Assembly: GCF_013122565.1 (NCBI RefSeq)
Contig: NZ_CP053258.1
DNA from: Escherichia coli
GTDB lineage: Bacteria; Pseudomonadota; Gammaproteobacteria; Enterobacterales; Enterobacteriaceae
Direction: 5' to 3' (one strand)
Length of the DNA: 64,000 bases
The notes under the pieces are model-generated. The model saw nothing but the letters and a program-made list of their open reading frames with translations, did not search any database and was not told the DNA's origin. How positions within the stretch are numbered: the first letter of the stretch is position 1; each line of letters starts with the position of its first letter. Both the position numbers and the translations under genes were made by a program. Shown here piece after piece: positions 1-64,000 of this stretch.

Positions 1-157
1 ATACTAACTTTAGTTCGCTGGGTTGGCCTGCATCCCCGAGTTTTCCTTACTTATCTTCTCAGAGATGCGGCGTGTTTGAGAACAGTGGACAACAGGACTG
101 CGCTATTGCGCCAGGCAACACAAAAGGTTTTGTGACTTGTACCCAATAAGATGACCA

Positions 158-229
158 TGCCGATAAGGCGTTTGCGCCGCATGAGCCGGGAGCCTGTACC
201 GGATGCGATGCTTACGCATCTTATTCGGC

Positions 230-232
<3 letters not shown>
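158..232. repeat. REP (repetitive extragenic palindromic) element pair just downstream of xseA
   Basis: Two inverted copies of the GCCGGATGCG...CGCCTTATCCGGCCTAC-like motif (gccgataaggcgtttgcgccgcatgagccgg / ccggatgcgatgcttacgcatcttattcggcctac) read directly in the sequence. Confidence 0.7.
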
Positions 233-1636
<1,404 letters not shown>

Positions 1637-1698
1637 TTATTCAGTCGATAGTAACCCGCCCTCCGGGGATAGCAAGCATTTTTTGCAAAAAGGGGTAG

Positions 1699-1714
1699 AT
1701 GCAATCGGTTACGC
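1699..1714 (+). promoter_or_regulatory. Putative PurR operator overlapping the guaBA promoter
   Basis: gatgcaatcggttacg resembles the PurR box consensus ACGCAAACGTTTGCGT (about 11/16) and lies between the candidate -35 and -10; guaBA is a known PurR-regulon member. Confidence 0.4.
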
Positions 1715-1718
1715 TCTG

Positions 1719-1724
1719 TATAAT
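1719..1724 (+). promoter_or_regulatory. guaBA promoter -10 hexamer (TATAAT) with GC-rich discriminator
   Basis: Perfect TATAAT 44 bp upstream of the guaB ATG, followed by GC-rich gccgcggc typical of growth-rate-controlled promoters; the upstream region is A/T-rich (UP-element-like ttttttgcaaaaa). Confidence 0.55.
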
Positions 1725-1767
1725 GCCGCGGCAATATTTATTAACCACTCTGGTCGAGATATTGCCC

Positions 1768-3234
1768 ATGCTACGTATCGCTAAAGATGCTCTGACGTTT
1801 GACGACGTTCTCCTCGTTCCTGCTCATTCTACCGTTCTGCCGAATACTGCTGACCTCAGCACCCAGCTGACGAAAACTATTCGTCTGAATATCCCTATGC
1901 TTTCCGCAGCAATGGATACCGTAACGGAAGCGCGCCTGGCTATTGCTCTGGCTCAGGAAGGCGGTATCGGCTTTATCCACAAAAACATGTCCATTGAACG
2001 CCAGGCAGAAGAAGTTCGCCGTGTGAAAAAACACGAATCTGGTGTGGTGACTGACCCGCAGACTGTTCTGCCAACCACGACGCTGCGCGAAGTGAAAGAA
2101 CTGACCGAGCGTAACGGCTTTGCGGGCTACCCGGTCGTTACCGAAGAAAACGAACTGGTGGGTATTATCACCGGTCGTGACGTACGTTTTGTGACCGACC
2201 TGAACCAGCCGGTTAGCGTTTACATGACGCCGAAAGAGCGTCTGGTCACCGTGCGTGAAGGTGAAGCCCGTGAAGTGGTGCTGGCAAAAATGCACGAAAA
2301 ACGCGTTGAAAAAGCGCTGGTGGTTGATGACGAATTCCACCTGATCGGCATGATCACAGTGAAAGATTTCCAGAAAGCGGAACGTAAACCGAACGCCTGT
2401 AAAGACGAGCAAGGCCGTCTGCGTGTTGGTGCAGCGGTTGGCGCAGGTGCGGGTAACGAAGAGCGTGTTGATGCGCTGGTTGCCGCAGGTGTTGACGTTC
2501 TGCTGATCGACTCCTCTCACGGTCACTCTGAAGGCGTTCTGCAGCGTATCCGTGAAACCCGTGCTAAATATCCTGATCTGCAAATCATCGGCGGCAACGT
2601 GGCAACAGCTGCAGGTGCACGCGCTCTGGCAGAAGCTGGTTGCAGCGCGGTTAAAGTCGGTATCGGCCCTGGCTCTATCTGTACGACTCGTATCGTGACT
2701 GGCGTAGGTGTTCCGCAGATCACTGCCGTTGCTGACGCAGTTGAAGCGCTGGAAGGCACAGGTATTCCGGTTATCGCAGATGGTGGTATTCGCTTCTCCG
2801 GCGACATCGCCAAAGCTATCGCCGCTGGCGCAAGCGCGGTAATGGTGGGTTCCATGCTGGCGGGTACTGAAGAATCTCCGGGTGAAATTGAACTCTACCA
2901 GGGCCGTTCTTACAAATCTTACCGTGGTATGGGCTCTCTGGGTGCGATGTCCAAAGGTTCTTCTGACCGTTACTTCCAGAGTGACAACGCTGCCGACAAA
3001 CTGGTGCCGGAAGGTATCGAAGGTCGCGTAGCCTATAAAGGTCGCCTGAAAGAGATCATTCACCAGCAGATGGGCGGCCTGCGCTCCTGTATGGGCCTGA
3101 CCGGCTGTGGTACTATCGACGAACTGCGTACTAAAGCGGAGTTTGTACGTATCAGCGGTGCGGGCATTCAGGAAAGCCACGTTCACGACGTGACCATTAC
3201 TAAAGAGTCCCCGAACTACCGTCTGGGCTCCTGA
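1768..3234 (+). CDS. guaB: IMP dehydrogenase
   Basis: ORF 1699..3234 trimmed to the ATG at 1768 ([21 protein letters not shown]...); 488 aa; tandem CBS domains and catalytic [10 protein letters not shown] loop recognisable. Confidence 0.95.
1973..1981 (+). promoter_or_regulatory. Consensus DnaA box (TTATCCACA) inside the 5' part of guaB
   Basis: Exact 9-mer TTATCCACA about 205 nt into the guaB coding sequence; gua operon regulation by DnaA is reported in the literature. Confidence 0.45.
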
Positions 3235-3302
3235 TTCTCTTCGCCCGACTTCATGTCGGGCGATTTATATTATCTGTTTCACTTGCCTCGGAATAAGCGT
3301 CA

Positions 3303-4880
3303 ATGACGGAAAACATTCATAAGCATCGCATCCTCATTCTGGACTTCGGTTCCCAGTATACTCAACTGGTTGCGCGCCGCGTGCGTGAGCTGGGCGTTTA
3401 CTGCGAACTGTGGGCGTGGGATGTGACAGAAGCACAAATTCGTGACTTCAATCCAAGCGGCATTATTCTTTCCGGCGGCCCGGAAAGCACCACCGAAGAA
3501 AACAGCCCGCGTGCGCCGCAGTATGTCTTTGAAGCAGGCGTACCGGTATTCGGCGTTTGCTATGGCATGCAGACCATGGCAATGCAGTTGGGCGGTCACG
3601 TTGAAGCCTCTAACGAACGTGAATTTGGCTACGCGCAGGTTGAAGTCGTAAACGACAGCGCACTGGTTCGCGGTATCGAAGATGCGCTGACCGCAGACGG
3701 TAAACCGCTGCTCGATGTCTGGATGAGCCACGGCGATAAAGTTACCGCTATCCCGTCCGACTTCGTCACCGTAGCCAGCACCGAAAGCTGCCCGTTTGCC
3801 ATTATGGCTAACGAAGAAAAACGCTTCTATGGCGTACAGTTCCACCCGGAAGTGACTCACACCCGCCAGGGTATGCGCATGCTGGAGCGTTTTGTGCGTG
3901 ATATCTGCCAGTGTGAAGCCCTGTGGACGCCAGCGAAAATTATCGACGATGCTGTAGCTCGCATCCGCGAGCAGGTAGGCGACGATAAAGTCATCCTCGG
4001 CCTCTCTGGTGGCGTGGATTCCTCCGTAACCGCAATGCTGCTGCACCGCGCTATCGGTAAAAATCTGACTTGCGTATTCGTCGACAACGGCCTGCTGCGT
4101 CTCAACGAAGCAGAGCAGGTTCTGGATATGTTTGGCGATCACTTTGGTCTGAACATTGTTCACGTTCCGGCAGAAGATCGCTTCCTGTCAGCGCTGGCTG
4201 GCGAAAACGATCCGGAAGCAAAACGTAAAATCATCGGTCGCGTTTTCGTTGAAGTATTCGATGAAGAAGCGCTGAAACTGGAAGACGTGAAGTGGCTGGC
4301 ACAGGGCACCATCTACCCTGACGTTATCGAATCTGCGGCGTCTGCAACCGGTAAAGCACACGTCATCAAATCTCACCACAACGTGGGCGGCCTGCCGAAA
4401 GAGATGAAGATGGGCCTGGTTGAACCGCTGAAAGAGCTGTTCAAAGACGAAGTGCGTAAGATTGGTCTGGAGCTGGGCCTGCCGTACGACATGCTGTACC
4501 GTCATCCGTTCCCGGGACCAGGCCTTGGCGTTCGTGTTCTGGGTGAAGTGAAGAAAGAGTACTGTGACCTGCTGCGCCGTGCTGACGCCATCTTCATTGA
4601 AGAACTGCGTAAAGCGGACCTGTACGACAAAGTCAGCCAGGCGTTCACCGTCTTCCTGCCAGTACGTTCCGTTGGCGTAATGGGCGATGGTCGTAAGTAT
4701 GACTGGGTTGTCTCTCTGCGTGCTGTCGAAACCATCGACTTTATGACCGCACACTGGGCGCATCTGCCGTACGATTTCCTCGGTCGCGTTTCCAACCGCA
4801 TTATCAATGAAGTGAACGGTATTTCTCGCGTGGTGTATGACATCAGCGGCAAGCCGCCAGCTACCATTGAGTGGGAATGA
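3303..4880 (+). CDS. guaA: GMP synthase (glutamine-hydrolysing)
   Basis: 525 aa; [41 protein letters not shown]...; glutamine amidotransferase domain plus ATP-pyrophosphatase SGGVDSS motif; 68-bp gap after guaB indicates an operon. Confidence 0.96.
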
Positions 4881-4904
4881 TTTGACCCTGCACTATGAAT
4901 GAAC

Positions 4905-4934
4905 AAAACCCTCTGTTACTACAGAGGGTTTTTT
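4905..4934. terminator. Rho-independent terminator between convergent guaA and yfgI
   Basis: aaaaccctctgttactacagagggtttttt: GC stem with A-run on one side and T-run on the other, so it could terminate in both directions. Confidence 0.75.
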
Positions 4935-4972
4935 ATCTTCAAGAATTATAGGCTTGAAGTTACTAACATCGA

Positions 4973-5512
4973 TTAATTAAACCAGCTGTCCGATTTGTTC
5001 TCTTCTGCTTTGCCCACGCTTTTCATCAGATCGCGACCGCCTTCAGTCATATTTCTGTTGGCGTCAGCTTCAGATTGCACCACATCGGTTTGCGCAGCTT
5101 TGTGCTTCAGTTCCTGATCGATAAATTCGTTTTCGCGCTTAACGCGGGCTTCTTCTTTCGCCAGCGCCAGTTTTTGTTTCTGAATCTCTAAGCTGCGTAG
5201 CTCATCTTCATAACTTTGATCGCGTTTTTTGTCCGCAGTGGCTTCGGCGTCCAGTTTATCCTGACGAGCTTTCTTATTTGCCGCTGCCGTTGCCGCTCTT
5301 TTGTTAGCGGCGGCCTGGGCATTTGCGCGACGTTGCTTCTCTTGCTGGATTTCCCTGTTGCGCTCCGCGACCCATTCGTCATGCTGCCTTTGCTCTTCAT
5401 TTTTACCTTGCTGTTCCGCTTCTGCGACAGCAGAGAGTTGATCCTGCAATGATGAGGCGATAGCCGGATAGCTTAAGGAGGCTAAGATGGCGCAAAGAAA
5501 AACTTTCTTCAT
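4973..5512 (-). CDS. yfgI: Secreted coiled-coil protein YfgI (charged, Ala/Lys/Glu-rich)
   Basis: 179 aa; N-terminal signal peptide MKKVFLCAILASLSYPAIASS followed by a low-complexity charged region; matches E. coli YfgI by position and sequence. Confidence 0.85.
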   Translation of the reverse strand: MKKVFLCAILASLSYPAIASSLQDQLSAVAEAEQQGKNEEQRQHDEWVAERNREIQQEKQRRANAQAAANKRAATAAANKKARQDKLDAEATADKKRDQSYEDELRSLEIQKQKLALAKEEARVKRENEFIDQELKHKAAQTDVVQSEADANRNMTEGGRDLMKSVGKAEENKSDSWFN

Positions 5513-5527
5513 GACTCCTCCTGATTA

Positions 5528-6046
5528 TTAGCTCTTTTCAGGACATTTGGTATTTGGCTGAATACGCGTTTCGTTATACGTCGTGGTAATAACAACGGCT
5601 AAACCTGTCGTAAACTGGCACTCTTTACCCACCTGGGTGGAGGTATACACTTTGGTGCCTTCCTTATACGTTAAAGAAACACCTTCCACTAAGGTTTTAT
5701 CATTCACCATAGAACCCGCTGCCGCGCCTACAGCTCCGCCGCCAACTGCACCTGCCGTCGTTCCGGAATTGCTGCCAGACCCGACGTTGTGGCCGATAAC
5801 ACCGCCAGCGACTGCGCCAATAAGCGCGCCGAAGGCTTGTGCGTTCCGTTTATTTTGGGAGTTGTCTACGGCAACTTTTGCGGGAAGAATGGAAATAATA
5901 TTAACGGTTTTAGTTTCTTGTTTGGTATTCAGTTGATCGGTTTGATAAACATCGGCGGCATGATCGTCAGCATTTGACTGGCATCCTGCCAGAGTGAATG
6001 ACGCTAACATTGCCACAGGCAGAAGACATTTTTTAAATTTCATCAC
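5528..6046 (-). CDS. yfgH: Glycine-zipper outer-membrane lipoprotein
   Basis: 172 aa; lipobox LAGC after the signal peptide; Gly-rich GxxxG repeats (GALIGAVAGGVIGHNVGSG...). Confidence 0.85.
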   Translation of the reverse strand: MMKFKKCLLPVAMLASFTLAGCQSNADDHAADVYQTDQLNTKQETKTVNIISILPAKVAVDNSQNKRNAQAFGALIGAVAGGVIGHNVGSGSNSGTTAGAVGGGAVGAAAGSMVNDKTLVEGVSLTYKEGTKVYTSTQVGKECQFTTGLAVVITTTYNETRIQPNTKCPEKS

Positions 6047-6356
6047 TATTCCTTGTTATACACATTACGAAAAATAAGACATTTAAGATCATCAAAAGAG
6101 GAAAGTAAATGTATTGCGTATAAAGGGATAGATTAAATTTATTAAAATTCACTCGGGGAATAATTTATAAAAATACATCATTACAACATATATATTAATT
6201 TTATATTTATTTCGCAGCCAAACAGGATAAACATCAGTCAGGACAAAGACGTAAAACTTAAGATGGAAGAATATCTGCCGCTTTGATAATCCCAAAGAGC
6301 AAAAGCATCCGACAGCGAAGTGCCGTTATGTTCTGTGAAAGTGGAGAAGGTAACCG

Positions 6357-6548
6357 CTAACGTTGTACCGGTGATTCGACGGAGAGTGTGGATTGCTGAG
6401 CTTCTTTTTTGCTCTGATGGTGCTGCCAGGCACCGACGGACGAGTAGATAAAACGGCCAAAGAAGAAGATAAAGCTGATGAGCAGTACGATACGGGTCAT
6501 GCGACTGTTAAATCGGTGTCGTTTTCGCATACTGGTTGCCTGACTCAC
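6357..6548 (-). CDS. yfgG: Small inner-membrane protein YfgG
   Basis: 63 aa; basic N-terminus and a single hydrophobic helix (IVLLISFIFFFGRFIY); lies in an AT-rich island. Confidence 0.75.
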   Translation of the reverse strand: MSQATSMRKRHRFNSRMTRIVLLISFIFFFGRFIYSSVGAWQHHQSKKEAQQSTLSVESPVQR

Positions 6549-6758
6549 AAAAGGTTCCTTGAAGTATGTCCCACGCTGTGGACGGTACTTACATTAAGGC
6601 ACAACAGGACAAAATGGTCAATTCTTCGTTATGTAAAAAAGCGTCAGCGGATACATATTTTAATGTTATGGAAGTTAATTTAATTATTTACAATGATGAT
6701 GTAATAATGATGAATTAACATGATAAACGTAATAATTCATTAATCAGGGTTATTTTGT

Positions 6759-6772
6759 TTGATATATATCAA
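6759..6772 (+). promoter_or_regulatory. FNR/CRP-family site (TTGAT-N4-ATCAA) upstream of pdeF
   Basis: Perfect palindrome ttgatatatatcaa about 130 bp upstream of the pdeF ATG; pdeF (yfgF) is reported to be anaerobically induced via FNR. Confidence 0.6.
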
Positions 6773-6899
6773 TTGGAACTTTCATATGACACTTAGAATC
6801 AATGCTCTCTATAGTGATGAATAATCATCATTCGAAGTCAGGTGGGATGCCTGTCTGAATACACCTCCTTCAGGATGTGGGGGATTCTGCTGAGCATCT

Positions 6900-9143
6900 A
6901 TGAAACTGAATGCAACTTATATAAAAATACGTGATAAATGGTGGGGGCTTCCGCTGTTCCTGCCTTCTTTAATCTTGCCCATTTTCGCCCACATTAATAC
7001 TTTCGCGCATATTTCTTCCGGTGAGGTTTTTCTCTTTTATCTGCCTCTGGCACTGATGATCAGCATGATGATGTTTTTCAGCTGGGCGGCATTGCCAGGG
7101 ATCGCCTTAGGGATTTTTGTCCGCAAATATGCAGAGCTTGGTTTTTACGAAACGCTCTCATTAACGGCTAATTTTATTATCATTATCATTCTCTGTTGGG
7201 GTGGTTACAGGGTCTTTACTCCCCGGCGTAACAACGTTTCACATGGTGATACCCGTTTAATTTCCCAGCGTATATTCTGGCAGATTGTGTTTCCTGCAAC
7301 GCTGTTTCTGATACTTTTTCAGTTTGCTGCGTTTGTAGGATTACTGGCGAGCAGAGAAAATCTGGTCGGTGTCATGCCTTTTAACCTCGGGACTTTAATC
7401 AATTATCAGGCCTTACTGGTGGGTAATCTGATCGGTGTCCCGCTGTGTTACTTCATCATTCGGGTAGTGCGAAATCCATTTTATTTACGTAGCTATTATT
7501 CGCAATTAAAACAGCAGGTTGATGTCAAAGTCACCAAAAAAGAGTTCGCACTCTGGCTACTGGCATTAGGTGCTTTATTGTTGCTGTTATGCATGCCGTT
7601 AAATGAAAAAAGCACAATTTTTAGCACCAATTATACCTTGTCATTATTGCTGCCCCTGATGATGTGGGGAGCGATGCGCTATGGTTATAAGCTGATTTCA
7701 CTGCTCTGGGCGGTCGTGTTGATGATCAGCATCCACAGCTATCAAAATTACATTCCCATTTATCCTGGCTATACCACGCAGCTGACCATAACCTCCTCCA
7801 GTTATCTGGTATTCTCTTTTATTGTCAATTATATGGCTGTATTGGCAACCCGTCAGAGAGCGGTAGTCAGACGCATTCAGCGGCTTGCGTATGTGGACCC
7901 GGTGGTTCATCTGCCAAATGTTCGCGCACTGAATCGCGCGTTGCGTGATGCCCCCTGGTCTGCGCTTTGTTATTTACGCATCCCTGGCATGGAAATGCTG
8001 GTTAAGAACTATGGCATCATGCTGCGGATTCAATACAAGCAAAAACTTTCTCACTGGCTGTCACCCTTACTGGAACCGGGTGAAGATGTTTATCAGCTTT
8101 CGGGTAACGATCTCGCGCTGCGACTGAATACAGAATCGCACCAGGAGCGCATTACCGCACTGGATAGCCATCTCAAGCAATTTCGTTTCTTTTGGGATGG
8201 CATGCCGATGCAACCGCAGATTGGCGTCAGTTACTGCTATGTGCGCTCGCCAGTGAATCATATCTACCTGCTGCTGGGAGAGCTAAATACGGTCGCCGAA
8301 CTTTCCATCGTGACCAACGCCCCGGAAAATATGCAGCGTCGCGGGGCAATGTATTTGCAACGCGAATTGAAAGATAAAGTCGCGATGATGAATCGACTAC
8401 AGCAGGCGCTGGAACACAACCATTTTTTCCTGATGGCCCAGCCGATTACCGGTATGCGTGGTGATGTTTACCATGAAATTCTTCTGCGCATGAAAGGTGA
8501 GAATGATGAACTGATCAGCCCCGATAGCTTCTTGCCGGTCGCGCACGAATTTGGTTTATCGTCGAGTATCGACATGTGGGTCATTGAGCATACGCTGCAA
8601 TTTATGGCTGAAAACAGAGCGAAGATGCCCGCTCACCGTTTTGCTATTAATCTGTCTCCAACCTCGGTATGTCAGGCTCGTTTTCCTGTTGAAGTCAGTC
8701 AGTTGCTGGCTAAATATCAGATTGAAGCGTGGCAACTTATTTTTGAAGTCACCGAAAGTAATGCTCTGACCAATGTTAAGCAGGCGCAAATCACCTTGCA
8801 GCATCTTCAGGAATTAGGCTGCCAGATTGCGATTGATGATTTCGGCACCGGCTACGCCAGCTATGCGCGGCTTAAAAATGTGAATGCCGATCTGCTTAAA
8901 ATTGACGGCAGTTTTATCCGCAATATTGTGTCAAATAGTCTGGATTATCAGATAGTGGCATCGATTTGCCACCTGGCGCGAATGAAGAAAATGCTGGTAG
9001 TGGCAGAGTACGTTGAAAACGAAGAGATCCGCGAGGCGGTGCTCTCTTTGGGGATCGATTATATGCAGGGTTATCTTATTGGTAAGCCGCAACCGTTAAT
9101 TGATACGCTGAATGAAATCGAACCCATTCGCGAAAGTGCCTGA
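6900..9143 (+). CDS. pdeF: Cyclic-di-GMP phosphodiesterase (MASE1 membrane domain, degenerate GGDEF, EAL domain)
   Basis: 747 aa; multi-helix hydrophobic N-terminus; C-terminal EAL-domain signatures (EVTE...DDFGTGYAS...KIDGSF); equals YfgF. Confidence 0.9.
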   Translation: MKLNATYIKIRDKWWGLPLFLPSLILPIFAHINTFAHISSGEVFLFYLPLALMISMMMFFSWAALPGIALGIFVRKYAELGFYETLSLTANFIIIIILCWGGYRVFTPRRNNVSHGDTRLISQRIFWQIVFPATLFLILFQFAAFVGLLASRENLVGVMPFNLGTLINYQALLVGNLIGVPLCYFIIRVVRNPFYLRSYYSQLKQQVDVKVTKKEFALWLLALGALLLLLCMPLNEKSTIFSTNYTLSLLLPLMMWGAMRYGYKLISLLWAVVLMISIHSYQNYIPIYPGYTTQLTITSSSYLVFSFIVNYMAVLATRQRAVVRRIQRLAYVDPVVHLPNVRALNRALRDAPWSALCYLRIPGMEMLVKNYGIMLRIQYKQKLSHWLSPLLEPGEDVYQLSGNDLALRLNTESHQERITALDSHLKQFRFFWDGMPMQPQIGVSYCYVRSPVNHIYLLLGELNTVAELSIVTNAPENMQRRGAMYLQRELKDKVAMMNRLQQALEHNHFFLMAQPITGMRGDVYHEILLRMKGENDELISPDSFLPVAHEFGLSSSIDMWVIEHTLQFMAENRAKMPAHRFAINLSPTSVCQARFPVEVSQLLAKYQIEAWQLIFEVTESNALTNVKQAQITLQHLQELGCQIAIDDFGTGYASYARLKNVNADLLKIDGSFIRNIVSNSLDYQIVASICHLARMKKMLVVAEYVENEEIREAVLSLGIDYMQGYLIGKPQPLIDTLNEIEPIRESA

Positions 9144-9149
9144 ATAATG

Positions 9150-9176
9150 CGGGCCGACATTTCTCGTCGGCCCGCA
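9150..9176. terminator. Hairpin between convergent pdeF and ppx (probable bidirectional terminator)
   Basis: gcgggccgacatttctcgtcggcccgc, a 9-bp GC-rich stem, in the 38-bp convergent gap. Confidence 0.55.
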
Positions 9177-9181
9177 AAGCA

Positions 9182-12794
<3,613 letters not shown>

Positions 12795-12965
12795 TACCAC
12801 TTTTACTCCGTTTTATTCACGGGACACTGCCTGGATATTATGGCGAGCAATATTGGCAGATGTCCAACTATGCCAGAAAAGGGGGAAAAAAACTGCTGGA
12901 GCTTGCGATTTACAGGTGAATTGAAAAACGCCAGCGGCAGAGCTGGCGCTTTAACTACGGGGGCA

Positions 12966-13603
12966 TTACTCGTCGGCAGCGTAGCCCTGCGGCGGCAGAC
13001 ATTGACCATCCAGCCACGCGGCGTTTTCGTGCATTTTCAGACGACCATCGGCAAACCAGCTAATCACCAGCGGATAAATAGCGTGTTCCTGGGTTTGCAC
13101 GCGGGCGGTGATGTCATCTTCCGTATCACCAGCAAATACCGGGACTTTCGCCTGTAAAATAACCGGGCCACCGTCCAGTTCATCGGTGACGAAATGCACC
13201 GATGTACCGTGCTCTTCATCGCCATTTTCCAGCGCCTGACGATGGGTGTGTAATCCGGGATATTTCGGCAGCAGAGAAGGGTGAATGTTCAGTAAACGCC
13301 CGGCATAGTGGGAGACAAACGCCGGGCTGAGAATGCGCATAAAACCAGCCAGCACGACCACATCGGGTGCGTACATGTCGATTTCATGAATCAACTCCCG
13401 GTCATAGGCTTCACGACTGTCAAACGCGCTGGCGATGAGCGTATGCGTTGCAATACCCGCCTGGCGGGCGCGTTCAAGGCCGAACGCGTCGGCCTTATTG
13501 CTGAAAACTGCCCGTACGGTGCCTTTAATTTTGTTGGTTTTACAGGCGTCAATAATTGCCTGTAAATTACTTCCGTTGCCGGAAATAAGCACCACAATAT
13601 TCA

Positions 13604-13604
<1 letters not shown>
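12966..13604 (-). CDS. purN: Phosphoribosylglycinamide formyltransferase 1
   Basis: 212 aa; MNIVVLISGNGSNLQAIIDACK...; its start overlaps the purM stop (TAATG), indicating translational coupling. Confidence 0.95.
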
Positions 13605-14659
<1,055 letters not shown>

Positions 14660-14705
14660 TTACTTGCGGTAGAAAAATAAAATTCGGCGCAATTCTAACA
14701 GGGAA

Positions 14706-14721
14706 AGCAAACGTTTGCGAG
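14706..14721. promoter_or_regulatory. PurR operator upstream of purMN
   Basis: aagcaaacgtttgcga, a near-perfect palindrome matching ACGCAAACGTTTGCGT at 14/16, about 65 bp upstream of the purM start. Confidence 0.75.
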
Positions 14722-14965
14722 ACTGCTTTACACAACCTTTTTGCACGTCTTTTCCCCAGGCGCGCGGCGAAAGAAGACTTGTGCCAGGGCAAAGGTTAGT
14801 TTTCGGATGGAATAATCTTCTTTCATAACCATTTGAATATAAAATAACTTTATCTCAAACCGTTATCATTTTGACTAAAGTCAACGAAAATAATATTGCC
14901 GCCTTGAAGAAAGGAGGTATAATCCGTCGATTTTTTTTGTGGCTGCCCCTCAAAGGAGAAAGAGT

Positions 14966-15592
14966 ATGAAGATCGTGGAAGTCAAACACCCACTCGTCAA
15001 ACACAAGCTGGGACTGATGCGTGAGCAAGATATCAGCACCAAGCGCTTTCGCGAACTCGCTTCCGAAGTGGGTAGCCTGCTGACTTACGAAGCGACCGCC
15101 GACCTCGAAACGGAAAAAGTAACTATCGAAGGCTGGAACGGCCCGGTAGAAATCGACCAGATCAAAGGTAAGAAAATTACCGTTGTGCCAATTCTGCGTG
15201 CGGGTCTTGGTATGATGGACGGTGTGCTGGAAAACGTTCCGAGCGCGCGCATCAGCGTTGTCGGTATGTACCGTAATGAAGAAACGCTGGAGCCGGTACC
15301 GTACTTCCAGAAACTGGTTTCTAACATCGATGAGCGTATGGCGCTGATCGTTGACCCAATGCTGGCAACCGGTGGTTCCGTTATCGCGACCATCGACCTG
15401 CTGAAAAAAGCGGGCTGCAGCAGCATCAAAGTTCTGGTGCTGGTAGCTGCGCCAGAAGGTATCGCTGCGCTGGAAAAAGCGCACCCGGACGTCGAACTGT
15501 ATACCGCATCGATTGATCAGGGACTGAACGAGCACGGATACATTATTCCGGGCCTCGGCGATGCCGGTGACAAAATCTTTGGTACGAAATAA
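14966..15592 (+). CDS. upp: Uracil phosphoribosyltransferase
   Basis: ORF trimmed to the ATG at 14966, preceded by an AAGGAG RBS; [24 protein letters not shown]...; 208 aa. Confidence 0.95.
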
Positions 15593-15608
15593 AGAATAAA
15601 AATAATTA

Positions 15609-15637
15609 AAGCCGACTTTAAGAGTCGGCTTTTTTTT
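15609..15637 (+). terminator. Hairpin plus T-tract between upp and uraA (intra-operon terminator/attenuator)
   Basis: aagccgactttaagagtcggcttttttt: 9-bp stem followed by 8 T. Confidence 0.7.
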
Positions 15638-15677
15638 GAGTAAAGCGCCTATAACACATAATACAGAGGATAATACT

Positions 15678-16967
15678 ATGACGCGCCGTGCTATCGGGGT
15701 GAGTGAAAGACCGCCACTTTTACAGACAATCCCGCTTAGTTTGCAACATTTGTTCGCCATGTTTGGTGCAACCGTCCTGGTGCCCGTCTTATTTCATATT
15801 AACCCGGCGACTGTACTGTTATTTAACGGTATTGGAACGCTGCTGTATCTCTTCATCTGTAAAGGGAAAATTCCGGCTTATCTTGGTTCCAGCTTTGCCT
15901 TTATTTCACCGGTATTGTTACTGTTGCCGTTAGGGTATGAAGTCGCGCTGGGCGGCTTTATTATGTGCGGCGTGCTGTTCTGCCTGGTTTCTTTTATCGT
16001 GAAGAAAGCGGGGACCGGCTGGCTGGACGTGCTGTTTCCACCTGCGGCAATGGGCGCAATCGTTGCCGTCATCGGTCTGGAGCTGGCGGGCGTAGCTGCC
16101 GGTATGGCGGGTTTACTCCCGGCTGAAGGGCAAACGCCAGACTCCAAAACCATCATCATCTCTATTACCACCCTGGCGGTCACGGTTTTAGGTTCCGTGC
16201 TGTTTCGTGGTTTCCTGGCAATTATCCCGATTTTAATTGGCGTGCTGGTGGGGTACGCGCTCTCTTTCGCAATGGGAATTGTCGATACCACGCCGATTAT
16301 TAATGCTCACTGGTTTGCGCTGCCAACCCTCTATACGCCGCGCTTCGAGTGGTTTGCCATTCTGACTATTCTGCCAGCGGCGTTAGTGGTTATTGCCGAA
16401 CACGTAGGGCACCTGGTAGTAACGGCTAATATCGTCAAAAAAGATCTGCTGCGCGATCCAGGTCTGCACCGTTCGATGTTTGCTAACGGCCTGTCGACCG
16501 TGATCTCCGGCTTCTTTGGCTCTACGCCAAATACCACTTACGGAGAAAACATTGGCGTGATGGCGATCACCCGTGTTTACAGTACCTGGGTTATCGGCGG
16601 GGCGGCGATTTTCGCTATCCTGCTTTCCTGCGTCGGTAAACTGGCTGCTGCTATCCAGATGATCCCATTGCCGGTGATGGGTGGTGTTTCGCTGCTGCTT
16701 TACGGTGTCATCGGTGCTTCTGGTATTCGTGTGTTGATCGAATCGAAAGTGGATTACAACAAAGCACAGAACCTGATCCTGACTTCCGTGATTTTGATCA
16801 TCGGCGTCAGTGGCGCGAAGGTAAACATCGGCGCGGCGGAGTTGAAAGGTATGGCGCTGGCGACCATCGTCGGTATCGGCTTAAGTTTGATCTTCAAACT
16901 GATCAGTGTGCTGCGCCCTGAAGAAGTGGTGCTGGACGCAGAAGACGCGGATATAACAGACAAATAA
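15678..16967 (+). CDS. uraA: Uracil:H+ symporter (NCS2/NAT family)
   Basis: ORF trimmed to the ATG at 15678 ([32 protein letters not shown]...); 429 aa; polytopic membrane protein. Confidence 0.95.
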
Positions 16968-17016
16968 TGTACCGACCGGGCAGTGTTGCTGCCCGGTTCA
17001 AACATCATGGGATTCT

Positions 17017-17763
17017 GTGGTAAACTTCTCGCGATTTTGTGAAATCCTGGTTGAGGTATCTCTGAACACACCGGCACAGCTCTCTTTGCCACTTTATCTT
17101 CCTGACGACGAAACCTTTGCAAGTTTCTGGCCGGGGGATAACTCCTCTTTACTGGCCGCGCTGCAAAACGTGCTGCGTCAGGAACATAGCGGTTACATCT
17201 ATCTCTGGGCACGCGAAGGCGCGGGGCGCAGCCATCTGCTGCACGCGGCTTGCGCGGAATTGTCGCAGCGTGGCGATGCGGTGGGCTATGTCCCGCTGGA
17301 TAAACGCACCTGGTTTGTTCCGGAAGTGCTCGACGGTATGGAGCATTTGTCGCTGGTCTGTATCGACAACATTGAGTGTATTGCAGGCGATGAGTTGTGG
17401 GAGATGGCGATTTTCGATCTCTACAATCGAATTCTGGAATCGGGCAAAACACGGTTGTTGATCACCGGCGATCGTCCACCGCGGCAGTTGAATCTGGGAT
17501 TACCGGATCTCGCGTCGCGACTCGACTGGGGGCAGATCTACAAATTGCAGCCACTTTCTGATGAAGATAAGTTGCAGGCGCTACAGTTACGCGCGCGTTT
17601 GCGTGGTTTTGAACTGCCGGAAGATGTGGGGCGTTTCTTGCTGAAGCGGCTCGACAGAGAGATGCGCACGCTATTTATGACGCTGGATCAGTTGGATCGT
17701 GCGTCGATTACCGCGCAACGTAAGCTGACCATTCCGTTTGTGAAAGAAATTCTGAAGTTGTAG
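17017..17763 (+). CDS. hda: DnaA-inactivating AAA+ protein Hda (ORF from first in-frame start; physiological start probably the CUG at 17062)
   Basis: 248-codon ORF; sequence from ...[21 protein letters not shown]... matches Hda; literature reports translation initiation at a CUG giving a shorter protein, and a CTG codon sits at 17062 immediately before NTPAQ. Confidence 0.88.
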
Positions 17764-17778
17764 ATAAGGTGTTTATTG

Positions 17779-17875
17779 TCGGATGCGGCGCGAACGCCTT
17801 ATCCGAACTACGCGAAGTTAATCCATAGTATTCGTAGGCCGGATAAGACGTGGCAAGCGTCGCATCCGGCAATGT
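17779..17875. repeat. REP element pair between convergent hda and yfgD
   Basis: gtcggatgcggcgcgaacgccttatccgaactac and gtaggccggataagacgtggcaagcgtcgcatccggc: inverted REP copies. Confidence 0.8.
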
Positions 17876-17900
17876 GCTTCAACTAGCGATGGAGCACATC

Positions 17901-18260
17901 TTAACCTACGATTTCCAGTACCTGCTCCGGTGGACGACCAATCCGCGCTTTGCCATTCGCGACCACAATCGGGCGCTCCATCAGCTTCGGATTATCCACC
18001 ATTGCCTGAATTAGCGCCTCTTCGCTAAGCGAACTGTCAGCCAGGTTCAGTTCTTTATAAAGATCCTCTTTCTGGCGCATCAATTCACGGGCGCTATTCA
18101 TCCCCAGCATTTTCAGCAAATCGCTCAGCGTTGCCGCATCGGCGGGTGTCTCAAGGTAGAGCACCACTTCTGGCTCCACGCCGTTTTCTTTCAGCAGGTT
18201 CAGCGTTTCCCGGCTCTTTGAACAGCGTGGGTTATGGTAGATTTTTACCTGTTTGGTCAT
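17901..18260 (-). CDS. yfgD: ArsC/Spx-family thioredoxin-fold protein
   Basis: 119 aa; MTKQVKIYHNPRCSKSRETLNLLKENGVEPEVVLYLETP...; conserved N-terminal Cys of the ArsC family. Confidence 0.88.
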   Translation of the reverse strand: MTKQVKIYHNPRCSKSRETLNLLKENGVEPEVVLYLETPADAATLSDLLKMLGMNSARELMRQKEDLYKELNLADSSLSEEALIQAMVDNPKLMERPIVVANGKARIGRPPEQVLEIVG

Positions 18261-18280
18261 TGTTCTTCCTTTAATGCGAA

Positions 18281-19744
18281 TTACATCTTGGTATAAGGCT
18301 TAAAGCGTTCCTGCAGCTGGCGCAACTGGTCGATGCGAGCATCGTAACGTGCTTGTTGCAGGCTGCCTAATTTCACCTGCGAACTGGCGCTACTCAACAA
18401 GGAAATAGCCTGATCGAGTCGCCCGGCGAGCGCATAACCTTCTGCTCGCGCAGCCAGTTCCTGATCGCGGTTATTTAGCGCGGCTTCCGCCTGTGCCAGT
18501 AAATCCCAGCCGTTGCTGTCATCTTTATTGTTAAAAGTGTAGCGATTGAGAATATTGGCCGCTTCTTGTGGTTGACCGCCTTGTAGATAAGCGTTCGCCA
18601 GGTTGAGCTGCAACACAGGATTGGTGCGCAAATCACGGGCATTTTTCAGGCGATTGATTGCCTCATTGGCTTTGTTTTGCCCAAGATCGATATCGGTAGC
18701 CAGATCGAGATACCATGCGTTGCCAGGTTCTGCCGCCAGTAACGGTTGCAGCGTTTTACGCGCCTCGTCGTATTTATTGGCTTCCATCGCCTGTAAAGCA
18801 CGACCATATTGCGCCGCTCGTTGCTGACGAACGTTTCCTTTCGCCCATTCATCCAGCAAATCACTGGTGAGCTGGTTACGTCCGGAATTATACATCCCCA
18901 GTGTGCGCGCTTTCGCCAGATAGAAATCTTCCGACGACTGCACCACCATCGGGCGCATCTGATTAGCACGGTTGCGGGCATCTGCCAGACGACTTTCCGG
19001 CAAAGGGTGAGTCAATAAAATTTCCGGCGGGCGCGAGGAGTAACGCGCCTGATCGAGTAATTTTTCGAGGAAGGTTGGCATCGCCTGCGGATCGAATCCT
19101 GAGCGTTGCAGCACCTGAATACCAATGCGGTCCGCTTCCTGTTCATTTTGCTGGGTGAAACTGATCATCCCCTGGCGCGTTCCCGCCAGTGTACCGGTCA
19201 GCGCCGCCATCCCTGCCTGCGGACTGGCCATCGCCAGTAAAATAGAACCTAACGCGCCGACCCAGGTCAGCGGCGCGCTGCGCTGCTGATCTTCCATCGC
19301 TCGCGCCAGGTGACGTTGGGTGACGTGGGAGATTTCGTGCGCCATAACTGAAGCCAGTTGACTTTCGTTATCGGAATAACGGAACAGGGCAGAGTGCAGC
19401 ACCACGTTGCCGCCAAAGAAAGCAAAGGCGTTAATTTCGTCGTTGTTGATCAGAAAGAAATGAAACGGTGTCTTAACCGAATTGGCATGCGAAACCAGAC
19501 GCATCCCCAGCGAATTAATATATTGCGTTAACAGCGGGTCATTAATTAACGGCGCGCTGCCGCGTAGCTGGCGGACATAATAGTCGCCCATCTGCATTTC
19601 CTGACCAATGGAAAGCGTGCTTCCTGCGGAGGTTCCCATATCCGGCAAGGTGTCTGCGCTGTCGGCAAACGCCGGGGCTACCTGACCAATGGTCATAGCA
19701 GCAATGAGGGTTGCAACCAGGTTTTTTTTCAACTGCCTGAACAT
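18281..19744 (-). CDS. bepA: Periplasmic beta-barrel assembly-enhancing M48 metalloprotease with TPR domain
   Basis: 487 aa; signal peptide; HEISH zinc motif ([12 protein letters not shown]); C-terminal TPR-like repeats; equals YfgC. Confidence 0.92.
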
Positions 19745-19956
19745 AACCTCTATCCTGTATTTCTGGAGATAGTCATTTGACCGATACTGTGAAATATCGT
19801 TCCCACCGCGCCGCCTTTGAGTGTAACGGCGAAGATTAGCCCACTCAAATGACTTTTCAGTTTCCTGAATCCGTCATAAAAAGCGAAGTCTTTTTTGTGA
19901 CATTTCGATACAATTGCGGATCGCAATCCCGCTCTTGAGGTTCAGGGAAGGTCTTT

Positions 19957-21018
19957 ATGCTCGAAATGTTGATGCAATGGTATCGCCGCCGTTTTAGCGA
20001 CCCGGAAGCGATTGCCTTGCTGGTTATTTTAGTTGCCGGATTTGGCATTATCTTTTTCTTTAGTGGCCTGCTTGCTCCGTTGCTGGTGGCTATTGTGCTG
20101 GCCTATTTGCTGGAATGGCCAACCGTGCGCCTGCAATCTATTGGCTGCTCCCGCCGCTGGGCGACGTCGATTGTATTGGTGGTTTTCGTCGGTATATTGC
20201 TACTGATGGCGTTCGTGGTACTGCCTATCGCCTGGCAGCAGGGCATCTACTTAATCCGCGATATGCCGGGGATGCTCAATAAGCTTTCTGACTTTGCCGC
20301 CACGTTGCCGCGCCGCTATCCGGCGTTAATGGATGCGGGCATTATTGATGCAATGGCCGAAAATATGCGCAGTCGGATGCTGACCATGGGCGATTCGGTG
20401 GTGAAAATTTCCCTCGCCTCGCTGGTCGGTTTGCTGACCATAGCCGTCTATCTGGTGCTGGTGCCATTGATGGTCTTCTTCCTGCTGAAAGACAAAGAGC
20501 AGATGCTGAACGCCGTTCGTCGGGTGCTGCCGCGTAACCGCGGACTGGCAGGACAGGTGTGGAAGGAGATGAATCAACAAATCACCAACTATATTCGCGG
20601 CAAAGTGCTGGAGATGATCGTGGTGGGGATCGCCACCTGGCTGGGGTTCTTACTCTTCGGGCTGAACTATTCGCTGCTGCTGGCGGTGCTGGTCGGCTTC
20701 TCGGTACTTATTCCGTACATTGGCGCATTTGTGGTAACCATTCCGGTGGTTGGCGTGGCGCTATTCCAGTTTGGTGCAGGCACGGAATTCTGGAGCTGCT
20801 TCGCGGTGTATCTGATTATTCAGGCGCTGGACGGCAACCTGTTAGTACCGGTGTTGTTCTCCGAAGCGGTTAACCTGCATCCGCTGGTGATTATTTTATC
20901 GGTGGTGATCTTCGGTGGTTTGTGGGGATTCTGGGGCGTATTCTTCGCCATTCCGTTGGCAACGCTGATCAAAGCCGTGATTCACGCCTGGCCTGATGGG
21001 CAAATAGCGCAAGAATAA
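19957..21018 (+). CDS. perM: AI-2E family (PerM) inner-membrane permease
   Basis: 353 aa; polytopic membrane protein matching YfgO/PerM. Confidence 0.88.
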   Translation: MLEMLMQWYRRRFSDPEAIALLVILVAGFGIIFFFSGLLAPLLVAIVLAYLLEWPTVRLQSIGCSRRWATSIVLVVFVGILLLMAFVVLPIAWQQGIYLIRDMPGMLNKLSDFAATLPRRYPALMDAGIIDAMAENMRSRMLTMGDSVVKISLASLVGLLTIAVYLVLVPLMVFFLLKDKEQMLNAVRRVLPRNRGLAGQVWKEMNQQITNYIRGKVLEMIVVGIATWLGFLLFGLNYSLLLAVLVGFSVLIPYIGAFVVTIPVVGVALFQFGAGTEFWSCFAVYLIIQALDGNLLVPVLFSEAVNLHPLVIILSVVIFGGLWGFWGVFFAIPLATLIKAVIHAWPDGQIAQE

Positions 21019-21022
21019 TCTT

Positions 21023-21057
21023 CAGCCCGACGAACTGTTTCGCCGGGCTGATTTTTT
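21023..21057. terminator. Rho-independent terminator between convergent perM and focB
   Basis: cagcccgacgaactgtttcgccgggctgatttttt: 7-bp GC stem plus T-tract; overlaps the focB stop codon. Confidence 0.7.
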
Positions 21058-21904
21058 AGGGTTCCTGACGTAAATAAATAGCCCGATAACAAATACTCAC
21101 CAGCACTGCACCGCCGATAATATTACCCAGCATCACCGGGAGCAGATTGGCGGTAATAAAATGGCTGACCGTCAGTGCCGGAAAATTGTCTGCGCTACTG
21201 TGCGCCAGTTGCCAGAAGGGGGGAGGGGCGAAATGGCGAATGGCAATGGCGAACGGAATCACAAACAAATTGGCGATACAGTGCTCAAAGCCACTGGCGA
21301 CAAACAGGGTGATGGGCAAAATCATGGCGACGATTTTGTCGCATAACGAACGCCCGCAATAACTCATCCACAGCGCCAGGCAAACCATCAGATTGCACAT
21401 AATGCCGAGGCTGACAGATTCAGTAAATGTATGATGCATTTTGCCCTCGGCGCAGTGTAAAACCGCGACTCCCCACATCGCGTTTTCACTCATCACCAGC
21501 CCGGAAAACCAGATTAACAAACTGAAACAGGCAATACCTGCCAGATTACCGCAGGCCACCAGAAGTGCGTTAATCAGCCATGTTCGCCAACTAATAACGC
21601 CCCGACTTTTTGCCATCACCGTCATTACCGACGAGGTGAACAGGCTGGTGCCGCAAACCGCCAGCAAAATAAAGCCGAGTGTAAAGCAAAGGCCGCCCAC
21701 CAGATGGGTTAATGCCTGTGAAGACGGGGCATCGGCGATAACGGAAAGGTAAAAAGTAAATCCGATCGCCATAAACACGCCAGCGGACATCGCCATTAAA
21801 AAGACCGACACTTTACTGCGGGCAATTTTATGGGCGGCAATCCGTTCAGCGATTGCCGCTTTTCTGGCGCTCAACTGCAAGTCGAAAGAGAGTTTGTTTC
21901 TCAT
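21056..21904 (-). CDS. focB: Formate channel (FNT family)
   Basis: 282 aa; formate/nitrite transporter fold; last gene of the hyf-hyfR-focB cluster. Confidence 0.92.
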   Translation of the reverse strand: MRNKLSFDLQLSARKAAIAERIAAHKIARSKVSVFLMAMSAGVFMAIGFTFYLSVIADAPSSQALTHLVGGLCFTLGFILLAVCGTSLFTSSVMTVMAKSRGVISWRTWLINALLVACGNLAGIACFSLLIWFSGLVMSENAMWGVAVLHCAEGKMHHTFTESVSLGIMCNLMVCLALWMSYCGRSLCDKIVAMILPITLFVASGFEHCIANLFVIPFAIAIRHFAPPPFWQLAHSSADNFPALTVSHFITANLLPVMLGNIIGGAVLVSICYRAIYLRQEP

Positions 21905-21925
21905 GCATACTCCTGCAAAAGCAGA

Positions 21926-23941
21926 TTACAACACCTCGCGAACCGAGATCCCCAGACGCTGCATTCGTGACAGCAGCGTGGTGCGCTTCATCCCTAATCG
22001 TGTCGCCGCGCCACGGGGCCCGGCAACAATGCCATTGGTTTCTCGCAATACCTGAACAATGCGCTGAGGTTCTTCTTCGTCATTCTCTGGCGTCGTCGGG
22101 TGCAGCAACTGCGCCATTGAACTGCGAAGCGCTGAATCTTCATTTAGCGTCGGCAGTAAACGGCTTTGTCGGACATTAAGATGTAAATTCAGACTGTTAC
22201 CGCGAGTCAGCAGTACCGCTCGCTCAATCACGTTTTCCAGCTCGCGCACGTTGCCCGGCCAGTCCCACGACATCAACTGGCGTAGCGCCTCGGTCGGGAT
22301 GGCGTCAATTGCGCGATTCATATGGCGCGCCATTTTTTGCGTGAAATGTTTTGCTAAAAGAGGGATATCTTCCGGACGGTCGCGCAGCGGCGGCAATTCC
22401 AGTGGGAAGACATTCAGGCGATAAAAGAGATCGCTGCGAAACTGGCGATCTTCAACCATTTGCCACAAATCACGGTTGGTGGCGGCAATGACTCTGACAT
22501 TCACCGGGATCGTTCTACTCCCGCCGAGACGCTCAATTTCCCGCTCCTGCAATACGCGCAGCAGTTTAGGCTGAAGTTCTAACGGCAGATCGCCAATTTC
22601 ATCGAGAAACAACGTGCCGCCATCGGCAATTTCAAAACGACCACGATGGGTATTAATCGCACCAGTAAACGCCCCTTTGTCATGACCGAATAACTCACTT
22701 TCCAGAAGACTGGCGGGGATGGCAGCGCAGTTGATTTTGACCAGCGGCTTGTCGCGTCGCGGGCTAAGTTGATGGATCGCTCTGGCGATCACCTCTTTGC
22801 CGGTTCCGGTTTCACCACAAATCAACACCGTACTGTCGCTCTTCGCCACAATATCTACCTGCTGGAGCAGGTCTTCCATTGCCTGGCTTTGATAGATAAT
22901 GTCACCGACGCCCAGATTCGAAAGGAGCTGCTCGCTAAGCTGGTGGTTTTCTTGCTGCAAACTTTCCTGCAAATCGGTCATGCTACGCCAGGCATCGGCA
23001 TTGCCAACGGCAATAGCGATGCGATCGGCTATGTGTTGTAGTAGCTGGCAGTTTTCCTCACTAAAGAGAGTGGAAGAGGTATGCGCCAGCAACAATGCAC
23101 CCGGTGTATGGTTGCCAAAGGTAAGCGGTATAAGGAGCGCAGATTCGCAGCCGTTAGATGCAAGTAAGTGTAATAACGGGTCGCGTTGCCAGAGAAACAG
23201 ATCGTCTGCACGGTGCGTCAAGGTCGGTTGTCGGGTTTGTAGCGTTTGTGTCAGCAATACACTGTCGCCAGGCATATTGCGTGGCAGACACGCACAATGT
23301 GAGGCAGAAAGATCGCTGCACCACAGGCTGAACTTCTCGTTCTTTCGATGATCGCCCAGTACCATACTGACTGAAGCCAGACCGAAAAAATGATGGATCT
23401 CACGAGCGACGTCAGCGATCAGATCGTCGAGATCAAGATGTGACAGCACTGCATTAGTGATATCCACCAGTACCCGATGATGATCGCGATCTTTCTCCAG
23501 CAAACGCAGCGCCACCTGTTGTTCTTCATCATTGAGCCATGATTGCAGAACCGGGGTGATAATGCGTGCCAGCCAGTTAAACAGTGTGCAATCCTGGGGA
23601 GTAAAACGGCTGCCGTGGGTACGTATAAAGCGTAGCTCCGCCATTCCACTACTGCCGAGAAGGACGGCGTGACGCGAATAATCGACCATCTCGCCCTGAT
23701 ACTCTGTTGTTGCCGTCACATCGCTGCCATCATCATGGTAGCGGTAATAGAAGTTGCTTTTGAGAACATGCAGTTCAATAAGTTGTACCGGGCTGAACGG
23801 CGGCGGCAGCGGGATGAAGGCGCGTAATAAAGACGCCTTGCCGTGTTTCTGTGCTAACCGCTCCGCGAGCATTCCGTTTACCGCTTCAATTGTTATTCCT
23901 TGTGGCGGGGCAAACATCGCCTCGTCTGACATAGCCATCAA
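21926..23941 (-). CDS. hyfR: Sigma54-dependent transcriptional activator of the hyf operon (FhlA-like)
   Basis: 671-codon ORF; GAF-type N-terminus, AAA+ sigma54-interaction domain ([14 protein letters not shown]), C-terminal HTH. Confidence 0.93.
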
Positions 23942-23967
23942 CAGTCCTTATTAATGAGAAATCCTTC

Positions 23968-24381
23968 TCACGCAATTTTTCTGGCCATCAGATAGATGGC
24001 CGGTTCCTGCACAATTTCATCCAACAGATGAATGAATTGAATGCTACGCGCTTGCCACACAGACGTCGCGTCATCCGCCAGTGGCGCGAATGCCCGGGTC
24101 AACAGGGCGGTGTGGCTGGTGTCAATAACAATCTCACCAAAAGTCATCACCCCCAGCATCTTACGTCGGGCTTGCTCCTCTTCGACCAGTGCAAGCCAAT
24201 CTTCGTATTCCGTCAGTGGGCAGCGGAAGGCGACATTCAGACAATCAATCACGCCAACGTGATGACCGATAGCCAGTGAGTAATACATTACCTGAGAGCT
24301 GTGTTCCGGCATCTCGTCGCTACTGGCGACAAACTTTTTTCGCAGCGTCCAGAAAACAATTTCCCCGCACTCTTCAGTCAT
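23968..24381 (-). CDS. hyfJ: HycH-like hydrogenase maturation/assembly factor
   Basis: ORF 23968..24483 trimmed to [17 protein letters not shown]... (137 aa); its start overlaps the hyfI stop by 8 nt. Confidence 0.85.
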
Positions 24382-25132
24382 GTAACCCCCGGAGTACGCG
24401 AAAGAGTTGCTGAACGATACTATTGAGACGCGGATCGTCGGCTTCGCGCAACCAGGTGTTAACCTGATTTCCTGTAGGATCATCGCTTAAATGGCGCAGG
24501 AGCCGATCGCAAATTTCTCGCCCCTGACGATAGCCTGCCAGCCGCCGCGCTTCTCGCTCAACGGCGATACGCTGTGATGGCGGGATCTGCGGCCACAGCG
24601 GTTGCATAGTCACCCCGGTGGGATCGCGATAATCCACCGCGTGAATCTTCTGTTGCAGCAAACCGAGCGCCACGGCGAAACCGTGAATGGTGGCGGCCGG
24701 TGTTGGCGGGCAGCCGGGGATCCAAACATCAATGGGGACAATGGTGTCGCTGCCGCCCCAGACGCTGTAGAGATCGTGGAAAATACCGCCGCCGACACCG
24801 CACGCGCCGTAGGAAACACAGATTTTATGATCGGGGGCAGACTCATACGCCCGAAGTGCAGGCATACGCATCGCCCGGGTGACTGCGCCAGTAAATAACA
24901 AAATATCGGCGTGACGCGGTGATGAAACAACCTTAATGCCAAAACGTTCTGCGTCGAATACTGGTGTGATGGCGGCAAAAATTTCGATTTCACAGGCGTT
25001 GCAGCCGCCGCAATCGACGCGATAAACGTAGGCTGAGCGACGGATATCCTGTAGCAAATGCCGCTTCATCTTTTGCGTTTGCTCGTCTAGCATGATGGGC
25101 TGGCTGACATGTTGTGTAAGCACTGGACTCAT
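24374..25132 (-). CDS. hyfI: Hydrogenase-4 small subunit (NuoB/HycG-like, Fe-S)
   Basis: 252 aa; NuoB-type cysteine pattern (CGGCN...GCPP). Confidence 0.92.
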
Positions 25133-25674
25133 AGCTGCTCCTTAGCCACCAGCGGTACATCTGTATCGTCGTTGATCAGCGTCGCGCGTTGTTTGCACTC
25201 CGGGCAGACGCTCGCTTGCGCCCGCAACATTTCGCGGTTTTGTGGCGCATTTTGTTGCTGTGCCAACAATTCAGCAGCCAGTGCGACGGTTTTTTGCGGG
25301 GCAAACGGGCGTTCGCAACGGCTGCAACGTTGTAGATGGAACGTCGCGCGGGTATAGAGATCGGCTTTATTGGTGACGGTCAGTTCAAAGTTATTGGTAA
25401 GCTGAATGGCTCTGGTCGGGCACACTTCTTCACAACGTCCGCAGTAAATACAACGCCCCAGATAGAGCTGCCAGGTGCGCGAATTTTGCTGGTTGTCGGT
25501 CTGGATAGTCAGCGCATTTGCCGGACAAGCACAGGCGCAGGCACCGCAGGCAATACATTGGCTGGGCATCAGGTCCGGTTTCCCGCGAAAGCCTGGGCTG
25601 ACCTCCAGTGGCGCGAAGGGATATTTCACCGTCGCGGTTCCGGCGCGCATAATAGTTTTCAGTAACTTCAGCAT
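25129..25674 (-). CDS. hyfH: Hydrogenase-4 ferredoxin-like subunit (2x[4Fe-4S])
   Basis: 181 aa; two CxxCxxCxxxCP motifs. Confidence 0.92.
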
Positions 25675-25683
25675 CTTCTGTCC

Positions 25684-27399
25684 TTACTTCAGCGGCGAAC
25701 GGTTACGATCAATGCCGTAGCGTTCGATCTCTTTATACGGCACGGTTTTTGACTGGCGCTTGCGCACATCAACCAGCGTCACACGGTCGGTACAGGAGTA
25801 GCAGGGATCAAGGCTACCGATAATCAGCGGTGCGTCAGAAACGGTATTGCCGCGTAGCATGTAACGCAGCACCGGCCAGTTGGCGTAGGTGGCGGCACGA
25901 CAGCGCCAGCGGAACAATTTTTGGTTATCACCGAGCATGCTCCAGTGCACGTCTTCACCGCGTGGCGCTTCAACAAAGCCGAGCGCGAATGCGTGAGGTT
26001 TATAGCTAAAGCCTTCGGTCAGCAGCGGGGTATCCGGCATGTTGTCGAGGGCAAATTCCAGCATTGCCAGCGAATCAAACGTCTCTTTGACACGGACCAT
26101 CACGCGGGAGAAGACATCGCCGCCGGTAAAGGTAAACAATGTTTTTGGAATATTGCCGTAGTCGGCGTAGGGGTGATCAAAGCGCAAATCACGGGCAAAA
26201 CCACTGCCGCGGATCAGCGGTCCTACGGGGCTATAATCACGGGCGATTTGTCGGTCGAGAATGCCAATGCCCTGAGTGCGTTGTTCCATATTCGGCGTGG
26301 CAAGCAGCATTTCTACCAGCTCGGACACGTCGGCGCGCATCTCGCGCACCAGTTTCAGCGTTTGCAGACGTTGCTCTTTGAGAATATCGCGGCGAACACC
26401 ACCAATCAGATTCAGACCGTAGGTTTTACGCGACCCGGTCAGCAATTCCGCCATCGTCATCGACTTTTCCCGCACGCGGAAAAATTGCATAAAGCCGGTA
26501 TCAAATCCAACAAAATGGCAGGAGAGGCCAAGGTTGAGCAAATGACTGTGCAGACGTTCGACTTCCAGCAGAATCGAGCGAATAGTATGCGCTCGTTGCG
26601 GCACCTCAATACCCAGTGCATTTTCAACCGAGTTGGTATAGGCCACACTGTGGGCAAAACCGCAAATCCCACACACGCGGTCCGATAAGAAGGTCACTTC
26701 GTTGTAGCCCATCCGCGTTTCTGCCAGTTTCTCCATGCCGCGATGGACATAAAACAGGCGGTAATCAGCATCGACAATTTGCTCGCCATCCACAAACAAG
26801 CGGAAGTGACCCGGTTCATCGGAGGTGATATGCAGCGGGCCGACAGGGATCACCCGCGCATCGCTGTTGCCCTCATTGATAAACGGATACGTTTCGGTAT
26901 CAGTCGTCGGTTCAGGGCGCAGTCGATAATCCATCGCATCTTTGCGCAGCGGATGCATATCTTCCGGCCAGTCATCGGGCAACACCAGGCGACGCTGATC
27001 AGGCAGGCCAACCGGAATCAGCCCGTACATATCGCGAATTTCTCGCTCGCCCCAGACCGCGGCAGGGACGCGCGGTGTGACTGACGGAAACTCCCGACTG
27101 TCGGCATCGACCAGTGCCTTCACCACGATCCAGCATTTTTCGGCCCCTTCCATTGAAAGGGCATAATAAACCGCGTAATGACCGTTAAGTGTCCGCTCGT
27201 CGTTGCCAAACAGAACCGGAAGCCAGCCATCATGTTGATAATAAAGATAATGTACAACGTCAGGCAGCAGATTGATTTTCACCGTAATGGTAACCTGTTC
27301 AGGCGTTTGTCGCTCTTCATCCAGCACCGCGCCGGGGAACTGCGTTTTCAGGGCGGCGAGAATCGCTTCGCCACGATTTGACGATGAATTAACGTTCAC
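25684..27399 (-). CDS. hyfG: Hydrogenase-4 [NiFe] large subunit (HycE/NuoCD-like)
   Basis: ORF 25684..27444; GTG at 27399 is preceded by GGAGA and gives [14 protein letters not shown]...; N-terminal RxCGxC and C-terminal DPCxSC nickel-ligating motifs. Confidence 0.9.
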
Positions 27400-28969
27400 T
27401 GTGTTTCTCCGAAACAGATGCGGTGCCTGAAGGCAAAAAATCATGCCAGGTGCTACGTTGTGCAGGCAGGTCGTGCGTCCCTGAGAGGACTATAGTGGAA
27501 GCGCCCGCCAGGATCCTGATGACAGGTTGTGGAATATGCGTTCCCATCGCCAGCATCATGACCAGCAGAATCACCATTGGCGAGGTGGTCAACCAGCCAA
27601 GTTCACCCCGGTTAACGGCCTGCGGCGGTTTCGCCATTAACACCCGCGCAGCCATCCGTACCAGGCCCGCCAGCACCAGCGTTAACAGCAATAACAGCAG
27701 GACGATAATCAGCAGGTGATTACGTGCCAGTCCGGCGGTAACGGTCATAAATTCGCTAAGAAAAATGTTGAAGGGCGGCATCCCTGCCAGCGCCAGCGCA
27801 CCGCCGCCAAACAGCACGGCGGTAAATGGCATGATTTTGAGCATCCCGCAGACGACGTTGAGATCGCGCGTGCCGTACTTGAGCAGTACATTGCCGGAAC
27901 CGCAGAACAGCAGCGTTTTTGCCAGACTGTGGTTTAAGGTGTGCAGCAGCGCGGCAAAAATTCCCAGCGGCCCGCCAATGCCTAACGCCACCGCGACCAG
28001 TCCCATGTTCTCCACGCTGGAGTACGCCAGCAGACGCTTAATGTCCCGCTGCACCAGAATGAAAAATGCCGCCACGGCAACCGACAACATGCCGAAGATG
28101 AGCAACAACCGGTTGGGGAAATCGCTGCCGATGGCCTGGCAAATAATGATGTAATAGCGAATCAGCACCAACAGTGCGCAGTTCAGCAATACGGCGGAGA
28201 GCAGGGCGCTGACCGGACTCGGCGCTTCACTATGAGCATCCGGCAGCCAGGCGTGCATGGGAAATAGCCCGGTTTTGGTGCCAAAGCCAATTAGCACAAA
28301 CACAAAGGCCAACAGCATTAATGTTGGGTCAAGCAAGGACGATTGCTTAAGAACCTCACTCCAGAATATCGCCATTTCTGCCTGCGGCATAACGCTGGCG
28401 GCGTTGGCGTATACCAGCACGGTACCGAACAGACCAAAAGCGACACCAACAGTACAAATAATGATGTACTTCCATGCTGCTTCCAGCGATGAACGCTGAC
28501 CGTAAATGCCTACCAGAAACGCCGAGCTTAAGGTGGTGGCTTCGATCGCCGCCCACATCACAATCAGGTTATTGCTGGTAACAACCAGCAGCATGGTGAA
28601 CAAAAACAGATGAAAGAAACCGTAGTAATCGCACAGCGTAACAGGTGAAAGCTCGCCGTGTGCCACTTCATGACGCATGTAGCCAATCGAGTAAACACCG
28701 GTGAGAAAGCCAATCACACCAAGAATGGCGAGGAACAAACCGCCCAGACCATCAATATGAAGCCACAGTCCCGCAGCGAATATTTCTCCCGCATCAGCGG
28801 CAGTTTGGACCACCCAGAGTGCCAGAATCAGCAGCAGTGTGATCCCTAAGCTATGTAATACTGTCACGGCGCGAGTCGCAGAGTGCCCCCGTTTCCGGCA
28901 GGCAAAACAGAGCAGCGAAAAAAGCAGCGGCGTGAGCAGGAGTAAAGCGAACATCACAGAATAACTCAT
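27389..28969 (-). CDS. hyfF: Hydrogenase-4 membrane subunit, NuoN/antiporter-like
   Basis: 526 aa polytopic membrane protein; Mrp-antiporter/NuoLMN family features. Confidence 0.9.
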
Positions 28970-28973
28970 CTCA

Positions 28974-29624
28974 TTATCCCTTCAGCGCGGTCAAGTTGTT
29001 CACGTCCAGCGTGCCGTGGGTACGCCATATTTTTCTTGCCAGTAACACCATCACAATGACGGCGAAGATGGCGTCGGTAGCGATACCAATTTCCACCAGT
29101 TCCGGTGCACGCCAGGCTAGAAGCGCCAGCACCAGATGGGAGCCGTTTTCCATCAGGCAGTAACCAAAAATTTGCCGCAGGATATTGCGCTGGCTAACAA
29201 TGCACAGCAGGCCAAGCAGAAAATGACCTAACGCCACCGCCAGCGCCGGTTTCAACCCGGTAGCCATCGGTAGCTTCACGGGCTGAACGACAAATGCGCA
29301 AAGCAGGACAATTAACGCCGCGAGCAGTGCCATCATTGCCGGACCGAATAACGCTTTTTCAGGGATGTTCTGGGGAATATTTCGTGCAGCGTAAGTCATG
29401 ATTAACGGTACCAGCAGCACTTTGGTGATAAAGGCGCTGGCGGACCAGATCAGCAGTTGCTCTGTGGCGAACAGGCACGAGAGAGTGGCGAAAATAGACA
29501 CCAGCACCAGCGACTGGCAGGCGTAAAATCCGCATGACAGGCGATAGCTTTTGACGCTAATCACAAACAGCGATGTCAGCATCATCAGTCCCGCCAGATT
29601 ATTTACGATCATAGAACCGGTCAT
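28974..29624 (-). CDS. hyfE: Hydrogenase-4 membrane subunit (NuoK-like)
   Basis: 216 aa hydrophobic protein, positionally HyfE. Confidence 0.88.
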
Positions 29625-29635
29625 TCATCATCTCC

Positions 29636-31075
29636 TTACTGCAACCAGGTCGCGGCGATTACGCTGGAAATCAGCGACATCACAATCAGTACAATCAACA
29701 CCAGGCGCATTGACCCTGGCAGCGGTGCGGCATTGGCGACGGCCTCGCTCGGTTTGCCCGGCACGACGCGACCAAACCAGCGAATAAACCAGGCGAAACT
29801 GGCGACCGATTCAATCATCAGCAGAATCATGGCGGGCAGCAGGATCCAGTACTCCACTGACAACGCAAAACCGGCGGCAAACAGCGGGAATTTACTGAAG
29901 AAGCCGTTGAACGGCGGTACGCCGGTAATCGCCAGCGCTGCCACGCAGAAACCCACGCCAGGCAACGGCAGGGTGTGCAATACGCCACGCAGACGCGGCA
30001 ACAAGCGCGTGCCGCAGCTGTAACTCAGCGCACCTGCTACAAGGAAAAACAGGCTTTTAGCGAACGCGTGGTTGACGATGTAGGCGATGCTGCCCTCCAG
30101 CGCCAGCCGCGAGCCGAAGATGGAGAGAGACAAACCGAAGAACATCCAGCCAAGTTGAGTGATGGTCGACCAGGCCAGCAACCGCTTCATATCCTGCTGT
30201 GGCAAATACATCAGAAAGCCATAAAGAATGGTGACCAGGGCCATGACCATGCCAACGCCGCCAATCACATGCGGGATATTGCCGCCGTCGATAATGGCGC
30301 GGGCAAAAATGTAAACGCCCACTTTCACCATCGATGCGGCGTGGAGATAGGCGCTGATCGGTGTTGGCGCTTCCATTGCATCCGGTAGCCACGCTTGCAT
30401 CGGTAGCTGGGCCGATTTCCCCCACGCGGCAAACAGGATGCCGCCATAAACCAGATAACGTGCGTCGCCGTGTAACTCGCTCATCGCGCTAAGCGCAAAC
30501 GTTCCGGTCTGCAAAAACAGCGTGGCGGCGGCAAGATACAACCCCAACGAGCCGATATGAGTGATAAGTAACGCTTTTAGTGCTGAACGCTGCGCTTTAT
30601 CGCTCTGGTAATAACTGATCAACGCCCAGGAGCAGCCGCCCGTAATTTCAAAAAACAACAACTGACCGAGCAGCGTCGAAGAGAGTACCAGTCCCGCCAT
30701 CGCGCCGATAAACAGCAGCAAAAATGCGTAATAACGATTTGTGCCGTTATGCGGGTGTTCGCGATTTTTATCCGTCAGATAACCCGTGGAGTAGATCGTG
30801 ACCAGCAAACCGAGAAACACCACCACAAACAGAATCAGCGTACTCACGCGATCAATGACCAGGCCTAACAACGCCACATCCCCCACGTTGACCAACGTCA
30901 ACGTGACGGCAACTTTATCGGCCTGATAAAACGCGGAGATCAGTGACAACATGCACAGCGTGGTCAGCGCGGCGAACAAAACCCCCCATTCGGCGGCCCG
31001 ACGTTGTGGCGAAAACGAAACGACCAGTGCGCCGATAAAAGGCAGCAATAACGTCGTCAGAGCAAGATTTTCCAT
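29636..31075 (-). CDS. hyfD: Hydrogenase-4 membrane subunit, NuoM/antiporter-like
   Basis: 479 aa polytopic membrane protein of the antiporter-like family. Confidence 0.9.
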   Translation of the reverse strand: MENLALTTLLLPFIGALVVSFSPQRRAAEWGVLFAALTTLCMLSLISAFYQADKVAVTLTLVNVGDVALLGLVIDRVSTLILFVVVFLGLLVTIYSTGYLTDKNREHPHNGTNRYYAFLLLFIGAMAGLVLSSTLLGQLLFFEITGGCSWALISYYQSDKAQRSALKALLITHIGSLGLYLAAATLFLQTGTFALSAMSELHGDARYLVYGGILFAAWGKSAQLPMQAWLPDAMEAPTPISAYLHAASMVKVGVYIFARAIIDGGNIPHVIGGVGMVMALVTILYGFLMYLPQQDMKRLLAWSTITQLGWMFFGLSLSIFGSRLALEGSIAYIVNHAFAKSLFFLVAGALSYSCGTRLLPRLRGVLHTLPLPGVGFCVAALAITGVPPFNGFFSKFPLFAAGFALSVEYWILLPAMILLMIESVASFAWFIRWFGRVVPGKPSEAVANAAPLPGSMRLVLIVLIVMSLISSVIAATWLQ

Positions 31076-31091
31076 ATTCCGTCAGTGCTCC

Positions 31092-32039
31092 TTACAGACC
31101 GGTTAACCAGAAGACCCATGCAAGCGCAGCAAGGCTGAAGCCAAGCCAGGTCACATGGTGAATGAGTAAAAATCGCCCGCGTGCCAGCGTGTTTTCTGCG
31201 ATAGAGGCCAGAACAAAAATCAGCAAAACCTTGAACAGCGTAACGACAAGTGAAATCAGCAGGCAGGCGAGAGAAAGCTCTTGCGCGCGCCCAAAGGGCA
31301 GAAACAGGGCCACAAACAGTGCTGCCATCACGACCTGTTTCAGCCCCAGCCCCCATTTCGCCAACGCCAGCCCGGCACCGGAATATTCGGTCAGCGGGCC
31401 TTCCTGTAATTCCTGTTCTGCTTCAGCAACATCAAAGGGAATTTTTCCCATCTCAATGAAGCAGGCAAAACCACAGGCCAGTAACGCCAGGACGGTGGTT
31501 AGCGGCGAGTTCCAGCCCGTTGCCAGCGTATTGCTGATCATCTCGATATGCGTGGAACCTGCTATCAGCGCCAATACCAGCAGTGAGAGAATGAGCATGG
31601 GTTCGACCAGAATGCCGAGCGTCAACTCGCGACTGGCACCGACTCCCGCAAACGGGCTTCCGGTATCCAGCCCGGAAAGAGCAAAGAAAAAACGAAACAG
31701 GGCAAGAAGATAGATAAGGGTGATCAGATCGCCGCCGCCCGCAAAAGGGGAAACGGTAATAAATAGTGGTAGGGCCATCGCCAGCACCAGCATGCTGCTG
31801 ATTAATACCCACGGCATCAGGCGGAACATCAGACCTGAAGTTGTCGGCGCAACTTCCTGGCGTTTAAACAGTTTGTGGATATCGCGATAATCCTGCCAGA
31901 TCCCCGGTCCGCGGCGGGAGTGCATTCGCGCGCGTATCTGCCGGGAAATACCCGTAAAAAGCGGGGTTAGCATCAGCAGAATCACGGCCTGTGCTAACGC
32001 AAAAATGACCAGATATCCGTCGCAAAGAGTTTGTCTCAT
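31092..32039 (-). CDS. hyfC: Hydrogenase-4 membrane subunit (NuoH/HycD-like)
   Basis: ORF trimmed to MRQTLCDGYLVIFALAQAVILLML... (315 aa). Confidence 0.9.
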   Translation of the reverse strand: MRQTLCDGYLVIFALAQAVILLMLTPLFTGISRQIRARMHSRRGPGIWQDYRDIHKLFKRQEVAPTTSGLMFRLMPWVLISSMLVLAMALPLFITVSPFAGGGDLITLIYLLALFRFFFALSGLDTGSPFAGVGASRELTLGILVEPMLILSLLVLALIAGSTHIEMISNTLATGWNSPLTTVLALLACGFACFIEMGKIPFDVAEAEQELQEGPLTEYSGAGLALAKWGLGLKQVVMAALFVALFLPFGRAQELSLACLLISLVVTLFKVLLIFVLASIAENTLARGRFLLIHHVTWLGFSLAALAWVFWLTGL

Positions 32040-32049
32040 GGTGATTTCC

Positions 32050-34068
32050 TTAGACGGCAATAGCGATTAGCAGCACAACCAGTGCGGTAACCACATACAG
32101 GCAATAGAGACGAAAGTCGCCGCTTTGCAGATGCTGTATTTCTTTGGCCAGCCGTTGGGTGGCGCTCACGATGGGGCGGATCACCCGCTCATCCCAGAAG
32201 GGTTCTGTGCTCTGAGCCCTGGCGGTGACGTGCGCAAGACCTTTATTTAGCCTCAGCGTAGGGTCGAGCTGTTGTCGTAGACGGAATAGCGCAGAAAAGA
32301 CCACACGCAGCGGCTGCATCACGCCATTGCCTGACGGAGCCATCGCGTTTTCCCAGCTGTAGCCGCATGCCCAGGCATCTCCTGTGTGACGAAACGCTGC
32401 GCGGCGCGAACGACACCACAGCCAGTAAAGGCCAGGCAGCAAAGGCATCGCCAGTAGTAACAGCAACAGTAATAAGGGGGTGACCTGTGTATGAAACGTG
32501 CCGGGTACAAGCGCCATTCCGCTGGCGACAGTGACGGGAGGGGTATCGGTAAACGCATGGGCAATATGCATTATCTTCGGTGCCAGCCAACTGGCACTAA
32601 GCGCAATTAATACGCAGAGTGCCGCGAGCAGTAGCATGGCGACGATCATCGTATTTGGCACTTCCTGTGCCTCTTCAGCGTGTGTACTGCGCGGCGCACC
32701 ACAGAAAGTAATACCGTACATTTTGACGAAGCACATTACTGCCAGCCCACCAGTGACTGCCAGCATCACCATAGCAATAGGGCCCGCAAGTTGTAGCGCT
32801 ACGGCTTCCACACGACTTAGTGAGAACAGCGACTGCCAGGTGTACCATTCGCTGATAAAACCATTCAGCGGAGGAATGGCTGATATCGCGAGGCAACCAA
32901 TCAGGCATGCTGCGGCTGTCCACGGCATCCGTTTTGCCAGTGCCCCCATTTTTTCCATGTCGTGGGTATGCAAACGCGAAATAATCGCACCCGCGCCGAG
33001 AAATAGCAGCCCTTTGAACAGCGCATGGTTGAGCAGATGAAACAGCGCGCCGAGCAGTCCAACCACGGTGAGCAGCGGGTCGTGCAGTGACAGACCAATC
33101 ATCGCCACACCGACCGCCAGCAAAATAATGCCGACGTTTTCGACGGTACTCCAGGCCAGCAGCCGTTTGATATCCTGTTCCGCCAGCGCATATAGCACGC
33201 CCAGGAGCGCGGAGATTGTGCCGATCGCCATCACCAGAATGCCCCACCACAGAGGCAAACCCGTTTGCGCCAGCAGATCCATCGCTACTTTCAGGATGCC
33301 GAAAATACCGATTTTGACCATTACACCAGACATCAACGCCGAAGCGTGCGATGGTGCGGCAGGGTGAGCGCGCGGCAACCAGCTGTGCAACGGCATCATC
33401 CCGGCTTTCGCGCCAAAACCGAAAAAGGCCAGCAGGAATACCGCCGACGCCAGCCCCGGAGAAAGTGAAAGCGTGCGGAAACTGGCAAAATCGAGGCTGC
33501 CGCTTTCGCGCCCCATCAGCAAGAAGGCGATCATAATCAGCACCGATCCGGCGTGGGCGATAAAAAAGTAGAGCATGCCAGCGTTGATTGACGTTTTATC
33601 CTGCCTGGCAATGACCAGAAACCAGGAAGACAGCGACATCATTTCAAACAGCACGATGAACCAAAAAGCGTTGTCCATCACCAGCAGGGCAACCATCGAT
33701 GCGATGAAAATATTCATAAAGAAGCCCATCGCCGCCGCGCCTTTGCCCTCGTATTCGCGCATATAAGTCAATGAATAGAGCGAACAAACTACCACTAGCA
33801 AGGAGATAACCAGCACCATAAATGCCGAGAGGCTATCTATTCGCAGAGTTAAATCGGCAAAGTCAAAAGGGGTGGCAAAACGGGCGACTAAAGTTACGCC
33901 TCCATGTAATTGCGTAATTCCGCTGATGATGCCAATCACGCCGCCCACCAGCGATGTGATGCCGGAAAGCTTAATAGCCAGTCTGTCCAGACCGAGTAAA
34001 AACAGCGAAGCCAGACTGGCAAACAGATAGAGGATCAGCGACCAGGTTAATAATTGCAGGGCATCCAT
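32050..34068 (-). CDS. hyfB: Hydrogenase-4 membrane subunit, NuoL/antiporter-like
   Basis: 672 aa; MDALQLLTWSLILYLFASL...; large polytopic antiporter-like protein. Confidence 0.92.
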   Translation of the reverse strand: MDALQLLTWSLILYLFASLASLFLLGLDRLAIKLSGITSLVGGVIGIISGITQLHGGVTLVARFATPFDFADLTLRIDSLSAFMVLVISLLVVVCSLYSLTYMREYEGKGAAAMGFFMNIFIASMVALLVMDNAFWFIVLFEMMSLSSWFLVIARQDKTSINAGMLYFFIAHAGSVLIMIAFLLMGRESGSLDFASFRTLSLSPGLASAVFLLAFFGFGAKAGMMPLHSWLPRAHPAAPSHASALMSGVMVKIGIFGILKVAMDLLAQTGLPLWWGILVMAIGTISALLGVLYALAEQDIKRLLAWSTVENVGIILLAVGVAMIGLSLHDPLLTVVGLLGALFHLLNHALFKGLLFLGAGAIISRLHTHDMEKMGALAKRMPWTAAACLIGCLAISAIPPLNGFISEWYTWQSLFSLSRVEAVALQLAGPIAMVMLAVTGGLAVMCFVKMYGITFCGAPRSTHAEEAQEVPNTMIVAMLLLAALCVLIALSASWLAPKIMHIAHAFTDTPPVTVASGMALVPGTFHTQVTPLLLLLLLLAMPLLPGLYWLWCRSRRAAFRHTGDAWACGYSWENAMAPSGNGVMQPLRVVFSALFRLRQQLDPTLRLNKGLAHVTARAQSTEPFWDERVIRPIVSATQRLAKEIQHLQSGDFRLYCLYVVTALVVLLIAIAV

Positions 34069-34685
34069 TAGCGTTGCTCCTGAGTGAGGGAAAGGGGATC
34101 CTCCCCGCCATTGGCAAACCAGCTTGCGGCAAGGCGCTGTTTTTCTTTCATCTGACGTTGCAGGCTATCGTCGGTGATCAGCCGTAACGCCTGATTCGGG
34201 CAAGCGCGAACGCAGGCCGGACCTTCTGGCAAGAAATCACACAGGTCGCATTTCACCGCGACGGTCTGGACACCCGGTTCCCAGCGCAGCAAAGCATGTT
34301 GTGTTGGCGCGTTTTCTTCGCCGTCTTTGAGTGAGCCTTCAGCCTGAAAAACATATTGCGCAGGGGCATTCACCGGACGGCTTCCTGAAGCGCTGATTGC
34401 GCCAAATGGGCAGACCACGGCGCAAAGCTTGCAGCCAATACAGAGGCTTTCGTTGAGTTGGATCGCATCATCCCTCTGGGAGATGGCATTGACCGGGCAG
34501 ACCTGCAGGCAAGGGGCTTCCTCACAGTGATGACACACGACAGGGGCAGTGAGTGTTGACGTCTTCGCCAGGGCCAGGCGCGGGTGTTGCTGTAAACCTT
34601 GCGTTTTATGCACGTCCGAACAGGCAGCGAGACAGGTATTACATCCTGTACACCACAGTGGTTCGGCCACCACAAAGCGGTTCAT
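34068..34685 (-). CDS. hyfA: Hydrogenase-4 iron-sulfur electron-transfer subunit (HycB-like)
   Basis: ORF trimmed to MNRFVVAEPLWCTGCNTCLAACS... (205 aa); four ferredoxin-type Cys clusters; GGAG RBS before the ATG. Confidence 0.92.
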   Translation of the reverse strand: MNRFVVAEPLWCTGCNTCLAACSDVHKTQGLQQHPRLALAKTSTLTAPVVCHHCEEAPCLQVCPVNAISQRDDAIQLNESLCIGCKLCAVVCPFGAISASGSRPVNAPAQYVFQAEGSLKDGEENAPTQHALLRWEPGVQTVAVKCDLCDFLPEGPACVRACPNQALRLITDDSLQRQMKEKQRLAASWFANGGEDPLSLTQEQR

Positions 34686-34731
34686 GTCGGCTCCTTGAAA
34701 ATGATATGAAACATTGCATTGCATTTCATAT

Positions 34732-34747
34732 TGCATAAAGGATGCCA
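34732..34747 (-). promoter_or_regulatory. Sigma54 (-24/-12) promoter of the hyf operon
   Basis: Minus-strand TGGCATCCTTTATGCA matches TGGCAC-N5-TTGCA spacing and the GG/GC dinucleotides, about 47 bp upstream of the hyfA ATG; consistent with the sigma54-dependent activator gene hyfR in the same locus. Confidence 0.7.
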
Positions 34748-34942
34748 GTCTGATTAATTTAATATATTCAATAAGTTATGAATTAACTGGATTCTGAACG
34801 GTACAAAAATGATGGTCATTAACGTTCAGCAAAAAATGGATTCGACACCCGTGTCGCAGGGGAAAGCGAGAATGTGATCTTGATCACGATAAGTGAAGTG
34901 TGCTGACCGCAAGCGCAGCCAGCACGGAATGGAGCAAAGTAA

Positions 34943-35413
34943 TCAGGCGTGTTCTTTCAGCCAGTTCAGCACAACGTCGTGGTGATTACTGGTTTTGAAA
35001 TCGTCAAAGACATGTTCGATTTTGCCATCAGCGTCAATCAGGAAGCTGATGCGATGAATACCATCGTAGGTTTTGCCCATGAAGGACTTTTCCCCCCAGA
35101 CGCCGAATTGCTCGCACACCTGGTGGTCTTCATCAGACAGGAGCGTAAAGTTAAGCAGCTCTTTTTCCGCAAAACGGGAGAGTTTTTCGGGTTTATCGGT
35201 GCTGATACCCAGCACATCAACGCCCGCTTTTTTCAACTCATCCATGTTATCGCGTAAGCCGCAGGCCTGTACGGTACAGCCGGGGGTCATGGCTTTCGGG
35301 TAGAAATAAACCAGAACACGCTGTCCCTGGAAGTCGGTCAAATTAACTTGTTCTCCGTCTTGATCCGGCAAGCTAAATTTCGGTGCGATATCACCGGCTT
35401 TCAGTGGATTCAT
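34943..35413 (-). CDS. bcp: Thiol peroxidase / bacterioferritin comigratory protein (peroxiredoxin)
   Basis: 156 aa; MNPLKAGDIAPKFSLPDQDGEQVNLTDF...; peroxiredoxin motif PGCT. Confidence 0.94.
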   Translation of the reverse strand: MNPLKAGDIAPKFSLPDQDGEQVNLTDFQGQRVLVYFYPKAMTPGCTVQACGLRDNMDELKKAGVDVLGISTDKPEKLSRFAEKELLNFTLLSDEDHQVCEQFGVWGEKSFMGKTYDGIHRISFLIDADGKIEHVFDDFKTSNHHDVVLNWLKEHA

Positions 35414-35985
35414 TACTTAACTCCATCCTGTTCATCATGTTGGGAATAATTGACGACGTTAATACTGCCTTGTGCATTGAGTTCTGTACATAGGGCTTTG
35501 AACGCTTGCTCAATATTTGCTGCGTCCGCAGATGCGGGGCTGTGGGCAGTAATCTGAATATGCAACTGCGCAGCCCGTTCATTTTCAGCAGGTTGTGTGC
35601 GCGACACCAGCTCCGCAATGTTCATATGATGCGCGTCGAAAAGTGCTGTGAAGCGTTCAATTAAATGCGGGGAGTCTGCAACATCGACCTGAACCCAGAC
35701 AGATGCTGGCATTGGCGGACGCGGACGCGCCGTCGTGCGCTTCATCACGATTAAAAGATCCAGTTCGGCACCTTTCAACGGTAACGTTGATTCAATCAGA
35801 GTAATGGCATTCCATGAACCGGAAAGCAGCATGATAAACGTGAACTCTTCTCCCAGCATCGCCAGGCGACTGTCTTCAATATTACAGCCGCAACTACTGA
35901 CATGACGGGTGATGGTGTTCACAATTCCAGGGCGATCGGCACCCAACGCAGTGATCACCAGATAATGTTGCGATGACAGTGTCAA
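35413..35985 (-). CDS. gcvR: Glycine cleavage system transcriptional repressor (tandem ACT domains)
   Basis: ORF 35413..36051 trimmed to a TTG at 35985 (MTLSSQHYLVITALGADRPGIVN...) to give the 190-aa GcvR I recall; AAGGA RBS upstream. Confidence 0.85.
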   Translation of the reverse strand: MTLSSQHYLVITALGADRPGIVNTITRHVSSCGCNIEDSRLAMLGEEFTFIMLLSGSWNAITLIESTLPLKGAELDLLIVMKRTTARPRPPMPASVWVQVDVADSPHLIERFTALFDAHHMNIAELVSRTQPAENERAAQLHIQITAHSPASADAANIEQAFKALCTELNAQGSINVVNYSQHDEQDGVK

Positions 35986-36130
35986 ACTGGTTATTCCTTT
36001 AAGGGGTGAGTTGTTCTTAAGGAAAGCATAAAAAAAACATGCATACAACAATCAGAACGGTTCTGTCTGCTTGCTTTTAATGCCATACCAAACGTACCAT
36101 TGAGACACTTGTTTGCACAGAGGATGGCCC

Positions 36131-37009
36131 ATGTTCACGGGAAGTATTGTCGCGATTGTTACTCCGATGGATGAAAAAGGTAATGTCTGTCGGGCTAGCT
36201 TGAAAAAACTGATTGATTATCATGTCGCCAGCGGTACTTCGGCGATCGTTTCTGTTGGCACCACTGGCGAGTCCGCTACCTTAAATCATGACGAACATGC
36301 TGATGTGGTGATGATGACGCTGGAGCTGGCTGACGGGCGCATTCCGGTGATTGCCGGAACCGGCGCTAACGCTACTGCGGAAGCCATTAGCCTGACGCAG
36401 CGCTTCAATGACAGCGGTATCGTCGGCTGCCTGACGGTAACCCCTTACTACAATCGTCCGTCGCAAGAAGGTTTGTATCAGCATTTCAAAGCCATCGCTG
36501 AGCATACTGACCTGCCGCAAATTCTGTATAATGTGCCGTCCCGTACTGGCTGCGATCTGCTCCCGGAAACGGTGGGCCGTCTGGCGAAAGTAAAAAATAT
36601 TATCGGAATCAAAGAGGCAACAGGGAACTTAACGCGTGTAAACCAGATCAAAGAGCTGGTTTCAGATGATTTTGTTCTGCTGAGCGGCGATGATGCGAGC
36701 GCGCTGGACTTCATGCAATTAGGCGGTCATGGGGTTATTTCCGTTACGGCTAACGTCGCAGCGCGTGATATGGCCCAGATGTGCAAACTGGCAGCAGAAG
36801 GGCATTTTGCCGAGGCACGCGTTATTAATCAGCGTCTGATGCCATTACACAACAAACTATTTGTCGAACCCAATCCAATCCCGGTGAAATGGGCATGTAA
36901 GGAACTGGGTCTTGTGGCGACCGATACGCTGCGCCTGCCAATGACACCAATCACCGACAGTGGTCGTGAGACGGTCAGAGCGGCGCTTAAGCATGCCGGT
37001 TTGCTGTAA
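36131..37009 (+). CDS. dapA: 4-hydroxy-tetrahydrodipicolinate synthase
   Basis: ORF trimmed to [19 protein letters not shown]... (292 aa). Confidence 0.95.
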
Positions 37010-37025
37010 AGTTTAGGGAGATTTG

Positions 37026-38060
37026 ATGGCTTACTCTGTTCAAAAGTCGCGCCTGGCAAAGGTTGCGGGTGTTTCGCTTGTTTTATTGCTCGCTGCCTGT
37101 AGTTCTGACTCACGCTATAAGCGTCAGGTCAGTGGTGATGAAGCCTACCTGGAAGCGGCACCGCTTGCGGAGCTTCATGCCCCGGCTGGAATGATTTTGC
37201 CGGTGACCTCCGGTGATTATGCAATCCCGGTGACCAACGGTAGTGGTGCTGTCGGTAAGGCGCTGGACATTCGTCCACCAGCCCAGCCGCTGGCACTGGT
37301 TTCTGGCGCGCGTACCCAGTTCACGGGCGATACCGCTTCATTGCTGGTGGAAAATGGTCGTGGCAATACTCTGTGGCCGCAGGTGGTTAGCGTGCTGCAG
37401 GCGAAAAACTACACCATCACCCAACGTGATGATGCTGGTCAGACACTGACCACCGATTGGGTACAATGGAACCGTCTGGACGAAGACGAGCAGTATCGTG
37501 GTCGTTATCAAATCTCTGTTAAGCCGCAGGGTTATCAGCAGGCGGTTACGGTTAAACTGCTGAACCTGGAACAGGCGGGCAAACCGGTTGCAGACGCGGC
37601 TTCCATGCAGCGTTACAGCACGGAGATGATGAACGTTATTTCCGCCGGTCTGGATAAATCTGCCACTGACGCCGCGAACGCTGCGCAAAATCGTGCCTCC
37701 ACCACTATGGACGTACAAAGTGCAGCTGATGACACCGGTTTACCAATGCTGGTCGTACGCGGGCCGTTCAATGTGGTTTGGCAACGTCTGCCAGCGGCGC
37801 TGGAAAAAGTGGGCATGAAAGTGACCGACAGCACCCGTTCGCAGGGCAACATGGCCGTAACTTATAAGCCGCTGTCTGACAGCGACTGGCAGGAACTGGG
37901 CGCGAGCGATCCAGGCCTGGCATCCGGTGACTATAAACTGCAGGTTGGCGATTTAGATAACCGCAGCAGCCTACAGTTCATCGATCCGAAAGGTCATACT
38001 CTGACTCAGAGTCAGAACGACGCGCTGGTATCTGTCTTCCAGGCTGCGTTTAGCAAGTAA
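37026..38060 (+). CDS. bamC: Outer-membrane protein assembly factor BamC (lipoprotein)
   Basis: [27 protein letters not shown]... with lipobox LAAC; 344 aa; 16 bp after dapA (dapA-bamC operon). Confidence 0.94.
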
Positions 38061-38103
38061 AAATACAGGGCTGGAATCATCCGGCCCTTTTTTCTGATAT
38101 GAT

Positions 38104-38119
38104 ACGCAAACGTGTGCGT
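38104..38119 (+). promoter_or_regulatory. PurR operator upstream of purC
   Basis: acgcaaacgtgtgcgt matches the PurR box ACGCAAACGTTTGCGT at 15/16. Confidence 0.7.
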
Positions 38120-38165
38120 CGGCAGGAAAACGCGATTTTAGCGGTAATTCGCACGAAATTTGTTT

Positions 38166-38220
<55 letters not shown>

Positions 38221-38272
38221 ACCAGACAGCAAGAGATTTTAAAACGTTAATTCACACCCAGGAGTGATAAAG

Positions 38273-38986
38273 ATGCAAAAGCAAGCTGAGTTGTATCGTG
38301 GTAAAGCGAAAACCGTATACAGCACGGAAAACCCGGACCTGTTGGTGCTCGAATTCCGCAATGATACGTCAGCAGGGGATGGCGCGCGCATTGAGCAGTT
38401 TGATCGCAAAGGTATGGTGAACAACAAGTTCAACTACTTCATTATGAGCAAACTGGCTGAAGCGGGTATCCCGACTCAAATGGAGCGTCTGCTCTCCGAT
38501 ACCGAATGTCTGGTGAAAAAGCTGGATATGGTACCGGTTGAGTGTGTCGTGCGTAACCGTGCTGCGGGCTCTCTGGTGAAACGTCTTGGAATCGAAGAAG
38601 GTATTGAGCTGAACCCGCCGCTGTTCGATCTGTTTCTGAAAAACGACGCCATGCACGATCCGATGGTCAACGAATCTTACTGCGAAACCTTTGGCTGGGT
38701 AAGCAAAGAGAACCTGGCGCGTATGAAAGAGCTGACCTACAAAGCGAATGACGTGCTGAAAAAACTGTTCGATGATGCTGGTCTGATTCTGGTCGACTTC
38801 AAGCTGGAATTTGGTCTGTACAAAGGCGAAGTGGTACTGGGTGATGAGTTCTCCCCGGACGGTAGCCGCCTGTGGGACAAAGAAACGCTGGAGAAAATGG
38901 ACAAAGACCGTTTCCGCCAGAGCCTCGGTGGCCTGATCGAAGCCTATGAAGCCGTCGCCCGCCGCCTGGGTGTACAGCTGGACTGA
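38273..38986 (+). CDS. purC: SAICAR synthetase
   Basis: ORF trimmed to [28 protein letters not shown]... (237 aa); AGGAG RBS. Confidence 0.95.
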
Positions 38987-39153
38987 TTTTTCTGTTCATC
39001 ATCTTGCCGTGCAGCTGGCACGGCAAGACAACCGCTCTCGGAAGATGTGCATTGAACGCTCATTCCTCCGCCATTTCATCCCGCTTTCCTGTGGTAATCT
39101 TCCTCTGAACCACCTACGATCATTTCTATAATGAATATATTGTTGAGGTATCT

Positions 39154-40017
39154 ATGCGTTGGCAAGGGCGACGTGAAAGTGACAATGTTGAAGACAGGCG
39201 CAACAGCTCTGGTGGTCCGTCTATGGGCGGTCCCGGTTTTCGCCTGCCGAGCGGTAAAGGCGGGCTGATTTTACTGATAGTCGTGCTGGTTGCAGGCTAC
39301 TATGGCGTTGATTTAACCGGGTTGATGACCGGACAGCCGGTTTCCCAACAGCAATCAACGCGGTCAATTAGCCCAAATGAAGACGAAGCTGCAAAATTCA
39401 CCTCGGTGATTCTGGCAACCACGGAAGACACCTGGGGACAACAGTTCGAAAAGATGGGTAAGACCTATCAGCAACCGAAGCTGGTCATGTACCGTGGAAT
39501 GACGCGCACCGGATGCGGGGCGGGCCAGTCCATTATGGGGCCGTTCTATTGCCCGGCGGATGGCACGGTTTATATCGATCTCTCCTTCTATGATGACATG
39601 AAAGACAAACTTGGCGCGGATGGCGATTTTGCCCAGGGGTACGTTATCGCCCATGAGGTCGGTCATCATGTGCAGAAACTGTTAGGCATCGAGCCGAAAG
39701 TTCGTCAACTGCAACAAAACGCGACGCAGGCGGAAGTAAACCGCTTATCTGTGCGTATGGAACTCCAGGCCGACTGTTTTGCCGGTGTCTGGGGGCATAG
39801 TATGCAGCAGCAAGGCGTTCTGGAAACCGGCGATCTGGAAGAGGCGCTGAACGCGGCGCAGGCCATCGGCGATGACCGTTTACAACAGCAAAGTCAGGGG
39901 CGAGTAGTACCAGACAGTTTCACTCATGGCACTTCTCAGCAACGCTACAGCTGGTTTAAACGTGGTTTCGACAGCGGCGATCCGGCACAATGCAATACTT
40001 TTGGTAAAAGCATTTAA
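39154..40017 (+). CDS. ypfJ: Putative zinc metallopeptidase YpfJ (N-terminal membrane anchor, HExxH)
   Basis: 287 aa; Gly-rich N-terminus then TM helix ([15 protein letters not shown]); HEVGHH zinc-binding motif; function not established. Confidence 0.85.
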
Positions 40018-40031
40018 CTTCCGGGGCAGGG

Positions 40032-42047
40032 ATGGCTGAACTGACTGCGCTTCACACATTAACAGCGCAAATGAAACGTGAAGGGATCCGCCGCTTGCTG
40101 GTGTTGAGCGGGGAAGAGGGTTGGTGTTTTGATCATGCGCTTAAGTTGCGTGATGCCTTACCTGGCGACTGGCTGTGGATTTCGCCGCAGCCAGATGCTG
40201 AAAACCACTGTTTACCCTCGGCGCTACAAACTTTACTTGGGCGCGAGTTCCGGCATGCGGTATTCGACGCCCGCCACGGCTTTGATGCCGCTGCCTTTGC
40301 GGCACTTAGCGGAACGTTGAAAGCGGGAAGTTGGCTGGTTTTGTTACTCCCTGTATGGGAAGAGTGGGAAAACCAACCTGATGCCGACTCGCTGCGCTGG
40401 AGTGATTGCCCTGACCCTATTGCGACGCCGCATTTTGTCCAGCATCTCAAACGCGTACTTACGGCGGATAACGACGCTATTCTCTGGCGGCAAAACCAGC
40501 CGTTCTCGTTGGCGCATTTTACTCCCCGTACTGACTGGCACCCCGCGACCGGCACACCACAACCAGAACAACAGCAACTCTTACAGCAGTTACTGACCAT
40601 GCCGCCGGGCGTGGCAGCGGTAACTGCTGCGCGTGGGCGCGGTAAATCGGCGTTGGCAGGGCAACTCATTTCTCGTATTGCGGGCAGTGCGATTGTCACC
40701 GCGCCCGCAAAAGCGGCAACGGATGTACTGGCACAATTTGCGGGCGAGAAGTTTCGCTTTATTGCACCGGATGCCTTGTTAGCCAGCGATGAGCAAGCCG
40801 ACTGGCTGGTGGTCGATGAAGCCGCAGCCATACCTGCGCCGTTGTTGCATCAACTGGTATCGCATTTTCCTCGAACGTTGTTAACCACTACGGTGCAGGG
40901 CTACGAAGGCACCGGACGTGGTTTTTTGCTGAAATTTTGCGCTCGCTTTCCACATTTACACCGTTTTGAACTGCAACAGCCGATCCGCTGGGCACAGGGA
41001 TGCCCGCTGGAAAAAATGGTTAGTGAGGCACTGGTTTTTGACGATGAAAACTTCACCCATACACCACAAGGCAATATTGTCATTTCCGCATTTGAACAGA
41101 CGTTATGGCGAATCGAGCCAGAAACGCCGTTAAAGGTTTATCAGTTATTGTCTGGTGCGCACTACCGGACTTCGCCGCTGGATTTACGCCGCATGATGGA
41201 TGCACCAGGGCAACATTTTTTACAGGCGGCTGGCGACAACGAGATTGCCGGGGCGCTGTGGCTGGTGGATGAGGGGGGATTATCTCAACAACTCAGTCAG
41301 GCGGTATGGGCAGGTTTTCGTCGCCCTCGGGGTAATCTGGTGGCCCAGTCGCTGGCGGCGCACGGTAGCAATCCACTGGCGGCGACATTGCGTGGACGAC
41401 GGGTCAGCCGGATAGCAGTTCATCCGGCTCGTCAGCGGGAAGGCACAGGGCGGCAACTTATTGCTGGTGCTTTGCAATATACGCAAGACCTCGACTATCT
41501 TTCGGTAAGTTTTGGTTACACCGGGGAGTTATGGCGTTTCTGGCAACGCTGCGGTTTTGTGCTGGTGCGAATGGGTAATCATCGTGAAGCCAGCAGCGGT
41601 TGCTATACGGCGATGGCGCTGTTACCGATGAGTGATGCGGGTAAACAGCTGGCTGAACGTGAGCATTACCGTTTACGTCGCGATGCGCAAGCTCTCGCAA
41701 AGTGGAATGGCGAAACGCTTCCTGTTGATCCACTAAACGATGCCGTCCTTTCTGACGACGACTGGCTTGAACTGGCCGGTTTTGCTTTCGCTCATCGTCC
41801 GCTATTAACATCGTTAGGTTGCTTATTGCGTCTGCTACAAACCAGTGAACTGGCATTACCGGCGCTGCGTGGGCGTTTACAGAAAAACGCCAGTGACGCG
41901 CAGTTATGTACCACACTTAAACTTTCAGGCCGCAAGATGTTACTGGTCCGTCAGCGGGAAGAGGCCGCGCAGGCGCTGTTCGCACTTAATGATGTTCGCA
42001 CTGAGCGTCTGCGCGATCGCATAACGCAATGGCAATTTTTTCACTGA
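40032..42047 (+). CDS. tmcA: tRNA(Met) cytidine acetyltransferase (helicase-like ATPase plus GNAT)
   Basis: 671 aa; Walker A (ARGRGKSA), C-terminal GNAT-like region; equals YpfI/TmcA. Confidence 0.9.
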   Translation: MAELTALHTLTAQMKREGIRRLLVLSGEEGWCFDHALKLRDALPGDWLWISPQPDAENHCLPSALQTLLGREFRHAVFDARHGFDAAAFAALSGTLKAGSWLVLLLPVWEEWENQPDADSLRWSDCPDPIATPHFVQHLKRVLTADNDAILWRQNQPFSLAHFTPRTDWHPATGTPQPEQQQLLQQLLTMPPGVAAVTAARGRGKSALAGQLISRIAGSAIVTAPAKAATDVLAQFAGEKFRFIAPDALLASDEQADWLVVDEAAAIPAPLLHQLVSHFPRTLLTTTVQGYEGTGRGFLLKFCARFPHLHRFELQQPIRWAQGCPLEKMVSEALVFDDENFTHTPQGNIVISAFEQTLWRIEPETPLKVYQLLSGAHYRTSPLDLRRMMDAPGQHFLQAAGDNEIAGALWLVDEGGLSQQLSQAVWAGFRRPRGNLVAQSLAAHGSNPLAATLRGRRVSRIAVHPARQREGTGRQLIAGALQYTQDLDYLSVSFGYTGELWRFWQRCGFVLVRMGNHREASSGCYTAMALLPMSDAGKQLAEREHYRLRRDAQALAKWNGETLPVDPLNDAVLSDDDWLELAGFAFAHRPLLTSLGCLLRLLQTSELALPALRGRLQKNASDAQLCTTLKLSGRKMLLVRQREEAAQALFALNDVRTERLRDRITQWQFFH

Positions 42048-42120
42048 CTCCTTCAATTTTCTCCCATGGTCATTGTGAGTCAGCGGCGTAAAATTAATGA
42101 CATCAGTTAAGGAGTTCGCC

Positions 42121-42819
42121 ATGAAACATGACCATTTTGTTGTTCAAAGCCCGGATAAACCTGCGCAACAGTTGTTACTGCTTTTCCACGGTGTCGGGGA
42201 TAACCCGGTGGCAATGGGGGAAATAGGCAGTTGGTTTGCGCCGCTATTTCCTGATGCGCTGGTGGTGAGTGTCGGAGGCGCGGAGCCGAGCGGTAATCCG
42301 GCGGGGCGTCAGTGGTTTTCGGTGCAGGGTATTACGGAAGATAATCGCCAGGCGCGTGTGGATGCCATCATGCCGACGTTTATTGAAACGGTGCGCTACT
42401 GGCAGAAACAGAGCGGAGTAGGGGCTAACGCCACGGCGCTAATCGGTTTCTCTCAAGGCGCGATTATGGCGCTGGAGAGCATTAAAGCCGAACCGGGCCT
42501 TGCCTCACGCGTCATTGCCTTTAACGGACGCTATGCGAGCCTGCCGGAAACCGCGTCTACAGCCACGACAATTCACCTGATTCATGGTGGTGAAGATCCG
42601 GTTATCGATCTGGCGCATGCGGTTGCGGCGCAGGAAGCGTTAATCAGTGCCGGTGGTGACGTGACGCTGGATATCGTGGAGGATTTAGGCCATGCGATCG
42701 ACAATCGCAGTATGCAATTTGCCCTGGATCACTTGCGTTATACCATTCCGAAACATTATTTCGACGAAGCGCTAAGTGGCGGTAAGCCTGGCGATGATGA
42801 TGTGATTGAAATGATGTAA
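42121..42819 (+). CDS. ypfH: Alpha/beta-hydrolase fold esterase (phospholipase/carboxylesterase family)
   Basis: ORF trimmed to MKHDHFVVQSPDKPAQQLLLLFHGVGDNP... (232 aa); GFSQG nucleophile elbow. Confidence 0.88.
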   Translation: MKHDHFVVQSPDKPAQQLLLLFHGVGDNPVAMGEIGSWFAPLFPDALVVSVGGAEPSGNPAGRQWFSVQGITEDNRQARVDAIMPTFIETVRYWQKQSGVGANATALIGFSQGAIMALESIKAEPGLASRVIAFNGRYASLPETASTATTIHLIHGGEDPVIDLAHAVAAQEALISAGGDVTLDIVEDLGHAIDNRSMQFALDHLRYTIPKHYFDEALSGGKPGDDDVIEMM

Positions 42820-42824
42820 TAATA

Positions 42825-42894
42825 GCCGGGTAGGCCTGATAAGACCGTATCAGGCATCATGGCCGGATGCGGCGTTAACGCCTTATCCGGCCAC
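42825..42894. repeat. REP element cluster between ypfH and ypfN
   Basis: gccgggtaggcctgataagaccgtatcaggc...ggccggatgcggcgttaacgccttatccggccac. Confidence 0.8.
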
Positions 42895-42899
42895 TTAGC

Positions 42900-43100
42900 T
42901 TACTTCTTCGGTTGATCCTTTTTCGGCCAGTCGTCGTCATCGTCCCACTTATCGTTGAAATCACGATGCGGGGGAAGCTCCGGCTTGTTGGCGAGAAATT
43001 TCTTATGGTCGACGCGCTTGAGATCTTTAATCACGTTCAGCAGGACGCCTACCAAAAAGACAATCACCAGAATCCACCAATATTTAGCCAGCCAGTCCAT
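42900..43100 (-). CDS. ypfN: Small membrane protein YpfN (UPF0370)
   Basis: ORF trimmed to [27 protein letters not shown]... (66 aa); one TM helix and an acidic DDDDDW tail. Confidence 0.8.
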
Positions 43101-43127
43101 GCTTATTTCCTCTTGCAGAACCACTCA

Positions 43128-44255
43128 TCAGGCGACGAGCTGTTCCATGATACGTTGATACATACGGGCAAGTAGCTGCAGGTCGGCAGCGTTCACACAT
43201 TCATTAATTTTATGAATAGTGGCATTGACCGGCCCGAGTTCCACCACCTGCGCCCCCATGCGAGCAATAAAGCGCCCGTCGGACGTTCCGCCTGTGGTCA
43301 GTAGCTGCGGTTTAATTTCATTATAGTGCTCAACCGCGTTAACGACCGCATCCACCAGTTTACCGCGCGCGGTCAAAAATGGCTGCCCGGAAAGCCACCA
43401 ATCCACCGTATAGCGCAGTTGATGTTTTTCAAGCAGGGCAAGCACCTGCGCTTTGATCATCTCATCAGTCAGTTCGGTGCTGAAGCGGAAGTTAAACTGC
43501 ACAAACAGTTCACCCGGAATAACGTTGTTACTGCCCGTTCCCGCCTGAATATTGGCAATCTGCATACTGGTCGCCGGGAAGAATTCATTGCCCTGATCCC
43601 ACTCAATAGCCACTAATTCATTAAGGAAAGGTGCTGCGCGATGTACCGGATTGTCAGCCAGATGTGGGTAGGCCACATGCCCCTGCACGCCATGAATGGT
43701 AAGGTTGCAGGTTAATGATCCGCGACGACCATTTTTCACCACATCACCTACCACTTCGATACTCGACGGTTCGCCGACCAGGCAGTAATCGAGACGCTCA
43801 TTACGCGCCATTAACGCTTCGACGACTTTTACCGTACCGTTGTGGGCACTGGCTTCTTCATCAGAAGTGATCAGAAATGCCAGTCGCCCCGTATGGTTGG
43901 GATGTTGTGCGACAAAACGTTCTGCCGCTACCACCATCGCCGCCAGCGAGCCTTTCATATCTGCCGCACCGCGCCCGAATAACATGCCGTCACGAATGGT
44001 TGGTTCAAACGGCGGATTGATCCAACGGTCGGCGTCGCCAGGCGGCACCACGTCGGTATGCCCGGCAAAGGCTAACGTTTCACCCTGCCCACGCCATGCC
44101 CAAAAATTCTGCGTATCGGCAAAGTCCATGCGTTCAACGGTAAAACCGATCGCCTGCAAACGTTCAATCAACAAAGCCTGGCATCCTGCGTCATCAGGAC
44201 TCAGGGAAGGGCGGCGAATAAGCTGTTGTGTCAGCTCAATAACCGGGCACGACAT
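43128..44255 (-). CDS. dapE: Succinyl-diaminopimelate desuccinylase
   Basis: 375 aa; [26 protein letters not shown]...; M20 peptidase family. Confidence 0.95.
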
Positions 44256-44258
44256 AGA

Positions 44259-44633
<375 letters not shown>

Positions 44634-44995
44634 TTATGAGAATAAATACTCATTTAAGAGTGAAAACATTTTGCCTGCAAATGATTATCAGGAAATATAA
44701 CATTATCGAAGTATTCAAATTAACAACTATTAAATAATATTAAACATTTTTAACGTAAACATTAAGAATATTCATCTTGTTATCTGTCTGTATTTTAACC
44801 AGAATTAAATAAGTATTAGATGCCGTATGAATATCTCGAAATGTTGCTGTGTATCACATACAAATCATCACCGCAGGACCATAGTATTTACATAAGGTTT
44901 GTCCCCCGGAGGTAGTCATCGCAGCAATCGAGTAAATTAGCTTCACCACGGTATATTGTTTCCGTAGAATACCCATAATTATAAGAGAGGTTGTT

Positions 44996-45055
44996 ATGAT
45001 TGAACGTGAACTGGGGAACTGGAAAGACTTTATCGAAGTTATGCTTCGTAAGTAA
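44996..45055 (+). CDS. ypfM: 19-aa small protein YpfM
   Basis: atg att gaa cgt gaa ctg ggg aac tgg aaa gac ttt atc gaa gtt atg ctt cgt aag taa = MIERELGNWKDFIEVMLRK, preceded by an AGAGAGG RBS; matches the reported E. coli small protein YpfM between yffB and acrD. Confidence 0.7.
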   Translation: MIERELGNWKDFIEVMLRK

Positions 45056-45115
45056 TTCCTGAGACAAAGTACAAACAGCAAGAACCCGCTGAGCAGGTTC
45101 TTAATCGGAAAGTTG

Positions 45116-45150
45116 AAAAAGGCGACACATTGGCATGTCGCCTTTTTTAT
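45116..45150. terminator. Bidirectional rho-independent terminator downstream of acrD and ypfM
   Basis: aaaaaggcgacacattggcatgtcgccttttttat: 8-bp stem flanked by an A-run and a T-run. Confidence 0.75.
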
Positions 45151-45153
45151 TGC

Positions 45154-48100
45154 TTATTCCGGGCGCGGCTTCAGCGGGAAGCGGCGGCGCACCAGCACAA
45201 AGAACAGCGGCACGAAGTAAATAGCCAGAATAGTAGCCGAAATCATCCCGCCCATTACGCCAGTACCCACCGCATGCTGACCACCGGAACCGGCACCCGT
45301 GCTGGTTGCCATTGGCAATACGCCGAAGATAAATGCCAGCGAGGTCATCAGAATCGGGCGTAAACGCTGACGGCAGGCGTGGAGCGTCGCTTCAAACAGG
45401 TCGTGGCCTTTTTGGTTCATCTCGTTAGCAAACTCGACGATCAGGATGGCGTTTTTCGCCGATAAACCAATGACCGTTAACAGGCCCACCTGGAAGTAAA
45501 CGTCGTTTTCCAGCCCGCGCATCCAGGTTGCCAGCAGCGCGCCGATAACCCCCAGCGGCACGACCAACATTACCGAGAACGGCACCGACCAGCTTTCATA
45601 CAATGCCGCCAGACACAGGAATACCACCAGCAAGGAAATGGCGTACAGCGCCGGAGCCTGCGCGCCGGAAAGCCGCTCCTGATACGACATCGCCGTCCAC
45701 TCCAGACCAAAGCCGTTTGGCAACTGCTTCACTAACGATTCCATAATATCCATCGCCGTACCGGTACTGACCCCCGGTGCGGCTTCCCCAACAATCTCAA
45801 CCGCAGAATAACCGTTATAGCGTTCCAGACGCGGCGAGCCTGTCTCCCAGCGTGAGGTCGCGAAAGCAGAGAAGGGCACCATGCCGCCATCTTTATTTCG
45901 GACATACCAGAGATTGATGTCATCTGGCAGCATGCGATACGGCGCAGCTGCCTGCACATAGACTTTCTTCACGCGACCGCGATCCATAAAGTCATTCACA
46001 TAGCTCGAACCCCAGGCGGTTTGCAGTGTGTCGTTAATATCGTCGATAGCAACGCCCAGCGCCTGAGCTTTACGCTGGTCGATATCAATCTGCAACTGCG
46101 GACTGTCGTCGAGGCCGTTATGGCGCACACGGGTTAGCTCCGGGTTTTCCGCCGCCAGCGCCAGCAACTGGTTACGTGCTGCCATCAGCGCATCGTGACC
46201 TGCTCCAGCGTGGTCCTGCAACTCCATATCAAAACCTGCAGAACTACCAAGACCGCTAATTGCTGGCGGGCTGCTGGCGATAACGCGAGCTTCTTTAATT
46301 TGGTTAAACGCCTTTGTTGCACGCTCGATAATGGCAAACGAGGTGCCGGTCTTACTGTCGCGTTCGCTCCAGTCTTTCAGGCGGATAAACATTCGCGCCA
46401 CGTTTTGCCCGTTGCCCCCAGGGCCAGAGCCAACGGTGGCAAACACCGACATGATGTTGTCTTTTTCATGGGTGAAGTAATATTTCTCGATTTGCTCAAC
46501 GACTTTCAGGGTCTGTTGTTGGGTTGAACCGCTGGGCAATTGTACCGAGGTAGTAAACATGCCACGGTCTTCCAGCGGTAAGAACGACGTCGGCAAACGC
46601 AGGAACAGGAACACCATGCCGCCAAGCAGCAGGACATAAATCACAATCCAGCGCAGGCTACGGTGGAGAATTTTCGCCACCCCTTTTTCGTAGCGTTCGG
46701 CGTTGCGGTTAAACATCTGGTTAAACCAGGCAAAAAAGCCTTTTTGCCCGTGATGCTCACCTTTTTTCAGTGGCTTAAGTAGCGTGGCACACAGAGCCGG
46801 AGTGAGGATCATCGCTACCAGTACTGACAGCACCATCGCCGCAACAATGGTAATAGAGAACTGGCGATAGATGGCACCGGTGGTGCCGCCGAAGAAGGCC
46901 ATTGGTACAAATACCGCCGAAAGCACCATCGCAATCCCGACCAGTGCCCCCTGGATCTGCCCCATCGATTTACGTGTGGCTTCGCGAGGAGTGAGTCCTT
47001 CCTCACTCATAATACGTTCGACGTTTTCCACCACCACGATGGCATCATCCACCAGCAGACCGATCGCCAGCACCATCGCGAACATGGTTAAGGTGTTGAC
47101 GCTGTAACCGAAGGCGTAAAGTACGGAGAAGGTTCCCATCAACACCACCGGCACGGCGATAGTGGGTATCAGCGTGGCGCGGAAGTTTTGCAGGAACAGA
47201 TACATAACGAGGAAAACCAGAGCGATAGCTTCCAGCAGCGTTTTCACCACGTCTTCAATGGAGGCTTTAACAAACGAGGTGGTTTCATATGCCACCTTGT
47301 ATTCCAGTCCGTGCGGGAAATACTGCGCCAGCTCGTCGAGACGATTGAGCACCAGCTCCGCTGTCGCCATTTCGTTAGCGCCGGAGGCCAGTTTTACCCC
47401 CAGCCCGGAGGCTGGCTTACCATTGAAGCGGCTAAGATAATCGTATTTCTCCGCCCCCATTTCGACGGTGGCGACATCGCCCAGCCTTACCTCTGAGCCG
47501 TCCTGATTCACCCGCAAGGTGATATCGCGGAACTGTTCTGGTGTTTGCAGCAGTGACTGGGCGTTAATGGTGGCGTTGAGCGCCTGCTTATCGACGGAAG
47601 GTGTACCCCCAAGTTGTCCAACCGCAATCTGCGCGTTCTGTGACTCAATGGCATCAGTGACATCTTTAGCCGTCATCTGGAAACTGTTGAGTTTCGCCGG
47701 GTCCAGCCAGATACGCATGGAATATTGCGAACCATAGGCATCGATATCCCCGACGCCATTCACGCGGCTTAACGGGTCCTGAATATTACTGGCAACATAA
47801 TCAGCAATATCCTGTTTATCCATCGAACCATCGGTAGAGACGAAGGCAATGGTCAGAATGTTGGTATCGCCGGTTTTACGCACCGTCACGCCCTGATTTT
47901 GCACCGCCTGCGGTAACTTTCGCATGGCTGATTGCAGCTGGTTTTGTACTTGCTGCACGGCTTCGTCCGGATCGGTGCCTGCTTTAAAACTTAAAGTGAC
48001 AGATGCCTGACCGGTGCCACTGCTCTGAGATGACATATACATGAGATTATCGAGGCCGGTCATATTTTGCTCGATAACCTGGGTCACGGTGTTTTCCAGC

Positions 48101-48267
48101 GTCTGGGCCGATGCGCCGGGATAGTTAGCGGTCACTCGCACATTCGGTGGCGCGAGATCGGGGTATTGTTCAACGGGCAATGAAAAAATCGCCAGGGTAC
48201 CTGTCAGACACAACAGGATTGCCAGCACCCAGGCAAAAATGGGGCGATCAATAAAGAAATTCGCCAT
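45154..48267 (-). CDS. acrD: RND-family aminoglycoside/multidrug efflux pump
   Basis: 1037 aa; [41 protein letters not shown]...; 12-TM RND transporter. Confidence 0.95.
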
Positions 48268-48337
48268 TAAAAGAGGACCTCGTGTTTCTGCGTATCGTTG
48301 TAGGCTTGACTTGCTTCACTGTAGCGGCAAGGTACGA

Positions 48338-48355
48338 GCCAATCGTGGAGAAAAA
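48338..48355 (-). promoter_or_regulatory. BaeR-box-like site in the acrD promoter
   Basis: Minus-strand TTTTTCTCCACGATTGGC closely matches the reported BaeR consensus TTTTTCTCCATDATTGGC, about 70-90 bp upstream of the acrD start. Confidence 0.6.
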
Positions 48356-48430
48356 AAGGAGTTAATGTAAATTATCATGCCCTTTTATACTGAACCTTAA
48401 GTGCAAGTATTCTTTGGTCAGTAGGAGGCA

Positions 48431-50131
48431 TTACATCAACTGACTTTCCTCACCCTCCGCAGAGCGAAAGCTAATACTCACTAACGTGCCGCCGCCGGAA
48501 GGTTGTGAAAAAGTCAGCGTCCCACCTAGCCGTTCCGCGCGTTCGCGCATGATATTCAGACCATAATGACCTTCGGGTTCTTTCGGTTCACCGATACCAA
48601 TCCCGTTATCACGGATATAAACCGTGTGATTGCCGTCCGGCGCGGTGACGCAGCTAACGGCGATTTCGCTGGCGTTGGCGTGCTTCATCGCATTCAGCAC
48701 CGCTTCGCGAATAATTTGCAACAAATGCACCTGCATTTGCGCATCCAGTGCCAGGGTTGGCAGACGGCAGTCGAGGGTCAGTTTGGCGCTGGTTTGATTT
48801 TGTAACGTATCCAGCATTTCCCTCAACGCGGAGGGGAGATCCGCCTGCTGCAGCGTCAGGCGGAAAGTAGTCAACAGCTCGCGTAACTGCCGATAAGCAT
48901 CATTCAACGCCTGGGAAAAATCGGCCATGATACTTTGTGCGGTGGCGTTATCTTCCGGTATCGAACGCTTCAGTAACGTCAACTGGATACGTAAGTAAGA
49001 AAGTACCTGAGCCAGCGAGTCGTGCAGTTCGCGGGCGATGGTCGCACGTTCTTCCATCAACAATAACTGCTGAAAATGCTTCTGCGCCTGATTAAAGTAC
49101 AAACCGCGTCCCAGCATCGATGAAACACTGTTAAGCAGCGGTTCTGATGAGGAAACGTGACTATTTTGCCAGTGCAGTTCACCGTAAACCGTCTCTTGCA
49201 TTGTCACCGGTAAAATCTGCATCGGCAATTCCGGGTTTGGTTGCCCTTCGCTAATCCGCCAGTTTTCACCGACATTTAACTCCAGATATTCAGCCGCTTC
49301 ATTGTCGCGAACAATCTGCAAAATATGGCGGAAACAATGCACATCAATCTGGCTGGTGTTCAGCGCCTGCGAACATTGATACAACACCTCCAGACGACGC
49401 TTGGCCTCGTGGAGATCGCGAGTTTTTTCTTCTACCGACGCCTCCAGCGAACGGTACAATTTATGTAGCTCGCTCGACATCTGGTTAAAGGTTTTTGCAA
49501 GCAGGCCAAGCTCATTCGGCAGGCTGGTATCCAGCGGTGGCGAGTCGAACTGCCCGTGTTCAATACGCTGACTGGCGGTAACCAGCTGATTCAGCGGGGC
49601 AACCACCTGATGGCGTATGCGGCGCAAAGTAAAAAAGACCAGCGTGAAAATACCGATGCCGCCAGCCAGGGAAATCGCCACCACCAGCAGCATTTTGCGT
49701 TCAGCGTAGTGCTGTAAAGCCAGCACGAACAGGTCTATCTGATTAACATAATTATTAATATTGGCCTGATACCACGGCAAATCACCCTTGCTGAGCCGAT
49801 TATTCATCTCCAGCCAGTTGGCATTCAGATGCGCATAGCGGGTTTTTACTGCTTCTGGCACATACCAGACGTTGAGATTGGTTAATACTGGTGAATGCAG
49901 TGCCTGCTGAAATAACTGGCGATGTGCATTGAGTTGTGGACTGCCACTTTGCAAGTCGTAGCCCAGGCGGTAACTCTGCATACGCAGCGATCCGGCAATA
50001 TTGATAGCCTCAGCGTCGCGCAAACTGCTCGCCAGAGTTAGCAGAGCGATACCCGTGGAAAGAATCGACAGCAGCACAATGTAAAAAAAGGCCCGGGCCA
50101 GACTGGCCGAGACGGGTCGTTTAACAATCAC
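48431..50131 (-). CDS. narQ: Nitrate/nitrite sensor histidine kinase
   Basis: ORF 48431..50146; I trimmed it to the GTG at 50131 (VIVKRPVSASLARAFFYIV...) to give the 566-aa NarQ I recall; the ATG at 50146 is an alternative start; HAMP and HisKA_3/HATPase domains. Confidence 0.9.
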   Translation of the reverse strand: MIVKRPVSASLARAFFYIVLLSILSTGIALLTLASSLRDAEAINIAGSLRMQSYRLGYDLQSGSPQLNAHRQLFQQALHSPVLTNLNVWYVPEAVKTRYAHLNANWLEMNNRLSKGDLPWYQANINNYVNQIDLFVLALQHYAERKMLLVVAISLAGGIGIFTLVFFTLRRIRHQVVAPLNQLVTASQRIEHGQFDSPPLDTSLPNELGLLAKTFNQMSSELHKLYRSLEASVEEKTRDLHEAKRRLEVLYQCSQALNTSQIDVHCFRHILQIVRDNEAAEYLELNVGENWRISEGQPNPELPMQILPVTMQETVYGELHWQNSHVSSSEPLLNSVSSMLGRGLYFNQAQKHFQQLLLMEERATIARELHDSLAQVLSYLRIQLTLLKRSIPEDNATAQSIMADFSQALNDAYRQLRELLTTFRLTLQQADLPSALREMLDTLQNQTSAKLTLDCRLPTLALDAQMQVHLLQIIREAVLNAMKHANASEIAVSCVTAPDGNHTVYIRDNGIGIGEPKEPEGHYGLNIMRERAERLGGTLTFSQPSGGGTLVSISFRSAEGEESQLM

Positions 50132-50336
50132 ACGCGTCTTCTCCACAAAAAATCATTAATGTTCCAGTTCGCTGAAACGCAATTTAGTCAGTGATGGGAT
50201 TATTTGATCTGCCACAGTTTATAGCGAAATAGTTACTTATTCTGGGCACATGAACATTGCCGATTCCCCTGTAAGTCGGGTAATAACAACACTCATATAA
50301 AGAATAAGGTTTTTACAACCAAAAAAGAAGGTCGTT

Positions 50337-52316
50337 ATGAATCGTTTTATTATGGCCAACAGTCAGCAATGTCTGGGTTGTCATGCTTGTGAAATCGCCT
50401 GTGTCATGGCTCACAATGATGAGCAACATGTCCTGAGCCAACACCATTTTCATCCCCGAATTACGGTTATCAAACATCAACAGCAACGTAGTGCAGTGAC
50501 CTGTCACCATTGTGAAGATGCGCCCTGCGCCCGTAGCTGCCCTAATGGCGCAATCAGCCACGTTGATGACAGCATTCAGGTCAATCAGCAAAAGTGTATT
50601 GGCTGTAAATCCTGCGTGGTGGCCTGTCCGTTTGGTACGATGCAAATCGTCCTGACACCCGTCGCGGCAGGAAAAGTAAAAGCCACGGCGCATAAATGCG
50701 ACCTTTGTGCAGGGCGCGAAAACGGTCCTGCCTGTGTTGAGAATTGCCCGGCGGACGCGCTGCAGCTGGTCACTGACGTCGCACTCTCCGGCATGGCGAA
50801 ATCCCGCCGCTTGCGCACCGCACGTCAGGAGCATCAACCGTGGCATGCCAGTACCGCTGCACAAGAAATGCCGGTAATGAGTAAAGTCGAACAAATGCAG
50901 GCAACGCCCGCGCGTGGCGAGCCGGATAAACTGGCGATTGAAGCGCGCAAAACCGGTTTTGATGAAATTTATCTGCCATTTCGCGCCGACCAGGCACAAC
51001 GGGAAGCCTCGCGCTGCCTTAAGTGCGGCGAGCACAGCGTTTGTGAATGGACCTGCCCGCTGCATAACCATATTCCGCAGTGGATTGAACTGGTGAAAGC
51101 CGGAAACATCGACGCCGCCGTCGAGCTTTCTCACCAGACCAACACCCTGCCGGAAATTACCGGACGCGTTTGTCCGCAAGACCGTTTGTGTGAAGGTGCC
51201 TGTACTATTCGCGATGAGCACGGCGCGGTAACTATCGGCAACATTGAACGCTATATTTCAGATCAGGCGTTGGCGAAAGGTTGGCGTCCTGACTTAAGTC
51301 ATGTCACCAAAGTGGACAAGCGGGTGGCGATTATCGGGGCAGGTCCGGCAGGGCTGGCCTGTGCGGATGTTCTGACCCGCAATGGCGTGGCGGTGACGGT
51401 GTACGATCGCCATCCAGAAATCGGTGGCTTGCTCACTTTCGGCATTCCTTCTTTCAAACTGGATAAATCCCTGCTGGCACGCCGTCGGGAAATCTTCAGC
51501 GCGATGGGGATTCACTTCGAACTCAATTGTGAAGTGGGTAAAGATGTCTCTTTGGATTCGCTTTTGGAACAATACGACGCGGTCTTCGTTGGCGTAGGCA
51601 CTTACCGTTCCATGAAAGCGGGTTTACCCAATGAAGATGCGCCGGGCGTTTATGACGCGCTGCCGTTCCTCATTGCCAACACTAAACAGGTGATGGGGCT
51701 CGAAGAGCTACCGGAAGAGCCGTTTATCAATACCGCCGGACTTAACGTCGTGGTACTGGGCGGCGGCGACACCGCGATGGACTGTGTGCGTACTGCGCTG
51801 CGCCACGGCGCGAGTAACGTCACCTGCGCTTATCGTCGTGATGAAGCTAACATGCCAGGCTCGAAGAAAGAAGTGAAGAACGCCCGCGAAGAGGGGGCCA
51901 ACTTCGAATTTAACGTCCAGCCGGTGGCGCTTGAGCTGAATGAACAAGGTCACGTCTGCGGGATTCGTTTCCTGCGCACGCGTCTTGGCGAGCCGGATGC
52001 CCAGGGGCGTCGGCGTCCAGTGCCGGTGGAAGGCAGTGAATTTGTCATGCCAGCCGACGCGGTGATTATGGCGTTTGGCTTCAATCCGCACGGGATGCCG
52101 TGGCTGGAGTCGCACGGTGTAACGGTAGACAAATGGGGCCGCATCATCGCGGATGTGGAAAGCCAGTACCGTTACCAGACCACCAATCCGAAAATCTTCG
52201 CCGGTGGCGACGCCGTGCGTGGTGCGGATCTGGTGGTTACCGCAATGGCAGAAGGACGTCATGCGGCACAGGGGATTATTGACTGGCTGGGGGTAAAATC
52301 AGTCAAATCTCACTGA
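50337..52316 (+). CDS. aegA: Anaerobically expressed Fe-S oxidoreductase (ferredoxin domain plus GltD-like FAD/NAD domain)
   Basis: 659 aa; N-terminal multi-[4Fe-4S] cysteine clusters; C-terminal glutamate-synthase-small-subunit-like domain with GAGPAG dinucleotide fold. Confidence 0.92.
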   Translation: MNRFIMANSQQCLGCHACEIACVMAHNDEQHVLSQHHFHPRITVIKHQQQRSAVTCHHCEDAPCARSCPNGAISHVDDSIQVNQQKCIGCKSCVVACPFGTMQIVLTPVAAGKVKATAHKCDLCAGRENGPACVENCPADALQLVTDVALSGMAKSRRLRTARQEHQPWHASTAAQEMPVMSKVEQMQATPARGEPDKLAIEARKTGFDEIYLPFRADQAQREASRCLKCGEHSVCEWTCPLHNHIPQWIELVKAGNIDAAVELSHQTNTLPEITGRVCPQDRLCEGACTIRDEHGAVTIGNIERYISDQALAKGWRPDLSHVTKVDKRVAIIGAGPAGLACADVLTRNGVAVTVYDRHPEIGGLLTFGIPSFKLDKSLLARRREIFSAMGIHFELNCEVGKDVSLDSLLEQYDAVFVGVGTYRSMKAGLPNEDAPGVYDALPFLIANTKQVMGLEELPEEPFINTAGLNVVVLGGGDTAMDCVRTALRHGASNVTCAYRRDEANMPGSKKEVKNAREEGANFEFNVQPVALELNEQGHVCGIRFLRTRLGEPDAQGRRRPVPVEGSEFVMPADAVIMAFGFNPHGMPWLESHGVTVDKWGRIIADVESQYRYQTTNPKIFAGGDAVRGADLVVTAMAEGRHAAQGIIDWLGVKSVKSH

Positions 52317-52383
52317 TAGCCTGCGCAGACAAACCCGACTTCACAGCGTAAGATAATTGTTCATTTCGCGCTGTGGAGTCGGT

Positions 52384-52959
52384 ATGACGCAACAAATCAC
52401 CCTCATTAAAGACAAAATTCTCTCCGATAACTATTTCACCCTGCACAACATTACCTACGATCTCACGCGCAAAGATGGCGAAGTTATCCGCCATAAACGT
52501 GAAGTTTACGATCGCGGTAATGGTGCGACGATCCTCCTGTACAACGCGAAGAAAAAGACCGTGGTTCTGATTCGTCAGTTCCGTGTCGCTACCTGGGTTA
52601 ATGGCAATGAAAGCGGGCTGCTGATTGAAACCTGCGCCGGGCTGCTGGATAACGACGAACCGGAAGTGTGCATTCGCAAAGAAGCGATTGAAGAGACGGG
52701 CTATGAAGTGGGCGAAGTGCGCAAATTATTTGAACTGTATATGTCGCCTGGCGGTGTGACTGAGCTAATCCACTTTTTTATCGCCGAATACAGTGACAAT
52801 CAGCGCGCTAACGCCGGTGGCGGTGTCGAAGATGAAGATATTGAAGTGCTCGAGCTGCCGTTCAGCCAGGCGCTGGAGATGATCAAAACCGGCGAGATAC
52901 GTGACGGTAAGACGGTGTTATTGCTTAACTATTTGCAAATGTCACATTTAATGGACTGA
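52384..52959 (+). CDS. nudK: GDP-mannose pyrophosphatase (Nudix hydrolase)
   Basis: ORF trimmed to [20 protein letters not shown]... (191 aa); Nudix box (REAIEETGY). Confidence 0.9.
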
Positions 52960-53084
52960 AAAATAACAATAATATTTCGTTGTTTATTATTGGCTCAATC
53001 CGACAAATCCGATTGAGCCGCGCTACCTGCGCAACGAAGATACGACTTGTGCTGTTTGTTTGAACTTCTGGGGTCGTACCGTCC

Positions 53085-54128
53085 ATGCGCTATCGCATTT
53101 TCCTTCTCTTTTTTTTCGCTTTGTTGCCGACGTCTTTGGTGTGGGCGGCACCAGCGCAACGGGCGTTTTCCGACTGGCAGGTCACCTGTAATAACCAAAA
53201 CTTCTGCGTGGCGCGTAATACGGGCGATCATAATGGACTGGTGATGACCCTGAGCCGCAGCGCCGGGGCGCATACCGATGCCGTTTTACGTATTGAGCGC
53301 GGCGGGTTGAAGTCGCCGGATGCGTCTGAAGGGGAAATTGCGCCACGGCTGCTGTTAGATGGCGAGCCGTTGGCGTTAAGTGGTGACAAGTGGCGGATTT
53401 CACCATGGTTACTAGTAACCGATGATACGGCAACCATCACCGCGTTTTTGCAGCTGATTCAGGAAGGGAAGGCAATCACCTTACGCGATGGCGATCAGAC
53501 CATTTCTCTGAGTGGCTTAAAAGCAGCGTTGTTGTTTATTGATGCTCAGCAAAAGCGCGTTGGCAGTGAAACCGCGTGGATCAAGAAAGGGGACGAACCG
53601 CCGCTCAGCGTACCGCCCGCGCCTGCGCTGAAAGAGGTCGCGGTGGTTAATCCAACGCCGACACCACTCTCACTCGAAGAACGTAACGATTTGCTGGATT
53701 ATGGAAACTGGCGGATGAATGGTCTGCGCTGCTCGCTTGATCCATTGCGTCGAGAGGTGAATGTCACTGCGCTGACTGATGATAAAGCGCTGATGATGAT
53801 TAGCTGTGAGGCAGGGGCCTATAACACCATTGATTTGGCATGGATTGTGTCGCGTAAAAAGCCGCTGGCCTCGCGCCCGGTTCGGTTGCGTTTGCCGTTC
53901 AACAACGGTCAGGAGACGAATGAACTGGAACTGATGAACGCAACATTTGATGAGAAATCGCGTGAGCTGGTGACCTTAGCGAAAGGGCGCGGATTAAGCG
54001 ATTGTGGCATTCAGGCGCGCTGGCGCTTTGACGGTCAGCGTTTTCGCCTGGTGCGTTACGCCGCAGAACCCACCTGCGATAACTGGCATGGGCCAGACGC
54101 CTGGCCCACGCTGTGGATCACCCGTTAA
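53085..54128 (+). CDS. ypfG: Periplasmic DUF1176 protein YpfG
   Basis: 347 aa; signal peptide MRYRIFLLFFFALLPTSLVWA; several Cys residues; function unknown. Confidence 0.85.
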   Translation: MRYRIFLLFFFALLPTSLVWAAPAQRAFSDWQVTCNNQNFCVARNTGDHNGLVMTLSRSAGAHTDAVLRIERGGLKSPDASEGEIAPRLLLDGEPLALSGDKWRISPWLLVTDDTATITAFLQLIQEGKAITLRDGDQTISLSGLKAALLFIDAQQKRVGSETAWIKKGDEPPLSVPPAPALKEVAVVNPTPTPLSLEERNDLLDYGNWRMNGLRCSLDPLRREVNVTALTDDKALMMISCEAGAYNTIDLAWIVSRKKPLASRPVRLRLPFNNGQETNELELMNATFDEKSRELVTLAKGRGLSDCGIQARWRFDGQRFRLVRYAAEPTCDNWHGPDAWPTLWITR

Positions 54129-54146
54129 ACAAAATAGCGGGGACAT

Positions 54147-54216
54147 GTAGACCGGATAAGACGCTGTAGGCCGGATAAGACGCGTCAGCGTCGCATCCGG
54201 CAATCAGCATCCGGCG
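54147..54216. repeat. REP element cluster between ypfG and tktB
   Basis: gtagaccggataagacgctgtaggccggataagacgcgtcagcgtcgcatccggcaatcagcatccggcg. Confidence 0.8.
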
Positions 54217-54223
54217 ATCACCA

Positions 54224-56227
54224 TCAGGCACCTTTCACTCCCAGCACCTTATGCGCTTTTGCCACAATATTCTCGGCGGTAAAGCCAAAGAACGGGAACA
54301 GCTTATCGGCCGGAGCAGATTCCCCGTAACCCGTCATCCCGACAATTGCCCCTTTCAGACCAACATATTTGTACCAGTAATCGGCGATGCCCGCTTCTAC
54401 CGCCACGCGAGCCGCAACGTTAGAAGGCAACACCGACTCCCGATATTCCTCATCCTGGGCGTCGAAAATATCGGTCGAGGGCAGGGAAACCACGCGAACA
54501 TTGCGACCTTCTCCCGCTAATTTCTCCGCCGCTTGCAGGGTGATTTCCATCTCTGAACCGGTGGCAATCAGAATAATATCCGGCTTGCCGCCGCTGTCTT
54601 TCAGCACATAACCGCCACGAGCAATCTCTTTAACCTGATCCGGCGTACGTTCTACCTGTGCCAGATTCTGCCTGGAGAGGATCAGTGCTGTCGGTCCGTT
54701 GTGGCGCTCAACCGCCAGCTTCCAGCCAACCGCCGCTTCCACCTGATCGCACGGTCGCCAGGTGCTGAAATTTGGCGTTAAGCGCAGACTAGCCAGTTGC
54801 TCAACAGCCTGGTGCGTCGGACCATCTTCGCCCAGACCAATTGAGTCGTGGGTATAAACCATAATCTGCCGCGCTTTCATCAGTGCCGCCATCCGCGCTG
54901 CGTTACGGGCGTATTCAACAAACATCAGGAACGTCGCGGTATACGGCACAAAGCCGCCGTGGTGCGCAATGCCGTTGGCGATAGCGGTCATGCCAAATTC
55001 ACGCACCCCGTAGTGAATGTAGTTGCCCGCCGGATCTTCCTTCAGCGAAACAGAACCTTTCCAGATGGTCAGGTTGCTGGGAGCCAGATCCGCCGAACCG
55101 CCGAGCAACTCAGGCAGCATCGGCCCGTAAGCGTTAAGCGTATTTTGCGAAGCCTTACGGGTAGCAATTTTCGCCGGATTTGCCTGTAACTCATTGATAT
55201 ATTTCTGAGTCGTTTTCTCCCAGTCCTTCGGTAAACCACCGCTCATCCGACGGGTAAACTCTTCTGCCAGTTGCGGATGGGCCTTTTTATAGGCGGCAAA
55301 CTTCTCATTCCAGCTCTGCTGCGCTTTTTCGCCTTTTTCGCGGGCATCCCAGGCGTGATAAATCTCTTTAGGGATCTCAAATGGCGGATGGTGCCAGCCC
55401 AGTTTTTGCCGTGCCAGCGCCACTTCTTCTTCCCCCAGCGGTGCGCCGTGCGCCTCTTCCTTACCTGCTTTATTCGGCGAACCAAAGCCAATCACCGTAC
55501 GGCAGATAATCAGCGACGGCTTATCTTTCACGCTTTGCGCTTCAAGGATCGCTTCCTTCACCGCCTGCGGATCGTGACCGTCGATTTCATGGATCACATG
55601 CCAGTGATAGGCTTCAAAACGTTTTGCCGTATCGTCGGTAAACCAGCCTTCGGTTTCTCCATCAATCGAAATACCGTTGTGATCGTAAAAACCAATCAGC
55701 TTGCCCAGTCCCAGCGTGCCCGCCAGCGAACAGACTTCGTGGGAAATACCTTCCATCAGGCAGCCGTCGCCCATAAACACATAGGTGAAGTGATCGACAA
55801 TTTCATGATCTGGCTGGTTAAACTGCGCCGCCAGCGTACGCTCTGCTATCGCCAGCCCGACGGCGTTCGCCAAACCTTGTCCAAGTGGACCGGTGGTGGT
55901 TTCAACACCAGGCGTATAGCCGATTTCCGGGTGGCCTGGGGTTTTTGAATGCAACTGACGGAAGTTCTTCAGTTCTTCCAGCGGCAGGTCGTAACCGGTC
56001 AGATGCAGCAAACTGTAGAGCAGCATCGACGCGTGACCGTTGGAAAGAATAAAGCGGTCGCGATCATACCAGGTTGGGTCGGTAGGATTATGTTTAAGAA
56101 AATCGTTCCACAGCACTTCGGCAATATCAGCCATGCCCATCGGCGCGCCGGGATGACCAGAATTGGCTTTTTGTACCGCATCCATACTGAGTGCGCGAAT
56201 CGCATTGGCAAGGTCTTTTCGGGACAT
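54224..56227 (-). CDS. tktB: Transketolase 2
   Basis: ORF 54224..56290 trimmed to [31 protein letters not shown]... (667 aa). Confidence 0.95.
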
Positions 56228-56246
56228 ATAACACTCCGTGGCTGGT

Positions 56247-57197
56247 TTATAGTTTGGCGGCAAGAAGATCTTCCAGTTTGCGTTGATCAACGGCGAACAG
56301 ACGAATGCCTTCAGACAGTTTTTCTACCGCCATCGCATCCTGATTGTGCTCCCAACGGAACTCCGCTTCGCTCATGGGAGCTGGGCGTGGGAACGTCTGA
56401 GAAGGTGGGATTAATTTACGTACCACTGGCGAAACTTTTTCCTGCAGCTCCTTCAGCAAATTCGGTGCGATAGTCAGTCGATCGCAGCCGGTTAAGGCGA
56501 GGATTTGTTCGGTGCGACGGAAGCTCGCGCCCATCACAATGGTTTCATAGTGGTGTTGCTTATAGTAGTCGTAGATATTGCGCACCGATTTAACGCCCGG
56601 ATCTTCTTCCACCACATACGGGTCCATCGGCTTGCGTGCCTGATACCAGTCATAAATACGCCCGACAAACGGCGAAATCAGAAAAACGCCCGCTTCTGCA
56701 CAGGCCCGCGCCTGGGCAAAAGAAAACAGCAGCGTCAGGTTGCAGTTAATACCTTCTTTTTCCAGCTCTTCGGCCGCGCGAATTCCTTCCCAGGTCGAAG
56801 CCAGTTTGATCAAAATGCGTGATTTCTCAACGCCTTGTTGCTGATACAAGTCCACCAGATGGCGCGCCTTCTCAATACTCTTTTCTTTATCAAAAGAGAG
56901 GCGTGCATCAACTTCTGTTGACACGCGACCGGGTACGATTTTGAGAATTTCAGCACCGAAATTGACTGCCAGTTTGTCACACGCTGCGACCACCTGTTGT
57001 TCCTGGGTCTTGCCATTTTTTTTACCCCAGGCGATAGCATCGTCTATTAAATGCTCATATTGTGATAATCCGGCAGCCTTGAGTAACAGCGAAGGATTGG
57101 TGGTGGCATCCTGGGGATGATAATGGCGAATGGACTCAATATCGCCGCTGTCTGCCACGACAGTGGTGAACTGTTTGATGCCGTCTAACTCGTTCAT
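56247..57197 (-). CDS. talA: Transaldolase A
   Basis: 316 aa; [38 protein letters not shown]...; 19 bp upstream of tktB (talA-tktB operon). Confidence 0.95.
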
Positions 57198-57485
57198 AGG
57201 AAATACTCCTTGAAAAGTAAAGTGTTAGATGAGTGCGTTAATTCACACTTCTGAGAAATTTCGCTAAACGCATCAAAAAAGCATAGCAGACAGGCATGGT
57301 ATTGCTGGATTAAGCAGGTAACATCAGTGTTATAGGATTATTACCAAAACATTATATTAATGGTGAGAGTTTGGACTTGCTCAAAGTCTGTAGACTCCGG
57401 CAAGGTAATAATGTGCGCCACGTTGTGGGCAGGGGCTGTGGCCCACACACTTTATTTGTGAACGTTACGTGAAAGGAACAACCAA

Positions 57486-59765
57486 ATGGATGACCAGTTA
57501 AAACAAAGTGCACTTGATTTCCATGAATTTCCAGTTCCAGGGAAAATCCAGGTTTCTCCAACCAAGCCTCTGGCAACGCAGCGCGATCTGGCGCTGGCCT
57601 ACTCACCAGGCGTTGCCGCACCTTGTCTTGAAATCGAAAAAGACCCGTTAAAAGCCTACAAATATACCGCGCGCGGTAACCTGGTGGCGGTGATCTCTAA
57701 CGGTACGGCGGTGCTGGGGTTAGGCAACATTGGCGCGCTGGCAGGCAAACCGGTGATGGAAGGCAAGGGCGTTCTGTTTAAGAAATTCGCCGGGATTGAT
57801 GTATTTGACATTGAAGTCGATGAACTCGACCCGGACAAATTTATTGAAGTCGTCGCTGCGCTCGAACCGACCTTCGGCGGAATCAACCTCGAAGACATTA
57901 AAGCGCCAGAATGTTTCTATATTGAACAGAAACTGCGCGAGCGGATGAATATTCCGGTATTCCACGACGATCAGCACGGCACGGCAATCATCAGCACTGC
58001 CGCCATCCTCAACGGCTTGCGCGTGGTGGAGAAAAACATCTCCGACGTGCGGATGGTGGTTTCCGGCGCGGGTGCCGCAGCAATCGCCTGTATGAACCTG
58101 CTGGTCGCGCTGGGGCTGCAAAAACATAACATCGTGGTTTGCGATTCAAAAGGCGTTATCTATCAGGGCCGTGAGCCAAACATGGCGGAAACCAAAGCCG
58201 CATATGCGGTGGTGGATGACGGTAAACGTACCCTCGATGATGTAATTGAAGGTGCGGATATTTTCCTCGGCTGTTCCGGCCCGAAAGTGCTGACCCAGGA
58301 AATGGTGAAGAAAATGGCTCGGGCACCAATGATCCTGGCGCTGGCGAATCCGGAACCGGAAATTCTGCCGCCGCTGGCGAAAGAAGTGCGTCCGGATGCC
58401 ATCATTTGCACCGGTCGTTCTGACTATCCAAACCAGGTCAACAACGTCCTTTGCTTCCCGTTTATCTTCCGTGGCGCGCTGGACGTTGGCGCAACGGCTA
58501 TCAATGAAGAGATGAAACTGGCGGCAGTACGCGCGATTGCGGAACTGGCCCACGCCGAACAGAGCGAAGTGGTGGCTTCTGCGTATGGCGATCAGGATCT
58601 TAGCTTTGGCCCTGAATACATCATTCCAAAACCGTTCGATCCGCGCTTGATCGTTAAGATCGCTCCTGCGGTCGCGAAAGCGGCGATGGAGTCGGGCGTG
58701 GCGACGCGTCCGATTGCTGATTTCGACGTCTACATCGACAAGCTGACTGAGTTCGTTTACAAAACCAACCTGTTTATGAAGCCGATTTTCTCCCAGGCTC
58801 GCAAAGCGCCGAAGCGCGTAGTTCTGCCGGAAGGGGAAGAGGCGCGCGTTCTGCATGCCACTCAGGAACTGGTAACGCTGGGACTGGCGAAACCGATCCT
58901 TATCGGTCGTCCGAACGTGATCGAAATGCGCATTCAGAAACTGGGCTTGCAGATCAAAGCGGGCGTTGATTTTGAGATCGTCAATAACGAATCCGATCCG
59001 CGCTTTAAAGAGTACTGGACCGAATACTTCCAGATCATGAAGCGTCGCGGCGTCACTCAGGAACAGGCGCAGCGGGCGCTGATCAGTAACCCGACAGTGA
59101 TCGGCGCGATCATGGTTCAGCGTGGCGAAGCCGATGCAATGATTTGCGGTACGGTGGGTGATTATCATGAACATTTTAGCGTGGTGAAAAATGTCTTTGG
59201 TTATCGCGATGGCGTTCACACCGCAGGTGCCATGAACGCGCTGCTGCTGCCGAGTGGTAACACCTTTATTGCCGATACATATGTTAATGATGAACCGGAT
59301 GCAGAAGAGCTGGCGGAGATCACCTTGATGGCGGCAGAAACTGTCCGTCGTTTTGGTATTGAGCCGCGTGTTGCTCTGTTGTCGCACTCCAACTTTGGTT
59401 CTTCTGACTGCCCGTCGTCGAGCAAAATGCGTCAGGCGCTGGAACTGGTCAGGGATAGTGCGCCAGATCTGATGATTGATGGTGAAATGCACGGCGATGC
59501 AGCGCTGGTGGAAGCGATTCGCAATGACCGTATGCCGGACAGCCCTTTGAAAGGTTCCGCCAATATTCTGGTAATGCCAAACATGGAAGCTGCCCGCATT
59601 AGTTACAACTTACTGCGCGTTTCCAGCTCGGAAGGTGTGACTGTCGGTCCGGTGCTGATGGGCGTGGCGAAACCGGTTCACGTGTTAACGCCGATCGCAT
59701 CGGTACGTCGTATCGTCAACATGGTGGCGCTGGCCGTGGTTGAAGCGCAAACCCAACCGCTGTAA
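57486..59765 (+). CDS. maeB: NADP-dependent malic enzyme (malic enzyme fused to PTA-like domain)
   Basis: 759 aa; [35 protein letters not shown]... Confidence 0.95.
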
Positions 59766-60055
59766 TTCTTTTTTAACTCTCACGCTTACCCTGAATATTC
59801 AGGGTAAGCGGTTTAGCTGCAATATATTAGTAAAGCTTATTACTGAGTTTACGAATAATAAAAAAAGCAATATAAAATATCTCGATATTATTTTATTTAT
59901 ATTCATGCGTCGCATATGAAAGTTTATTCATAACAGTAAATATCTCTCCATTCTTAGTGATCTACCTCACCTTTTAAACGTGCTTGCCGAATTTTGTTAT
60001 TTACTCTGACGAAAAATTGTCACGATACACGAAAGTTTTTCACAGGCGGCGACTC

Positions 60056-60391
60056 ATGGATAAAGAACGCATCATTCAGGAATTTGTGCCCGGCAAACAG
60101 GTCACACTGGCGCATCTCATCGCGCATCCCGGCGAGGAACTGGCGAAGAAAATCGGCGTTCCGGATGCTGGCGCAATCGGCATTATGACGTTAACTCCTG
60201 GCGAAACGGCGATGATCGCCGGTGATTTAGCACTGAAAGCCGCCGATGTGCATATCGGTTTTCTCGACCGTTTTAGCGGCGCGCTGGTGATTTATGGCTC
60301 GGTGGGTGCAGTAGAAGAAGCGTTATCACAAACCGTCAGTGGTTTAGGTCGCTTATTAAATTATACGCTTTGTGAAATGACCAAAAGTTAA
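60056..60391 (+). CDS. eutS: Ethanolamine-utilisation microcompartment shell protein (permuted BMC domain)
   Basis: ORF trimmed to [34 protein letters not shown]... (111 aa). Confidence 0.9.
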
Positions 60392-60403
60392 TACGAGGCA
60401 TTC

Positions 60404-60883
60404 ATGAAACGAATTGCGTTTGTGGGTACCGTCGGGGCAGGGAAAACAACGTTATTTAATGCGTTGCAGGGGAATTATACCCTCGCCAGAAAAACACAGG
60501 CCGTGGAATTTAATGATAAGGGCGATATTGATACGCCGGGTGAATATTTTAGCCATCCCCGCTGGTATCACGCCTTAATTACCACGCTACAGGATGTGGA
60601 CATGCTGATCTATGTCCACGGCGCGAATGACCCGGAAAGTCGGTTGCCTGCCGGGTTGCTGGATATTGGCGTCAGCAAACGGCAAATCGCCGTCATCAGT
60701 AAAACGGACATGCCAGATGCTGACGTCGCCGCAACGCGAAAGTTATTGCTTGAGACGGGCTTCGAAGAGCCGATTTTCGAGCTAAACAGCCACGACCCGC
60801 AAAGCGTGCAGCAACTGGTGGATTATCTGGCATCTCTCACCAAACAGGAGGAAGCAGGTGAAAAAACTCATCACAGCGAATGA
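60404..60883 (+). CDS. eutP: Ethanolamine-utilisation P-loop protein EutP
   Basis: 159 aa; Walker A GTVGAGKTT. Confidence 0.9.
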   Translation: MKRIAFVGTVGAGKTTLFNALQGNYTLARKTQAVEFNDKGDIDTPGEYFSHPRWYHALITTLQDVDMLIYVHGANDPESRLPAGLLDIGVSKRQIAVISKTDMPDADVAATRKLLLETGFEEPIFELNSHDPQSVQQLVDYLASLTKQEEAGEKTHHSE

Positions 60884-61547
60884 TATTCGTGAAGCACACG
60901 CGCGTGGCGAACAGGCAATGTCCGTGGTTCTGCGCGCCAGCATTATTACCCCGGAAGCCCGTGAAGTGGCGGACCTGCTGGGTTTTACCATCACTGAATG
61001 CGAGGAATCGACACCAGCAACGGTATCTGTGCCCGTAGAGAAAACCGAAAGCCAGCGCATCCGCGAAACCATCATTGCCCAGCTGCCGGAAGGCCAGTTT
61101 ACCGAAAGCCTGGTCGCGCAGTTGATGGAAAAAGTGATGAAGGAAAAACAGTCGCTGGAGCAGGGTGCAATGCAGCCGAGCTTTAAATCGGTGACCGGCA
61201 AAGGCGGCATCAAAGTTATTGATGGTAGCAGCGTCAAGTTTGGTCGCTTTGATGGCGCACAACCGCATTGCGTGGGCTTGACTGATCTTGTGACCGGAGA
61301 CGACGGCAGCAGCATGGCCGCCGGTTTTATGCAGTGGGACAACGCCTTCTTCCCGTGGACCCTGAACTACGACGAAATCGACATGGTGCTGGAAGGGGAG
61401 CTGCATGTTCGCCACGAAGGCGAAACCATGATCGCCAAAGCAGGCGACGTGATGTTTATCCCGAAAGGCTCCAGCATCGAATTTGGTACGACATCCAGCG
61501 TGAAATTCCTGTATGTCGCCTGGCCGGCTAACTGGCAATCCCTATGA
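60858..61547 (+). CDS. eutQ: Ethanolamine-utilisation cupin-fold protein EutQ
   Basis: ORF begins at GTG 60858 (VKKLITANDIREAHARGEQ...) after a GGAGGAAG RBS; overlaps the eutP 3' end by 26 nt; exact start uncertain. Confidence 0.85.
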   Translation: MKKLITANDIREAHARGEQAMSVVLRASIITPEAREVADLLGFTITECEESTPATVSVPVEKTESQRIRETIIAQLPEGQFTESLVAQLMEKVMKEKQSLEQGAMQPSFKSVTGKGGIKVIDGSSVKFGRFDGAQPHCVGLTDLVTGDDGSSMAAGFMQWDNAFFPWTLNYDEIDMVLEGELHVRHEGETMIAKAGDVMFIPKGSSIEFGTTSSVKFLYVAWPANWQSL

Positions 61548-62347
61548 AAGATTTCATCACCGAAGCATGGCTAAGAGCGAACCATACGCTCAGCGAAGGC
61601 GCAGAGATCCATCTCCCTGCGGACAGTCGCCTGACGCCCTCTGCCCGGGAGTTGCTGGAAAGCCGCCATCTGCGCATCAAGTTTATTGACGAGCAGGGCC
61701 GCCTGTTTGTTGACGATGAACAGCAGCAGCCGCAGCCCGTTCATGGGCTGACCAGTAGCGATGAACATCCGCAGGCGTGCTGCGAACTGTGCCGCCAGCC
61801 GGTGGCAAAAAAGCCGGATACGCTGACTCACCTGTCGGCGGAAAAAATGGTCGCCAAAAGCGATCCGCGCCTGGGTTTTCGCGCGGTTCTCGACAGCACC
61901 ATTGCGCTGGCAGTGTGGCTGCAAATTGAACTGGCAGAACCGTGGCAGCCATGGCTGGCGGACATCCGCTCGCGTCTTGGCAACATTATGCGTGCCGATG
62001 CGCTGGGGGAACCGTTGGGCTGCCAGGCGATTGTCGGGCTTTCTGACGAAGATCTGCATCGGCTTTCTCACCAGCCGCTGCGCTATCTCGACCACGATCA
62101 TCTGGTGCCGGAAGCCAGCCACGGGCGCGATGCTGCGTTGCTGAATCTGCTACGCACCAAAGTGCGGGAAACCGAAACCGTAGCGGCGCAGGTGTTTATC
62201 ACCCGCAGCTTTGAAGTATTACGCCCGGACATCTTGCAGGCGCTGAACCGCCTTTCGAGCACGGTCTACGTGATGATGATCCTGAGCGTAACGAAGCAGC
62301 CGCTAACGGTGAAGCAGATCCAACAACGACTGGGGGAAACGCAATGA
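61544..62347 (+). CDS. eutT: Ethanolamine-utilisation corrinoid adenosyltransferase
   Basis: 267 aa; [37 protein letters not shown]...; 4-nt overlap with eutQ. Confidence 0.9.
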
Positions 62348-63360
62348 TTATTGAACGTTGTCGTGAACTGGCGTTGCGAGCGCCCGCCAGAGTGGTTTTT
62401 CCGGATGCGTTAGATCAACGTGTGCTGAAAGCTGCGCAATATTTACATCAACAAGGTCTGGCAACGCCCATTCTGGTCGCTAATCCGTTTGAACTTCGTC
62501 AGTTTGCGCTCAGTCATGGCGTAGCGATGGACGGGCTACAGGTGATTGATCCGCATGGCAACCTCGCAATGCGGGAAGAATTTGCTCATCGCTGGCTGGC
62601 CCGCGCGGGCGAAAAAACGCCGCCGGATGCGCTGGAAAAACTTACCGATCCGCTGATGTTCGCCGCCGCAATGGTCAGCGCCGGTAAAGCGGATGTCTGT
62701 ATCGCGGGCAATCTCTCTTCCACGGCGAATGTGCTGCGTGCCGGATTACGCATTATTGGCTTGCAGCCAGGCTGTAAAACGCTCTCATCCATTTTCCTGA
62801 TGCTGCCACAGTACAGCGGTCCGGCGTTGGGTTTTGCCGATTGCAGCGTGGTGCCACAGCCGACGGCGGCACAACTGGCGGATATCGCGCTTGCCAGCGC
62901 CGAAACCTGGCAGGCCATCACCGGAGAAGAACCGCGCGTGGCGATGCTGTCGTTTTCCAGCAATGGTAGCGCCCGTCACCCCTGCGTTGCCAACGTCCAG
63001 CAGGCGACAGAAATCGTCCGTGAGCGCGCACCAAAGCTGGTTGTCGATGGCGAGTTGCAGTTTGACGCCGCCTTCGTGCCGGAAGTGGCGGCGCAAAAAG
63101 CGCCTGCCAGCCCGCTACAAGGCAAAGCCAATGTGATGGTTTTTCCGTCGCTGGAGGCAGGAAATATTGGCTACAAAATCGCACAACGACTCGGCGGATA
63201 TCGTGCCGTCGGGCCATTGATACAAGGGCTTGCCGCGCCGATGCACGATCTCTCTCGTGGTTGTAGCGTGCAGGAAATTATCGAGCTGGCGCTGGTGGCA
63301 GCTGTGCCGCGTCAGACAGAAGTGAACCGCGAAAGCAGTTTACAAACACTGGTTGAATGA
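62344..63360 (+). CDS. eutD: Phosphotransacetylase (PTA-type) of the eut operon
   Basis: 338 aa; [34 protein letters not shown]...; PTA catalytic-domain fold; 4-nt overlap with eutT. Confidence 0.92.
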
Positions 63361-63398
63361 ACGGTCCCGTTCTGGACCCTGATAAAGAGGAAAGCACA

Positions 63399-63692
63399 AT
63401 GGAAGCATTAGGAATGATCGAAACCCGGGGCCTGGTTGCACTGATTGAGGCTTCTGACGCGATGGTGAAAGCTGCGCGCGTCAAGCTGGTTGGTGTTAAG
63501 CAGATTGGCGGCGGCCTGTGTACTGCCATGGTTCGTGGTGATGTTGCAGCCTGTAAAGCAGCGACCGATGCCGGTGCCGCAGCGGCACAGCGTATCGGCG
63601 AGCTGGTATCTGTACACGTTATCCCGCGTCCGCACGGCGACCTGGAAGAAGTGTTCCCGATCGGCCTGAAAGGCGATAGCAGCAACCTGTAA
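63399..63692 (+). CDS. eutM: Ethanolamine-utilisation BMC-domain shell protein
   Basis: ORF trimmed to [33 protein letters not shown]... (97 aa); AAGAGG RBS. Confidence 0.93.
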
Positions 63693-63798
63693 TCACCCTG
63701 TGTGACGTCGATTCGGGCGTCACGCTCTCTCATTTTTCATTTTACCTTCCGCGGAGGGTAGGGGGAGCTTTTACCTGAAATACGCCACGGAGGCGGGT

Positions 63799-64000
63799 AT
63801 GAAACTGGCAGTCGTCACTGGACAAATTGTTTGTACCGTACGCCATCACGGACTGGCGCATGACAAATTGCTGATGGTGGAAATGATTGATCCACAAGGT
63901 AATCCTGACGGGCAATGCGCCGTCGCCATCGACAATATTGGCGCGGGAACCGGGGAGTGGGTGTTGCTGGTGAGTGGCAGTTCTGCCCGCCAGGCGCATA
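63799..64000 (+). CDS. eutN: Ethanolamine-utilisation BMC vertex protein EutN (5' fragment; truncated by window end)
   Basis: MKLAVVTGQIVCTVRHHGLAHDKLLMVEMIDPQGNPDGQCAVAIDNIGAGTGEWVLLVSGSSARQAH...; an open frame in the ORF track only as a partial; GGAGG RBS upstream. Confidence 0.85.
   Translation, partial: MKLAVVTGQIVCTVRHHGLAHDKLLMVEMIDPQGNPDGQCAVAIDNIGAGTGEWVLLVSGSSARQAH

Follow-up and report, generated by a model that had tools for sequence, protein, structure and literature searches.

The window analyzed here, a stretch of 64,000 nucleotides from Escherichia coli (contig NZ_CP053258.1), carries the gene ypfG between nudK and tktB (Table 1). The open reading frame given in the preliminary description stands: it starts with ATG and has 347 codons. 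The gene name is also correct, as the protein agrees with that of K-12 MG1655 gene b2466 at 345 of 347 positions (the two differences are D79E and L124M). The 125 bp of intergenic DNA between nudK and ypfG are 100% identical to those of K-12. ypfG is a core gene of E. coli. Out of 5426 complete E. coli genomes, 5425 gave a match in a megablast search with positions 52900-54300, with a coverage of at least 80% in 5424, and RefSeq labels the genes in the orthologous stretch as nudK, ypfG (DUF1176 domain-containing protein) and tkt in 5424 of the 5426. The gene is already known: it is an ordinary annotated E. coli gene which is still uncharacterised.

As had been stated, ypfG sits alone. Its downstream neighbour tktB runs towards it, and nudK, although encoded on the same strand, is 125 bp away on the upstream side; ypfG apparently has its own promoter. 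Both neighbours had been named correctly; they are recognized by Pfam (NUDIX for nudK, transketolase domains for tktB). The order nudK-ypfG is retained in Salmonella, Citrobacter and Enterobacter and also in a lineage with a protein sequence identity of only 50%.

Table 1. Features at the ypfG locus (positions are those of the window)
Feature	Position	Strand	Basis and remarks
nudK (GDP-mannose hydrolase, Nudix), upstream neighbour	52384..52959	+	Pfam NUDIX match; nudK in E. coli annotations
Inverted repeat GGCTCAATCCGA / TCCGATTGAGCC	52992..53019	.	12-nt arms; z -4.3; no T-run
RcsB-box-like 14-mer TCCGACAAATCCGA	52999..53012	+	one mismatch to TN(G/A)GAN4TC(T/C)NA; candidate RcsB site
Putative -35, TTGAGC, abutting the box	53013..53018	+	TTGAG unchanged, or almost unchanged, in 15 lineages
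Putative -10, GAAGAT within the GAAGATAC block	53036..53041	+	block conserved across genera
Shine-Dalgarno-like GGGG, 11 nt before ATG	53070..53073	+	read from the sequence
ypfG coding sequence	53085..54128	+	347 codons plus stop; Pfam, RefSeq annotation, K-12 comparison
Signal peptide, residues 1-21	53085..53147	+	cleavage by signal peptidase I predicted after VWA
N-terminal domain, residues 22-170	53148..53594	+	beta-rich, helices 115-125 and 145-155, putative IalB-like fold in the model
Pro-rich interdomain linker, residues 171-195, EPPLSVPPAPALKEVAVVNPTPTP	53595..53669	+	no regular secondary structure at model residues 156-196
C-terminal domain, residues 196-347	53670..54125	+	one helix and an antiparallel beta-meander
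REP (repetitive extragenic palindrome) cluster between convergent ypfG and tktB	54146..54220	.	repeat copies, fold, Rfam match
tktB (transketolase 2), convergent downstream neighbour	54224..56227	-	Pfam transketolase domains; K-12 annotation

YpfG had been assigned to the DUF1176 family, for which no function was said to be known. The assignment is clear-cut. YpfG matches PF06674 with an E-value of 1.7e-106 and a score of 356.9 bits (cut-off 34.8 bits), with residues 25-347 aligned to the whole profile (positions 1-322 of 322). It is a full-length, high-scoring member of the family which shows no difference from it, and its gene has the same neighbours as K-12 b2466. The statement on function still holds, as full-text literature searches gave no functional study and no paper devoted to ypfG itself. 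A well-characterised enzymatic family did not come up in the analysis. When scanned with YpfG, NCBIfam gave no matching model, and the PADLOC scan also gave no match. Searches of the PDB with the YpfG protein or with a profile built from 98 sequences returned no meaningful solved relative; the matches to CEA (E 0.05) and 5xyi (E 0.32) are noise.

The family is large. An exhaustive HMMER search yielded 1514 DUF1176 representatives at 50% identity (821 of them at E-values of at most 1e-10), from which 98 full-length, diverse members with 25-80% identity were drawn for the conservation alignment. In a pattern scan with one genome per species, 219 relatives were found in Lysobacteraceae, Sphingomonadales, Burkholderiales, Caulobacterales, Hyphomicrobiales, Acetobacteraceae and Enterobacterales. 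A tblastn search of plasmids adds DUF1176 genes in Acinetobacter, Vibrio, Pseudomonas and Rhizobium; this search was aimed at IalB sequences, but returned DUF1176 genes only. Long "DUF1176" open reading frames in Xanthomonadales are start-codon artefacts caused by the high GC content. A few homologues are longer than usual. One (P0243) has a C-terminal LprI lysozyme-inhibitor domain (23.3 bits versus 22), another (P0215) has an N-terminal DUF2127 membrane domain, and a third has DUF1176 in tandem. The fusions with LprI and with DUF2127 are rare. Two further ones (P0011 and P0026) seem to be artefacts of the assembly or of the reading frame.

Genomic context was surveyed in 79 loci from alpha-, beta- and gamma-proteobacteria, for which open reading frames were called and clustered. 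Synteny is conserved at the order level only. The arrangement is nudK-ypfG-tkt-tal-maeB in Enterobacterales, and a gene for a 3-hydroxyacyl-CoA dehydrogenase is found upstream in Sphingomonadales. In a Pfam census of 80 flanking genes, no neighbour family occurred more than three times. The sole recurring neighbour with a relation to the envelope is a PF00144 gene (beta-lactamase/PBP family), seen in Mixta and Pantoea, in Salmonella and in one Sphingomonas; this is a weak hint.

A signal peptide and several Cys residues had been noted in YpfG, and both were confirmed. By rule-based reading, the N-terminus (MRYRIFLLFFFALLPTSLVWA, with APAQ after the predicted cleavage site) has a basic n-region with two basic residues, a hydrophobic run and a V-W-A site (-3,-1), and it is devoid of a lipobox. 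Its layout is MRYR, followed by IFLLFFFALLPTSLV and by VWA, with predicted cleavage before the next A. All orthologues start with MRYR, followed by a hydrophobic run. Residues 3-24 are the only hydrophobic stretch of YpfG, and there is no further transmembrane segment. By these rules, YpfG qualifies in every respect as a substrate of Sec and signal peptidase I. The mature protein has about 36 kDa and a pI of about 6. In agreement with the export signal, a tagged YpfG from Salmonella is located at the cell periphery (PMC12487888). The Cys residues number six (35, 41, 216, 241, 307 and 331), and each of them is kept in 96-100% of the 98 homologues. The obvious reading of this pattern is that three disulfides are formed, predicted as 35-41, 216-241 and 307-331. 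YpfG is very likely periplasmic and disulfide-bonded.

Besides the Cys residues, several motifs are conserved in the 98-member alignment. DWxVxC(D/N)NxxxC and SLxGLxAALLxxDxxQxR belong to the N-terminal domain, while GAYN, (A)KGRGLxDCG and WxFDG belong to the C-terminal domain. About a dozen charged or polar residues are also conserved (D30, N37, R58, D92, D153, Q156, R158, Y246, K300, R302, D306 and D316). The two domains go together: with separate HMMs for the N- and the C-domain, both were detected in 52 of 52 intact genes from the fetched loci. It may be considered that YpfG is a periplasmic enzyme of an unrecognised class which acts on an envelope substrate, with an active site formed by the Gly-rich loops (AKGRGLxDCG, GAYN) and the DxxQxR segment. 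The many charged and polar residues conserved among 98 divergent members are compatible with an active site, and the fixed two-domain architecture in an old and widespread family also speaks for it. We rate an enzymatic role as unlikely.

A structure model was computed with AlphaFold2 from the 98-sequence alignment (pLDDT 93.0, pTM 0.89). It consists of a beta-rich N-domain, a Pro-rich linker, a long helix (residues 197-212) and a C-terminal antiparallel beta-domain. A Foldseek search of the PDB with this model returned nothing at an E-value of at most 0.001, and 3dtd (IalB from Bartonella henselae) was not among the matches; nor was 3dtd reached by sequence with the family profile. The IalB family (represented by 3dtd and by RgsG from Sinorhizobium meliloti) gave no significant sequence match with YpfG, and the identity over the aligned residues is 18%. 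YpfG also has an additional C-terminal domain, which does not resemble IalB. When YpfG was split (residues 22-172 and 186-347) and both halves were scanned against Pfam up to an E-value of 10, they matched DUF1176 only and not IalB (PF06776), a model which is touched by one of the 98 DUF1176 members (E 0.02). We tentatively call the N-domain IalB-like in fold, and we do not count YpfG as a member of that family. YpfG would be built from two tightly packed beta-rich domains, one IalB-like and the other specific for the family.

The comparison is of no mechanistic help for YpfG, because the mechanism is not known for either of the two relatives: IalB from Bartonella is reported as an inner-membrane protein, and RgsG is an essential periplasmic protein of the growth zone (growth pole) of S. 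meliloti. These locations speak against a role of YpfG in adhesion or invasion, as has Bartonella IalB in mind. In addition, YpfG itself is devoid of an anchor or a surface-export signal, and the family is common in free-living bacteria from soil and water (Luteimonas, Sphingomonas, Caulobacter). Such a role is highly improbable.

Upstream of ypfG, a hairpin had been reported. The inverted repeat is indeed present, with arms at 52992-53003 and 53008-53019 that are 92% complementary. As RNA, it has a calculated dG of -15.8 kcal/mol, and none of 200 shuffled sequences folds as well. The question is if it acts as RNA or as DNA. As RNA, it could be a weak terminator or stabiliser of the nudK transcript, or the 5'-terminal stem of a ypfG mRNA that starts from an E. 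coli-specific promoter-like site at 52963-52990. The stability of the stem (beyond that of 200/200 shuffles) fits this, as does its position 33 nt past the nudK stop codon. The promoter-like ATAACA-16-TATTAT ends at 52990, just upstream of the repeat, but its TATTAT is not conserved beyond E. coli. The stem is followed by GCGCTACCTG, which is not a T-run (U-tract in the RNA), and the terminator scan did not call an intrinsic terminator. Among 15 lineages, 69% of the cells are paired versus 68% in shuffles, and the covariation score is 0.067 versus 0.054, a value reached in 81 of 500 shuffles; conservation as an RNA structure is thus not above the shuffle control. The three outer stem pairs are unpaired in 10-12 of the 15 lineages, and the inner pair 8-25 is broken in eight. 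The inner sequence, in contrast, is invariant and keeps a fixed distance to a conserved -10-like block. The reading as a terminator is rejected, since both a T-run and covariation are missing, and we regard a function of the repeat as RNA in general as improbable. It is more likely that the hairpin is the activator-site and -35 part of the ypfG promoter rather than an RNA structure.

The conservation pattern of the spacer is that of a promoter. In an alignment of E. coli, Salmonella, Citrobacter, Enterobacter and the lineage with 50% protein identity, only CAATCCGAyAAATCyGATTGAG and GAAGATAC are conserved, and the outer stem (GGCT/AGCC) is not; the same pattern was obtained upon extension to 22 enterobacterial lineages. 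In the 32-nt block, columns 10-14, 17, 19-20 and 23-27 are invariant in 15 lineages. The arrangement of box, -35 and -10-like block is shared by 17 enterobacterial lineages. The element is followed by TTGAG, by a spacer with a length of 17 bp in 14 of 17 lineages and with variable sequence, and by GAAGAT(A/G). A spacer of fixed length and variable sequence between these two blocks is characteristic of a promoter with -35 and -10 elements. Further downstream, CTGGGGTTGTACCGTYCATG (the Shine-Dalgarno-like region) is conserved in Enterobacteriaceae. The element is present in Escherichia, Salmonella, Citrobacter, Enterobacter, Kosakonia, Phytobacter, Cedecea, Pseudescherichia, Franconibacter and two other lineages. 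It is absent from the orthologues in Erwiniaceae (Mixta, Pantoea, Winslowiella), which have a different upstream motif in common.

Within the element, we find a 14-mer that resembles the RcsB box. This box, TN(G/A)GAN4TC(T/C)NA, was defined structurally in Salmonella (PMC7913699). The 14-mer has one mismatch (C where R is expected at a specified position), and the mismatch itself is conserved. For calibration, the upstream regions of K-12 genes were scanned. rprA has an exact RcsB box at -49 to -36 relative to its 5' end. Exact boxes were also found at ivy, ycfJ and ymgG, and boxes with one mismatch at bdm, ygaC and yaiY. A right half-site of TCTGA or TCCGA is common to most of the scanned Rcs promoters and to ypfG. 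As at rprA, ivy, ycfJ, ymgG and bdm, the site at ypfG is a 14-bp pseudo-palindrome, and it meets the putative -35 element as in rprA. The left half-site is TCCGA, however, while Rcs boxes have TNRGA, and the site looks like a direct repeat of ATCCGA as much as like an inverted one. If the box is placed as in rprA, transcription of ypfG would start near 53048, with the putative -35 and -10 elements at the positions listed in Table 1. The proposed -10 element (GAAGAT) is weak; it agrees with the consensus at three of six positions and was not picked up in the promoter scan. Exact matches to the RcsB consensus do not occur in the window, where 1.8 are expected. Boxes with at most one mismatch are common by chance (by our own arithmetic, about 0.28 are expected per 230 bp), so that the box at ypfG is not significant by itself. 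The argument is made by conservation, geometry and expression taken together. On this basis, the chances are slightly in favour of direct control of ypfG by RcsB through the box at 52999-53012.

With respect to expression, a link of ypfG to the Rcs response to envelope stress is already contained in published transcriptome data, which is a refinement over the preliminary description. Upon treatment with a LolCDE inhibitor, ypfG is induced 37.7-fold and 44.2-fold and is listed between ypeC and yaiY; osmB, ycfJ, bdm, wca/wza, mliC, ivy and ymgGD are strongly induced beside it, which is an Rcs signature (PMC5105897). The inhibitor also sets off the Cpx and sigmaS responses (PMC5105897). In an isolate of E. 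coli O157:H7 with a disrupted rcsB, the ypfG level is 4.58-fold lower (p 9e-9), and those of ycfJ and ypeC are 25-fold and 24-fold lower, respectively (PMC5343319). The dependence of ypfG on rcsB is partial, and the effect could be indirect. nudK is mentioned neither in PMC5105897 nor in PMC5343319, as far as the main text with its tables of induced genes is concerned. Three genes with unknown function are overexpressed under all carbapenem conditions in a carbapenem-resistant E. coli, one of them being a DUF1176 gene, and ivy and a ymgD-family gene are also up (bioRxiv 10.1101/2019.12.16.878389). In ExPEC, serum induces ypfG only when complement is active (PMC4145685). During RP4 conjugation, ypfG and ypeC rise in the recipients. 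All of these conditions disturb the cell envelope, which is the type of stress sensed by Rcs (PMC7913699, PMC5105897). ypfG thus shares with RcsB-activated promoters a strong co-induction under Rcs-activating conditions, and it is very probably controlled by Rcs.

A "Fur box" has been published upstream of ypfG, which would make it a Fur-regulated gene with a role in the handling of iron or siderophores. The best match to the 19-bp consensus GATAATGATAATCATTATC has 11 of 19 positions. This is at chance level, because 38% of random 151-nt tiles from the window score at least 11, and the box is rejected. The AT-rich segment concerned is specific for E. coli and is not conserved across genera. 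In the serum experiments, ypfG responded to active complement only and not to inactivated serum, which is also poor in iron (PMC4145685). A match to XusB is background of the propeller type. Regulation by Fur and a role in iron handling are therefore extremely improbable.

Rcs is restricted to the enteric family Enterobacteriaceae (PMC7913699), while DUF1176 is widespread across alpha-, beta- and gamma-proteobacteria that do not have Rcs. Control by Rcs would thus have been laid over a periplasmic protein of greater age in one lineage only, and as such it says little on the ancestral function of DUF1176.

Taken together, ypfG would be a stand-alone gene for a soluble, disulfide-stabilised periplasmic protein that is exported via Sec. 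In Enterobacteriaceae, it would have its own sigma70 promoter, with the "hairpin" as its upstream half and with the RcsB-box-like site abutting the -35 element as at rprA. Envelope damage (a block in lipoprotein traffic, harm to peptidoglycan by beta-lactams, or complement plus lysozyme) would activate the Rcs phosphorelay. Phosphorylated RcsB may then bind at the box and raise ypfG expression 5- to 40-fold, along with that of ivy, mliC, ymgD, ycfJ and ypeC. YpfG would be exported, subsequently oxidized by DsbA, and may serve in the periplasm as a non-catalytic module that binds or protects a component of the envelope. For the composite of an exported envelope protein of the Rcs regulon with its own RcsB-type promoter, the biochemical role being left aside, we see somewhat better than even chances. 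That YpfG is a non-enzymatic periplasmic binder or protector is a tentative proposal, which we rate at somewhat less than even.

It is tempting to speculate what may be protected. YpfG might inhibit peptidoglycan hydrolases, either host lysozymes or the muramidase and amidase effectors of rivals, and Rcs might bring it into play upon a breach of the outer membrane. It would then be a new structural class beside Ivy, MliC/PliC, PliI, PliG and LprI. Like YpfG, these Rcs-induced lysozyme inhibitors are periplasmic, belong to the same regulon in E. coli and are small, disulfide-containing, beta-rich proteins. Co-regulation with Ivy and MliC, the dependence on complement and the single fusion of DUF1176 with LprI are in line with such an activity. 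This evidence is circumstantial, however, and fold scores are at background level; YpfG gave neither sequence-family membership nor a clear fold match for any of these inhibitors. We consider hydrolase inhibition to be unlikely. A similarly low probability, if anything a shade lower, is given to a broader proposal, in which DUF1176 is a new structural class of periplasmic "guard" that is deployed by Rcs and, with an IalB-like domain and a beta-domain of a kind not seen before, either binds and neutralises incoming peptidoglycan hydrolases or shields the sacculus directly. If this were true, host lysozymes and the muramidase or amidase effectors of T6SS/T4SS would be its targets, and the first molecular activity would be attributed to the IalB fold.

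ypfG is a conserved E. coli "y-gene" without an attributed function, and its family, which is spread over Proteobacteria, comprises more than 1500 clusters at 50% identity. The gene is among the most strongly induced genes under lipoprotein-transport inhibitors, carbapenems or complement damage. The proposed promoter architecture (RcsB-type box, -35, -10) is specific and is directly testable, and the confident two-domain model tentatively links YpfG to the IalB fold, which is no less enigmatic. Should YpfG protect the cell wall when this is attacked, it would be relevant for tolerance to antibiotics and serum. If not, it remains an ordinary uncharacterised member of a stress regulon.

Finally, REP elements are clustered imperfect palindromes (GCCGGATAAGRCG / GCATCCGGC), which are found in intergenic regions between convergent genes. 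The REP cluster that had been described downstream of ypfG is of this type. TGTAGRCCGGATAAGACGC and GCATCCGGCRATCA each occur twice in it. A match to the REP-derived Rfam family naRNA4 is below threshold (38 versus 59.5 bits). The cluster folds into nested stems (z about -4.5) and is 96% identical to that of K-12.

The start codon of ypfG is covered by the downstream arm of an inverted repeat with 18-nt arms, which are 78% complementary (for coordinates of this and other features, see the table). The repeat might block translation, but only where the transcript begins upstream of the predicted transcription start at ~53048. Read-through from nudK is an example of a transcript in which this might occur.

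The AT-rich segment upstream of the hairpin is specific to E. coli, conservation being absent in other genera. It contains a promoter-like site (ATAACA-16-TATTAT), and transcripts from this putative promoter would start directly at the hairpin. The segment also includes an 8-nt inverted repeat (CAATAATA/TATTATTG). A Fur box has been assigned to the segment in the literature, but this is unsupported, as the match (11/19) is at background level.

The spacer between nudK and ypfG is 100% identical to that of K-12. None of the 5426 complete E. coli genomes in the collection has an identity above 98.9% across the 1.4 kb from 52900 to 54300, and what differs is the coding region, together with the REP cluster between ypfG and tktB. 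The nudK gene has a TTG start in the mechanical ORF list (200 aa) and an ATG start as annotated (191 aa). A partial DUF1176-tkt-xapB piece of this chromosomal region is found on a 50.9 kb E. coli plasmid.

A sigma54-type promoter-like sequence, TGGCAGGTCACCTGTA, lies within ypfG, overlapping the codons for the conserved DWQVTC motif. A ChIP-chip study detected sigma54 holoenzyme at the site in the Salmonella ortholog, TGGCAGGTCACCTGCAAT (PMC3844500). At the -12 element, GC is replaced by GT in E. coli. Between ypfG and tktB, Salmonella codes for a 76-aa ORF (STM2475), whereas E. coli carries the REP cluster. In strain D23580, one STM2475 transcription start falls within ypfG (PMC6333337).

Genes of the PF00144 beta-lactamase/penicillin-binding family adjoin the DUF1176 gene in Mixta and Pantoea, and two copies do so in Sphingomonas colocasiae; in Salmonella, such a gene is located immediately 5' of nudK. 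A link to peptidoglycan through these neighbours is possible but weak.

Several DUF1176 architectures are rare. One protein (P0243) has a C-terminal LprI lysozyme-inhibitor domain, and a DUF4424 gene is encoded upstream of this fusion gene. In another (P0215), an N-terminal DUF2127 membrane domain precedes DUF1176. A third (P0211) is a fused protein with a double DUF1176, and a Sphingorhabdus MAG (L074) has two DUF1176 genes in tandem.

Coordinates of features in the window and in loci with DUF1176 relatives from other genomes (L-numbers)
Feature	Sequence or locus	Position
nudK start, TTG	window	52357
nudK start, ATG	window	52384
AT-rich segment	window	52963-52990
18-nt inverted repeat, arms	window	53029-53046 / 53073-53090
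sigma54-type promoter-like sequence	window	53175-53190
Interval corresponding to STM2475	window	54129-54223
STM2475	L009 (Salmonella)	4173-4403
PF00144 gene	L009	793-2091
PF00144 genes	L035	824-4476
PF00144 gene	L042	5561-6742
PF00144 gene	L046	
PF00144 gene	L047	
PF00144 gene	L048	
PF00144 gene	L049	2118-3416
DUF1176-LprI fusion gene	L007	6001-7698
DUF1176-tkt-xapB piece	plasmid NZ_CP195334.1	25780-26348

Follow-up and report, generated by a model that had tools for sequence, protein, structure and literature searches.

Gene content of the proximal eut operon

The window analyzed here is a stretch of 64,000 nucleotides of Escherichia coli DNA, and its final segment very probably represents the promoter region of the canonical 17-gene eut operon of enterobacteria, together with its first seven genes, in an Escherichia coli lineage. 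The order eutS-eutP-eutQ-eutT-eutD-eutM-eutN, all on the plus strand, was claimed in the initial annotation, and recomputation of the coordinates from the sequence agreed with it throughout. The claimed overlaps of 26 nt between eutP and eutQ and of 4 nt at both eutQ/eutT and eutT/eutD likewise match the sequence and the RefSeq relatives. The genes are as follows:

57486..59765, plus strand: maeB (NADP-malic enzyme), upstream neighbor given for context only; 759-aa ORF, found in the same place in annotated relatives
60056..60391, plus strand: eutS, BMC-domain shell protein, 111 aa; PF00936; NF012012 at 247 bits (cut-off 123), model 1-111
60404..60883, plus strand: eutP, P-loop protein annotated as acetate kinase, 159 aa; PF10662 (PduV-EutP); NF012011 at 352 bits (cut-off 258)
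60858..61547, plus strand: eutQ, 229 aa, with N-terminal shell/cargo-bridging helices and a cupin domain; NF012001 at 484 bits (cut-off 193), residues 1-229
61544..62347, plus strand: eutT, EutT-type corrinoid adenosyltransferase, 267 aa; NF011595 at 571 bits (cut-off 226), full length; PF01923 at residues 95-246
62344..63360, plus strand: eutD, phosphotransacetylase, 338 aa; PF01515 at 418 bits; NF007233 (subfamily) at 411 bits (cut-off 310); TIGR00651 (pta) at 331 bits (cut-off 311)
63399..63692, plus strand: eutM, major hexameric shell protein, 97 aa; NF012018 at 213 bits (cut-off 133), model 1-97
63799..64000, plus strand: eutN, pentameric vertex shell protein, 67 of 95 codons, the rest being cut by the window end; PF03319; NF011992 at 149 bits (cut-off 118), partial, model 1-67 of 95

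All seven products exceed the curated NCBIfam cut-offs (EutD through the pta/phosphotransacetylase models and EutN as a partial protein), and the Pfam families follow in gene order as BMC, PduV-EutP, EutQ, Cob_adeno_trans, PTA_PTB, BMC, and EutN_CcmL. The designation of eutS, eutM, and eutN as shell genes is borne out by PF00936 in the first two and PF03319 in the third; the combination by which bacterial microcompartment loci are generally recognized, at least one BMC-H (PF00936) together with at least one BMC-P (PF03319), is thus found in eutS/eutM and eutN. The EutT translation carries H67-X11-C79-C80-X2-C83 (C79-C80-E-L-C83), and we take HX11CCX2C to be the cysteine/histidine metal-binding motif of EutT-type corrinoid adenosyltransferases. 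By homology, the products comprise the shell proteins EutS, EutM (major hexamer), and EutN (vertex pentamer), EutQ as a shell-cargo bridge and acetate kinase, EutT regenerating adenosylcobalamin, and EutD converting acetyl-CoA to acetyl-phosphate. A mechanical ORF list gives longer first-start frames for eutS (TTG 59984) and eutM (ATG 63357); these were rejected, as the shorter starts are those of RefSeq and match the NCBIfam models over their full length (1-111 and 1-97).

The canonical EutR-controlled eut operon is already known, and its adjacency to maeB is the E. coli norm; as one of the best-studied microcompartment loci, the operon itself offers nothing new. The 17-gene operon of E. coli K-12 and Salmonella enterica LT2 (EUT1-type, eutSPQTDMNEJGHABCLKR) has the same gene order and maeB neighbor, shares the 26-nt and 4-nt overlaps, has a eutM-eutN gap of likewise 106-107 nt, and encodes proteins identical or near identical to those of the window, in which only the proximal half is visible. 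The Salmonella pdu (propanediol) operon similarly interleaves shell genes (BMC-H and BMC-P) with enzymes but differs in its signature enzyme, regulator (PocR), and gene set, and pdu is absent from the window.

The maeB-eutS leader and the promoter region

The following features were located upstream of eutS:

59766..60055, plus strand: maeB-eutS intergenic leader, 290 nt, AT-rich, holding the main eut promoter region
59783..59810, plus strand: 12-bp hairpin just 3' of the maeB stop codon; fold of -22 kcal/mol, z = -4.8, with 0 of 200 shuffles as stable
59956..59971, no strand assigned: conserved inverted repeat AGTGATCTACCTCACC, a candidate EutR operator; AGTGATC and TCA invariant in 12 genera or species
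59984..60003, plus strand: putative core promoter block TTGCCGAATTTTGTTATTTA, with an extended -10-like TGtTATTTA at 59995-60003; TTGCCGA..TTTGTTATT invariant
60009, plus strand: putative transcription start, giving a 47-nt 5' UTR; from alignment with base 1 of the Salmonella eutS RNA (ACAAAAAATTGCCACGATG...)

The leader has the length and the AT-rich character claimed for it (GC 32.4%), and its core (59813-59955) falls to 23.8% GC compared with 55.8% in eut coding DNA. Its promoter-proximal ~110 nt show conservation throughout the Enterobacteriaceae. The hairpin at 59783..59810 is predicted to be stable and is probably the maeB terminator or a 3'-end structure; it is not listed by the terminator scan because of the weak T-run behind it.

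In E. coli and Salmonella, the literature describes one main promoter, P1, upstream of eutS, which is activated by EutR when ethanolamine and adenosylcobalamin are both present. EutR is an AraC-family regulator whose gene closes the operon, outside the window, and DNase I footprinting places it immediately 5' of the P1 -35, on a conserved promoter element (review, PMC5821096). On sequence comparison, the conserved element of the leader stands just upstream of the expected -35, a position that agrees with the published footprint and is consistent with an EutR operator at 59956..59971. The GTGA-N6-TCAC core of this repeat also resembles a CRP site. A simple sigma-70 scan of the leader found no consensus promoter, as expected for an activator-dependent promoter, and Rfam covariance models run against the leader gave chance-level matches only, far below the gathering scores. 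The Salmonella eutS RNA that served as the reference for the putative start is that of the gel shifts in which CsrA was found to bind the eutS leader RNA, and CsrA raises expression in that organism (PMC10433801).

The eutQ start and the possible coupling of overlapping genes

The initial annotation treated the eutQ start as in need of checking, and the GTG at 60858, 26 nt inside eutP, is well supported. A Shine-Dalgarno (SD) sequence, AGGAGG (60846-60851), lies 6 nt upstream, and both this element and the start codon are conserved, the same codon being ATG in Buttiauxella, Yokenella, Entomohabitans, Pseudomonas, and Pseudothauera. As a start codon GTG is in the minority, and an in-frame ATG (Met21) occurs 60 nt downstream, as would suit translation from an internal codon such as Met21 and an overlap that is an annotation artefact. 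Such a reading is highly improbable, however, in view of the conserved SD and the ATG of the five other genera, the N-terminus MKKLITANDIR, which is kept down to ~47% overall identity, the alignment of the NCBIfam EutQ model from residue 1, and the Salmonella EutQ deletions of residues 9-21 or 9-41, either of which abolishes shell-cargo association (PMC12487888). The authors of that study also noted that codons 1-9 overlap eutP (PMC12487888).

The tight junctions may couple neighboring cistrons. The start codons of eutT and eutD form ATGA overlaps with the stop codons of eutQ and eutT, respectively, and the two genes, having a poor or modest SD, probably rely on ribosomes that finish the preceding gene. 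The 26-nt eutP/eutQ overlap does not amount to 1:1 coupling because EutQ, with its own strong AGGAGG, is in large excess over EutP (~14 times more abundant in published K-12 proteomics), a case in which gene overlap does not imply equal expression.

Relatives, selection, and the distal operon

The same gene order, starts, and overlaps are found in the PGAP/RefSeq annotation of E. coli W5-6, K-12 MG1655, O157:H7 PV15-279, and Res13-Sevr-PER07-33. DNA identity is 97.4-97.8% to E. coli compared with 92.6-94.6% to other Escherichia species, and the divergence from each of 5426 complete E. coli genomes is ~2.2-2.6%. EutS, EutM, and the partial EutN show no differences from the proteins of relatives, and EutT none from that of K-12. 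The 229-aa EutQ allele of the window is shared with Salmonella and ~200 E. coli genomes, whereas most E. coli carry a 233-aa allele; the 4-aa difference sits in a flexible linker.

Completeness of the distal part and the possible presence of a prophage were said at the outset to lie beyond the reach of the window, and the relatives bear this out by showing both states. The operon is intact from eutS to eutR in L058, while the cryptic prophage CPZ-55 lies between eutA and eutB in K-12 MG1655, and phage genes directly follow eutA in O157:H7 PV15-279 (the stretch fetched ends before eutB), which also has a eutQ pseudogene and a shortened eutT. The signature ethanolamine ammonia-lyase genes eutBC and the reactivase gene eutA, found in relatives, fall beyond the window end in this genome. 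It is conceivable, though quite improbable, that the locus is broken or decaying, for instance through a prophage or IS element downstream, so that the seven genes would no longer support ethanolamine use; besides the two prophage cases, IS1 is inserted within the eutS-eutN stretch of strains DAM and ANT, and a contiguous eutA-eutB junction is missing in ~8.5% of complete genomes. That junction is nevertheless intact in 4964 of 5423 complete E. coli genomes, the seven ORFs are intact and full length against the family models (eutN up to the window end), and the differences from relatives are nearly all synonymous, which argues for continued purifying selection on the eut genes of the window.

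Structure of the eutM-eutN spacer

The only long untranslated gap in the eutS-eutN half separates eutM from eutN, and its features are as follows:

63693..63798, plus strand: conserved, structured, unannotated eutM-eutN spacer, 106 nt, with a consensus fold
63700..63725, plus strand: hairpin 1, followed by the pyrimidine/U-rich tract CTCTCTCATTTTTCATTTT; terminator-like in a pattern scan
63724..63768, plus strand: hairpin 2, with outer helix GCTCTCTC/GGGGGAGC and inner helix TACCTTC/GAGGGTA, from minimum free energy structures
63784..63798, plus strand: eutN ribosome-binding region, with SD GGAGG at 63789-63793 partly within a predicted small hairpin, GCC-ACGGA-GGC

The spacer around the hairpin reported at 63702..63723 is a conserved folded RNA, so far undescribed, that goes beyond the textbook operon. 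The coordinates given for the hairpin were exact, as GTGACG...CGTCAC lies precisely there, with flanking pairs extending the stem to 63700-63725; its extent was understated, the hairpin being part of a larger conserved structure. On the 3' side of hairpin 2, TTTT is followed by an invariant ACCTGAA (63773-63779), and GGGT (63795-63798) is predicted to pair with ACCC (63695-63698) just 3' of the eutM stop codon. By chance, the GTGACG...CGTCAC pattern would occur 0.1 times per window (a post hoc figure), and the 121-nt region folds with a z-score of -2.1; taken alone, hairpin 1 is weak evidence against chance, and its reality rests on conservation across genera.

The terminator scan that lists 63700-63725 found six such sites in the region compared with 5.8 expected in shuffles. 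The spacer shares with Rho-independent terminators a GC-rich stem of 8-10 bp and a T-rich tract (hairpin 1) as well as TTTT after hairpin 2, but a C interrupts the tract and its conservation does not extend to every genus, Yokenella having none, which makes termination doubtful; the downstream genes are also well expressed, and hairpin 1 would be leaky at most as a terminator. GGA motifs occur in GCC-ACGGA-GGC over the eutN SD and twice in hairpin 2. A CsrA site presents GGA within a short hairpin loop, and at least two GGA motifs are usual, one of them over the SD; the resemblance here is one of sequence only, and the conserved GGA at the eutN SD is explained by the SD itself.

Conservation and distribution of the spacer

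Of 5426 E. coli genomes, 5407 carry the spacer as a single copy, with no feature annotated on it, and an Rfam search with it returned no match at E<=10. Its identity to Citrobacter werkmanii is 92.7%, compared with 56.3% at 4-fold sites. In an alignment of 19 related sequences, from which the structure was itself derived, 96.5% of cells are paired in the consensus fold, compared with 41-64% when the partners are slid, and eight pairs show double changes compared with 4.1 in shuffles. The inner helix of hairpin 2 covaries, ACCTTC/GAGGGT being replaced by GTTCTC/GAGAGC or GCCCTC/GAGGGC. The hairpin 1 core GTGACG/CGTCAC is invariant and thus provides no covariation support, although its pair 7 varies (U-G, C-G, or U-A) and its loop differs in length between genera by >20 nt.

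A stable hairpin or a REP palindrome occupies the eutM-eutN site in 44 of 44 loci examined, with REP-type palindromes at exactly this site in Salmonella, Klebsiella, C. koseri, and C. amalonaticus. Within operons, REP/BIME intercistronic palindromes block 3' exonucleases and serve as attenuators. Like the spacer, they form stable stem-loops where a strongly expressed gene is followed by a weakly expressed one (e.g., malE-malF). They differ in that they occur in many copies per genome and carry a GCCGGATAAG-type motif, which occurs in the spacers of Salmonella, Klebsiella, and some Citrobacter and was not found in that of the window; the latter is single-copy and has its own conserved two-hairpin architecture.

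That the hairpin and spacer play no role at the RNA level, being instead a palindrome bound by protein in double-stranded DNA, what is left of a repeat once inserted there, or a palindrome arisen incidentally, appears unlikely. The hairpin 1 core, invariant rather than covarying, behaves as a protein-recognition site would, yet half-sites whose spacing varies by more than 20 nt between genera suit a hairpin loop and not a dimeric DNA site. The mobile REP palindromes of other genera indicate that the gap tolerates insertions, but the spacer lacks their motif and is not a dispersed repeat. The modest fold z-score would also suit the lack of an RNA-level role; against it stand the compensatory changes in hairpin 2 and a conservation far above that of synonymous sites.

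A proposed role in EutN expression

Published proteomics places the EutM:EutN ratio at ~100:1, the abundances in E. coli K-12 being 100 for EutQ, 96 for EutM, 27 for EutE, 11 for EutS, 10 for EutD, 7 for EutP, and 1 for EutN; in both pdu and eut compartments, no shell component is rarer than the pentamer protein (PMC11334477). Together with this ratio, the conservation of the spacer, its compensatory changes, and the REP palindromes found elsewhere lead us to infer a lowering of eutN expression and protection of the upstream mRNA. The spacer, folding into two stable hairpins and the small hairpin at the eutN ribosome-binding site, could quite possibly serve to step expression down. It would shield the upstream eutS-eutM message at its 3' end once cleavage or partial termination had occurred, no upstream ribosome would be available to open the structured eutN start region, and very little EutN would be made beside abundant EutM.

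The predicted opening energy of the initiation region is lowest of the seven genes for eutM (2.5 kcal/mol) and highest for eutN (10.5 kcal/mol); it is also high for eutQ (8.3 kcal/mol), yet EutQ is the most abundant product, so the energy argument alone is weak. EutE, encoded downstream of eutN, still reaches 27, and any transcriptional step-down would therefore be modest, the EutN deficit being mostly translational or reflecting a measurement bias for a 95-aa protein.

More broadly, and tentatively, the spacer may be an undescribed lineage-specific cis-regulatory RNA of Escherichia, the Citrobacter freundii complex, and Klebsiella spallanzanii, with a reduced form in Buttiauxella and Entomohabitans. 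It would set the ~100:1 EutM:EutN ratio by protecting the 3' end or allowing leaky termination after eutM while also occluding the eutN ribosome-binding site, perhaps with CsrA bound, and unrelated REP palindromes would fill this role in Salmonella and Klebsiella. In the engineering of Eut compartments, shell stoichiometry is a practical problem, as shells come out malformed when vertex protein is over- or undersupplied. If the proposed role holds, a conserved RNA spacer would explain how the EutM:EutN ratio arises from one transcript and may offer a reusable part.

Organization and relationships of the eut genes

The final part of the window holds the first seven genes of the eut operon, a known locus that has already been described. 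The gene layout was read from a six-frame open reading frame (ORF) list together with the raw sequence, and all features lie on the plus strand:

up to 59765, plus strand: end of maeB (ORF list)
59766–60055, plus strand: maeB–eutS gap (leader), 290 nt (ORF list and raw sequence)
60056–60391, plus strand: eutS (Pfam BMC; NCBIfam EutS)
60404–60883, plus strand: eutP (Pfam PduV-EutP; NCBIfam EutP)
60858–61547, plus strand: eutQ, GTG start (Pfam EutQ/cupin; NCBIfam EutQ)
61544–62347, plus strand: eutT (Pfam Cob_adeno_trans; NCBIfam EutT)
62344–63360, plus strand: eutD (Pfam PTA_PTB; NCBIfam phosphotransacetylase models)
63399–63692, plus strand: eutM (Pfam BMC; NCBIfam EutM)
63693–63798, plus strand: eutM–eutN spacer, 106 nt (ORF list and raw sequence)
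63799 to the window end, plus strand: eutN, 67 of 95 codons (Pfam EutN_CcmL; NCBIfam EutN)

The cut-offs of the NCBIfam models for EutS, EutP, EutQ, EutT, EutM and EutN and for phosphotransacetylase (EutD) were all exceeded, with end-to-end alignments. The overlaps claimed in the initial annotation are exact, namely 26 nt at eutP/eutQ and 4 nt each at eutQ/eutT and eutT/eutD, both of the form ATGA, and identical starts and overlaps are found in the RefSeq annotation of four E. coli genomes. RefSeq uses neither of the longer mechanical ORFs, eutS from TTG at 59984 and eutM from ATG at 63357, and the family models are filled without them. The observation made from the sequence was thus confirmed overall, and its interpretation as part of the eut operon is supported.

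Identity was measured over 35001–64000. The 4.3-kb eut part finds a match in 5423 of the 5426 complete E. coli genomes, at no more than 97.8% identity, and the best match to the 24.7 kb upstream of it among complete RefSeq E. coli genomes is 98.7%. Since other Escherichia species reach 92.6–94.6% against the eut part, these identities place the window in E. coli sensu stricto, in a lineage without a representative among the genomes searched. The EutT protein is a widespread allele, and those contigs examined that carry exactly this EutT are only 97.5–97.7% identical to the window. Differences from relatives are overwhelmingly synonymous (eutQ, for instance, has 28 nucleotide differences from that of strain W5-6, all of them silent), and the locus is, as judged from its sequence, under ordinary purifying selection.

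The maeB–eutS leader

The GC content falls to 23–25% at 59800–59950, compared with about 55% in coding DNA. At 59783–59810, the stop codon of maeB is directly followed by a 12-bp hairpin (−22 kcal/mol, z = −4.8) that likely closes the maeB transcript; its T-run is weak, so that the terminator pattern scan did not pick it up. The AT-rich middle of the leader is specific to Escherichia, and its final ~110 nt are kept from Escherichia to Buttiauxella, including the following elements:

59956–59971: inverted repeat AGTGATCTACCTCACC, conserved from Escherichia to Buttiauxella
59984–60002, plus strand: invariant block TTGCCGA..TTTGTTATT, including an extended −10-like TGtTATTTA
60017–60026, plus strand: 5'-UTR block TTGyCAcgAT, nearly invariant from Escherichia to Entomohabitans

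Expression of the entire operon starts at P1, the main promoter upstream of eutS, where ethanolamine and AdoCbl are co-inducers, and the EHEC footprint of EutR, the AraC-family activator, covers a conserved stretch immediately 5' of the P1 −35 (review, PMC5821096). The promoter of eutS is among the established targets of EutR (PMC4643982), and in Salmonella the eutS leader RNA is bound by CsrA, which raises expression (PMC10433801). The transcription start would lie at 60009, giving a 47-nt UTR, because this position is homologous to the first base of the Salmonella eutS RNA used in the CsrA work (PMC10433801). A sigma-70 consensus scan of the leader found no promoter, which fits an activator-dependent one, and neither the whole stretch nor the leader alone (E ≤ 10) gave a meaningful Rfam match.

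Control of P1 by CRP was considered and set aside: the GTGA-N6-TCAC within the 59956–59971 repeat resembles a CRP site, a remark on sequence only, but its centre falls at about −45.5 from the putative start and not at −41.5. The literature searched offered no usable statement on CRP at eut P1. The block TTGyCAcgAT lies inside the proposed eutS 5' UTR and may be an operator, an RNA-level site or, if the start is further downstream, part of the promoter.

Translation of eutQ, eutT and eutD

The initial annotation had left the eutQ start in doubt, and the annotated GTG is now supported by conservation, by work in Salmonella and by the NCBIfam EutQ alignment, which begins at residue 1. AGGAGG stands 6 nt upstream of this codon. 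Across 40-odd loci, the start codon is GTG in Escherichia, Salmonella, Citrobacter and Klebsiella and ATG in Buttiauxella, Yokenella, Entomohabitans, Pseudomonas and Pseudothauera; all of them keep the N-terminus MKKLITANDIR, and the length of the eutP/eutQ overlap varies with the taxon (26, 23 or 4 nt). In Salmonella Eut compartment biogenesis, eutQ codons 1–9 overlap eutP, EutQ helices H1/H2 (residues 9–41) bind the shell, H3/H4 bind cargo peptides, and assembly was broken by each of the deletions made (PMC12487888). A start at Met21 would lose H1.

EutQ residues 1–37 (60858–60968) and EutT residues 1–37 (61544–61654) are identical at 14 of 37 positions (pairwise E = 2e-4), and no Pfam family covers the N-terminus of either protein. 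Because the region of EutQ concerned is its published shell-binding part (H1/H2), EutT may use the same shell handle. A likeness of EutQ residues 6–88 to the N-terminal part of a EutA variant in NCBIfam (NF007991, E = 5e-7, well under that model's cut-off) was rejected, as it was not reproduced with K-12 EutA; EutT compared with EutA showed no similarity.

The eutQ gene is unusually polymorphic within E. coli. The window encodes a EutQ of 229 amino acids, the length found in Salmonella, while most E. coli have 233; the four-residue indel lies within a flexible linker (residues ~48–62). This allele reaches no more than 97.0% DNA identity to any of the 5426 complete genomes, and 5212 of them are only 90–95% identical, a class in which K-12 and the other relatives examined have the 233-residue form. 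The neighbouring eutP and eutT are 98–99% identical.

In E. coli K-12 grown on ethanolamine, the relative protein abundances by quantitative proteomics are EutQ 100, EutM 96, EutL 39, EutB 37, EutE 27, EutC 24, EutS 11, EutD 10, EutK 8, EutP 7, EutG 7 and EutN 1 (PMC11334477). By these values EutQ stands ~14-fold above EutP despite a start inside eutP, suggesting that eutQ initiation would proceed mostly from its own strong SD, and that the overlap does not enforce equal output. The eutT gene is without a recognisable SD and that of eutD is modest; each begins within an ATGA junction, the textbook layout for termination–reinitiation coupling. Both are thus probably translated by this route, EutD being a low-abundance product.

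Distal operon and eut disruption in relatives

The genes from eutE to eutR lie beyond the window end, and relatives show both intact and interrupted states. The locus L058, from an E. coli relative, has an intact 17-gene operon ending at hemF; K-12 MG1655 carries prophage CPZ-55 between eutA and eutB; and in O157:H7 PV15-279, phage genes (tape measure, HNH endonuclease) directly follow eutA, at the place that CPZ-55 occupies in K-12, the examined stretch stopping before eutB. Since a junction probe was contiguous from eutA to eutB in 4964 of 5423 genomes, an intact junction is, as a prior expectation, highly probable.

In O157:H7 PV15-279 (L057 13226–14655 and 23163–31906), eutQ contains an internal stop and is annotated as a pseudogene, and eutT is shorter by 72 nt. 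An IS1A insertion lies within the eutS–eutN stretch in three genomes (strains DAM and ANT; NZ_OY754409.1), representing another route to eut inactivation. The second sizeable gap of the operon, between eutG and eutH outside the window, ranges from about 100 to about 516 nt among E. coli strains (L002, L003–L008, L058), and this difference in length suggests a varying number of repeat elements.

The eutM–eutN spacer

The hairpin noted initially between eutM and eutN is real (GTGACG/CGTCAC, 63702–63723, extendable to 63700–63725), but further elements come after it in the predicted fold of the spacer, whose parts run 5' to 3' on the plus strand:

63700–63725, plus strand: hairpin 1
next, plus strand: pyrimidine/U-rich tract
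63724–63768, plus strand: two-tier hairpin 2
next, plus strand: UUUU, then the invariant ACCUGAA
last, plus strand: small hairpin holding the eutN SD
closing helix, plus strand: ACCC just 3' of the eutM stop codon with GGGU just 5' of the eutN AUG

A single copy of the spacer is present in each of 5407 genomes among the 5426 of E. coli, and it is unannotated, with no feature listed in K-12; that of O157:H7 PV15-279 is 100% identical to the window's. The same architecture is found in other Escherichia species, the Citrobacter freundii complex and Klebsiella spallanzanii, with a reduced form in Buttiauxella and Entomohabitans. The gap instead holds REP-type palindromes in Salmonella, Klebsiella, C. 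koseri, C. amalonaticus and Pseudocitrobacter, and other GC-rich hairpins in Yokenella and Intestinirhabdus. A stable structure is present at 44 of 44 loci examined.

The hairpin-1 core is invariant, its loop differs in length by >20 nt between genera, and its pair 7 is U-G, C-G or U-A. In hairpin 2 the helices change in a compensatory manner, ACCUUC/GAGGGU being replaced by GUUCUC/GAGAGC, for instance. In a 19-sequence alignment, small, of related sequences and the very one from which the structure was derived, 96.5% of cells are paired compared with 41–64% when partners are slid by 1–3 columns, and double changes occur at 8 pairs compared with 4.1 in shuffles (2 of 500 reach the observed value). 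From the hairpin-1 3' arm to the AUG, E. coli and C. werkmanii share 92.7% identity over 82 nt, against 56.3% at four-fold degenerate sites of the flanking genes; for Escherichia sp. MOD1-EC7003 the values are 100% and 82.7%. These comparisons are evidence for a conserved RNA structure under selection.

Pairing of the hairpin-1 loop (UUCGGG) with ACCUGAA in a pseudoknot, considered by eye, was dismissed, the complementary sequence being absent from Citrobacter loops, and so was a small ORF (GTG at 63702, 19 codons), which is without an SD and would be shifted out of frame by the loop indels that separate the genera. An Rfam search of the spacer alone (E ≤ 10) matched no family, and a terminator scan of the region found 6 sites compared with 5.8 expected in shuffles, hence no enrichment. 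A full-text literature search, to which the founding papers of the operon were out of scope, found the eutM–eutN stem-loop described nowhere.

The predicted opening energy of the start region is highest for eutN among the seven genes (10.5 kcal/mol) and lowest for eutM (2.5), and EutM, EutN and EutE stand at 96:1:27, iBAQ values being rough for a 95-residue protein such as EutN; eutQ is a counter-example to the opening-energy argument. On these grounds, the spacer would act mainly by keeping eutN translation low, with a structured start site left without an upstream ribosome to open it, and may secondarily protect the upstream message or terminate it leakily. The structured eutM–eutN spacer is put forward as a modest lead on how output of eutN may be set within the operon.
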